Shown here: positions 1 to 64,000 of the stretch, in pieces | Layout: each line of letters opens with the position of its first letter | Position numbering within the stretch: position 1 is the stretch's first letter | Origin: Mizuhopecten yessoensis | Lineage: Eukaryota | NCBI RefSeq assembly: GCF_002113885.1 | Contig: NW_018406776.1 | Location: 215,208-279,207, forward strand | Direction of reading: 5' to 3' | DNA: 64,000 nt | Notes under the pieces: model-generated | Told to the model about the DNA's origin: nothing | Database searches by the model: none | The model's input: the letters and a program-made list of their open reading frames with translations, nothing else | Translations under genes and position numbers: made by a program

Positions 1-228
1 TTATAACGAACCCCTGTTGATCAGTGCAGTGTAACAGACGATATTTCTGATAGATTGCATGAGCGTTAAAATTGTTTCCATTGCCGGCATTGGTGATTTC
101 AACCGATGTGCATTTTGTACGATATTGCAGACCTTGGTCTTGTTTTCGTTGTAATAAAAGTGTTTTTTATTCTATTTTTTATTTTGCACATAAATTTACA
201 ATGACATTATCAAATCTCACAATGTCCA

Positions 229-425
229 GCGATATTTCAGCAGCCGTCATGTTTATTTACATTGGATATTGTAGTTCCGGTCAGTGTTGTAATTAATACG
301 CTAAGAATTGTATCTCGTGCGGCATGGTAATTATGTCTCGTGCGGCATGGTAATTAAAGTCCCATCAACGACACAGCTTTCAAAGAAGCTATATAGTGAC
401 AATGCCATGCAAATGTAAATATATA
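229..425 (+). mobile_element. Dispersed repeat terminus (unclassified non-autonomous element); inverted copy at about 12996-13171
   Basis: cgatatttcagcagccgtcatg...gccatgcaaatgtaaat matches the reverse complement of about 12996-13171. Both copies end at the same point, next to a TA run. This copy has an extra 23-bp tandem duplication (313-356). Confidence 0.75.
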
Positions 426-2757
426 ACAATATAGTATCATAGTGTTACACGTATATCCCTACACTCAGTATCGTTATACATAACAATACAGTATCATGGT
501 GTTACAGGTATATCTCCACACCATGTGTCGTCATACATAACAATATAATACCATCGTGTTTCAAGTATATCTCCACACCAAGTATCGTCATACATAACAA
601 TACAGTATCCTCGTGTACACGTTTGTCTCCACACCAAGTATCGTCATAAATAACAATATAGTATCATCGTATACACGTATATCTCCACACCAAGGATCGT
701 CATACATAACAATATAGCATCATCGTGTTAGACTTATATCTCCACACCAAGTATCGTCAAACATAACAATATAATATCATCATGTTACACGTATATCTCA
801 ACACCAAGTATCGTCATGCACAACAATATAGTATCATCGTGTACACGCATATGTCCACACCAAGTATCGTCATATATAACAATACAGTATCATCGTTTTA
901 CACGTATATCTCCACACCACGTATCATCATACATAACAATACAGTATCATCGTATACACGTTTATCTCCACACCAAGGATCGTCATGCATAACAATATAG
1001 TATCATCGTGTACACGCATATGTCCACACCAAGTATCGTCATACGTAACAATATAATATCATCGTGCTACACGTATATCTCCCCACCAAGTATCGTTATA
1101 CATAACAATATAATATCATCGCGTTACACGTATATCTACACACCAAATATCGTCATACATAACAATATACGTGTAACACGATGATACTATATCATTATGA
1201 ATGACGATACTTGGTGTGGAGATATACTTGAAACACGATGGTATTATATTATTATGTATGACGACACATGGTGTGGAGATATTCCTGTAACACCATGATT
1301 CTGTATTGTTATGTATAACGATACTGAGTGTAGGGACATACGTGTAACACTATGATACTATATAACAATATAGTATCATAGCGTTACACGTATATCCCTA
1401 CACCCAGTATCGTTATACATAACAATACAGTATCATGGTGTTACAGGTATATCTCCACACCATGGGTCGTCATACATAACAATATAATATCATCGTGCTA
1501 CACGTATATCTCCACACCAAGGATCGTCATGCATAACAATATAGTATCATCGTGTACACGTTTATCTCCAAACAAAGTATCGTCATACATAACAAGATAG
1601 TATTATCGTGTTACACGTATATCGTTATACATAACAATATAATATCATCGTGCTACACGTATATCTCCACACCAAGGATCGTCATACATAACAATATAGC
1701 ATCATAGTGTTACACGAATATCTCCACACCAAGTATCGTCAAACATAACAATATAATATCATCATGTTACACGTATATCTCAACACCAAGTATCGTCATG
1801 CACAACAATATAGTATCATCGTGTGACACGTGTATCTCTACACCAAGTAGCGTCATACAGAACAATATAGTATCATCATGTTACAAGTATATCTCCACAC
1901 CAAGTATCGACAGTCATAACAATATAGTATCATGGTATTACACGTATATCTCCTCACCAAGTATCGTCATACATAACTATATAGTATTATAGTGTTACAC
2001 GTATATATCCACACCAATTATCGTCATACATAACGCTATAGTATCATCGTGTTACACGTATATCTCCCCACCAAGTATCGTCATACATAACAATATAGTA
2101 TCATCGTGTTACACGAATATCTCCACACCAATTATCGTCATACATAACGATATAGTATCATCGTGTTACACGTATATCTACACACCAAGTATCGTCATAC
2201 ATAACAATATAGCATCATCGTGTTACACGTATATCTCCACACCAAGTATCGCCATGCATAACAATATAGTATCATCGTGTACACGCATATGTCCACACCA
2301 AGTATCGTCATAAATAACAATATAGTATCATCGTGTTACACGTGTATCTCTACACCAAGTATCGTCATACAGAACAATATAGTATCATCATGTTACACGT
2401 ATATCTCCACACCAAGTATCGTCATACATAACAATATAGTATTATCGTGTTACACGTATATCTCCACACCGAGTATCGTCATACATAACAATATAGTTTC
2501 ATCTTGTTACACGTATATCTCCACACCAAGTATCGTCATACATAACAATACAGTATCATCGTTTTACACGTATATCTCCACACTAAGTATCGTCATACAT
2601 AACAAGATAGTATTATCGTGTTACACGTATATCTCCACACCAAGTATCGTCATATATAACAATACAGTATCATCGTGTACACGTTTATCTCAACACCTAA
2701 TATAGTCATACATAACAATATAGTATCATCATGTTACACGTATATCTCCACACCAAG
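423..2757 (+). repeat. 57-bp tandem satellite (about 40 units) with an internal inverted segment at about 1165-1363
   Basis: Unit catacataacaatatagtatcatcgtgttacacgtatatctccacaccaagtatcgt. It produces 19-aa periodic pseudo-ORFs (YTYISTPSIVIHNNIVSSC). Confidence 0.97.
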
Positions 2758-2949
2758 TTTCTTTGTAAACAGAAAAGTTGAACAACACATCGACAGCAAG
2801 ATCAAATTACACTGATAATATCATTCCATGTCTAATTTTGTTTAGTTTTATATACTGGTAGAACATTACAAAGACATATTATTTAAACAATGAAACCTAT
2901 CATGATATAAGTTGACGTTATATATTTGAGCTATAATCTTTCCCGGAAT

Positions 2950-4562
2950 CAACATGACGAAATGAAATTCAAGGCAAGAAAATCAAGGTGCATGCTAATG
3001 AGGAAGGGACGACTGACACAACAGTTCAAGCTGAAAGTATGAGGAGAAGAGATCCCATCAATTGCGGACAACCCAATCAAATGTCTAGGAAAGTGGTTTG
3101 ATACATCACTGAAAGATACCAGCAACATCAGCAGCATGCAGAAGCAGGCAATTGAGTGGATGAGGAAGATTGACAAGTCAGGCCTGCCAGGAAAGTTCAA
3201 GGCATGGATCTTCCAACATGGACTGCTGCCGAGACTCATGTGGCCCCTGATGCTATATGAGGTCCCTTTGACAACAGTGGAAGGACTGGAAAGATCCATC
3301 AGCAGCTACCTGCGGATGTGGCTTGGAGTCCCGCCCAGTTTCTCCAGCATGGGGCTCTACAGCCGGACATCATCACTGCAACTACCACTGTCATCGTTGG
3401 TGGAGGAGTTCAAGGTAACAAAGGCCAGACTAGTGATGACGCTGCGAGATTCAAAGGACGTGAAGATAAGAAATGCAGGAATCCAGACTAGGACAGGAAG
3501 GAAATGGTCTGCAAGCCAGTCTGAAGAGCAGGCCGAGGGCGCTCTCAATCACCGGGACATCGTCAGACGTGGGAAGGATCAGATGATAAGGAGAAAAGAT
3601 CTCTGGTACAGGGAGAAATCTGCAGAGAAGAAGAAGGGACCAGGAAAGCAAGGGCAGTGGAAAAGGGCTCTCAAGGAGCATGGACGAAATGGAAGCTGCC
3701 GGAGCGAAAACTTACATGGACAGACCTGTGGCACTATGAACCATTGAGGATCCAGTTCCTGTTGCGGTCAGTATATAACACTTTGCCATCGCCAGCGAAC
3801 CTTCATCTGTGGGGACTAGTCGAAGAGCCAAAGTGTCAGCTATGTCACGTGGGACCATGGGCCATATCCTTTCGACATGCAAGACAGCGCTAACACAGGG
3901 ACGATACCGGCGGAGACATGACCAGGTGCTTCGGGAATTGGCAGATGTTCTCGAGGTGGAAAGGAAGAAGAAGACACCACCTAGTAAGCACAAACCATCC
4001 TTCATCCGGTTTGTAAAAGCAGGGGAGAAGGAGACGAAAGCAACATTAGGCAACACTGGCATTCTGGAAGGGGCAGAGACATGGGAGATGAGAGTTGACC
4101 TGGGGAAGAAATTGGTGTTTCCGGACGTCGTACAGACAACGCTACGTCTGGATGTGGTGATATGGTCTGCCGAATCCAGGCAGATTATAGTCATCGAGCT
4201 GACTGTGCCCTCGGAGGAGCGGTGCGACCAGGCCAATGAGAGAAAGAGAGCCAAGTATACGGAGCTCATGGAACAATGTAGGGAGCGAGGGTGGCGTACT
4301 TGGCTGTTTTCTGTGGAGGTCGGATGCAGAGGGTTCCCGGCACGCTCAGCCTTGAAGACATTTCAGGCTGTGGGATTAGTTGGAAAGACACGCAAGACGG
4401 CGGTGCGCAGGCTAGCAGAGGCTGCCGAGCGCGCATCATGCTGGTTGTGGAACAGACGGGAGGAGAAAGACTGGAAGCCGCCACTGTCGACCCACCATCA
4501 CGAGAACGTTCCGGGACAAGGGTTGAAACGTCTAGAGACTGATGGACCCGGCAGATGATGTC
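2950..4562 (+). mobile_element. 5'-truncated, frameshifted non-LTR retrotransposon with restriction-like endonuclease (R2 group, Hero-like)
   Basis: RT C-terminus/thumb MKFKARKSR...IKCLGKWFD and IDKSGLPGKFKAWIFQHGLLPRLMWPL. CCHC knuckle CQLC/GTMGHILSTC split by a frameshift. RHDQVL and the RLE motif RLDVVIW...IELTVP...ERKRAKY...VEVGCRGF. In-frame stop near 3038. GC-richer than its flanks. Confidence 0.9.
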
Positions 4563-6054
4563 AATGGATTCGCAGTATTTCACCAACTGTATAGGTACAT
4601 ACCAAATGAGGAGCAGAAATAATTCTCTAGATTTTGTGTGTTCATAGAAAAAAAAATGTAAACTCAAAATTGGTTTCAATCAATACAAATTCCAACTTTT
4701 TAGTTAGGTAATTGTCTAACAAGAAGGACAAATTTGTTGAATAGTCGTCAATCGCCTTCATATTCAGTGTGTCCTCACGATACTTGCGACAATTATACCA
4801 AATCTTTTTTTCTCTCGAAAATTTGTAAAGCGGAATGTTATCTGTCTTTACTAAATTATTACATATAAAGCACATAAATGACGCTACGGGTTTGCCGTGT
4901 TTCTGCACGTATTTCATTCACAGCAGATTCGTTACTAGTTAATTCTGTTTTGCAAATCTAGGAATCTTTAAAAAAAAAACTGCCTGATTCATACAAATGT
5001 GTTTTGGTTCCACTGTTCGGTTATTAACTTAACAATGAATAAATGACTTAAACAAGTTACATGCAATAGTAAGAGCAAAGCAATTATATAAATAGAACTA
5101 TTTTCAGCACCGGTATTAGCAGTAGCACTTGGACACACAGGCGCTGAGTCAGTTCTCCAGTTTGCTTTAGGGAAATGACAGATTGCATTAAGTGAGTTAT
5201 AATAACATTAGACACTCATTTTATTCGTCTATGCATTAGACGCACCATTGTTCATTATGCAAGGTCATCGTATTAAATTACACTGTAGCGCCCTTTTCGA
5301 TTTGTCAACAAAATCTCTCCAAATTAACACGTAATGGAATAACGGGTACTCAAGGATATCCTTTAATAAATTGTAACTTATTTCAGCATATATATTTAGG
5401 GCGGCCAAATTGAATAAACAATATGTATCACGGGTGAATAAAATAGATATCGACACGAATAATCAACACCGAATGTACAGGAAACACTAAATGAAAAGGG
5501 AAGACATTCAAAATGTCTCTTGAAATCGGAGATAAAACGGAAACTCCAGGAGATCATCAGATGTAACACGTGTCATATTTTATTTGCCAAATCTATGATA
5601 ATGTCACCGTGTAAAGCCTTGGAAGTAAGGTTCAGCCATAACATTTCTTCAATGTAGATTTAATCCTTCGCGGTAGGAAATTCTACATTAGTACGTAGTT
5701 TATTTGTCGGCATGATGTATACATTTATATTCAAAGAGTCTTGAAAGTTAAAAGGATTTAAATAAAATATGATCTGTAAACTCTATTTTGAGGAAATAAC
5801 ATTGTTTGTTATAGATATGAAATTTTACCGAAAGATGGAACATCGTGAACATTTATTGCCACATACATAGTATCGATTCATGAGATAATAGGCATGTATT
5901 GTCATTTATATGATCAAATGAAACCGCGTCTTTAATTGTTGATGTGTTTACTTACACAACGTAACATTTCGACTATAATTAAGTCATATCAATATCAAAT
6001 GGCGTTGTGGATTTATTTCGATGTCAAACGTTATTGTCATACATATATATATAT

Positions 6055-6270
6055 ATATTGTATAAAGAAAAATTCTTAACAACGAGTCTTTAGTACTTTC
6101 ATCTCTTCTAGGAGATTCTTCAGACTGTTTATTTGAAGTATAAATGATAATACTTCAAATAAACAGTCTGAAGAATCTCCTAGAAGAGATGAAAGTACTA
6201 AAGACTCGTTGTTAAGAATTTTTCTTTATACAATATTTATTCGTCCGTAATGATCATTTTTCTGATTTAT
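6055..6270. mobile_element. Perfect 87-bp inverted repeat (6055-6141 / 6150-6236, 8-nt loop), probably an inverted Penelope-like pseudo-LTR remnant in a (TA)n site
   Basis: The arms are exact reverse complements, flanked by TA runs. Each arm contains AATAAAC followed by CTGAAGA-ATCTC-loop-GAGAT-GAAA. Confidence 0.7.
6162..6210 (+). ncRNA. Minimal type I hammerhead-ribozyme-like motif (identical copy on the - strand at 6081-6129)
   Basis: CUGAAGA 6168-6174; stem II AUCUC/GAGAU; GAAA 6191-6194; palindromic AGUACU then A6200. Stem I (aacagt/act-c-gtt) is offset by 3 nt, so the motif is non-canonical. Confidence 0.55.
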
Positions 6271-6304
6271 AATATATATATAGATATATATATTAATATA
6301 TATT

Positions 6305-8952
6305 AACCGTGTGGATATTAATAGAAACACCCCAATAGGATCGGGAGGTGTGGCTGTTTTAGTGAATTATACGTTATATAATTCACTTGAAATTAAGATT
6401 ATTGACAAATTATATGACGGTATGTATCACATGATGGATTAAAACAATGTATTACCTTTAAGATTATACCGTGTCACGATTTCTTGGCAGAAAATTACTT
6501 ACAGCCCTTGCTTGGAGAAAGGTATAAAATACCAGATCACAGTGTGTTGTCATGTCAATTTAGTATGCCCAAACGATATTCGATAAGACTTTAAGGAAAG
6601 AGGACTCTACAAACAAACATTAGCGCTGGATATCGATTTAGCGTGTACTAATAATCCGAAACAGTTCTGGAACAGCCTTAAAAGGAAGTAATGCCTCAGT
6701 GGAAAGACGAATTTTCAGGATTATTAAACAAAAATCCGAATTCAGACGAAGTCAGTGATGTATTTTATGACGATGTGATACGACAAAAACAGTTTTCAGA
6801 AGAGGACATGTTGGACCCTTTATACGACTCCAATACCACGTTAAACCAGGTAATACAAATCGACGAAATCGAAAAGGTGATAAACCACGCGTAAACGGGA
6901 AAATCGCCGGGGTATGATCGAGTTCCATTGGAGGTCTTGAAGTTTTCCGCCATGACCACTGTTTTACACAATTTGTTCCAACTGTGTTTTGACTCTGGTT
7001 ACATCCCATCAATTCGGAGAAAAGCAATCATATGTCTAATTCCTAAAGATAAATCGTTAGATCCGCGGGTACCACTAAACTTCCGAGGGATAAGCCTACT
7101 CTCTGTCGTTTCTACGTTATACACTGCGTTCATCAAGTACAGGATTGTGCCATACTTAGATGAAAATGACTTGCTCGCTGACGAACAAAATGGATTTTGT
7201 AAAAATAGATCGAGTCTCGACCACGTGCATACTCTCAATTCAATCGTCTCTACTAAACCTACAACATTTGTAACATTTGTGGATCTACAAAAGGCATTTG
7301 ACTGTGTTGACAGAGATCTACTAATGTATAAACTTATCACAAATGGAACAAATGGGAAAATGTACAACTTTATTAAAACATTATATACGGATACGGAGGT
7401 GTGTGTACGACTCGGAAACTCATTAACTGATTGGTTCTCCAGTGATATCGGGGTAAAACAAGGCGATTATTTATCTCCGACAATGTTTGCTTTATTTATT
7501 AATGACTTGGCCGTCGAAATCTACCAGCTTGGTAAGAGCATGTTTATTGGAAATGATAAGGTAAATATTTTACTGTATGCAGACGATATATCACTCCTTG
7601 CTGAAAATGAAACTGATATGCAATGTGTGCTTGATCATTTGGATAACTGGTGTTTAAAATGGAGGCTTCGTGTGAATCCGGGAAAATCCAAAGTGATACA
7701 TTTTAGAAACAATCGTAGGGCGCGAAGTACTTTTAACTTTAAAATTGGAGAACATGCATTGGAATACTCAAGTTCGTACAAATATTTGGGTGTGATTTTC
7801 AACGAATTTAATAGTTTTCCACAGCTGAACTGTTAGCGAAAGTGGGCGGAGGAGCATTAGGTGGTGTTATATCGAAGGTGCATCATAATAAATCCATTGG
7901 TTTTAAAACGTTTGAAAAGTGATATTCTTCCTTTGTTGAACCAGTATTGGGTTATTATTCTGGAGTTTGGGGATATCGACCGCATCCTTGTATCGACACC
8001 ATCCAAAATCGCGCGATTAGATACTTTCTTGGCGTCCATAGGTTTACACCAAATTTGGCCGTAAATGGAGAAACTGGATGGCTTATCAGACAACACGGGA
8101 GATGGCTTAACATTATACGTCTATGGAAAAGACTCATACGAATGGACGATTCTCTGGTATGCAAAAAAAGTGTTTATTTGGGATAAACGTTCAAATAAGG
8201 AAAATGTATGGTGCCGCGACGTGCAGCGAGTGCTAGAATATGTAAATATGGAATACTGCTTTGACAATCTTCAACATTGTAACATTGAGGACGTAAAACG
8301 TGCACAAATCAAGATGAGTGATCAGATAAAGTAAAATTTGTACCAAAACTAAGGACTTTATATTAATTAAAACCTCTTACCATGTAGAGAACTCTGTGTC
8401 AATAAACCTTGCAAAATCCGAGAGATCAATCATGGCACAATTAAGGTGTGGTGTACTCCCATTGCGAGTTGAGACTGGGCGGTATACAAATGAACCTGTA
8501 AATGACCGTGTATGTACTTTGTGCAACTCTGGAGCGTTGGAGGACGAAACACATTTTCTGTTAAACTGTTCAGTTTATGATAATGAAAGAAATGACCCAC
8601 TTCTTAACACTGGTATAACCTTTCAACATCAATCAACATCGAACTGTTTAAAATATTAGTAAATGACTCTCCCAGGCAAACAGCAAAATATTTGTCGAAA
8701 ATATTTGATAAAAGAAAAAATGTATTATTTCGAAAAAAGTAATATTTTGTCTCATTCTACAAGTATATATATAATTTAATTGTTCTTTAACCAATGACGC
8801 AAATGATATTTTGAAGGTCAATTTAAGTTAAAGTGACCTATAGACCATTTGGGTCGGGTGCTAAAATAATATGTGAAACATTGTAAACGTATGTAATTTT
8901 GATGTATGCACATGTCACTATAATAAAAGATATTGTATTGTATTGTATTGTA
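6305..8952 (+). mobile_element. Degenerate CR1/L2-group LINE (APE remnant, RT, C-terminal Cys/His domain, (ATTGT)n tail)
   Basis: GSGGVAVLV remnant near 6338. RT motifs in 6928-7836. QLRCGVLPLRVETGRY...CTLC...EDETHFLLNC at 8396-8659. AATAAA plus attgt repeats at 8922-8952. Multiple frameshifts. Confidence 0.9.
6928..7836 (+). pseudogene. LINE reverse transcriptase domain
   Basis: NFRGISLLSV, EQNGF, FVDLQKAFDCVDR, GVKQGDYLSPTMF, LLYADD, YKYLGV. Confidence 0.92.
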
Positions 8953-11900
8953 TATCACAAAACAAATCACAACATTCTTGATAACTCTGGAAGTGTCGGA
9001 GACCAAGCACTGCTTTGTTGTTGCTGTCTACCTAGCGTATATTGCCTACTAATGTGACGGTGCTGTGTAACAACACGCTCTCTGTAGATGCTCGTGAATG
9101 TATAGGTAACGAGAACGGCAAATCCGTGACTCAACATTTAAAAGCTTAATCAGGGTTTCGTTACTTGATGATTGTGAAGCTGTTAAACGTGTTCATTCAC
9201 TTAAACCGCCAATTCAGACTCATCCGAACTAATGACATAAAACTAATGATACAGAAAATGGGTAAAACGTCGTCCTTTGACTTGTACGCTTTTAGTACAC
9301 CATATATAGCAATTATAGTGCAACGGAAACTAAGATCGAGTACACTATATTAAACTTTAATAACTAAAAGTTCAGTGGAAACTGAGTAAGGAACATACAG
9401 GTAAATACATTATATACATGTAGTGCAGCAGTGATTTTGAAAAAGTTCACTATTTCACTTATTAATAATCAATGCCGTAGCGATCGAAATAAAGATTTAC
9501 GGGACAACCCTTCAAACTTCAGTTTCTTGCTGAGATATGTTCCTGAATGCTAGATAATAACCATAACACCCTACAAAGTGTTTTGGCAAGTTTGAAAAAA
9601 AGATGATTTTATTGGGAATGTTGGGTTTTTTCAAAAGAAAGGAAATTTACTGCATTGCATCTCCCCTGAACTATGATAGATTTAATTTCCTGGGTATGGA
9701 TTTCATTTTTGATACATATGCATAACATTTCTATACAAACAAAAAGTAAATAAAAATAATGTTTTGCACTACAAATCTTCGCCTTGCTCCGTTTTTCATT
9801 ATCAAAATACATGTATAAATAGATGAATCGGCTAGAGTTTATGAATATGCAGACCAATTTTGTTCACGCACGAACAGTATACCTGCAAAAAAAACACTGT
9901 CGCCTGATTCCGACGATATTCTGATGGAGCTGTCGGACGGCAGCAGGAAGGGTTTAGTTATTATGAGATGTCTCAGTGTATTTGTATTTTTTATCCATGG
10001 TTCATATGATGTAGGAATGCAGTACATTCCAATATTGTCTGACATAGATATACATATATATCAGACTAAGTCTACTTTAGAATGACTACTTCCTGTCCCA
10101 AACCACTTTACTTAGGCCCATTTTGTTGCCGCTACAATGTACATCTTGTGTTTTCTGTTGAGCCATTATTTTCCTACACTTTGGGCATGTCTCTAAACAT
10201 ATCCATTTGTTTCACTCTAGGGGTCATCAACCCTTAATAAGAGCAGTACTGAGACATAGGCCACCACATATACCAAACACAACTTTAATACACAACGGCC
10301 TTGAATGACGTAACAAAACAAGGAGACAATACTTTTTTTAAAGACAGATAATATACTTTATATACAGTAACCAGGGTACACTTTAAAAAAGGTTGCCATG
10401 GTAAGATAGCATTCACTGTTGATCCGTTCTGTTGCATTTGTCTGTATAATTTAAAGGATTCATATATTTTCATAAGTGAAATTTTTGGAGTTTTGGATTT
10501 GTATGAATAATATGCTCGAACATGAATCATGATTGGTTAAATATAAACACCTATAGATACAACAGACTTCATTTCCAACCTGGAAACTGTTAGCATTTAT
10601 TCATATATGTGACGCAATCTTGTCGTTGGAAGTCGACATTTTGTTCACCAAAGTGTTATTTGAGTGATCTGAACATTAAACAGGCAATTTAGTTAAGTGC
10701 ATATCGTCATGAGATAATAACTGATATAGGCCAAGTAAATTGGTCACAGCAAAACCAGTGTTCGAGTGCAGCTACTTGGTGCATCCGTCGTTTAATATGG
10801 TTACGACGTTGACTTGTTGCTAGAAAGACATTCTTTCAACGCTGAAGATCAATTACGTTGTTTTTGTGTGTATTGATGTAACAGAATTGCACAAGACTTA
10901 GCTGCGCGACCAGACAGTTTCTCTTTCAAGTTTCTGTGGATTCCACTGTTTAAATTGTATAGTATGTCTACGAAATGACACTGCCATTCATTGACCCGTA
11001 ACCACAGGAGACCACAACTCGACAAGGCCAACGGAAGTCTAACATGTGTGTAATTTCAACCTTTTAAATTAAATGTAGAACGCACTGTGATAATTTAATC
11101 AAGCAAAATTCACCTAAATCCGATTTTTAGCAGAAACAGTAGTATGGTTGCACGTCACCTTTGAGATAATTAACTTGTACAAGCAAACTGAGAATATTTT
11201 TTAGATTACCCCGTGTTTACTTAAGACAGTCAAACTCCCTCGGGTCTCGTGTCTGTCAGACACAGCTGGCGAGTCCACCTTTTCTCACACGCTATCTAGG
11301 TCGCCGGTCACTATCGATATTTCCACAAAGGTGACATGTACGCTATTCGAGCAAGCAGATTGATACCTTGCATGTGTTCACCAGTTTGAAAAGATATTTC
11401 ATCATTGATAGACAGGAAACATAGCGAATAAACGTCTTCCTGCAATTGGTTATTTATGTGACATACACGAATTACCAGTAATTTTTATGAATGTAAAAGA
11501 AAACAAAACATGGCAACGATTCCTTAATTATTGGTTATCCACTCTTTAGGGGGCTTTATTGTGCTGGGTGTGTCGCTTCGAAAGATTTTATTTTCTAGTC
11601 AGGCTGCACAAATAGGTCGTTCAGACTAATTACCCTTTGCGTTGTCAAAGGATAAGCCAACCTCTCAGGATCGCCTTAATGTATTGAAAATCGGTCTTTA
11701 GAACACGAATGTAATCATTCATGAACAAAATACGATAAAACTTGATAACATATTTTAAAGGTAAAGTAATTGGTATTATCTAGGTTGGCAATAGTTGAGT
11801 CGAAATGGTGCATTGCATTGGGTGACAATGATTGAAGTTTAATTACAATGCATGTTCTCAATTCTCTCAACCCAATATCAATCATTTATCCTATAATACT

Positions 11901-12679
11901 CTAACACAAAACGGAGGTTCAACCGTTTCCCGGTAGGGACATACAAATATTAAATGATTTTTACAACCAAATCCAAATATTTGTATCATTTGAATCAATA
12001 GTGTATGCATTGGTGAGAAACATACGACATTATTACAGATGATCTATTTGGTTTCCGTCCCGGTCTAAGTACGGTTAATGATATCTTTGTACTACATGCC
12101 ATAATTACAAAGTCTTTAAATTTTAATAAGCTTCTGTATTGTTGTTTCGTAGATTTTATAAAGACTTTTGATACTTTCAACAGGTATAAATTATGGTACA
12201 AATTATCTCAATTCGGTATTAGAGGGAAACTACTGACAACTATCAAATCAATATATAGCAAGCAAAATCATGAGTTATGATTAATGGAAGATGTTCAGAT
12301 TTTTTCACATATGCCTCGCCAAAGGGGAAATTATGTCACAGATAATGTTTTCTTGTTATGTTAACGACTTTGAAACTACTTTATTTTGAATAAAGTGAAG
12401 GTTTTTTAATATGGTTACATGTAATTGAATTAATCCTTACGATGTACATGTATGCCGTTGATTTTGTCTTACATGTATTAACGGAGTCTGCAAGCGACTT
12501 ACAAAACATGTTGGATAATTTATGTACTTATGATCAATCCTGGACCCTTACTGTAAATGTGGAAATAACGAAAATAATAGTTTTTCGGAAAAATGGAAGA
12601 ATACACAAAGATGACGTATGGTTCTATAATGGTCAGAAATTGAAAGTAGTAAACCAATTTACATAATTGGGAGTTGTGT

Positions 12680-12870
12680 GTAGTGACCGAAGGGTTGCAC
12701 GTCACGGCGCTGTGTTGTATCAACAAGATACTTTACTCCACCTGTCCCAGTCTACTCAGCTGTAAATGAGTACGGGCAGTGCTAGAATTGTTGAATACTA
12801 GCTGTGAGCGCCGAAATGACCGGTTGTATGCTCCCCAGTAGAGTAGAGAAAGATATTTGCAGCGGAAGTC
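12680..12870 (+). mobile_element. Probable tRNA-derived SINE fragment (CORE/Meta-like central domain) interrupting the LINE
   Basis: caagatacttta...cccagtctactcagctgtaaatgagtac and gtatgctcccca resemble conserved metazoan SINE core motifs. The LINE frame breaks on both sides. Confidence 0.5.
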
Positions 12871-12995
12871 CAGGGTGCCAGTAAAGGAATAGATATTGAA
12901 AAGGCACTTCTCAAATGCTGTAAAAGGATATTACATGTTAAAAAGTCAACATGCAAATGCAAAGGTCTGTTTTGAACTAGGAAGATTCCCGTTTA

Positions 12996-13171
12996 TACAT
13001 ATATATTTACATTTGCATGGCATTGGCACTATATAGCCACTTTGAAAGCTGTTTCGTTGATGGGACTTTAATTACCATGCATCACGAGACACAATTCTAA
13101 GCGTATTAATACAACACTGACCGGAACTACAATATCCAATATAAATAAACATGACGGCTGCTGAAATATCG
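12996..13171 (-). mobile_element. Second copy of the 229-425 dispersed repeat, inserted in the LINE
   Basis: Reverse-complement match to 229-425, without the 23-bp duplication. Confidence 0.75.
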
Positions 13172-13285
13172 GGCTGTTCCGCCAATGTCGTTTAAAGGAC
13201 GACGCATATACAACATGCAGTTAATAATTAACTATTTAAGAACAAATATATAAAAGTAAACAATTGTTCTATAATGAAGATGTAA

Positions 13286-13424
13286 ATATATGGATTAAAC
13301 GGCATTCTTTTGTTGTTGTTGTTACATCCATATTAAAAATGAATGGATGTAATGCGATATTGATGTAACCGATTTGCGTTCATACCGGCATGAAAATTAC
13401 AAAAATGCCGTTCAATCCATATAT
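13286..13424. mobile_element. Small MITE-like element with about 21-bp TIRs
   Basis: atatatggattaaacggcatt (13286-13306) pairs with aatgccgttcaatccatatat (13404-13424), 1 mismatch. Internal hairpin ttacatccat/atggatgtaa. Confidence 0.6.
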
Positions 13425-14639
13425 GAAAATATCGTATGATAAGATATTAGTTGATAATTGTTAACTCTAATAACTGTATTTTGAAAAATGCATATGAATT
13501 TTTCATGAAACTACCCAAACGAAATGATGTTTTGAACTGGGTTGACTATGTTAAAAATACGCTTTATAGCCTTGGTTTCGGTTATTCCACATTTTGGTAA
13601 ACTCCTCTAAGTGTCATCTATACAGATATTTAGTTAATGACATAGTTTTACAACATTATTTGACCAAATTTTTACCATTGAATAATGGAACTGTACTTAT
13701 AAAGATCAGATTATCAGATGCGTAGTTTATATATTGAGACAGGTCGATGTGACAATAAGGATAGGGTTGAATGACTATGTAAAGTCTGTCAATCTCGACA
13801 CTATATTGAAGATGGGTATTATTTATTTTTGCATGCCCTATTTATCAAGAAATTAAAAAGAGATTTATAAGAATTTATAATTGGAAAAAAAACATCGGTA
13901 TTTAACCTAGTTCAGCTTTGAAGTTATAGCATTAAATATTGTAAGCAAATACATATATGATGATATCAATTTAAGAATCATTAATGCTAAGTATACTGAT
14001 GTCCATTTTCTACTGAACTATGTGCAATGTCTCGCACAGCATGCTATTATTTTGTAATACTTATGTGTGTATGTTATACGGATGAGCTGTAAAGCTCAAC
14101 GAATAAAATAAAATAATTTTACTTTTGATTTTACCCATTATCCCGGGTCAGATCTAGCTTTAACCATTAGGTGGTCCTAACCATATTGCTTACCGTGTCT
14201 TGCCGAGCGTTGCGCTTGTTATTTTTTGTACGTCGTTGAAAGTACAAAATGATATATAAAAACCAAGCAAAGAACCACTATGTTACAATTGTAGTCAGGC
14301 TAATGTCATATCAGAGGGAGGCATAAATGTACTGTATGTCTGTAGGTAAATGTGGACGACTTGGAATAAATTTAATGTAAAAATAGTACAATAGGGCTAG
14401 ATAGTTTTGTGGAAATTATACAATGGCCTTGACATGGAGCTGATCAGTCACTTGTCATGTGATTGCTAAATGCAGAAAGACAATCCAAAAAACGTTAATA
14501 TATAAATCTTATTACCCGAAAATATATTCATTGTGTTATATATCTACTGCTAAGAAGATAAAATAAAAATGGGATTTGAGAACAAAAAGACAGAATATAC
14601 ATATAGCTGTTTGAAATTTCCTAAAATCCTGTATAAATA

Positions 14640-15300
14640 ACATAAACACCTGTATATTGACTAAATACCTACAGATTTACTTAAAACCTGTATATTTACT
14701 TAATACCTGTATATTTACTTAATACGTATACATTTATTTAATACATGTAGATTTACTTCATACCTGTAGATTTACAATTATAATGTACTTCATACCTGTA
14801 TATTTACTTAATACCTGTAGATTAACTTAATACTTGTAGATTTTTTTAACATCTCTAAATATACTAAATACCTGTATATGCACTAGATATCTATGGATAT
14901 ACTAAATGCCTGTATAATTCCTTAAAGCTTGAAGATGTACTAAATACAATGCACCCGTAGATATAAAAATGTACTGAATACTTGTAGATATAATAAATAC
15001 CTGCATATGTATGATACTACAAACCTGTATATGTACCTGATACCTGTCGATAATACTAAATACCTGTAGATTTCCTTAATACCTGTGAATGTACTAAAAC
15101 CTGTTTATGTATTTACTCCTATATGCCTAAAGCCGTACCCTATTTCCTAAATACCCGCAGCTGTAATCGAATTCCTTTCATATCCTTTTTTGGCATGAGA
15201 TTTCCCAGGCTGTATTAAATATCCTAAATACATACAGTTGTGTAATATACCTGCTGTTGTATAATCTTTTAAAAATAACCATAATTGTTGTATGTCTCCT
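14640..15300 (+). repeat. Degenerate minisatellite of about 20 bp (atacctgtatatttacttaa-like)
   Basis: Recurring acctgta...tactaaat/tacttaat motif that decays rightwards. Confidence 0.75.
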
Positions 15301-15949
15301 AAATATCAGTGACTTCATGAAACACATGCATTTGTATCATTTCTCCAAAAAATATCTTCCAGTATAAAATCTTCTAAATACATTAAGCTTCATTAGATTC
15401 TCTAAATAGAAAACCCCTTAATAACTGTAGCTGTATTAAAGAGAGGGGTATTTGACAGGGTGATATGGAACAAGGAATGTATTGGCTTCTCAATTACTTT
15501 CACGTGACTTTGCTTTCACTATAAATATCTTTAAAATTACTCTCTAATTAAAAAAAGTAAATTAACCATGATATACAGTTACATCAAACCGTTAACTAAG
15601 TATGCCGCGCTCTTTGTTTACTACCTGAGGTCTATCATATATGCCGATATCGTGTTAAACAGTAATTAGCGCTGCCTTTCAGATTCTATTTATTGCTTGT
15701 GGTCTGGTGGAAATATCACAGTAAAGGAAAAATTAACAACAGTCCCTATCTCTACTGGGGGAAAAAAGTGCCGATGGTGATAATTGAAGATAACTTGTAA
15801 ACTAACTTTCCTTTTCAGTATTGCAAAAGCTACTGACTTGCGATATTTTCCAATTATTATGAAAAGCCGTATGATAGACCAATTTATATATAAATATTAT
15901 TTAATGAAAATGTCTGTTACATTCTACATTGATATAACCGTGTTTGCTA

Positions 15950-18900
15950 TGACTACACCATTATATAGTGATATGCTCGTGTTTATAATGTTTGACACAT
16001 TTTATATAGATATGCTTGTGTTTGTAATGTTTGTCATATTTTATATAGATAAACTCGTGTTTGTAATGTTTGACACATTTTATATAGATATATTGGTGTT
16101 TGTAATATTTGACACATTTTATATAGATATACTCTTGTTTGTAATGTTTGTCATATTTTATATATATATATGCTCGTGTTTGTAATGTTTGTTACATTTT
16201 ATATAGATATGCTCGTGTTTGTAATGTTTGTCACATTTTATATAGATATGCTCGTGTTTGTAATGTTTGACACATTTTAAATAGATTTGCTTGTGTTTGT
16301 AATGTTTGACACATTTTATTTAGATATGCTCGTGTTTGTAATGTTTGTCACATTTTCTATAGATATGCTCGTGTTTGATTTATTGTTTGACACATTTTAT
16401 ATAGATATACTCGTGTTTGTAATGTTTGACACATTTTATATAGATATGCTCGTGTTTGTAATGTTTGTCACATTTTATTTAGATATGCTCATGTTTGTAA
16501 TGTTTGTCACATTTTATATAGATATACTCGTGTTTGTAAGGTTTGTCACAATGTATATAGATATGCTCGTGTTTGTAATGTTTGTCACATTTCATATAGA
16601 TATGCTCGTGTTTGTAATGTTTGACATATTTTATATAGGTATGCTCGTGATTTTATTGTTTGACACATTTTATATAGATATGCTCGTGTTTGTAATGTTT
16701 GACACATTTTATTTAGATATGCTCGTGTTTGTAATGTTTGTCACATTTTATATAGATAAACTCGTGTTTGTAATGTTTGTCACATTTCATACAGATATAC
16801 TTGTGTTTGTAATGTTTGACACATTTTATATAGATATGCTCGTGTTGGTAATGTTTGTCACATTTTATATAGATAAACTCGTGTTTGTAATGTTTGTCAC
16901 ATTTCATACAGATATGCTCGTGTTTGTAATGTTTGACACATTTTATATAGATATGCTCGTGTTTGTAATGTTTGACAAATTTTATTTAGATATACTCGTG
17001 TTTGTAATGTTTGTCACATTTTATATAGATATGCTTGTGTTTGTAATGTTTGACACATTTTATACAGATATGCTCGTGTTTGTAGTGTTGGACACATTTT
17101 ATTTAGATATGCTTGTGTTTGTAATGTTTGACACACTTTATATAGATATTCTTGTGTTTGTTATGTTTGACACATTTTATATAGATATTCTTGTTTTTGT
17201 AATGTTTGACACATTTTATATGGATATGCTTGTGTTTGTAATGTTTGACGCATTTTATATAGATATGCTCGTGTTTGATTTATTTTCCACATTTTATATA
17301 GATATACTCGTGTTTGCAATGTTTGTCACATTTTATATAGATATACTCGTGTTGGTAATGTTTGTCACATTTAATATAGATATGCTCGTGTTTGTAATGT
17401 GTGTCACATTTCATACAGATATGCTCATGTTTGTAATGTTTGACAAGATATACTCGTGTTTGTAATGTTTGTAACATTTTATATAGATAAACTCGTGTTT
17501 GTAATGTGTGTCACATTTCATACAGATATGCTCATGTTTGTAATGTTTGTTTATATAGATAAACTCGTGTTTGTAATCTTTGTCACATTTCATACAGATA
17601 TGCTCATGTTTGTAATGTTTGACACATTTTATACAGATATGCTCGTGTTTGTAATGTTTGTCACATTTCATACAGATATGCTCATGTTTGTAATGTTTGA
17701 CACATTTTATACAGATATGCTCGTGTTTGTAGTGTTGGACACATTTTATTTAGATATGCTTGTGTTTGTAATGTTTGACACACTTTATATAGATATTCTT
17801 GTGTTTGTTATGTTTGACACATTTTATATAGATATTCTTGTGGTTGTAATGTTTGACACATTTTATATGGATATGCTTGTGTTTGTAATGTTTGACACAC
17901 TTTATATAGATATTCTTGTGTTTGTAATGTTTGGCACATTTTATATAGATATTCTTGTGGTTGTAATGTTTGACACATTTTATATAGATACACTCGTGTT
18001 TGTAATGTTTGTCACATTTCATACAGATATGCTCATGTTTGTAATGTTTGTCACATTTTATTTAGATATGCTCATGTTTGTAATGTTTGTTTATATAGAT
18101 AAACTCGTGTTTGTAATGTGTGTCACATTTCATACAGATATGCTCATGTTTGTAATGTTTGACACATTTTAAATAGATTTGCTTGTGTTTGTAATGTTTG
18201 ACACACTTTATATAGATATTCTTGTGTTTGTAATTTTTGACACATTTTATATAGATATTCTTTTGTTTGTAATGTTTTACACATTTTATATAGATATTCT
18301 TTTGTTTGTAATGTTTTACACATTTTATATAGATATTCTTGTTTTTGTAATGTTTGACACATTTTATATGGATATGCTTGTGTTTGTAATGTTTGACGCA
18401 TTTTATATAGATATGCTCGTGTTTGAAATGTTTGTCACATTTTATATAGATATACTCGTGATTGTAATGTTTGACACATTTTATATGGATATGCTTGTGT
18501 TTGTAATGTTTGGCACATTTTATTTAGAATGCTCGTGTTTGTAATGTTTGACATATTTTATATAGATAAGCTTGTGTTTGTAATGTTTGATACATTTTAT
18601 ATAGATATGCTTGTGTCTGTAATGTTTGACACATTTTATATAGATATTTTTGTGTTTGTAATGTTTGAAACATTTTATATAGATATGCTCGTGTTTGATT
18701 TATTTTCCACATTTTAAATAGATATACTCGTGTTTGAAATATTTTCCATATTTTATATGGATATGCTCGTGTTTGTAATGTTTGGCACATTTTATTTAGA
18801 TATGCTCATGTTTGTAATGTTTGTCACATTTTATTTAGATATGCTCATGTTTGTAATGTTTGTTTATATAGATAAACTCGTGTTTGTAATCTTTGTCACA

Positions 18901-19820
18901 TTTCATACAGATATGCTCATGTTTGTAATGTTTGTTTATATAGATAAACTCGTGTTTGTAATGTTTGTCACATTTCATACAGATATGCTCATGTTTGTAA
19001 TGTTTGACACAATGTATATAGATATGCTCGTGTTTGTAATGTTTGACACATTTTATATAGATATACTCGTGTTTGTAATGTTTGACACATTTTATATAGA
19101 TATGCTTGTGTTTGTAATGTTTGGCACATTTTATTTAGATATGCTCATGTTTGTAATGTTTGTCACATTTTATATAGATAAACTCGTGTTTGTAATGTTT
19201 GTCACATTTTATATAGATATGCTCGTGTTTGTATTGTTTGACACATTTTATATAGATATGCTCGTGTTTGATTTATTTTCCACATTTTATATAGATATAC
19301 TCGTGTTTGAAATATTTTCCATATTTTATATGGATATGCTCGTGTTTGTAATGTTTGACACATTTTATAAACATATGCTCGTGTTTATAATGTTTGACAT
19401 ATTTTATAAAGATATGCTCTTTTTTGCAATGTTTTCAACATTTTATATACATTGTAGATATGCTCGTGTTTGTAATGTTTGACATATTTTATATAGGTAT
19501 GCTCGTGTTTTTATTGTTTTCCACATTTTATATAGATATGCTCGTGTTTGTATTGTTTTCCACATTTTGTATAGATTTGCTCGTGTTTGTTATGTTTGAC
19601 ATATTTTATATACATATGGCAGTAGTTTTTTTGTTTTTTCAGATTTTATATTGATATGCTAGTGGATATTTTCATGCCTATAAAAACAAGTAGATTTGCT
19701 TACGTCTGTTATATTTTATATAGATATGCTATAGCTTGTAATGTCTGAACTGTTTTGTAGATATGTTTGTGTCTTTCATATTGTGTATATATATGCTCAT
19801 GTTTGTAATTTCTGTCACAT
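15950..19820 (+). repeat. 39-bp tandem satellite (about 95 units) with duplicated multi-unit blocks
   Basis: Unit atatagatatgctcgtgtttgtaatgtttgacacatttt. 13-aa periodic pseudo-ORFs (DMLVFVMFDTFYI). Both edges are degenerate. Confidence 0.97.
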
Positions 19821-22800
19821 ATGTTAATGAACAAAGGGAAACATACGATGGAAGTCTATGAACTATTCAACTCTATCCATATATTGACTTATAGACAGTA
19901 GTATAGATAGCACATGTGATAAGAAGCATTCCCCATATAAGATAAAATCAGTCCACAGGGACCAATGAAGTGTTCCCTAGAGTCTAGCAGCAAATACAGA
20001 CATCGTCCAACCCAAGCAATCTAAGCCCAATCATACATATCTGTGGTCAAATGCTGATAAGTTCAAATATTGATGCTTTTGAACGAATCCTCTCGAGCAA
20101 AAGCATCACCTGCTGACAAGTGCTAATCAAGCAAAACGCAGACTTTAAAATATACTCATCGCCAGTCATTTCCTGAGAGAAACATGATGCAACAAAAATA
20201 TCTTTTAATTTGTGTGTAACCAGAACTGTCGATAATGTAACCAGAGCTGTCCTTATACGGACTTGAAACTATTTTATATGCAATATTGAGGCAATTTTAT
20301 TAAAGTTGTTCTGTCTTCCGTTCTTTTAAATCTCTCATAAAAAACAACGTGCCATTTCTACTTGATCTAGCGTGTATCAATTCATTATACTTTATAATTG
20401 ACTGCATTCGTGGCAATCATTGCAGCCAGAAGCAATAGAGCATTTTTATAAAATCGTGTTTAAGAAATAAAATGTTTTATACGGATGATAAAAACGACTT
20501 GAATTGCAACTGTCGGCTCTGAACAATGTATGTTTAATTGGAGGATAGGAAGTTCATCGCAAACCTTAAGCATTATATAAAAAAATGTCGTGGATTTGCT
20601 AACGGGATGTGCTTAACTTACCAAGTGAAATAGTATAAAATTATACATAGCGTGAAAACACAAGGGAAAATCTGGTCGATTTGTACTAACAAGGACATGA
20701 AATGCAGAAACATCACACGAAAAGAAAGTTTTCGTGAGCTCGCAAGGACAATGGGCGATACAAAACGAGAGGTCCTGGAAAAGTTAACCATTTATATCTG
20801 GCACCAAGTGTCATGTCTCTTGACAAGTTAAGTACAGTATGTCACACATCAGCACGTTTTATATAGTAAATATGTTTAAAATGACGATAGCAATTCATTT
20901 CACAATTAACCAATACGTACTTTTTCAAAATGTTAGCCAATAACCACATTCGATCAATGTTATAACGTTATTAGTTTTGCATATCTTGTACGATTGATAA
21001 TTATGACAAGTGTGGTTAAGTTGAATTAGAAACTTCAATTTGTAATTATTGTTGGTAAACACACATTTTTTATTCGCTGTATTTAACGGACTTTTATTCA
21101 TTAAGACCAATGGTAACATTGCAAAGCTATCTACAAAGTGTACCATAACGGTATCAGTGAACATCTCAACATTGATTGGCATGAATTGATTAATTAATTG
21201 TCATTTCCGTATGATACTCCGATATGTATAAATAATGTTCCCACCATTGCTAAGAGATATTTTTCCATTCAAAGCACTATGTAAGTAATAATAACGACAC
21301 CACAGCGGAAACCACGTTTTATTTCAACCGAACAGCGGACAGTAGACGTCGACGTCAATTGCGCTATAGCACATGGATGTTAGTATGGCACGTTGTTATC
21401 CCATCACAGACCGTTACGTCACAGCCAATCGGTTGCTGTCAATCATATTCCGACCCTTCACAGGTAGTCATGTTGCTATCCTCTCACAGACAGTTACGTG
21501 GTAAACTGTTATACTGTCATACGATGCCGTGTATTGTGGACAGGACTGACTTGTCTGCTTTCGTAATGATATTTTTTTTTTTTATTTCACCTGTTAAATG
21601 GGATTGGAGTGTCGTGAGAAAAAAGAAATAAAACTGAATTAAGGTTATTTTGAAAACTTTGTCTTTCTTCAAAAATAGATACCAGTGATTTTAGATAACT
21701 GTTTCTTAATCACACGGAATGCTACTCACTTACATTTACGTAAGCATTAGGGAATGACTCCTTCCCACCTCTTCAGTCACGTATACTTTCATATTAACTG
21801 TTATATATATACTCTGTTGTTCTCAAACTTACTCAAATATTCGATGAGAATATTCATGATGTCTATCGGATAACTGTTTAGATCACCATACATTGTTGTA
21901 ATGTTTCAAATATAGTTATTTACCATGCAAATTCACGCGGTTTGGTTCTGCACTTATCGTTAAATAAGCAGTGAGAACGGTGAATGTGAAGGACATGCAT
22001 TGAATTGTATTCGCTTGGACTCGTTTTGCTAGTTAATCCGTGTTATCAGGCGGACAATCTTCCCTACAGAGATGGTGTATGTAACTCGTGTACCACGATT
22101 CAAATCATATCAAAGAAACATCTTAAAATCAACCCTAGTATTGATGGCGAACAGTGAAATGAAGACATTAACATGAATTACAATGACCTCAAGTATGGTA
22201 CACCGATCTGATCTTTAAAACAATCGCACTAGCAATCGTGTCAGGGTGCAAAACTGTTATATGTTTCTACTTTTTGAGCTTTTTGATTTTAGCCGTAACA
22301 AAGCATTAACTTCCCGACATGACATTCCACTGTTTAGAAGTAGGAAAAACGAAAACAATTATGATGCACCATTATTAGTCTCTAGTTTGTGCTCATCATT
22401 ATGTTTATGCACGTTTTCGCTTTGTAGCTGCGAAAGAGGGCCTTTTAATAAAATAAATAAGCATTTTTCGCTGCTTGTTTTTATGGCCAGTCACCTACCT
22501 CATACAACAAAAATGGCGTCATTGAATTAAACTTGTTGAATTGAAACATATTTGATTTTGATATATACATACGTACAGACAGCAAAGCGATTTTGCACAA
22601 GTTAGGTTATCAGAAAAAGTCCTTTCCCTAAGCTAAATAATAGTACATGCATAAGAAACAAGTAAGGGCATTCCGGTACATATATGTGTGCTTTTTTTTG
22701 GCCATTCCGATATATAACCAAATACACTGGAATATATAGAATGCAATTTGGAAATGGAATTGTTTTTTGCCATACATTTATTTAGTTATTCAGTGTCCCG

Positions 22801-25800
22801 CATATCCTAGCACCTTTAACCATTACACACGTAGCAGGTGTATGTCGTAGAGAAAGTACATTCTGATTCCTAGATAACCCTTTGAACTAACTTGGAAAAA
22901 CGGGCACTCTGGCGGTGGTGGCTAACAGTGTTATGCTTTGTTCATCGTTTGTTATTTGATTAAAAAAGAAGGACGGCTGGACTAACACGTTCGCGAAATA
23001 GATCGCCTTCACATTTATCTTTCCTCCTAACTATTTACCTGCATTTAATACCTTTATAAAGACTACCCATCCAGAAAAATAACATATCAAGGTGTAAAAT
23101 AGTGCAAAAACCACGGCAAACAAATGACCAAAGTTTCCGTTAATATTTCAAAATTTATAATGAAGCATTGTTTGCATTTTTCGGAGTTTTTTCCTTAGCT
23201 AGAAAGCCTTCTCAACTTGTCCACCATGATGCAATGAACATTGATATGAAATGGAAATCAATACAAGTACCTTTTCTATATGCATAACATTAGCATGATA
23301 TACAACATGATACATGTAGGAGATCTAATATCATACGATATGCGCAAATGCAGTATTATATATCACGCAGGAAATGACAATTTCTTACATCATCGCTATG
23401 AAATAGTTATCACCTCCAAGCGTTTGTAAAAACAATGGGATCAGATGGAGACACTTTCTGTTGGATTAGAGCAAACAGGCACACATATGCTGTGCGGTGG
23501 TACACTTATATCATCAATGTTCCTCCAACTGGAACGGAATTGTAATTATTTAATGCTTTTATTTAGAGTTTGTTAATTAAAACAGAGAAGTCCGATAGCA
23601 ATTTGGGAAATATTGTTTTCATCGACAGATGTTGCTATGATTGCACAAACATCGCATCTTATACAATAGCTATTCATTTTCAGTAAAACGACAATGAATT
23701 GTAAAAACAAGTCTACATAAATTTTTATCAGAATTTAGATTCCAATTTGCAGCATCAGTCGGCGGTATTCCAGTGAGAGATGGTGTTCAATAGAAACAGT
23801 GTAAATAGACACTGGGAATTAAATCAGTAACGTGGGCCTCACTATCACACCAATTAAACCGTGTCTTACAGATCCAATCTATATCATAGGAATAATGTTA
23901 CCGTGACAGGTTTAATTCAATCCTAGACAGACTTATCGTGTAACTCTCTGGGTTTTTTAGCCCCAGGTTATCACTTAAATTTTAACGTAACATTTAACAT
24001 GAATCGTTACACACGCAAAGTGTTAAAGCACTCACTTTAAATGTCACGTTCATATATAGATTGAAACTTTCTTTTTTACCAATATTTTAGTAGTATAAAT
24101 ATGATAATATTATTTAATAGTGGAGTCAAGAATGTCTTTGGGCTCATAGCGATACAAGAGATTGTTTTAAACGACTATGTATGGTGTGTGCCCTTTATTG
24201 CCTTTTATTCCCCCTTAATCCACCAAAGACAAAACATTTTGTTGAATTTTCAAATTCATGGATTTGTTTTTTTTCATATTCTGAATATTGAATATTTCTC
24301 CAATTCTATTATTGAAATTATCGAAGAAGAGGGATTCGACAATTTAAAAGACTTAATATAATTTCGGAATTTTGATGATTTTAGGGCCAAAAAAGTCCAA
24401 ACAATATACAGTCCTTTTCATTTGTATATTAGCATTTGTGTTGTAAGTTGATAGTGCTAACTGACGAAACGAAAACGTACAATTACATCAATGGAATAAA
24501 ATAAGACAGATGAAAGGTCTGTTGTAATGACATTTGTATTAAAATTATCAACACTACCATGTGTAGGAGTGTTGTTCACAGTTGAAATCGCTTTACCGAC
24601 TATACAAACTAATTGAACGGCATTTTTAATTGTCGCGTCGGTATGACTTTTCATGACTAATGAATGGAGGATTTCAAACTAGTTTCCATCACATGTTAAT
24701 TCCATTACAGGAACCTCAGAAAACATTACCAGGAGTCAAATGGAATGGGCAAGAGTTTGAAGTTTTGTTTATCATTTGATGTACCATTAACTGTTTCTGT
24801 ACGATCGTTGGAGCCTATGGTAAGTTTAGTTTTCGCAATTATTTTCTTCGAGAATGATCCGTACGTACTTTATGTATCCAGAAAGCCTAAACCTGAATTG
24901 TTCTCTAAGCAGAAAAATACATTTTGTTCGAATTCAGCAATGCAATATTCATCTGCCATTTTTACTCAGTTTTGAAGATTTAACAAACTACCAAATTGTC
25001 ATAACATCAGTAAGATATATAATTCATGAATTTCACATATACTGAATAGTTCGATAAAATTACATTAAGTAACTTAATTACACTGCCCATAGGATTGAGC
25101 GTTTTTTCTTTGGGGTTGTTTATGCGGATGAAAAGAATTAACAACTGAATACCCGTGCCAATGGTCATCGATACAAGATTAATCACAATGATAATTGAGT
25201 TATCTGTCTATACAATATTTCAGTTTACTGATGATATCCGTGAAAAAATCCATGGGAAACATAGTCCCAGGCTTCCAACAGCCCCAGTCAAAGCACTCCT
25301 ATGGCTGATTAGGGAATACGTACTACAAGGTACCACGTAAACGATAATTGAGCACTGCATGTTTGTATGAATGTAATTAAATATTGATAGTGCTTATCAT
25401 GTGTATTGTCCTGCTCTTTGATGAAATACAATATATAAACAAGTGAACCAAACCAGCAGTACAAAAGGACACAATCTGAACTCGAAATTGATAGAAAAAA
25501 TAATAAGGTATATTCACGTGAGTACAGCCATCAGCATCGGGATTATACGGCTTCAGTGACTAGAATATCATTTGACTGCTAACTGGAACATCTAAAGATA
25601 ATACAGATAATTTTGCAAGGAGATAAGTCATAATGAAAACGCATAATGACTAATTCACATGTATCCGTACATTTAAGTCAAATGTTCGGCAATTCGTTAA
25701 GCTCAGTTTTGCTATTCATAAAATAGACGCAATTAACATCGGTTATAGTGCAAACAAATCGCCAATGACAATAAGCAAAGCAAGCAAGACTGACTAAATG

Positions 25801-27369
25801 TATAAAAATACAATTCGTTTGTGATTTTGCCTGTGCACTGTACAAAACAGGTTAAGATATACTCATGCTTGTGCACTCAGCCTTCATGATCAATTGCAAT
25901 ATTCTCTATGAAAATACATATCACCATTCTGGACATTTGAAGCATGTTCTTACAATTCTCTCGATGACAGTCACTTCATTGGCACATCGGGAATACATTT
26001 TTTCCAATATTTTCAAGTGAAATGATGAGCCTAAATTAGATTTCTGACACTGATGTCCCCGGATTGAATGGCAGGTTGCAGGTTGTACTGGCTGAAAAGA
26101 GCTTCGGCCAACATTATACAACCTCATCCTCTTTTTTTTCACAATATAATAATGGCATTTTGTCCTTAGAAAGAAGGTAATTTAATATTACAAGCATCGG
26201 ATACATTCCAGTGCCCTTTTATAATTGAAAGATAAAACAGAGTTATCTTTTTCATCAAATACTATATCTTGTAATTTACATGCACTTTGTTGTGAATACC
26301 CTTTCCTAAACAGTACCATGCAAGCGTCAACTTCTAAACAGTTTTATGTCATCCTTCCCGACTCAAGCGTGATTTCATTGTGATTACTTAATCCTAATTT
26401 TCTACCCGTTGTTTCGGAAATTTCAAGGTGGTCATCATAACCTAGATTCGAACAGTGGAATGATTGCGTATTTTCTAAATGTATGTTATCTGTATGTTAG
26501 ATGGTTTGCGAAAAACACAATAAGTGCAATCCACGACAATTTGCCAGAGGCGCTGATGAAGATTAGTCTGGATGAGTTCCAGCAGGCTGAAATTGAATTC
26601 CAAGTCAGAAAAGGAAAAAAGAATGAACAAATCGGAGCACTTCTTCTTTGGAGATATAACACCAGAGCAAAATTGAACCCATTCTCTTATTTCAAACTAC
26701 TTGTAAAAAAAAATCCAGCTTACAGCTTGCACATCATAGAAAGGACATTTATGATGGTAGGGGTCCGTTGTCAGCAGTCACTAAATCAAGTCGGGAAGAT
26801 CAAGTGCATCCATCATGATTCATCACCACAGACTCCTGCAAGACATGGACCGTCTTTGTAGGAGATATAACACCGAGCGCTGGCACATCCTACATAAACA
26901 CGTGTGTGTGTGTGTTTTTTTAAATTTGTATGCGCTATAAAAAATGCGCATATTCCTATTTGTTTATGTGTAGAATCTTTTTTTTAATATAAATATTAAA
27001 ATGTATACTGTATTAGGTCTCATTATTCCGCTAACGTCGATTTAATAATGTAACCTTTGATTAGTTGTTAACATAGGTGTTTTTGTAAGGAACATGCTTT
27101 TTATTGCTATGAAGTCTGTGTGACAGGTCGTTTCGTCAAAAGACTTGAAGTGATGGGCCCTAACATGTACATATCTACAAGGTAAACGGCTATGTAAAAG
27201 GTGTAAACGAGGTCGGTTTGTACAGAGGGAGTCTGCTGTAGGACTGAATCAACAAGTCTGGACACAGTGCTAAGATCTGTTTGGCATTGGATTCTATGAA
27301 AATGTAATTACCACGTACCTTCCCTGACACCACTATCATGCGAGAATACGGAGTCGACACTTGAACGCA

Positions 27370-27460
27370 GTGTACGTCACTCTGCTGTTAGCACGACCGG
27401 GCGGCGGGACGTTCATTTATCCGATCGGACCAATCTCGTCAATTTGTCTTCGCTATAATG
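27370..27460 (+). promoter_or_regulatory. Possible GPCR proximal promoter elements
   Basis: Local CpG-rich patch with half-CRE ACGTCA (27374), GC box GGGCGG (27399-27404) and CCAAT (27430-27434), about 0.9 kb upstream of the ATG. Motif evidence only. Confidence 0.2.
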
Positions 27461-28202
27461 TCACATCTGATAGCGTTCTACTGCCTTCGAATGTCAGCAT
27501 CCACTCAGAATCACGCACTCACTTTCATTCGGAAATTGCCCACTCTGTAAGAAGCTGGAATTTTGTAAAAAGGCTACAAGGCCAACGTTGGAAATAGAAT
27601 ATAACATAGAAGACATTTATCAGTGGATGTCGTAACTGGACCCTATTATCGATGAAGTAATAACTTTCAGGAAACTTAAATGTGTAAAATACGCGAAATC
27701 TTAATAGCTGTGCGCATTGGTTATTGGAGTGTCGCAAGCGGGAGGCAATATTAGCCCCATTTCTATCAATTGTGCTGCTTTGTAGGCAAGGGATCGATAA
27801 GTAATGTTTATAACTATCAAAGCAATACAACATTGCTATCTATCTCCATTTAGGACCGTTAACAATTAATGACTCTATGTACAGCATGTATCATTCAACT
27901 TTTTAAACCTTCCGTTGAGTAGAAGGACGTCAAATCGGTCTCTATTAGCGGTTGTCGGCACCGCCTCGGTGTTCATTGCTCGGGATAGACGTTTTACGAT
28001 AGGTGTTGACTACACATGGTAAAGATAATGTTCGCTGTCGTCCAACTGTCAATAGCCTGATTTGAAGTAGCGAATTGCTTTCCGTTGCGTGTGATATTGG
28101 AACTTGTTACATAACACCAGCAATGTACCACGTGAATGAGTTCAGTACAGTCATACCTGTTTTGGGAAACTATTTATTTTTCACTTCTAAACTCGAATCA
28201 CG

Positions 28203-28287
28203 GTAAGTTGAAAGTAACATGAGAAATAGGAAATAGATCGCGCATATTATTTATTTGTTTATTTCATTTTTTCTTTTTATTCTAAAG
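28203..28287 (+). other. Candidate 85-nt 5'-UTR intron of the GPCR
   Basis: Donor cg|GTAAGT at 28203. Long pyrimidine tract ending taaAG at 28287, 20 nt before the ATG. Confidence 0.45.
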
Positions 28288-28307
28288 TAAATTCTTTTGC
28301 ATGAACA

Positions 28308-29057
28308 ATGGATGAAGATATTTTGGTAGCCGCCACTAATGAAAACACAACACTTTTCAATGACAGTGCTAATGGAACTGATGCCAAGGATTCCGAGATG
28401 GTGTCTACAGAGTGGGTAGTATTTCTATCTCTCCTGTATTCACTGACCACTCTTCTGTCTATCGTCGGTAACGTCTTGGTCGTCATCGTTTTTGCACGCG
28501 GACGGAGATCGCGGACAGACTTACGTCCGTTTCTCATCAATCTTGCCGTGGCGGACCTGATCATGGCGGTCTTCTGTATGCCTTTCACATTCGGAGATAC
28601 CATCTATAAAAGCTGGTTATTCTCGGAACCAATGTGTCCAATTGTGTTGTTCATACAAACGCTGTCTGTGTCCGCTAGTGTGTTCATCAACGTGGCGGTC
28701 GGAGTAGACAGGTTCATTGTTGTTGCCTTTCCTCTCTACTCCAAGGCGTCACAGGCCCGTTCAAAACAGGTCATAGTGGCCACCTGGATACTATCTATAA
28801 GTATAGCATCGGCCGTCGTGCCATTTGCTCACACACAACGAATAAGAAATACCACCAGGATCAAATGTTCCGAGATTTGGCCATCGGTTCAGGTTCAAAG
28901 GTTCTATTCAGTGGCATTATTTGTAATAATATACCTGCTACCGTTACTGGTCCTGTCCGTAGCTTATAGTATCGTAGGATTCGTGCTGTGGAAAAGGACG
29001 ACGCCAGGAAATCGGGATCAAATGAGAGACATGTTACAACTGCGGTCAAAAATAAAG
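28308..29057 (+). CDS. Class A (rhodopsin-like) neuropeptide GPCR, NPY/RYamide-luqin/tachykinin-like; first coding exon (250 aa, TM1-TM5)
   Basis: N-terminal N-glycosylation sites (NTT, NDS, NGT). TM1 GNVLV, TM2 NLAVADL...CMPF, ECL1 WLF..PMC, TM3 DRF, TM4 W, ECL2 KCSEIWP, TM5 YLLPL...Y, then LWKRTTPGN. Phase-0 donor AAG|GTAAGG at 29057/29058. No TM6 CWxP or TM7 NPxxY exon found in the window. Confidence 0.93.
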
Positions 29058-32000
29058 GTAAGGCAATCTTTCTTTTTGTGTCTGTTAAATTGTCCTTTAA
29101 CAATAACATATATAAGCTTTATTTAGTGCACTATACGTTTTTTTTAATCAAGGTATTGTTTCTTTGACATGTTGATATGTTTAATTGATGCTGTAAGCGA
29201 CGTCCTCGTACAAAATGAGGATTGTCTTTGCGTTGATGGATGATGTGTTAGTCGAAAAAAGCTAATTGGTTTAATAATTTTGTTCTGGTGACAATTGTTA
29301 ATGCCTAGAGAGACCAAACATGTGGTACTTAGTTTATTTGTGGTGAAATAAACACCTATTTGTCTAATGAGCTACAAAGTTTCAAAATAATATCGTGTAA
29401 TACAATGTGCATGTAAATCTGATAAAACAATATATATTTCCCAAGTGATGACGGTTACATCTGGTGTCATTAAGTAGGTGTTTCAAACGTTTTAATTCAG
29501 TAAAAAGCGTCCCGATTGCATTTGACTGTTTGAAGTCACAATCATACAAACTGCACGGTTAAATATTTATTCTGTATGATTTCACTGAAAGAGGTTTGGT
29601 GTCTGGCAGGACAATGACACTTCAGTTTCTGTGCAAATAGCCAACTTCCTAATGGATAGGATTCTGTTTTGTATCTCAAACTTTTATAAAACTTGGCATG
29701 TATCAGTTCTAAGCCCTCGTAAACTATCCATCATATCCGTTTTACAGTGGCAAAGCAAAATCTCCAATATGACAAAAATGCACTCGGTCTGAAAGTACAT
29801 CCGTCTAGATTATGCATATTTAGAAGGAAGGATTTCTGTTTGATCATAACTTACTTAGATTATAACAAGCGTTAAAAAGTTACTAGGTACAATAACAAAC
29901 CATAAACATCAGCATGAGTTTGTTGATATGAATCTGATTCCGTTCGGAAATGTATTTTCGATTCCTGCTGGAACCGTTCCTCAATAAATCCAAATGTAAT
30001 GCCCCCTTGTGGACGACACGCTGATGCGTGGTAGGACAGGATTGTTACTGTCAGTTTTGTGTGATAAAATACTTAAACGCTGCACAACCCATTTAGAACC
30101 ACTTAGGTAACCTATCAGAACGGAGGCCATACAATCAATACAACTTACTTTTTCTTAAAATGTAAAATGAAACATATTCATACAAGAGATATTTTATCAT
30201 AGTAATAGCATTTCACGGTTTTATTGTTTAAATGAATAATATTTTTCATCTTAGACAATCATTAAATAATTCCTATCGGAATATGCGATCGCGATTCAAA
30301 GGTAAGGTCATGTGACTAGGGGCTCGTTAAACACACATTACATTAAACAAGTTTAGTAACCTCTTTTACTAGGGATATCAAAACGATAAATATGTTTTGG
30401 AAACGATATCTTTCAGATTTGGTGTCTCCGTAACTTATTGATGAAAGACCATGGGCTGACGAGGGACTAAGTTAAGACTATTCCACACGTTTTATTATGA
30501 CAACAAAACATAATGTGACGTTTCCGTCGATGCAGTCCTGATAAATTTGTCATGGGCTAGCAAAGGTGTTAATGGAGACCACGAAAGTACATTGTTAAAA
30601 GAATGAGGATCTCAAATGAAAATTTCAACGTCTGTTAAAAAGAGGACACATTTATCATACGTAAGCCAAATAATGTAGGCCCTTACGGGACTTCCCCTTT
30701 CATATCGAACATGTTGTAAGATACATAAGGAACCTGCTAGGAATATGTGACAATTCGAATCCTATAGGGTATTTACATAACTCCTGTATCTGCCAGAGAA
30801 CGGATCGTTAGAAAATCGCTATCCACAAAGGATTACGTTTAACTTGTTTTATACACGAGCGGTGCCTGGAGTAAAACAGAACAAATTTTCCACAGCGTCA
30901 CCCTGAGACACCATCTGAATGCAATATCATTATAGGTAGACAGCCTCAGGCCGTAAAGAGGTATACAAACAAAGCACAACCAAAACAAAAGACCTCATGA
31001 TACATCACAAAAAAAGAAAATACACTCAAAATATATATAATATGTGCCTGTTGTGGTTTTGATTTAGTGGTATTGAGTACAAAATGAGATGAAAGTGAAA
31101 GAAACTCAGGAAATTCATGTTATTTTAGAATCTAAAACTTCAAAGAAACCTACTTAATCGATCGGAGACTTGCCTGGTCCCAGAGGTTAGAGAGGTAAAA
31201 CATGTACTATTTTAAGGGTGTGGCAACAGTTCCTTTTCCGAGGGGTAATATTATTGATTTCTAAGCCAAGGCTCTGCCTTGGTTTAGACATTTATAGGTA
31301 CAAAAGTACACCACCCTTGGGTCGTATTCCTCACTGTATTACCATTGAAACTCAGGGATGACTTTTTTACTTCCATCGTGTATTTTCACTTACATTTTCC
31401 CCGACAGTAACAGAATGTTTGATAACGAAATAATGTAAGATGTATGAATGAAAACTTCTTAATAATTACCTTTAATAACATAACATTATGTTATCACGTC
31501 ATAGTTTGCATAGAGCTATTTCAACTCCACGTTTCGATATTTTTTTCCTCCAGAGTACAATGAATAATAACAATTCCTAAACCAATCAGATATTAGATAT
31601 GTAGTTTAGCCTGCTTCGCTCGCAAATGGTCTCTAAACACATATACAAGTAGTTCGGTTTAAACCTCCTGTTTAGCTAACGCAGCTTTGCACGAAGCTAC
31701 AAACGTATCCTCAAACTGAACTTCAAAGGATTGAACAGGAGATATACGTATGAAGGAGGACACAGAAGGTATAATCAATCTCGTGTAAAGATCAATGTAG
31801 CGTCAACACCTTCACTTCATAACTCCTTGGACAACCTAAGTTATATTTGAAACCCCAGTCACCCTGTCAAATGTATCGTGTAGTAAGACAACCCCCAATC
31901 TGTATGGTCCGCAAACCATCAGCAGATTTGTTACAAGGGACATGTGCAGTTATGGAAGCTACAGGAAGCATGTCAAGTCCCTGAACCCTAGGGACATGTG

Positions 32001-35000
32001 CGGTCCCCGAACTTACTGCCGTGATGTGAACTTCCTGAATGCGCTTTAAACATGTCTCAGATACTACAGATGGCATGTGAAGTGTCCGAGCGTACAAAGA
32101 ACGTATTAGGAACCTACGGAGTTATGAAAATATTTCCTCGAATAATAAAGAACTGGTAGCGTCCCAAAATCTGCAAGAGACCAATCATAATAAAATGTAA
32201 TTGTGGCTATCAATAAACATTGGATGTCCACAACTATAACAGTCATTGTTTTAGCGTATCTATATAAACACACTTTATACGCATGGAAATCATACTATCT
32301 ACAAAGAAATGATTATGGATTATTTTAGTTTCACGGAATTTTTGACAAAATGGCCTGAACAGGCAGTGATTGTATTGGATTCGCCATGTAACCAATCGTC
32401 CTCCTACTGTTACATGCCGGTAGCAATGCAGTGCACCCGATCAATATATCGAAGTACTGCAAAACGTGATTGTATTATCTCAACAACTGCTCAAGTCTGG
32501 AAATTCTCATCTACATCATTGATTTAATGGAAAATGATAAATATTTCCAACACATTTTTAATTTAATATACGATGCATTTCCGACGAATACAAAAAATGT
32601 AATATAAACCCGACAGAGTCAACAAACATGCCCAAATCAGATCTCATAGGCTAAGAGAAGCTGAGTAAACAAGTTTATTTGGTTTTCTCAGATACGCTAC
32701 TCATAGTAATATAGTAGTGAGAATATATATTGATAGTCGGCAACGTCCTAGTTACAATAGTCTTTCATACACATTCATTACATTCTATTCGATACGGATT
32801 CGGTTAGGACACCTGTTTATTGCGATTACAGGTGGTTATAATTGATAACCGTTCAGTAGTATTCTAGGGGGATCCGTTGGTATTATTATCGGGACACACT
32901 GTCACCGTGGTCAGGGCGAAGTCATCATTAATGCATATTTGAAATGTCGGTAAACTGTTGTAGTGTGTTGAGTCCGCTTATCGATACACCAACTTCACGA
33001 TCAGAACAAAGTATTATCAGATCCATTTACCTTGTTGTGAGTTTTACGTGTAGTAAAATGACCATGTGTAAATGTTTTGATTTTATAAAGGCCGATGTAG
33101 ATGGGATGCTGGTGTACTAACAATGTAAATCAAAGACAAACCTTGTTTTTACTCATTTACAGTAAACACTTACCTACACGCGGTAGCAATAACATGACCC
33201 TTTTGTTGACACAGGGAATATGATTAACTATAAACGCATATGTTAGGTACAGGAATATTATTTTGATGTGTTTTTCTTTATATTCAAATAGTCTTTTAAA
33301 GACAAAATCATGTAGTTATCATTCTACTTTTTATATAAAGTGAAACTTTGTTGTCATTTACACAAATATATTTATTCGCCTTACGTTCCGCCAAAAGTAT
33401 TTAAAAAAATCCTTTCTATTCAGCAGTTCTTTTAAAAGACTCACAATATGTCACCAAACCCCTTTATAACGCCAAACGTTTGCTTTACAAAAAACCGATA
33501 CAATAATAGAGCTAGGCTCTACTGTTAATTGAATTGAATATGTTAAATTAATACAAGATATATAATGGTTTCCTGTTGAATGTCATGAACATTTTTAAAA
33601 GTATGGCAGAATACCGACATTTTCGCGATTGCAATCACGAGTATAAATACCGATGTTTATACATATTTACCTTATTTCAACAGACTCAAGGGTCCAAATA
33701 TCTAAGTGATGATGATAACAAAAATGTGTTAACGTATGACGCATTAAGACAAACATGTTGTTAAAAGATAGATGACAGTGTAGCATAAAGTGGAAAATAT
33801 TTTAAACATACTGCCTCTAAGCTAGATATCAAAGTAGACATAGTACATTAAAAGATACAGTCTAACTCACCCTTATTGGAACAAACGTTTCATTATAAAT
33901 TCAAGCAATTGCACACTGTTTGATACAAAAGTTTTATAATATGATTATATATGATTGAAAGAGAAAACCATTAAGTTTTATCTAGTTCGGTTTTTAAGTA
34001 TCGACAATGACGCAAAGGTTTCTGAATAAAACAATTGGAGCAATTAATAACGAAATCCTTGATGCCGTACTAGTGACACAACTCTTGACAACAAAACTGT
34101 GACCATTTCGATTGGGTAACCCATTACAGTTCTGTAGTTTTCTGCTACGTCTGGTAGGAATTAGTCTATACAATGTTATCAATTTTGTAAAAATGGCATT
34201 ACAGTTGGTCAATACAAAACGTGATTTCCTCAAACTGTGGCAGTTATCGTTATATAAAATTTGTTACAATGATAAGGATATCACTTGCATACAGTTATAG
34301 AATAAAATCCTTGGCTACACACCATCCGCACATCGTCCACACATGGTGCGCACAACTGTGCGATTTATCAATCGTTCACCCCGTTGTGCGCTTCTCTCCG
34401 CACAACTGTGCGATTTGGTATCATTTGTAGATCAAAATTACGGAATGACAAAAATACGGAAGGCTTGTATGCGATTATATGTACACTGTGTATATATCTG
34501 TAATTTCTCATCACAATAATCAAGATTATACAATTTCACAATGCGTGTTACACAGTATTACAGCGACCGTTAGACTATCAAGAATGGGTTTGGCTCCAAG
34601 GTAACAGAACAGGTAAATAACAATTTGATGAGTGTCCGGAGTTTTACCTGACCAGTGCCTGACACACAGATCTAGAGCTGATATGCGATACATACCGTTT
34701 GACGGTAACGTAATGAATAGTATTTGTTATTTGCATTCGTTTGCCTATAGCTCCCATTCACCTGGATTTTCACACACCCGGCCTTACCCGACGAGTTACG
34801 TAAGGCGGGGAGAAAACTACGGTCCAGGTATATCCGGGGATCCGTACATGTATAAAGTGGTTATGTTTACCTGTGTACGGGATTGTGTTGTAATTTTACA
34901 TGTGTCGATTAAGTTTGTTTAAAAACATGGAAAACACAATTTCCAAATATAAGAATGTATAGCAGAAAGATAAGTTTATAGATGTTGCTACAGTAGAATA

Positions 35001-36439
35001 TAGAAACATACGTAAAAAACAAGTTTATATGTTTAAACACGAAACCGTATAAATTGGTAAGGCATTCTTCAATTTACACCAACCACGATTGTTATCGCAC
35101 AACGTCCGTCCATCGTGCGCATATATGTGCGCAAGTAATGACCGTCCATCTTTTTATCGTTCGCCCATCGTGCACACACCGTTCACACACCGTGCACACA
35201 TCGTGCGCACACCGCACATCGTGTAACGTTGTGCGATCCCACAACTGTAGAAAGGGATATTTAAGAAAGACAAAGAGATGATTATCTACTCTTTTAACTT
35301 CATATACATAAATATATATCTAACAAAACAACCGCAAAAACAAAGATTTAAAAGAGACGTGTTGCCCTCCCTGTTGCTTCGTCTTTATTTACACCACAGA
35401 TTTACGTTTTTTCCTTCGTTTGCTTAATTTTCTCGTCGTTTTAATTGCTACATTTTTTAGATAATTAGAAATAACATGGACGCTGTGATTTACGGCTTCT
35501 TCTTGTAATTTGATACATATAACTACACTAACAAAGGGCTATAAAAAACGACATCCCAAGTCTCCTAGAAAGCATGGGAAAGGCTGCATGTCTAGGTGTG
35601 CGAACAGGTCGACTGTTTGTTTGTCCTCGAAGGCATATATATTGTAAATCACCCAGGGAACTTAATTTTGTATTCCAAATCGATATGTTAAGCTGTAATT
35701 TACTGAATGAGAAATATCCGAAACGTACTGAATCATATGTAATTACCTGTAAACGACCGCAAAATATCTCGACGAGATACATCAAGAAAACGTCCCTGTG
35801 GTATCATAGCGGGTTTAATATAGCTGTGTAGGATCCCTGTTACAATTAAACATACTTAACACTCATCATATACACTTGTCTGAATTATATGAGTTAGTTG
35901 TAGTATTCCCTGTCTGTTGAAGACACATTGGGTAAATTTATAAATGCGCGTTTCTCGTGCCACGCCATGGTTAATAAAAAGTTTATTAACCTAGTTTTAT
36001 TTTCTGTTTCCATTAGGCATCTATTTTTAGAGTTTCACTCTGCTCCGATGTTTACTACTGGTGTAACAGAACAAAGTCAGTATTTATTTTCGTCATTGAT
36101 CGTGGACGTGCTTTAAACTTCAAAACAATGGTTTCAAAGACGTTTTATTGTTAACCGCGTGTATGGATATAACTGTTGACATGCTTTTAGATGTCAAACG
36201 TTTGCATGCGTGGTTTTTATATGCACGACGAATCATACCCCGAGGACTATTGCAATACCGTTTATTTATCTACATAACCATCGAAATTCACGAAAGCATA
36301 TATTTTTATGCTTGATTTGTTCTAAAAAAATTACTATTAAATTTTAATACAATTGCTAAAACAGATTAAAACGCAGTTTCATTCAGCAAATATGACCTGC
36401 ACATCAAATCAGCTAATATCGCCCATGTAAAACCAGTTA

Positions 36440-37190
36440 AAAGTCGGGTTTTAAGTCAGAGATATTAGTCATGATCAAAGTCCGAGTCATCAGCCAATAA
36501 TCAAATGTCAGGGTCATTAACCATGAGAAAAAAATCAGGGTTATTAGCCTTGACCAAAAGTCCGGGTCATTTGCTATGATCTTAAGCCATGGTTATGAGC
36601 CATGGTCCTAAGTCAGGTAAGTCACAATAATCAGAGGTATTAGCCATGATAAAAAGCCAGGATCCTTAGCCGTGATGTTAAATCGGTAATATTAGTCCAA
36701 ATAACTAGTAACGGTAATGGGAAATATCACTTGTCAACATTACTAGTCTAGGTCAATAGTCAAGATTATTGTAGCCAATATTACTAGTCAGTAACTATAG
36801 TCAATGTAACAAAACATGGTCATTAGTCAAGATCAAAGCGCTCCGGACTAGTTCTTTAGTAAAAGCAACAAATCAGCAACATTATTTGGTTAAGGTCACT
36901 TCGGTCACTATTGCCTTTGGTCAGGGTTGCTATACAGGGTCATTTTAAAGATTCTAAAGTCACGAACACTAGTCAAGATCACTAGCTCAAGTGATCAGTT
37001 AAAGTCACAAGACAATCGGCTTTGAAAATGATCACTGGTTAGTCAACAATAATGTTTAAAAAACAGTCTAAGTAGATTTAATTGATAAGGTCACAAGCCA
37101 AGGCCAATTGTCAAGGTCACTATGGTCAAAATCGATAGGCAAAATTACTGGCCATGTTCACAAGTTAAGGCAACTAGTCAAGGGCGCTGT
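36440..37190 (+). repeat. Highly degenerate short-period tandem repeat (ggtcattagtcaagatcaaagtc-like)
   Basis: Recurring gtcattagcc/tagtcaag/ggtcact motifs at roughly 12- or 24-nt spacing. Confidence 0.55.
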
Positions 37191-37944
37191 TGATCCTATT
37201 AATACTACCATATTTGATATTGAATAAGCCATAGATAATTCTCAATTAATTGAGGAAAAAGGTGTTTTAATGTTCAACACAATTTTATAGAATGCAGACA
37301 CTGATGTGATAAGTAACGTTACTTGTGTACGTTTGTTACATATATCGACACAATGAAAGTGGATTTACATAAATGTACAATTAACATCAAGTAGTATACG
37401 GCCATACATACAAACACATCAAAACAACCACATTTGTCAGAAAACAAACGTATTTTTTTTACAAACGGGTACTCCGTGCGTGTCGTTCAATAATGCATTG
37501 GCTTCACCCAAAGTTCATGGCGATCAGTTGGTATCGGCGATCATCAAGTGCACATTTTAAAACGTATTTGATGTTGTTCACGTCTGATTACCATTACTAA
37601 CACACCTATCAAGGGATCATGGTCCACTGCTTTGATATCCCAACCACGTGATGGATAGGACTATGTACTAGACCATAACATTAGTGATATCAAAGTAAAT
37701 AATGATAAAAATATAGGCTAGTCATGTTCAATAAGCACGCTTGAACACAGTTTGCTTTGAGGGTACATGAATATAACGGAGAGTGATCACTTTCTTAAGT
37801 ATAGCTTCCTTATACGGTATACTGTGTGCACAGGCATACATTGTAATACATATAACTAAAATACCAAGGCAGTGCCCAAGTACTTTTTTGCTTTACTATA
37901 AGCCTTCAAATCAGTAAAATTATCAGACGTCAGTTTTATGTTCT

Positions 37945-38250
37945 ATTACGGTGTCCATTGTCCAGTGCAGTATTACGGTGTCCTCTGAAGTAACAGCGCA
38001 CTGTAAAGTGACGATATCTACTGAAGTGACAGTGCCATGTAAAGCGGCAATGTCCTCTGAAGTGACAGTGTCCTGTAGAGCGACAATGTCCTCTGAAGTG
38101 ACAGTGTCCTGTAGAGCGACAATGTTCTCTCAAGTGACAGTGTCCTGTAGAGCGACACTTTCCTTTGAAGTGACAATGCCCTGTAAAGTGACGATATCTA
38201 CTGAAGTGACAGAGCCTTGAAAAGTTATGTGTCCTCTGACGTGACAGTGC
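37945..38250 (+). repeat. 36-bp minisatellite built from 18-bp half-units
   Basis: gtcctctgaagtgacagt + gtcctgtagagcgacaat; 12-aa period SSEVTVSCRATM. Confidence 0.9.
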
Positions 38251-39379
38251 CCAGAGGGACCTGAGAGCAAATCTGGACCTAATCTAAGTAATTTAACATG
38301 TTTTAGGGGTTGAGATCGACTTTCGGTAACAACGCCATCCCAAATGGTTATATATAGGAGAAGGGTGGAAAGCTCTCGATGTGGAAAGTCCATCTCGTAT
38401 AACTTTCATACATCAAATACAAGATTTTTAAAAACCTCCTATATGCACTGATAATAAAGTCACCTTCTGCGGATATGAAACCCGTTTCCTCCAAAAAACA
38501 CACGCCATTTCAGAGTTTAAAAGTTTTTTTCGCAAAGGAACAACTAGGGGCAGAAAGAAAGCTGGATTTTGTAACAAGCATCAAATACCATTTTTTCTAA
38601 AACTTATCATTTCTATTGGTCTCTTTGTAAAAGTATGTTACAATTTCAAAAGATTTTATTGACAAAAGAAGTCAACAGGATTGGACATCAGGCATTGCCT
38701 ATATAAGTCCTCTCCTTACAGCTACATCCGGTGGCGAACACATTGTTTACATATATTACAGACATTTACATTATAGAAACACAAAGGGGAAGTAACTCCT
38801 CCAAAGCAGATTATATAATAGTGATGTGTAAAGATAGTTACCTTTATAATTATAGGACTAATAATAAATAAGTTTTCAAAAAGATATATTTACCTTAGGT
38901 ATAGTTACACTTTTTCCATATATATTATTGAAATATTCAAAACATATTTAATAGATTTTGCTTTATCTCCCCAAAAGATACAGGCCATACAAAGAACATC
39001 TGTCACAAATTAGCCATCCACTAACGAAGTTAAAAAGCCAATTCCAGCAAATAGATAGTTTGTTTACTGGTGGGGTCACATCAAGTTTAGGACACATTAT
39101 GATTGTTTGTACATTTTGGTTTAAAAGCAGGAGTTACTTCGTGTAGCTAGTACGGTTATATCCAATCTGTGGTGCCCAGGGGAAAGTACATTTAAGCATT
39201 GAACTGTTTTGTATGGTATTTATGATCTATTTGAATGACACAGCTTTGCAAGCAAACAACATTATGCGCGCTAGCTATGACAAATATGTCATATTAAGTC
39301 ATATTATAACTGCATCCAGTTATCTATTTGATGGTTTAACTCATCTTTATTTATTAATTTATTCTGTTTAATTCAAATT

Positions 39380-39860
39380 TCATGTTTTTTGAGACTAGTC
39401 AGATTAAGGTCTATTTCTAGGCATTCAGATTTTTATATGTATTGTTTTATAGGTAGTATTATGATGTTTTCTATATAAAACTTTGTATGTTTATATGAAT
39501 TCTTGTTTATCAAATCTTAATGTAAGGTTTTTAGTTAAAATATTTGTTTTTAGCTCGTCAATTAGCCTATCAACTTTTTCGCAATCCCATAGCGCATGAA
39601 CTATTGTTTCAGGGTGAATTTTACAGAAAGTGCAAAGGTTAATGTTTGATTTGACAGTTTTGAATAAAAATGTGTTTGTAGTGAGGAGTCTGTGGTTTAT
39701 TCTGTACTGTAGCCACTGTAATTTGGTGGTGGTGGTTTTAAAAGGACATTCATATGTTTTTTTCCATGTTTCTTCATCTATATTATCATTTAAGATTCAT
39801 TTTCTTTGAGCAGTAGGTTTAATATTATTTTTAATTAATATTGAATATCTAAGTATTAAC
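39380..39860 (-). mobile_element. L1/Tx1-type LINE ORF2 C-terminal fragment (zf-RVT-like)
   Basis: Minus-strand translation TKLQWLQYRINHRLLTTNTFLFKTVKSNINLCTFCKIHPETIVHALWDCEKV (about 39580-39735). Confidence 0.75.
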
Positions 39861-41815
39861 TTAGCGCATAACGTAATATTGAACATATCATTTGAGAGAT
39901 TATGTGCCAAATCAATACGATTGTTTTCAGTGAAACCATAAAGTGATGTGTCATCTGCAAATAATAAAATGTTACTAGAAATACAATCTACAATATCATT
40001 GATATAAATTATAAACATTAATGGTCCGAGGACCGAGCCTTGAGGCACGCCTTCTCTGTGGTACAGGGCAAAACCTTCTGTTATCACTATTTTTTTCATT
40101 GAAGTTAAAAAAAAAATTGAACCAGTTTAGAACATTACCTGTAATACCACATGTTTCGAAGTTATGTAAAAGCCTTGCTTTTATCACAGAAGATAAATAT
40201 AATTTCCTTATTTTGATCAAGGTTATTAACAATTGTGTGGTATATGGAGAGTAAATGATTAACAGGTGAATCATTTGGAGTGAAACCTGATTGATGTTTT
40301 GTAATAATGTGATGCATAGTAAAATAATTATAAAGATATTTAAAAATGATTTTTTCTAGCATTTTGCTAAACCAAGATGTAACAGAGATAGGCCCACAAT
40401 TGCTTACATCATTAGCTAAACCTTTTCCTTTACAAAACGCATTTATGTTAGCCATCTTCCAGCTTAGAGGAATATTACTTGTTTCAAGTGTTTTATTGAA
40501 GAGTAAAGTTAGAGGAAGAGTGATAGATGGTTGTAGTTGTTTAATTATTGTTGGTAACATACCATCAGGTCAAGCAGGTCAAATAGTATCTAAGAGGGAC
40601 AGTCGATCTTTAACATCTTGTTGAGTAATGATAATATTATTTATTGAATGGGTAGGATTATTTATTGTTTCAGTAATTGGTGCAGTATCTACTGTGGATA
40701 TTGACTTAAAATACTTATTTAAACATTCTGCTTTGTGAGATGGATGCTGCTGAACAAATGAGTTATCATGTTTAAGTGGAGGAATAGAGTTAGCTTTATT
40801 ATTGATATTATTTTTTTTATCAATTTGTGAGATAGTTTTGTTACTCTGAGATTTGCCATGTTTTTTTTTCTTAATTTCACATATTTTACTTATTGTATTA
40901 TTTTTAATTTTTCTATAGTTTCTCCAATGAATCTCAGAATTACTACATTTAGTTTTTGTATGGGCTTTAATTCTTTGTCTCATTTTAATTATTATATCAT
41001 TTGTCATCCACTTCTTATCATTTTGTCTTACTGTTATATTTACGCTTTATATTATACAATCAGGAATTAGTTGGTTTATTTTATCACATAAAATGTTGTC
41101 AAATTTATTACAGTCATATCTATTATTCAGACTTTCCCAATCTGTTTCAGTTATATGTCAATAAATTTGACAATTTTTCTGCATCTTGATGAATAACGAT
41201 CTTCTTTTGATTTGTATGTTGTTTGAAGACACTATAAGAGATGTTAAACTGGATCAGAGAATGGTCAATGAAAATAGGAGAAGATACAGATGCATTTTTC
41301 ACTAAGTTGTCATTATTCGGAAAAAAAAGTATTGATGCTGAAGAAGCTGGAGTGATACGGGTGGGTTTATTAATAAAACTACAAAGATTAAATTTTGCCA
41401 TAAGTCTACTAACATGAGAATGTAGATTCAAAATATCAATATTTAGATCACCAGTAACTATTATACCCAAGTTAGTATTAGTGACTTTTTCAAGGACAGA
41501 GTCTAATGTTTCCCAATATCTAACCAGTGATCATGTCTATAGATTCCACCTATATCATCTCAATTTCATAATGTAACAGATCGGGTCTTCTTTTAGTGTA
41601 AATATTATTTTATGGTAGATTAAAACTCATCCCCAGGATCAGTTCTATCTACTCTATGAAAGACATTTGAGGAACACTCAAATGCTATTTCAGAATCTGG
41701 AATTTCGGGAGCAAGATGGGTTTCCGTTACACAAAGTATATCACTTTCATTAAGTTCACATTCAATAATATCAGTTTTATTTTTTAAAGATCTTACATTG
41801 AGGTAAGACATTTTA
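39861..41815 (-). mobile_element. Decayed CR1/L2-group LINE ORF2 (APE endonuclease + RT), 3'-truncated
   Basis: YLNVRSLKNK...DILCVTETHL, TGDLNID and IDHS (APE). PISVTSWFSKMLEK, HQSGF, CDKSKAF, GVPQGSVLGPLMF and LFADD (RT). Confidence 0.9.
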
Positions 41816-41899
41816 AAAGTATACCATTAAGCATGAACATACACAAGTAAAATATAAAATAAAGTCAAGCTTGTGTCTGATCAAATCGATTTTGTAAAA

Positions 41900-42055
41900 C
41901 AAATATATTTATATAACTAAAAAGATCAAATGTCCATGTGAGAAAGCAAGTAAAAAGAAATAAGTCTAACAGATCTAACGACCGACAACAGAGCTAGCCA
42001 GAAGCCATGTGAGGGTGTAAGCAGCCAGATTTGTAGTCGGTCGTTTCATCTTACA
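41900..42055. mobile_element. Older degenerate copy of the 42538-42975 fold-back element
   Basis: aaatgtccatgtga and aacgaccgac are reverse complements of right-arm sequence. gaagccatgtgagggtgtaagcagcc...tagtcggtcgtt is a decayed + strand hammerhead-like segment. Confidence 0.6.
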
Positions 42056-42537
42056 TTGTATTTTATGATATATCATGCATGTATAAAGCCAGGAACACCA
42101 ATGATAACTAAACGTGAAGTAAAGACTAAAAGCATAAGTGAAAGGAATACAACATTTTATATCGAAAGATTGACTGTTTCACGGCTCTGTAGAAAACTAA
42201 TAAAGAGCCTATGCTCTCGTATGTATAAACCTTTGCTCTTATTGATCGATATTTCTTTGCCGAAATACTTATGCATAAAGATTAAATTTTATTTGAAACC
42301 AAATGATATAATTGTTTTTCTTTTTTGTTTTCACGATTTCTTTCGAAAACAATCTGTAAAGCAATGTTTTAATAGCATGATATTATGCCATTATGAAAAT
42401 ATAACTTTTGACTGATGTCAATTCATGGATCTTAATACCCTTGATAAATATATAATGACTGAGGGCACAGGCTGCTGTCCATATTTTCACGATTCGTTGT
42501 GTAGAATAAGGTTAAAGGCGTCATTATATATATATCT

Positions 42538-42975
42538 TTATAGAAAAAGTAAGATTAACGACCGACTAAAATACTAGCTGCTTTCACCCTTCACAGGGCC
42601 CTTCGGGTTTATTCAAAAGAACAGCTTCGTGACGTCACACTTACATGTCACCACACCACAATAGTAACATGACGTTACGAAGTATACAAGATTGGTGGAC
42701 AATTGGTGTGATGACATGTAATTGTGACGTCACGAAGTTGTTCTTTTGAATATATATTGTCCACCATTTTTGTGTACTTCGTGACGTCACGTTACTATTG
42801 TAGTGTGATGACATGTAATTGTGACGTCACGGAGTTGTTCTTTTGAATAAACCTGAAGAGCCCTGTGAAAGGTGAAAGCAGGTAGTTTTTTAGTCGGTCG
42901 TTAATCTTATTTTTTCTATATTTACTTCCTTCACATGGACATTTAATCCTTTTTTATTATACATATTTATATATT
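42538..42975. mobile_element. Imperfect fold-back element (arms about 42538-42702 and 42755-42921), probably inverted Penelope-like pseudo-LTRs
   Basis: About 165-bp diverged inverted arms around an extra partial copy of about 50 bp. TA-rich flanks. AATAAAC + hammerhead core + T-rich tail. Confidence 0.7.
42845..42891 (+). ncRNA. Minimal type I hammerhead ribozyme motif (variant copy on the - strand at about 42568-42614)
   Basis: Stem I AAAC/GUUU; CUGAAGA 42853-42859; stem II GCCCU-GUGA-A(A/G)GGU; GAAA 42874-42877; UA cleavage site 42883-42884. The consensus of the two arms is fully canonical. Confidence 0.65.
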
Positions 42976-44778
42976 TCCAAATTAAACCGCGGCTTGGAGA
43001 TGTATCTGATTACAGTCAGATTTTTTCAGGAACATCCTATTTTCGAAAAAGTAGTATTAACATGGATCATGCATTTTAACTAAATACGGGATTGTCGTGA
43101 CCTGCCTTGTGACTGTGTCAGAGCCGATCATAACACAGACAAATCATAAGATGTGTTTTACGAATGTATTAATAAACATTGTTCATGTATACTTGATGGT
43201 CTCGCCTTAGTGGACAATCAATCCACTATCTATTGCTACATACGTGCCTCTCTTTTACGTTCGTAATTGCTACTCTGTATAAACCCTCCGTGTGTCTCTG
43301 TAATATACTGTACGTTAACGGGCCGATGTATCAGATTTGTCATTCAATCAGAATCGACGTCCATCAGCGCTATTGACAGTTAAGCAAATGCCGCTTTGGT
43401 AACTGTTCTTAATAGTAAGATTTAGTGAACTGGACACGTCTTACCAGTACAGAAAGGGGTTGATAAACGGATTGCAATGCTCTGTTTCTCTCTGGTGCGT
43501 GATTACAATTCGAATGAAACGGATTTCAGTGAGTACGACCTTATGAGCACCACTAAACAGGTTGTGAACTTTAATCGTAATATTCTTATTTTGTATACGT
43601 TTTAGACGTAATCACATACAGTTTATGGTAAATGACATATCACTGTACTGCTCACTTACATTTATACGAAACGCACTTCTATTAAAAGAAATAATAACAT
43701 ATCTTGGTGCCTATAAGTTCCTTCTCGAGGATCAGCCATGCATTACACCTCCAGGGTATGGGATAAAGAACACTAAAAGTGTTCTTATTGGTTAATCCAT
43801 TTGGCTTTATGATTTGTAAGGTGTTTTTTGATTTTTTTTGTTTTTGTTTTTTTGAGTTAAGTACATGTCAAAGAAATATCGTTGAATAGTTGCTTAATTT
43901 ATTTACAGGCTATTTATACCCATGCCTATTGCATGGTCGGCGTGTCTATATGGCCTGTTCATTCTCACGTGTGTGTTTGTACGACAAAGTATTCCTAATA
44001 AGTACAGCAATATCAATTAATCTTTGATATAGATGACCAACTGGACATCAAGTGATTTCGGAACATCAACCCGTTTTATAACATTCTTTTACACGCTTTC
44101 ATCATATAATTCCTCAACGCCGGATCAGCTACAAAAATATGTTCATTTGGTTAATTCTGACCTATGAGATAAATATTTAATGTACTCGAAACCATGACAC
44201 ATATAAAGAGTGTTTTAGATTCATTGGATAAATAGCTTTTATGATTTCGGTAACCCCTCTTAAACTCATAAAAAAAGCTGTACAAATTGATGTGGTATCT
44301 ATCTCTGTAACAAAGTCTAAAGCGTACGCCTTGTGCAGGTCAATGGAATTATAGTGTCAATATTATCGAACATTATGAAATTTCGAGTTTCTTCAAGAGT
44401 CAGGTACATACTTTCTGGAATATGCTTTTGTCTTTGCAACGTTATGTCAAGAATACATTGCAAACGATCATAGTGCAGACGGTACTTGCGAAAGGACTGT
44501 TTTACTGCTTTGCAATTAATGTTTTCGACTCCCTCGTGTCCGTGACGTTTACAATGGTCTAGGCGTCCGAAGCGGTCAATAGTTTTATCTGGCCAAGCTA
44601 AAGCCTTTGAGTTATTACATGTACTCGGTTAGAATGCACAAGATCAAAATAACGTTTAAACATAATAATTGAAATAACGTTTCAACAAACGATGAGCTAG
44701 TTTTCAAAACTAAAAATAGAGATCATATTGAAGTACCTATACCGCACGTTAGTATTTCTCACGCTAGGTACATTGTAC

Positions 44779-44957
44779 ATTCTGTCAGCTTGATCAGGCG
44801 ACTGATCAGTCCATGGTGAATATAACAAGGTAAAACCAAGGTACGACGTTACCAAGGTGGTTCAATTAGTGATGCCTTTGGCATCTCCTCATACACTAGC
44901 ACTACCTAGCCATAGTGCCGTTTGACTGATCAATCGTCTGGTAAAGTTGACAGAGTA
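44779..44957. mobile_element. MITE-like element with about 31-bp imperfect TIRs
   Basis: Left end tctgtcagcttgatcaggcgactgatcagtc; reverse complement of the right end tctgtcaactttaccagacgattgatcagtc. tac/gta at the outer ends. Confidence 0.6.
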
Positions 44958-47519
44958 CAAACGTCACTAATCCCAGAAACGAGTTCAATATATCTCTTTC
45001 TTGTTGCATGTACTTAAATAATACTTTTTTTTTTAATCACCAGGCTGTAGAACATACTTTGACCTTATAATGACGGTCATCCTATTATTTTGGTTAGAAT
45101 GATTATATTTCATAATTGTAAAGCTGAATTTGTGGTTACAGGGACCGGAAAAAAGACATTTAGAGCAAGACAAAGTCGAGAACAATATCACTTGTCAGGT
45201 CCATGCTACAACATATTCACCGAAACAAAATCCTTAATTGTTTTATATAAGATAAAAACTGGTTCTGTATTCTGTCATTAAAGATGGTGAAGTGTATGAT
45301 ATTCAAGAGAAAATATCTGTATTTGGCTGGTGACGTTGTGATCTTGCAATTGAAGTGACGACATAAAGAGAGTATGGGTCTGATGGTCCTTAACAAAAAC
45401 AAGCATCGAGTAAACAGCGCATATCACCAACCTCGTCGTCAATGGAAAACCATAACAGTTTGTCGAAATAATTTCAAGATTGAATCACCAAAAATTATAA
45501 CAAAACACCACAAGTATAAATTGATAACGCACTGTTTAATCTCGCACCATCATACATTGTGCATGTATATTTGATCGTCATTCTGTCAATCAGAAATCTC
45601 CAGAAGCTCCTTCGTTGCTCTATAAGGAAACAGTTTTGACAAGCCAGCCCGCTAGAGTAAAGCCACCTCAATAAAAAGTTAAAATGAAAGTTCACATACA
45701 TGTAGTAAGTAAACATTTCAGAAAAATAAATTCTAAAAATCTCATCATTTTATGTAAGAATGTTAGCTTAATCGACAGTAAATGTTGTTGACATAATCTC
45801 AAAAGTGTTGCTTCAAAACGGTGCACACAGCTTGACAAATTAAAATTGTTAAATTCAATACTACTAAAAGGCAGATGGATTTTGCAGTAATATCAAACGC
45901 TCACTTCCGGATTGATTAATGTATCGAAAACCACAACAATTACAGCAAATATCAGCAGATTTCTCATCTGTGAGACATAAATTATTACACAACATTCTTA
46001 AAAGGATAAGAGAATATAAGATAAAGAATTAATGTGAGTTTATCAAGCTTAAGAACTCACAAATGAGTCATTGCACGTAACAAAAGCAGGTCTAATAACG
46101 TCATATTGTTGAAGCCTAATTAAAGCATTGGACGGTACGGAAAGAAACTGTGTGAATGCAGTATACGCCCGATGATATTGAGAGGTATGTATTAAAACAT
46201 CAACATTGCCAGTAGTATTGGTGTTCTCTTTTAGTACTAACCTCAGTGGGGCGCTTAAAGAAGTGGATACTTTTCTCTGAAATTGATCTCTGGCGAGGTT
46301 TCATTTGACCATACGTCTGCCTGCGTCATAAGTAAGCCCCCAAACCACGGGACTCAAAGCAAGTCAGTTATCTGTGCAATCTCGTGTGTTTCGTTTGTGA
46401 TATTTCCGAGTGTACACTTGTTGCATCGATCTGATAAGATTCATCCATATAATCTCACTCCATTAGAGCAAGACACAATACAGGGTGAAATCTCCAGCAA
46501 TATTCATTATTCATACGGAGATAGAAACAGGAGAAACATATCTACATAGATGCACATTTAGTAAATACACTTTATTGGAATTGGAGATATCATTCCATGC
46601 ATTTCTATGAAACATTTGTACAAGAGATGACTTGACTTGCTGCCTTTACCATTGTGTGTTGTCATTTACGTTAAGCCGACTGTAATAACAGGGGCATTAT
46701 ATCTGGCATTTCTGCATTGAATTGCATTTGTGTTTTAGAAAGACAAAAAGGAAATGGTTCTGCAAAATATTTCGACCCCAACTAACTCTTCGAAAACAGT
46801 TCATCAATATTTATTATCATTAAGAATCACTTATATTTCTGTCGATAAATCAAAGTTATAATGAATTATTAAAGGAAACACAATGCAGACTTTGGTGAAG
46901 ATTTAGCAGTATAGTGGTATGGTTTGCCTTACATTCTTTCTGTTTCTAAAATTTGCCAATTAAGTTTGCATTCTAGTAATTCAACGGTATGTGAAACGCT
47001 TCCGATATGTTTTATGATTTACCTGTTGCTACAATGTACATGTAATAACAATTTTTGAATTTGTAAAGGTGGAAAAAATATCATGTTGGTAAGCAAATAT
47101 GATAGATTTCCATTTTGCTTGTTGCTCAACAGAGCAGGTATCACCATTATCAGTATCATTTAACTAGGATCACTCTGTATACGTTTTGAAACTTTACTAT
47201 CGAACCAACTACTAGAACAAACTTTTCAGTTTCACGATATGGAGTAGATGATGTACTCAGAGGCTCAAGTTATTTCAAAGTTTTTACAATCTTAGACCTG
47301 GAGCATTACATACCAAATTCTTAGGAATATTTTTAAATTTTGTACTACTTGTATAACCAATATGATGGACGAAAATGATTATTGATATACTCAAATTATT
47401 ATGAAAACAGATTTGCTTGGAATACTAGGACTCCCATCGAAGGCTGCAGGTTGTTCCAGACTATAGAAAGCTTTATGGCGCATTCCTCATTGCTTTTGGG
47501 ATTATTTCAATATCAGTCA

Positions 47520-47800
47520 CCCCGATAAGAATTTTTCAGACTTTGCAAAGTATGCCTTGGTCAATTACATTAAACGCACGGGACAAGTCCAGCATGGCAG
47601 GCACCGCTCTACACTTGTTATCTAAGGAGGAAGCGGTGTCTTTGTTAACATGAAGGACGAACGCTATTTGTACCAAGCGATAGGCCGATTGCAGATTGAC
47701 ATGGAGACTGAACGGAAAGGAACAACTCGATGCTGAGACGCAGTATTCTCGAAGATCTTAGATAAGATAACAGAGGTTTGAAAATAGTTGACGTTAAAAT
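47520..47800 (-). mobile_element. Highly decayed LINE RT fragment
   Basis: Minus-strand LSKIFE...QSA... and LDNKCRAVPAMLDLSRAFNVIDQGIL, resembling LDLSKAFDxIDH. Confidence 0.5.
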
Positions 47801-48489
47801 CACGAAGATTTGTGAATAATCTCTTCTGATGGTTCTTAATATCTTCATTGAGTTTTAATATCTGACAAGATAGCCTATGACTATTTAATGAGCATAGTCC
47901 ATTCATTGTACGGTTAAACATCAAATTTATTATAACAGATTTTTTTTTTTCTCTCAAAATGATGAATATATTATTATAATAAAAGTCTACCAAAATTGAC
48001 ACTGTTGAAATATTTTCTTATCAGCATTAAGATCAATGAAATAATATCAGTTATATACTTGGCTTTTGAAGAAAACAGCAAAGCCAACTAAAGTATAATA
48101 ATTATTTGATATAATCATCAGATTAAAAATCTTGAAATAATATTATGTCTTTTGCTGCCTTGTTGTAAATAGAAATACATATAAGGTTCTCTAAATAGCA
48201 ATATTGGTGTTTGACCAATCGATTGAATAAGATATTTGTATTTAAATTGCATACATGATCAATGATGCTTTCACAAGTCCCCCAAAGTTATCGACCTTTC
48301 AACTTGCATTTGTCAACAGACCTGCATTTGAGCTATTATTAAGCCCAAATTGAACGATATTGCTCATTTATGCACCATGCAATTTAAAATAACACACAAG
48401 GAAATAATTACAAACTTTATTAACTCATGAAGAGAAATACTAGCATTATTGAAGATCTAAGTTGTTTATGTGATGATCTTGAACAAAAT

Positions 48490-48730
48490 TTGATCACAGT
48501 TTTTAATTATTTTATGGGTTTTTTATGCAGATGATATAAACTCGTTTGCTGAAACTGTTAAAGCTTAACAATTACAAAAAGAGTAAGACTTGGAAGTTGT
48601 GAAAAGTAATGCCATTTTGTTCCAAAACAGTTCAGATGGTAATGTGATTAAAAACGGAAAAAAGGAAATCTTTCATTTAAATATCAATATTATTTTGTAT
48701 GTAACTATGAAGCTTAAACACCTAAATGTT
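48490..48730 (+). mobile_element. Highly decayed LINE RT fragment
   Basis: FYADDINSFAETVKA*Q near 48520-48570 resembles LYADD...AE...LQ. Confidence 0.35.
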
Positions 48731-50793
48731 AATGAAATTGGGTATTTACAAATATTGATATTTTCTTTATATTTTACTTCAAGAGATCTTCAACAGTTTC
48801 TATCAATGTCTCTCCGGGTTTGACTTCTGAAAACAAATTATTTTATTTTTTTAACAAATGTCCTACTTATATTTGATTTTCTATCAATGAGAAAAGGTAC
48901 ATTATGTACATGCACAACCTCCGGGATGAGAAGTTATCATAGAATTTTACCCATCAATGATATGATCTTCGTTTGTGGAAGTTACTTGACATCCAAGGTG
49001 AATTTCAGCATGTTCTTAAAGACACACGTAAATGAGCGGGGAAAGTACAGACTCGCTGTATGAAATCGCTTTGCTGTATGAGGTACAGAATCGATGCTTT
49101 TCATTTTGCTGCTGAGGGAACATTAAAGAAACAACTAAAAATTATATGCAGAACTACATTAAATGCTCTCAGAATTCCTATCCAAAATCCAATGGCAAGT
49201 TTTAGTAGACACAAAACAACGTTCAATGCAAAGAGAATGAACAATGATACATGCCATGGCTTCATCTGAAATAGGTCTTAACAACAGCACTTACGATAAA
49301 CCATGAAAATAACATCCGTTCCATTTACATGTATGAGCGAAATGATCGATAGCGTTCCAATTGAGCAGTAATATGTAGATTGTATAAGAAACCGTTTTAT
49401 GATACCATAAAATACCTGATTATAGACCGTCCTAGTACGTTTATTTTGAAGGGTACCTTTATGTAAAAAGTAGTGGATTATTATGGTGTTTAGCCAAATG
49501 TACATGTAAATATCACAAACTTAACAGAGGAATGCCTACGTCAGACAATCTTCAAAGAAACCGCTCCAAATTTTGTGTTTGAAAACAGTAATTTGACAAG
49601 GGGATTTACATATATGAGAGACTGTGCATGTCTACCGAGGAAAACAGCAAACAAATAGTATCGTGTTGGTTAAGTATAGGTATAAACAATTAGGTCGAGA
49701 AAATATCTGACAGCTTTGATGTTTTCTTTCTCACCATGAAGATATACATGTGACTCTGCTGTTATTTTCACTAAAATAACATATTTTAAGGAATAAAATT
49801 TGATGTAGAGTATAATCCTACTCTAGATCTCCGAAGGTGTGTATATCGTACTTACTGTCTGAATGCGTTCAAAATACCACTCACGAAAGGCATACCTGCT
49901 TTCTCAATGAGTACAACGCACTGATCTCTAAAACTGTACCTACTGTAGGCAGACGTACATATTGTACATACTGTCTGAAGACATGACTATTGTATCTACA
50001 AAAGATAAACAAATAATAATAATAATGTAAAAACAAAACCATCTTATAATTTGTTTTATTGCCTTACAAGTAACGCTGACGTCATGTTTTATTTCAATCA
50101 AGCAAATCCAAACACTAAAGATATCGCTCGTCAACGCATGCAATCAGCTTTTGACAGATTAACAAACACTTTTTTTAAAACACCTTCGCGATAAACAAGT
50201 TCATCGGAACATTCTGACCATGAGCTTAAATTAAAAAAAAACTTGTTTGAATGCAAAATTGAAATCTAAAACCTGTTTATAATTATTTCTACATATTACA
50301 TGTACACGTTATTGCTTTAATCGAAACCAAACAAAATGAATACACATCACGCTTGAGTGCTAGATTAATTAAATATGAACAATGTTACATCTGTTTGTAG
50401 ATAATAGCAACTTAGCATCACCTGGTGTTGTACAATGTAATAAGATACATTTATGCTGACCATAAACAGTACTTTGATATGAGGTGTCATAGACAAGTTA
50501 TTAGAATATGAACACAAGTAAATGGTCTCCGTGGGTCAAAACCTGACAGGAACGAGGTGTCATAAACAGCGCCTTTGTTAAGAGTGCATGTGTTATCACT
50601 CTCCAGAGACACAACTGATAATTGACCACGGCCCGATGTCGTGCCGATGGAGTATAAATGTACTTTGGGTTGTCTCCCGTTGACCGATTGTTGTACTATA
50701 TGTTGTAGGTATAGCTTACGGAAAGGTTACGTCGAGTGGGGCGTATACAAATAAACATAAGTTGAAAGTATTTTTGATTCATATCAAAGCGAC

Positions 50794-52311
50794 CAAGTTC
50801 AAGTTCAAGTTCTTTAAGTCGGTTGACTTATCAGTTATAACATACAGAGTCAACATACAATATGATACACACACACACACACCATGGAGAGTGAACACTA
50901 ACCAGCAATCAGTTCAGATCTCCTTTTGTTTTGCTTGTATTAAAAATTTTCCCAGATTTCTAATGTCGGATACATTCTCACAAGTAAGCAGTTGAATTAA
51001 TTTAAACATGCTTGTATGTCTTACATAATATTTCTTAATTAGTTTCAACCTTATATCAATATAGCAAGGACATTTTAAAATAAAATGGAACTCATCCTCG
51101 ACATCATTCAGGTCACATACTGTACACAATCTGTTTTGTCTCTCAATTCTATTATATCTGCCACACTCAATATTTAACTTATGTGCAGACATTCGAATTT
51201 TGCATATTTGTTTTAAATAATTTATATTTACAGGTTTTGAAAAATAATACTGGTGATCAAAATTACATACATATTGATACAATGCTCCTTTAGGAGAAGA
51301 TTGAATTTTTTCAAAACATTCTTGTCTGAATATGTCACAAAGACGTTCTTTTATAATATGAAAAGTGCTATTAATTAAACTGGAGGATTCCCACACATTT
51401 CCAAGACCAATTCTGTATAATTCTTGTTTTACACTCATTAACCAAATGTCATTATTACAAAGCATATCATCATAGCATGACCTTAGAATGCAATTTCCTA
51501 CATTTCTCAGTTTTATCCAATATTTGAATATTCGTAATTTTTAACTATTTTCATGGGATATCTTCCAAGTTCATAATACACCATAACATTACTTTTTTTT
51601 TTTTTTTTTTATATAATCCTAATATTTGGTTGCAGAATCTCACATGAAATTTTTCGATGTCTGGTGCGGCATGGAAGCCCCATACTTCTGCTCCGTAACT
51701 TAAAACACTATTTACATAAGAATCAAAAACAGACAATTGAGTTTCTATATTTTTTTTTCTTTTTCTTACAAACATTTAATAATGCAAACAAAGCTTTTCT
51801 CCCCTGGTCAGCAACTTGCTTTTGAGTATGTCTAAATTTTCCGTTAAAATTCAATAGTACACCAATGTAATTGAATTGATCGACAACATCCAATTTATTT
51901 CCTTCGTAAAACCATATTTCATTTCCCCTTAATATCCCTCCATTTCTAAACACGACAATTTTTGTTTTCCCAGTATTTATGGTCAAATCCCATTTTTTGG
52001 TATAATATGCAAGAGAGTCTAACATTGTTTGCAAACCCTCTGGTGTTTCACACAAGTAAAAACATATTGATATCCTGTATTTCAATAGATGGACAATTAT
52101 CTGATAAAAACTGCATTTCACAATCATTTACATATATAGCAAACAGAAGGGGTGATAATATTTCCCCCTGAAATAATCCGTTTTCAATATCAAAAAATTC
52201 GGAGAGAGTACCATTATATTTAAAACAACATTTCACACTTTTATATAATGATCTGATAACTTTTAGAAGTTTACCTTCTACACCTTCTTTGATCATTTTA
52301 TACCATACATT
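50794..52311 (-). mobile_element. CR1/L2-group LINE, 3' part (host of the DIRS insertion)
   Basis: GLFQGEILSPLLFAIYVND, LTINTGKTKIVVFRNGG, YGAEVWG and RMSAHKLNIECGRY...CTVC...EDEFHFILKC. (GAACTT)n tail at 50794-50812. Confidence 0.92.
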
Positions 52312-52513
52312 TGAGGTTTCTCTTTTGAAACCAATTTCTATTATAAATACTTACCACAGTCATTATAATGCATATTCCAACCTTACTTGGCTCTTTACAT
52401 ACGTAAATAAAGAATTTCCCCCCCATGGGGAACCCCTGGGAAACCCACCAATCAGACGGCAGTATTCACGCACGTGATAAGACACGAAGCCATGCTTCCC
52501 ACTTCATAATTCC
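52312..52513 (-). repeat. DIRS 3' ITR including terminal extension
   Basis: 52350-52513 is the reverse complement of about 57377-57522. 52312-52349 is unique to this end and mirrored in the ICR. Confidence 0.92.
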
Positions 52514-52569
52514 AAAGCCCAAAAAAGTGAGAGCCAAGGAGACAAGGGGAGGCTGGGAGGGAACTCACC

Positions 52570-52662
52570 TAATGACTGTGGTAAGTATTTATAATAGAAA
52601 TTGGTTTCACAAGAGAAACCTCAATTCTATTTCAAAATACGTTACCACAGTCATTATAATGC
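52570..52662 (-). repeat. DIRS internal complementary region (ICR)
   Basis: taatgactgtggtaag...gagaaacctca pairs with about 52312-52366, and attctatttcaaaatacgttaccacagtcattataatgc pairs with 57502-57540. Together they form a copy of the circle junction. Confidence 0.92.
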
Positions 52663-52822
52663 GAATTCGACTTACCGCAGTGGTGTCTCCGTGGAGCGAT
52701 GAAGGGTTCCAACAATAGGACCCATACCCCCGGAGGAAAAATTCAAAATACCCTTTCCTTTTGTGACACAAAGCCTGATTACGACCAGCGTTCCGGATCA
52801 CGCGGAGAAGACATAATGAGGC

Positions 52823-52963
52823 TTATGCAAAAGAAGAGGGAGGACAGACAACGGACTGGGCAGCCACAAGAGGGCCCAAAGAATACAATCCGTCAGACTG
52901 TCCCGACAAAGATCGGAGATAGAACTCCGTAAACGTAGAATGACCCCTCCAAACAGCAGCTGT
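52823..52963 (-). pseudogene. C-terminal tail of DIRS tyrosine recombinase
   Basis: TAAVWRGHSTFTEFYLR...LGPLVAAQSVV matches the DIRS YR W-x3-TF-x3-Y catalytic-tyrosine segment. It begins immediately after N52964. Confidence 0.8.
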
Positions 52964-52964
52964 N

Positions 52965-54493
52965 GAACAGATCCACATGGGGTCTGTCCCAAACCAGGCA
53001 AAGAGACCGGAACACCGAACGCTTGAGGGTCCATTCGGTGAGAACCGGGCTCCGAGACCGAGACAGAGTGTCGGCCAGAACATTCAGACGACCTGGAAGG
53101 TGCCTCACCGTGAGATCGAGACTGATCTCCTGACACAGCAACAGGACCTGGGTGGATAAAGCACACAGAGCCGGGGAACGGGTGCCCCCCTGGCGCTGCA
53201 GATAAGCCACCACAGTGGAGTTGTCTGTAGCCAGACAAATGGCCTTGCCCTGCAGGGAGGGTCGAAGACCCCGAAGGGCCAACAGAACAGCACGCATTTC
53301 CAGAACATTGATGTGTTCTGAAAGCTGTTCCCCTGACCACACCCCCGCCGACGTCTGACCGGAAAGGTATGCACCCCAACCGGTCATGGACGCGTCGGTG
53401 TAAAGGGTCATAGCAGGAGATGCCCGAACCAGAGGAACTCCTGCCAAGACATTGCTCTTGAGAGTCCACCAACGAGCTGATTCCTTCACTGACTCCGGCA
53501 GAGGAATGTACACATCCCACTGTCGAGACGCCGGAGACCAAACTGACAGAAGGAACAGCTGGAGCGGACGGATGTGAAGCCGACCCAAGGGAACCACATC
53601 CGCCAATGAATTCAGGTAACCGAGGAACCGAAGGAACCATCGGACCTGAATTCGCTCCACACCGACCAGAACGGAGACCAACAGAGAGGCCTTCTCGAAC
53701 TTGGACACTGGTGGAAGGACAAACCCCAGATCGGTTCTGAACCGATAACCGAGGAAAACAAAATCTTGAGAGGGGAGAACCTCCGACTTCTCCCTGGAAG
53801 GGATGAACCCTAGGCGGCACAGAACGCCCAGAACCGACCTCGTGCTCCGGGACAGGATAACTGGATCCACTTGGAGCAACAGGGAGTCGTCGAAGTAGAT
53901 GTGTGCATCTACCCCGAGACTGTGGAGGTGCCCCACTACTACCTGCAACAACTTGGTGAAAACCAAGGGGGCCGTAGTGAGGCCGAAGGGCATAGCGCGA
54001 AACTGGTAAACCTTCTGCTCGAAAGTGAACCTGAGGAACTTCCTGGCCGACCTCCTCACCGGGATGTGAAAGTAAGCATCCTTCAGATCGATGCGCCGTG
54101 GCGTTTCCATCTGGATGTGCGGGAATCGACGTACGTGTTGAACGTACTGAGGTCGATAATAGGCCTCCAGGCACCGGACTTCTTCTTCACGAGGAAGACC
54201 AGGGAGTAAAACCCTGGAGACCACTGGTCCGATGAAAGTTCCACGATCGCGCCCTTCGCGATCATGGCCTGAACCTCTGACCTGAGAGCCTCCACCTTTC
54301 CCGGATCGGAAGGAGAAGGGAAAAAGATAGGCTCTCGCGCCAGAGGTGGATCCCGAAGAAGCGGGATGCGGAGACCCTTGGACACAACCCCTAGGGCCCA
54401 ACTGTCTGATGTGATTTCTTTCCACTGAGGAACGAAATGGGACAGCCGACCGCCTACTGGCAAGTTCGGAAGGGGCCAATCTAGCCCTTCCAA
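52965..54493 (-). pseudogene. DIRS pol: RT + RNase H + start of DAM-like methyltransferase domain (frameshift and short deletion near 54090-54125)
   Basis: RT: VGGRLSHF...W, GFYSLVFLVKKKSGAWRPIIDL, IDLKDAYFHIPV, MPFGLTTAP, YFDD. RNase H: TDASMTGWGA, HINVLEMRAV, TDNSTV, NVLADTLSR. MT start: EWTL...VDLF. Confidence 0.93.
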
Positions 54494-54699
54494 ACCACAT
54501 CGACGGACCTCCCGCGCCCAAGGGGGTGAGAGCGGCGACAGACAGTGGACAAGGAGTTAGCAAGGGCAAGGAAGAGCCAGGAACCCTTCCTACCTCTGGA
54601 AAATTTGGCTTTGCCTCGACCCCTATGGGAACCCCTACCACGGAAGGAAGATTTCCGACGTTCTGCCGGAGCGGAAGTCGGAGGGGCAGCCTGCTGCTG

Positions 54700-57174
54700 A
54701 AAAGCAGTCGTCTTTGCCCTCTTCCTCCTACGCTTGGAGGAGCCAATAGCCTGCCTCTTCCTGCTAGCGCCCTTGCCTGCGGAGTTGTGGCGTCAACCTC
54801 AGATGCAAACGGGTCCAACCTCATCTCAGATTGCACTGAGGGAAGGACCCCGCCAAACAAATCCTCGCCAGTCAAGGGAGCCTCCAAAAGGGTCGCCCGA
54901 TAGGAATCGCCGACTGGCAGTCCAGAAAGGACCGACAACCGGCGGGCAACAACAAGGTGTGACATGGCAGCCGACAGTAAGGCCATCGCATCAAGATGTG
55001 CCTTGCAAATTGCCTGGCTGAGGCGCTCCATCAGTCCAACCTTGCTGGGGAGCTGCTCCACCGACTTGCAGCTCGCAGCCAGCAACGCAGAAGTAAACCA
55101 GTCTGCGTAGGACAGAACATGGAGAGCCAGCCTAAGGAGACGCTCCAACTTAGAGTGCTCCCTAGGCCCCATCACAACCTGGTCAACACAGCGTCCCGGC
55201 CACTTATCCAGATCCCTCTCAAGGGAAACAGAATTAGGGGCCAAGACTGGGTCGTGGATGCGGTACGTATCTGCAGCTAAATCTGCGATGTCCGCAACCA
55301 CGACCTGTAAAGCCGAGAGGGAAAAAGGCTTGCGAGCCTTGCTCACCTTCTGCTTTAATAAAGCGTTGACCTGAGCGAGGGACGAAGCCACGCCTCGTCC
55401 CTCCGCAAGAGACCTAGCAGAGGCCGAGGAGGCAGATGCTAGGGGAGGCAACATGCTCTGAAGGAGCGAAGTGCGCTCCGGGACGGCCGAATCCGTGGAA
55501 GGGCGTGGGCAAACCCCGTCCCCCAGAAGCTTCATAACTTCTGCACGTAAAGTGCGAAATGAAGCCGAAACCTCTGGAGGCACCGGATCAGCATCTCGGG
55601 GCCGGGATTGGGACACATCAGAAGGGCCTTCTGAGTCCAACCCAGACGAATCCAACGACTCTAAATCAGAGTCAGTAAACTCGCCGACTCTATCCTCATC
55701 CCGAGTCTCCGTAAAATTGGAGCAACCAGGAGAGCCCCGAAGAACGTCCCTCTCATCACTAGGAGAGGCACCCGCCGAATCCACCTCCATCAACGTCGCC
55801 CTCCGGGGAGGGGTGCGAGGAGGGGAAAGAGAACGTGACCTACCCGAGGGAACTATCGGGGCAATCGATAGTCCCTGAGGAACAGCAGGAGCAGGACCAC
55901 AAGACCCTGGAACCTGCTGTAAGGTAGGAGTTGACACCGGACAGCGGAAGTTACTGGTAGACTCAANTGAATTGATAAACTGCGTGCGCATCCTAACCCA
56001 AAAAGACGGAGTAAGTTAGACGATCGAACTAAACAGCCGGACGGAACAGCCGGACGGAGTAGCCGAACTAAACGACCCAATGAAATAATTGGACGATAGG
56101 GACGGTCGAAATAACCGAACGGAACGATTTAGCTGATACGAACGAAACAGACGAAACATACGAACGGTGCTCGAACGGTGAACGATCGCTTTCTAGACGC
56201 TAGACTACCGCTAACCGCACGCAAGCCGCACGCAGAACGAACTGAACCTAGGTGGATACTTGGGCGTAATTTTAACTGTAAAAAGGAGTCTGTTGACCCC
56301 AATGAGCTCCATTCCCACCCTGCAAATAGGTGGGATAAACCAGGGAGGACCCTGGAACAGAGCCACCAACCTGATGCCCGAAACCGGAGGCAGGACCGGT
56401 TTGGAGGGGCGGGGTAGGGAACCTAGGGCCACCTACACATCCGCCGCCATAAGCCACATCTGGCTGACCTGACCAACTCCACCCAGACTGACCTACAACA
56501 GGGCCAAAACCTGTAGGGACAGTAAAACAAGCAGCGTGCACCGGCAAAACCAAACGCAGCTGCGCTGGCACCTACCATAGGAAAACATGGAAAGGAGGCA
56601 CAAGAGATAGAGCTGGGAGCATAGGTTTTTACACCAGGGCTCACACCACCGTAAAATCCAGCCGGGGCTAGCGAGGCCGAGGCATCACTTACCACCGGAC
56701 CGGGCAGCAAATGCTGAACAGTGGTGGACGGCGTGCTAGACGCCATCATCACGTCAGGGGCTACATCAGGGATGCAAGGAACTCCGGGAGCAGACAAAAC
56801 TGCCGGGGGCCGGTCNGAGGGGGGGGGGGGGGGGGAAAGGTCCGGATCCAATGAAACAAATTGTTTCACAACGGCCCCGGGACGGGCCGAAACCGCCGAA
56901 ACGAACCCCAGGGAAGACTCAACAGAGGTCGAAATTCCGCTTGTGTTCTCCGAGGGCTTAGGCCTAGCCATAACCCTCGCCCCACCCCTACCCCTCCTAC
57001 CCGACTTACCTGCACGCCCTCGCGGGCGGGGAGAGCCACCGGCAGGAGTCGGCTGCCAGGCACGGCAAATGTCACACGGCTGCTCCAGAGAGTAATTCGA
57101 CAGTAAGGGTGGGGGTCGGAAGCCTCAAAAAAATGACCCCCAGAACAGCGCCTTTGAGAAGGAGGAGTCTCCAT
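54700..57174 (-). pseudogene. DIRS gag-like ORF (N-terminal Cys/His finger, Pro/Ser-rich linker, helical core), disrupted
   Basis: METPPSQRRCSGGHFFEASDPHPYCR, then (shifted frame) ITLEQPCDICRAW. Helical region LERLLRLALHVLSYADWF...RRLSVL...LLEAPLTGEDLFG. Confidence 0.75.
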
Positions 57175-57376
57175 CTCAAAGTAAACAAACCGTCAAAACG
57201 CAAACACGTGGCCGGAGCCTGGTCGCAAAACGGCGCAAAATAAAGCAAGACGCTAAATTAAAACAAAATAAAGTTATATAGTACTAAAGGATACGATATG
57301 TATGGTTACAAACAACGCCTGTAGCAGTTGGAACCCCGTAGAAACCAAAACACGTCCGTAAACACGGCCGGCTGAA

Positions 57377-57540
57377 GGAATTATGAAGCGGGAAGCATGA
57401 CTTTNTACTGCCGTCTGATTGGTGGGTTTTCCAGGGGCTCCCCATAGGGGTGGGGGGATTCTTTATTTACGTATGTAAAGAGCCAAGTAAGGTTGGAATA
57501 TGCATTATAATGACTGTGGTAACGTATTTTGAAATGGAAT
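57377..57540 (-). repeat. DIRS 5' ITR
   Basis: Inverted match to 52350-52513. Its outer end matches the second half of the ICR. Confidence 0.92.
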
Positions 57541-57710
57541 ATGTCTATCAATAAAATCAAACGCTTTTGTATAATCTATAAAACAACAATAGAGACTTTT
57601 TTTTTTTAAAGTACGATTAATGAAAGAGTGTAAAGCGAAAATGGCGTCTACAGTAGAAGCGTTTTTTCTAAATCCAAACTGGGCGTCTATTACTTAATTA
57701 TATTTCATTT
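57541..57710 (-). mobile_element. 5' remainder of the host LINE (5'-truncated within RT)
   Basis: DAQFGFRKNASTVDAIFALHSFI...LYCCFIDYTKAFDFIDRH continues as NVWYKMIKEG below 52311. Confidence 0.9.
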
Positions 57711-59939
57711 CAAACGATACGAATCGACCGGTTTTCCAGAAGAAACCTCAACAGGCTGTGGTTCCTTGACCGACCAAACACACGAATAAAATTCTTACCT
57801 CAAACTTGATAAAGAAAGAAACCGAGGATACATCAGGTTCTCAGGAACTACTAGCTTTCTGCTCCACAGGTTGAAACTTTACGATGATCCCTGTCACCAC
57901 ATGTGGCAGTCGTCCTGATACTCCCGTCAGATCCAGGAATGAATGAAGGTCACCAACTCTCTATATTCATTGCAGAAACTGAAATGTCAAAATTAGAAAG
58001 AAGGTCATGATGACGGCCTTATAAGTCGTTCAGTGAGGACCCTCAGCTAGGAAACTCTGGCTTATTAGTTTATTGGTCAACAGGACACAACTATCAAACA
58101 AATGCTGTTACAATTAAGTACCGACTCCACTATGTATAATCATGTGAGGACAAGTTGTTATACTACATAAATAAACAAACAGTCAAGTTTTTCAGATGTA
58201 GTTCACGTCAGATATGACATTAAAGACGAGCAGATTTTTGTAAAAGATTATCAAAAGCATTTGTAAAATATTATGAATGTGAAAAAAGAAGGAATGGACA
58301 CTGAATTAGAAATACATAAAAGGATGTCGGCACCTTTTCTGTTTTTAAAACGGAACAATTTACTTTTACCGTCAGTGGACGATAAAATATGATTTGTTTT
58401 AATTTAAAACAATATTTATTTTTAGTTACGCTTTTGCGTTGTATTAAAACGGGTCCAGGGCTTGTCTTTGGATGTTTCAGATTGAAATGTATTCATGATA
58501 TTTTATGATTGCAAAACAAGAGTTGGGAGAACTACTTGCTTTTTGTCTATCATGTAGAATGTACTTGGATGTTAATTCGCTGGTGTCTTACCTGTTGTAA
58601 TTTTCAAATAATCAAGGTAGGTACGTCCTGTTGACCAGTATCCTACTTTTACTATGAGGTACATTTTTATTTATAAATTAATCTTCCATTTAGAAACCCT
58701 ACAGTTGTTATCCTGATCTGAATTCCATCTATTAGATTTAATTTTCAGCCATAACCGAAAACTTGTTTAGTATCTGTTTGATTGTTGATGACTAGAGACA
58801 GCAGAACGGATGCCACATTTGTTTCAGTAAGCTTTTATCTTTCCGAAACTCTTGATTTTGTCTGGGTTTGATGAAATAGGTGTGTGACTTTCTCGGGTAT
58901 TATGATGTTGAACCCCGGTACATCCAACCAGGTTTCGTCACCTGTACCAAATTACACATTTTGTTTTTCCAAAATGCATTATGAAAACGATACTACCACT
59001 GTCGAACATATTACAATTTAAATCTAATTAAATTATTTCTGCTATGTACAGAAGCTGCCTACTTAACCTCAGGTTATGTATAATCATGATCTATGATATA
59101 TGCGAGAGACTACTTTGATATCTTATTGACTGTAACTTTTTTTTAAAGTTAATTTTCAACATCAATACATATATACAATTGTCATTAACCAAAAGGTTTA
59201 CGATCGAAATCCTCGTCTAATAAGGCCGTAAATCTACTATATTACACTTTTTCTCTATCTTCATACCCATTCACTGTTTAAATTTATAATCATTCTTGTA
59301 AAATACTTACTGTTTGTTTAAACATTTATCATTTGAGGTTAAGTTATTGATTAACAATAACCTCCTCTGCGCTGAACATAAATGTATTCATCTGCTATTT
59401 AATAACGAAATCTTTTAAAACCAAAAAGGACTTCTTCGGATAAATAAATGTACTTGTTATCAAATACAATTGTACGGAGAGTCAGTTAATTAAGTTATTA
59501 GTATTTAATAAATATATTTAAAAAAAACACACTAAATAACGTAAGCTCTAACCATCATGGTAATGTATCAAAACCAAACCCATGTTTCCATCGATAACTC
59601 CACACCCTATGTACAATGTGTCCTGAAACTATTCCCTAAACATTCGTCATGTTATGTAGTAGACTTGAGAACGGAGACGGATGGCGATAGAGTGATGTAT
59701 GACCTGAGAACCGTGGTTCGTATTTGATTTCCAATTAGAAAAGCAAGAGACAGCTGTTATTGATCTGTACGCTAAATGTCTCCACACACAATATCTTAAT
59801 ACATGAAAAGTGTAAACGTCCCAAATGTCACCTAGCCGCACTAACGAACACCAATATAAAGTACGTTTAGTAGATGGCAGAGTATTCTCCCTTTACGATA
59901 TAACCTCTTTAAAGTAAATACTTTGAATAGTCTATTTTC

Positions 59940-60430
59940 TATCAAGAAAACCATACAATATCGATTGTGTTTACTCTCCTGAACCTGAAATCAAGGACAT
60001 TGCATACGCTTCCTCATCAGTCGCTCTCCTCGATCTTAACTAACAACTTGACCAACAGGTACGGCTTAAATACTAAGGCCTACAATAAAGCGTGACCATG
60101 TCGATTTTCCGATTGAGAACTTCCCCTTAATTTCTATTCAGAGCTTGCTCCAAATATCATGATGTTCATAACAGATGCCGTCTACAGGCAGACAAGCTTA
60201 AAACATAGGGTTTCCAGGTTAATGAATTATATGGACAAAATCACTGATTGTCATAATGAGATATTTGAGAAATATGTTTATGTGAATAGTTTCAATAGTT
60301 TGAAACGTTGTTTTGTTGTCACTGCCTTAGTTCTCACATAGAGGACGTGCCATTTACACGGAAGATGTCAACAATGAAGCAGCAGACGCTTAAACGTCCA
60401 GACGCATGGTCTTATTTTAGGTAGTATTTA
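59940..60430 (+). mobile_element. Decayed Penelope-like RT fragment plus 3' end
   Basis: VYSPEPEIKDI...SSSVALLDL, then TKAYNK/RDHVDFPIENFPL, resembling the PLE motif IYPxELEIKDT...SYLDL...YDKRDDFxFPIVNFPF. Confidence 0.55.
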
Positions 60431-61689
60431 AGGGTCTGCATGGAAGCATTTCCTCTCTTCCTATTTGGCCATAGTTATCTTATCGATTTTAATTAGCTGA
60501 ATTATACGTCAAGCTAAAAGTTGAATAGATGGTTTTCAGAATAATGAAATAAATATTTAAAAAAATGTAGTATATGTATTGTATGTGAGGGGATCATCCC
60601 GAGATTATAGGCTCAAACATCGTCCTTTCTTTCCAATCACTGATAAGAAGTTAATGAGGTAATGTATCAGTAAGACAATAAAACATATCTAACCTGACCC
60701 AGATGCTATTTATTTACAGAAAACTATCATTCCTAATAATGATCAATACGATCTGACACAACTGCCCGAGATTTTTGCAAAGAGACAAATAATCTTTCTG
60801 ACGGTCTAATGGTGCTGACTTATACAGAGATATAATAAAAGGTGTTTTAATTAATATAACTCAAATTCATATTGGTGGTCTTCTTATATGTATTTTACAG
60901 ACAAATAAAATACGATATGATTGTCTGTAGATGGAAATATTTACACTTAAATAAAATACATAATAATGATCTAATTAAGTGTTTCGGCTTTTACAGACAT
61001 AATTACAGTTAACGTACTACGGGCGGCTTACTGCTATAGATTTATACATTCAAAACCCTTGCAATGTACTATGGACAACATGAAACGTAATACAGACAAA
61101 CACAAATGTAAATTCATAAATATTGAAAATCGCACTGGAAAGTCTAATAAACTAAAATATGGTATACAGAAGCTTTACAGTGTCATAGGCACAATGCATG
61201 TAATAAATCACATTCATCGATAGCCTAGAACATTAACCTTTCCAACGTATTGAAATTTAGGAATTTGAATGAATACAACTATAAAATATAACCATGCACA
61301 GGAATGTAGACACTTCGAGCTTTCGTATAATATGCCTCATACGTCATTCACCACTAAGATGTAGAACAGATTTTCCGACAATATTATGAAACAAAGATAG
61401 GAATATTGTTACGTTAGTTTAATTTATAAAGTACAAGGCAGATTTGCTTGAGTTTATTGATCCGACAGCTATAAATCACATTAATGAGAAACAGACGTAC
61501 TACCGAAAACAACAGCTCAAAAGCTCCGCTTTATATCGGGTAATCATGATCTAATCCTTACAGACTCTTGTAGAAGTTGTTTGTTCTAAATTACTCCTTT
61601 AACATTTTCAGAAACACAACAGGGCTTTATCTTACAAATCGTTCACTTAACCTCCAAACTGATCTGACGTGCGTGTCAGTAGCGGAGGG

Positions 61690-62841
61690 AACGCTTTGTA
61701 GTAGGTTAAATCGCTATCAGTGTTGTAGGTGAACACTTTGTAGTAGGTTATATCGCTATCAGTGTTGTATGGGAACACTTTGTAGTAGGTTATATCGCTA
61801 TCAGTGTTGTAGGGGAACACTTTGTAGTAGGTTATATCGCTATCAGTGTTGTACGGGAACACTTTGTAGTAGGTTATATATCGCTATCAGTGTTGTAGGT
61901 GAACACTTTGTAGAAGGTTATATATCACTATCAGTGTTGTAGGTAAACAATTTGTAGTAGGTTATATATCGCTATCAGTGTTGTAGGGGAACACTTTGTA
62001 GTAGGTTATATCGCTATCAGTGTTGTATGGGAACCCTTTGTAGTAGGTTATATCGCTATCAGTGTTGTATGGGAATACTTTGTAGTAGGTTATATCGCTA
62101 TCAGTGTTGTATGGGAACCCTTTGTAGTAGGTTATATCGCTATCAGTGTTGTATGGGAATACTTTGTAGTAGGTTATATCGCTATCAGTGTTGTATGGGA
62201 ACCCTTTGTAGTAGGTTATATCGCTATCAGTGTTGTAGGGAAACACTTTGTAGTAGGTTATATTGATATCAGTGTTGTAGGGGAACACTTTGTAGTAGGT
62301 TATATCGCTATCAGTGTTTTAGGGGAACACTTTGTAGTAGCTAGGTTATATCGCTATCAGTGTTGTAGGGGAACACTTTGCAGTAGGTTATATATCGCTA
62401 TCAGTGTTGTAGGGGAATACTTTGTAGTAGGTTATATATCGCTATCAGTGTTGTAGGTGAACACTTTGTAGAAGGTTATATATCACTATCAGTGTTGTAG
62501 GTGAACAATTTGTAGTAGGTTATATATCGCTATCAGTGTTGTATGGGAACACTTTGTAGTAGGTTATATCGCTATAAGTTTTGTAGGGGAACACTTTGTA
62601 GTAGGTTATATCGCTATAAGTTTTGTAGGGGAACACTTTGTAGTAGGTTATATCGCTATCAATGTTGTAGGGGAACACTTTGTAGTAGGTTATATCACTA
62701 TCAATGTTGTAGGGAAACACTTTGTAGAAGGTTATATATCACTATCAGTGTTGTAGGTAAACAATTTGTAGTAGGTTATATATCGCTATCAGTGTTGTAT
62801 GGGAACACTTTGTAGTACGTTATATCGCTATCAGTGTTGTA
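61690..62841 (+). repeat. 42-bp tandem satellite (about 27 units) with recurring 44-bp variants
   Basis: Unit aacactttgtagtaggttatatcgctatcagtgttgtagggg; 14-aa period FPYNTDSDITYYKV on the - strand. Confidence 0.97.
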
Positions 62842-64000
62842 GTTGTCTTTCGTTGCTTCTTCTCAGTGTCTGTATAAAAACACGTCACCACAGAACGTGT
62901 TTACTGCAACCGTGTTATATTGATAATAATCAACAGAGATTATTAATTTTTCGTTTCATGTTGTATTTAAAGTTTGATAAATCATTGAAAATGTCCAAGG
63001 GATAAACATTTTTGTTACTGTATCATAGCTATCAACATATACAGATTGTATAATTAACTTCAACAAAGGTATCAAATGTCATCTTAACATTATTGTATGC
63101 GAGGGTACATCAAACAAACGTATTGAGGAGTTACCTAATATTAATATGTAGTTAATAAACTGAGCGTATAGGTGATCTAACAACACTGTGAGAAAGTTAA
63201 ATATAATTACAAGTCACCTAATATTAATGTGTTGTGGAGTTACTACAATCTGTGTAAAATATGATTTATTTCATGTGTGAAACACAGTTAGTTGACTTAC
63301 CATATACATAAGTAAAAATAGACAATCGGACAGGTTGATTTTTTCTCTATTCACATGTATTCTGAGGTCGATTCTGCTGGAAATGTATGGGTCCTGTATG
63401 TCTGGTTTTTCATTTCAAATAATTACTTAATGAGTGATAAATTACTGTGGAAGAATTCAAAACTCAGATTCAAATATTTGTATGCAAATCTGCACTACAT
63501 GTTTAATAATGTAACGAGCGAGGTGATTCATCGCAGTTGAAATAGTCACCTATTTGATAGATTTGGTTCATAGCCCTTTGTGTAGTGATTTGACGTGCTG
63601 GTCAAACGTTGTGAGGACCGAGACTGTCAGATATGAAAAGTCAACGACAGGAACCGAGAAAGCATATCAACAAATGGAGAGGAATCATGAACGAAAAAAC
63701 CCGGATGACAATTAATTTCCTGTACCACGGCATGCTAAATATCGTCAGATTCAGGAAAGCAAGTAGATCATCAAATATCAAAGACATGTTCACCGTATTT
63801 ATCATAGTAGATAAACATTTTGGGACATCTTTGTCAGGATGACAACCATGGAACCGGTAAAATATACCTTGATTAAAAAGCGTATTTGTAGACACTTCGC
63901 GACTGATATATATGTAACCCCGATAGAAGACTTGTCAACCATCTGCGACTCTTTACTATCAAAGCAACAAAGAAAGGTTAATAACTGTTGAGGGAAGGAT

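Follow-up and report, generated by a model that had tools for sequence, protein, structure and literature searches.

The closest described counterparts of the locus analyzed here are Penelope-like elements (PLEs) and the small hammerhead ribozymes associated with them. In the accessible text of Craig et al. 2021 (PMC8557442), PLE insertions are 5′-truncated, often have an adjacent inverted copy, and carry a tail of 30-40 bp at one end; their microsatellite targets include (TA)n, and canonical hammerheads are reported to be missing from the Naiads. Cervera and De la Pena 2014 (PMC4209133) describe, in the parts available, minimal hammerheads (min-HHRs) with a dimer-type architecture and low in vitro activity, which occur as dual motifs on opposite strands, 100-700 bp apart; several motifs in the supplement close stem II with G-U. 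More recently, as far as the accessible text goes, Frangieh et al. 2024 (PMC11167929) reported that a PLE protein nicks AT-rich DNA and extends both strands from two internal RNA sites, and that the hammerhead of the PAc/Poseidon element of Anolis is protein-assisted and dispensable for insertion in vitro. Type I hammerhead repeats also make up the metazoan retrozymes, which are found in mussels (PMC7229834, in part) and for which an origin in PLE pLTRs has been proposed (bioRxiv 10.64898/2026.07.22.740005, in part). The accessible portion of a survey of bivalve transposable elements (PMC10294476) contains no treatment of PLEs.

Here we compare these systems with an inverted repeat in a window of 64,000 nucleotides, the whole stretch of scallop (Mizuhopecten yessoensis) DNA that was analyzed. 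With a probability of about 0.77, we consider the element to be two 5′-truncated, head-to-head 3′ ends of an abundant scallop repeat, most likely left by one insertion through PLE machinery, with hammerheads that are decayed passengers and predicted to be inactive. Its two arms (42539-42703, minus strand, and 42756-42920, plus strand) form a 165-nt inverted repeat that is 90% complementary, with 16 ungapped differences. Both arms are 5′-truncated copies of the family 3′ end and start at the same family base. The left arm stops at the shorter of two end points, without a tail, and its 3′ end faces outward into a TA run (42524-42535) that forms the left insertion flank. Beyond the right arm and outside the repeat lies a one-sided tail of ∼54 nt (42921-42974, plus strand), the last part of which is an AT-run; this tail belongs to the family and is absent at the left end. 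Between the arms sits a 49-nt sense duplicate (42704-42752, plus strand) of family positions 42801-42849, with two differences from the right arm and three from the left, which likely arose by a template jump during insertion; a short TA filler, recognized by sequence (42753-42755), then precedes the right arm. With its internal duplicate and right-only tail, the element is thus more than a plain two-arm hairpin. No target-site duplication is readable at the element apart from the TA runs. An assembly artefact was rejected in the main because contigs from the unique flank enter both ends in 3/3 DNA-type runs, one of which is perhaps from the source sample; one contig is identical to 42555-42733, and none spans the whole insertion.

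The element most likely lies within an intron of more than 35 kb in a receptor gene, with the right arm on the sense strand. An open reading frame at 28308-29057 (plus strand) matches residues 1-250 of an M. yessoensis class A peptide GPCR of 435 aa with 100% identity; this first coding exon ends before GTAAGG, and residues 251-435 were not found in the window. The apparent intron (29058-64000) also holds a GC-rich retroelement of the RT/RNase H kind (52.9-57.1 kb, minus strand, with a 1040-aa frame and 4 N) as well as LINE remnants at 39.5-41.5 kb and 50.9-52.4 kb. Nearby reverse transcriptase remnants were rejected as open reading frames linked to the element, being of LINE or LTR type and not adjoining it. 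No frame for a PLE protein, which would combine a telomerase-like RT with a GIY-YIG endonuclease, was found in 41700-44500, where frames reach at most 75 aa except for one of 153 aa without a Pfam match. Other repeats in the window include long minisatellite arrays (400-2700, 15800-19700, and 61900-62500), the first of which holds an inverted block at ∼1165-1379, and a 52-nt inverted repeat that is 73% complementary across a 70-nt spacer (44781-44954).

Each arm carries a hammerhead motif, and both motif strings quoted in the preliminary description of the locus are present in the window. The right copy (42849-42888, plus strand) has an intact core, CUGAAGA/GAAA/UA, at 42853-59, 42874-77, and 42883-84, and 9 of the 11 target pairs in its stems form; one pair of stem II (42863-42870) and one of stem III (42878-42882) are broken, by changes at 42870 and 42882. 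H17 is A42884, as had been stated, and a cut after this position would be predicted if the motif were active. The left copy (42571-42610, minus strand) forms 10/11 pairs, with stems II and III intact and one stem I pair lost (42572), and its core is altered at U4 (42605) and A9 (42600), so this hammerhead is likely dead. Pair by pair, the comparison bears out the split that had been noticed, in which one arm keeps the core and stem I and the other keeps stems II and III. The type I core order CUGANGA/GAAA/UH is found in the right arm and in the family majority, and the left arm departs from it at U4 and A9. Stem II is closed by G-U instead of G-C, and stem I has just four AU-rich pairs. The left arm's two core changes jointly make a small CCC-GAA-GGG hairpin (42598-42607, minus strand), which may be due to chance or to a quasi-palindrome template switch.

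A type I descriptor that required at least three pairs in stems I and II and at least one in stem III gave three matches in the window (42853 plus, 6168 plus, and 6123 minus). In 300 dinucleotide shuffles, any match appeared in five, and none at the stringency of the family majority. Rfam hammerhead models gave no gathering-level match in the whole window and none among the 14 matches at E≤10 in 41800-43200. Since the complete motifs at 6.1 kb are also missed at the gathering level, the Rfam models are insensitive to such forms. Rfam did return sub-threshold matches to generic hairpins, mostly miRNAs, which we did not accept as evidence for a miRNA.

Public sequencing runs show that the arms belong to an abundant family. 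Depth is 8-19 on the unique flanks and 1e4-1e5 when summed over the arms, although summed contig depth is not copy number. A single contig at a depth of 1,924 compared to 19 corresponds to ∼100 copies of one minor variant, which implies a family of at least ∼100 copies. At the two positions where the right arm has lost a stem pair, the family majority is G at 42870 (75,229/75,525 and 71,607/71,851 in two DNA runs and 20/20 RNA reads) and C at 42882 (68,939/69,252 and 71,763/72,036, and 15/15 RNA reads). Of the left arm's core changes, given here in right-arm numbering, the one at 42854 accounts for 158 of 60,755 in the family, and 42859 shows no variant at the 1% level. The majority letters thus mend the lesions of each arm, and the majority form has an intact core and 11/11 stem pairs. 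Positions that vary by at least 1% in both DNA runs number 0/11 in the core and 8/147 elsewhere, which does not establish stronger conservation of the core than of its surroundings, and any conservation is inseparable from the homogeneity of the family. Among 28 variants at a depth of at least 1%, in a highly uniform family and with variants unphased, there was no compensatory stem change; a variant at 42863, at 3-4% of depth, breaks a stem II pair without compensation. Core-damaged copies occur among the RNA reads, with 42858 altered in 7/20. At H17, the tolerated A>U exceeded A>G in two DNA runs (31 versus 5 and 24 versus 3 contigs). We set this excess aside as evidence because the contig counts were equal in the third run (8 versus 8), and it may reflect one subfamily.

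The ends of the family copies are informative about layout. In two DNA runs, 22 and 26 contigs have 3′ loose ends behind 42921, and 20 and 24 contigs have them behind 42974, which places two end points ∼54 nt apart; the left arm of our element stops at the first and the right arm at the second. Among the best-supported loose ends, which were the ones listed, these 3′ ends are followed by AT repeats and by flanks that differ from one another (agreement, 0.47-0.59). Joins between opposite strands, at single-copy depth and with differing start points, make up 7/8 joints listed in one comparison, and 7 among the 15 listed in another are of the same kind. The joint sides, whose lengths are 41-62 letters in one run or more, are compatible with a head-to-head layout alone, with arms that begin at 42849-42866 and 42904-42917. 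The point of 5′ truncation varies, and arm-to-arm joints differ between loci. Family depth drops toward the 5′ side, and the family extends upstream of 42757 with letters that are absent here (13-15 contigs per run, ∼30 letters visible). Other family copies frequently start where stem I begins, at 42849-42851 (11 loose-end contigs in one run), and 6/7 listed opposite-strand joints also begin there; reverse transcriptase may stop at this point, or an RNA may have its 5′ end here. Neither an exact 25-nt stretch of the arm nor a degenerate motif had a match in metagenome scans.

The family majority also allowed 13 of the 16 arm differences to be polarised, of which nine are private to the left arm and four to the right. 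A special meaning for the complementary mutations in the two motifs was not upheld: the 40-nt motif holds 5 differences and the other 125 nt hold 11 (p=0.54), so the motif is neither enriched nor depleted, and the pattern is one of private decay in two copies. Two copies that decay independently will usually be hit at different places, and the complementarity needs no explaining. An ADAR-type scar was also rejected, as the polarised changes on the plus strand (4 A>G, 3 T>C, and 6 other) have no one-strand signature.

Two further head-to-head pairs lie in the window. One (41897-42073), 470 bp to the left of our element, is related to the same family and more diverged; it has a tail on its left end, a decayed hammerhead core, and the stem II variant seen at 3-4% of family depth. 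The other (6055-6280) belongs to a separate family with the same layout, including a one-sided AT-rich extension and TA flanks. Its perfect inverted arms (87 nt without a difference, 8-nt spacer) carry a complete type I hammerhead per strand, with stems of 6/5/3 bp and predicted cuts after C6207 and 6084. This is a young insertion of a second family and a better substrate for cleavage tests than the element studied here. Kinship between the two families is suggestive only, as judged from a local sequence alignment score of 29 that 1/133 window stretches of like composition matched. Both arms start at a common family base in two of the three window pairs (our element and the one at 6.1 kb), and not in 41897-42073 nor in the listed joints.

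The case for a PLE-machinery insertion comes from the match of this family to the published insertion layout (PMC8557442) and to minimal hammerheads on opposite strands (PMC4209133), as far as the accessible parts of both papers describe them. Four structural features of PLEs were looked for, and all were found: an inverted, 5′-truncated copy adjoining the 5′ end, a one-sided tail, a hammerhead near the 3′ end, and an AT-rich or (TA)n target. On this structural evidence the family behaves like a PLE, and we do not file it as a proven one. The preliminary description had linked the element to PLEs and their inverted copies, and the end points, TA flanks, head-to-head joints, and published layout all support that link. 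If the anole PLE protein is taken as a model, insertion would start with nicks in the two strands of a TA run. From one nick, synthesis would begin at the distal end point (∼42974), and from the other at the proximal one (∼42921). The two copies would each extend to a shared 5′ base of the template and would then be joined, with the 49-nt template jump between them. The predicted cut site is 37 and 90 nt from the two 3′ end points, and the hammerhead as a whole would lie 37-125 nt upstream of the start points, so that even short stubs would bear it on both strands. In the source element, the hammerhead would cut weakly, as a dimer or with protein help. It is tempting to go further and propose that a protein-free hammerhead RNA is mobilised in trans by a scallop Penelope enzyme, such that the insertions record one RNA copied from both nicked strands. 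The equal arm starts in two of the three window pairs, and ends that differ by a fixed tail, point in this direction; we regard the proposal as speculative, with the odds clearly against it.

How well do other origins explain these observations? A tandem non-LTR retrozyme, with monomers of 170-400 nt and a circular RNA intermediate, could have been inverted secondarily at this locus. Such repeats resemble our element in having a type I hammerhead whose helix III is short, a low GC content, and, as in the focal copy, no ORF; their presence in mussels (PMC7229834) and proposed PLE ancestry (bioRxiv 10.64898/2026.07.22.740005), in the accessible portions of those sources, add to the appeal. However, the listed 3′ loose ends enter AT repeats and unlike flanks rather than a shared next unit, the joints listed have single-copy depth and a head-to-head orientation, stem I is short, and no head-to-tail units of 170-400 nt occur at the locus or among the listed joints and loose ends. 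These observations make a retrozyme quite unlikely. A DNA transposon of the MITE or fold-back kind, with long inverted repeats at its termini, a TA target, and a chance hammerhead-like motif, would also produce a long inverted repeat with TA flanks, no ORF, and both arms from the same family base. Yet the one-sided tail is part of the family, depth declines in the 5′ direction, the upstream family sequence is unlike the center of our element, and the arm-to-arm joints differ by locus, with neither symmetric termini nor a fixed interior; we therefore consider such a transposon very unlikely.

A different kind of alternative concerns function, namely that the locus is kept as a regulatory switch, with the GPCR intron cleaved by the sense hammerhead whenever the hairpin opens, or with the hairpin serving as a double-stranded RNA signal. 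The core-intact copy does lie on the GPCR strand, and the contigs that enter both ends from the unique flank in all three DNA-type runs imply that the insertion is common to the samples. However, one pair each of stems II and III is missing from the sense copy, and the motif has mutated at the same rate as the rest of the arm. In equilibrium folding predictions of the whole insertion, arm pairs with arm (−268.7 kcal/mol), forcing the hammerhead stems would cost 58.7 kcal/mol, and the probability of stem I is ∼1e-39. Even alone, the right copy is predicted to pair its core away in its best fold, and its stem III self-duplex goes from −5.0 to −2.3 kcal/mol; the majority form has no monomer stem III in its predicted fold. 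In a sense-strand transcript, the left arm would be made first, and a partner would already be waiting for the right arm. Of two earlier suggestions, masking by the hairpin is thus favored by the folding prediction, and intron cleavage by the sense copy is unlikely, given its two lost stem pairs and predicted fold. One random-primed RNA run contained 47 family reads among 12.4 million records, of which 1/47 was at least 99% alike and none lay on the unique flanks, a count with little power; nor did read starts or ends pile up among 26-47 reads, too few for power. The run offers no hint of expression or cleavage at the locus. Altogether, retention as a switch appears extremely unlikely, and an insertion by PLE machinery that has since decayed remains our preferred reading.

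Seen this way, the locus is a decayed repeat stub of little importance, and the family is a scallop example of PLE-type hammerheads. Both the layout and the type of motif have been published. The scallop family itself was not found in print, in a search limited to papers, including the supplement of Craig et al. 2021. Elements of this kind resemble MITEs and escape Rfam. If the one-RNA proposal were true, twin-strand priming could be tested in vivo on a natural set of hundreds of scallop copies.

The comparison with known systems can be made in some detail, within the accessible parts of the sources. Like metazoan non-LTR retrozymes (PMC7229834), the copy at this locus is non-coding and low in GC, with a type I hammerhead, and its family is high in copy number; in contrast, what defines those retrozymes, tandem units in head-to-tail order together with circular RNAs, did not show up in the data covered here. 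The PLE hammerhead variants of PMC4209133 share with the family the type I topology, the CUGANGA/GAAA/UH core, a 4-bp helix I, a weak near-palindromic helix III, dispersed stubs, and opposite-strand pairs. From the supplement of 2014, the PLE-linked motif of the shrimp Marsupenaeus shares with ours the small G-C helix III, the UA site, and the lack of a bulge after A9. The consensus had been described as a canonical minimal type I hammerhead, and the type I part of this stands, as the majority form is an intact small motif with all of its stem pairs. The strict min-HHR consensus, however, has no helix III, a bulge after A9, and G10.1-C11.1, whereas our motif has a two-pair helix III, no bulge, and G-U closure, as well as a loop 3 of 3 nt, in which the dimer has an A-A mismatch at the center. 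By its sequence, the motif instead fits the variant group with a small palindromic helix III. In layout, the family is like the PLE units of PMC8557442: the arms are arranged head to head so that their 3′ ends point outward, 5′ truncation varies, the 3′ end falls at either of two points, the targets are TA runs, and the hammerhead sits close to the 3′ end. It is unlike them in that no ORF was seen, the tail is ∼54 nt rather than 30-40, and there is a 49-nt internal duplicate; it is probably not a Naiad. The mechanism of PAc/Poseidon (PMC11167929) has been shown in vitro for a lizard element only. As in that element, the hammerhead would lie upstream of the putative reverse transcription start sites, and two such sites would give the tail. 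If equal 5′ starts prove to be common genome-wide, the scallop copies would lend in vivo support to a two-strand, two-start-site insertion model that so far comes from work in vitro.
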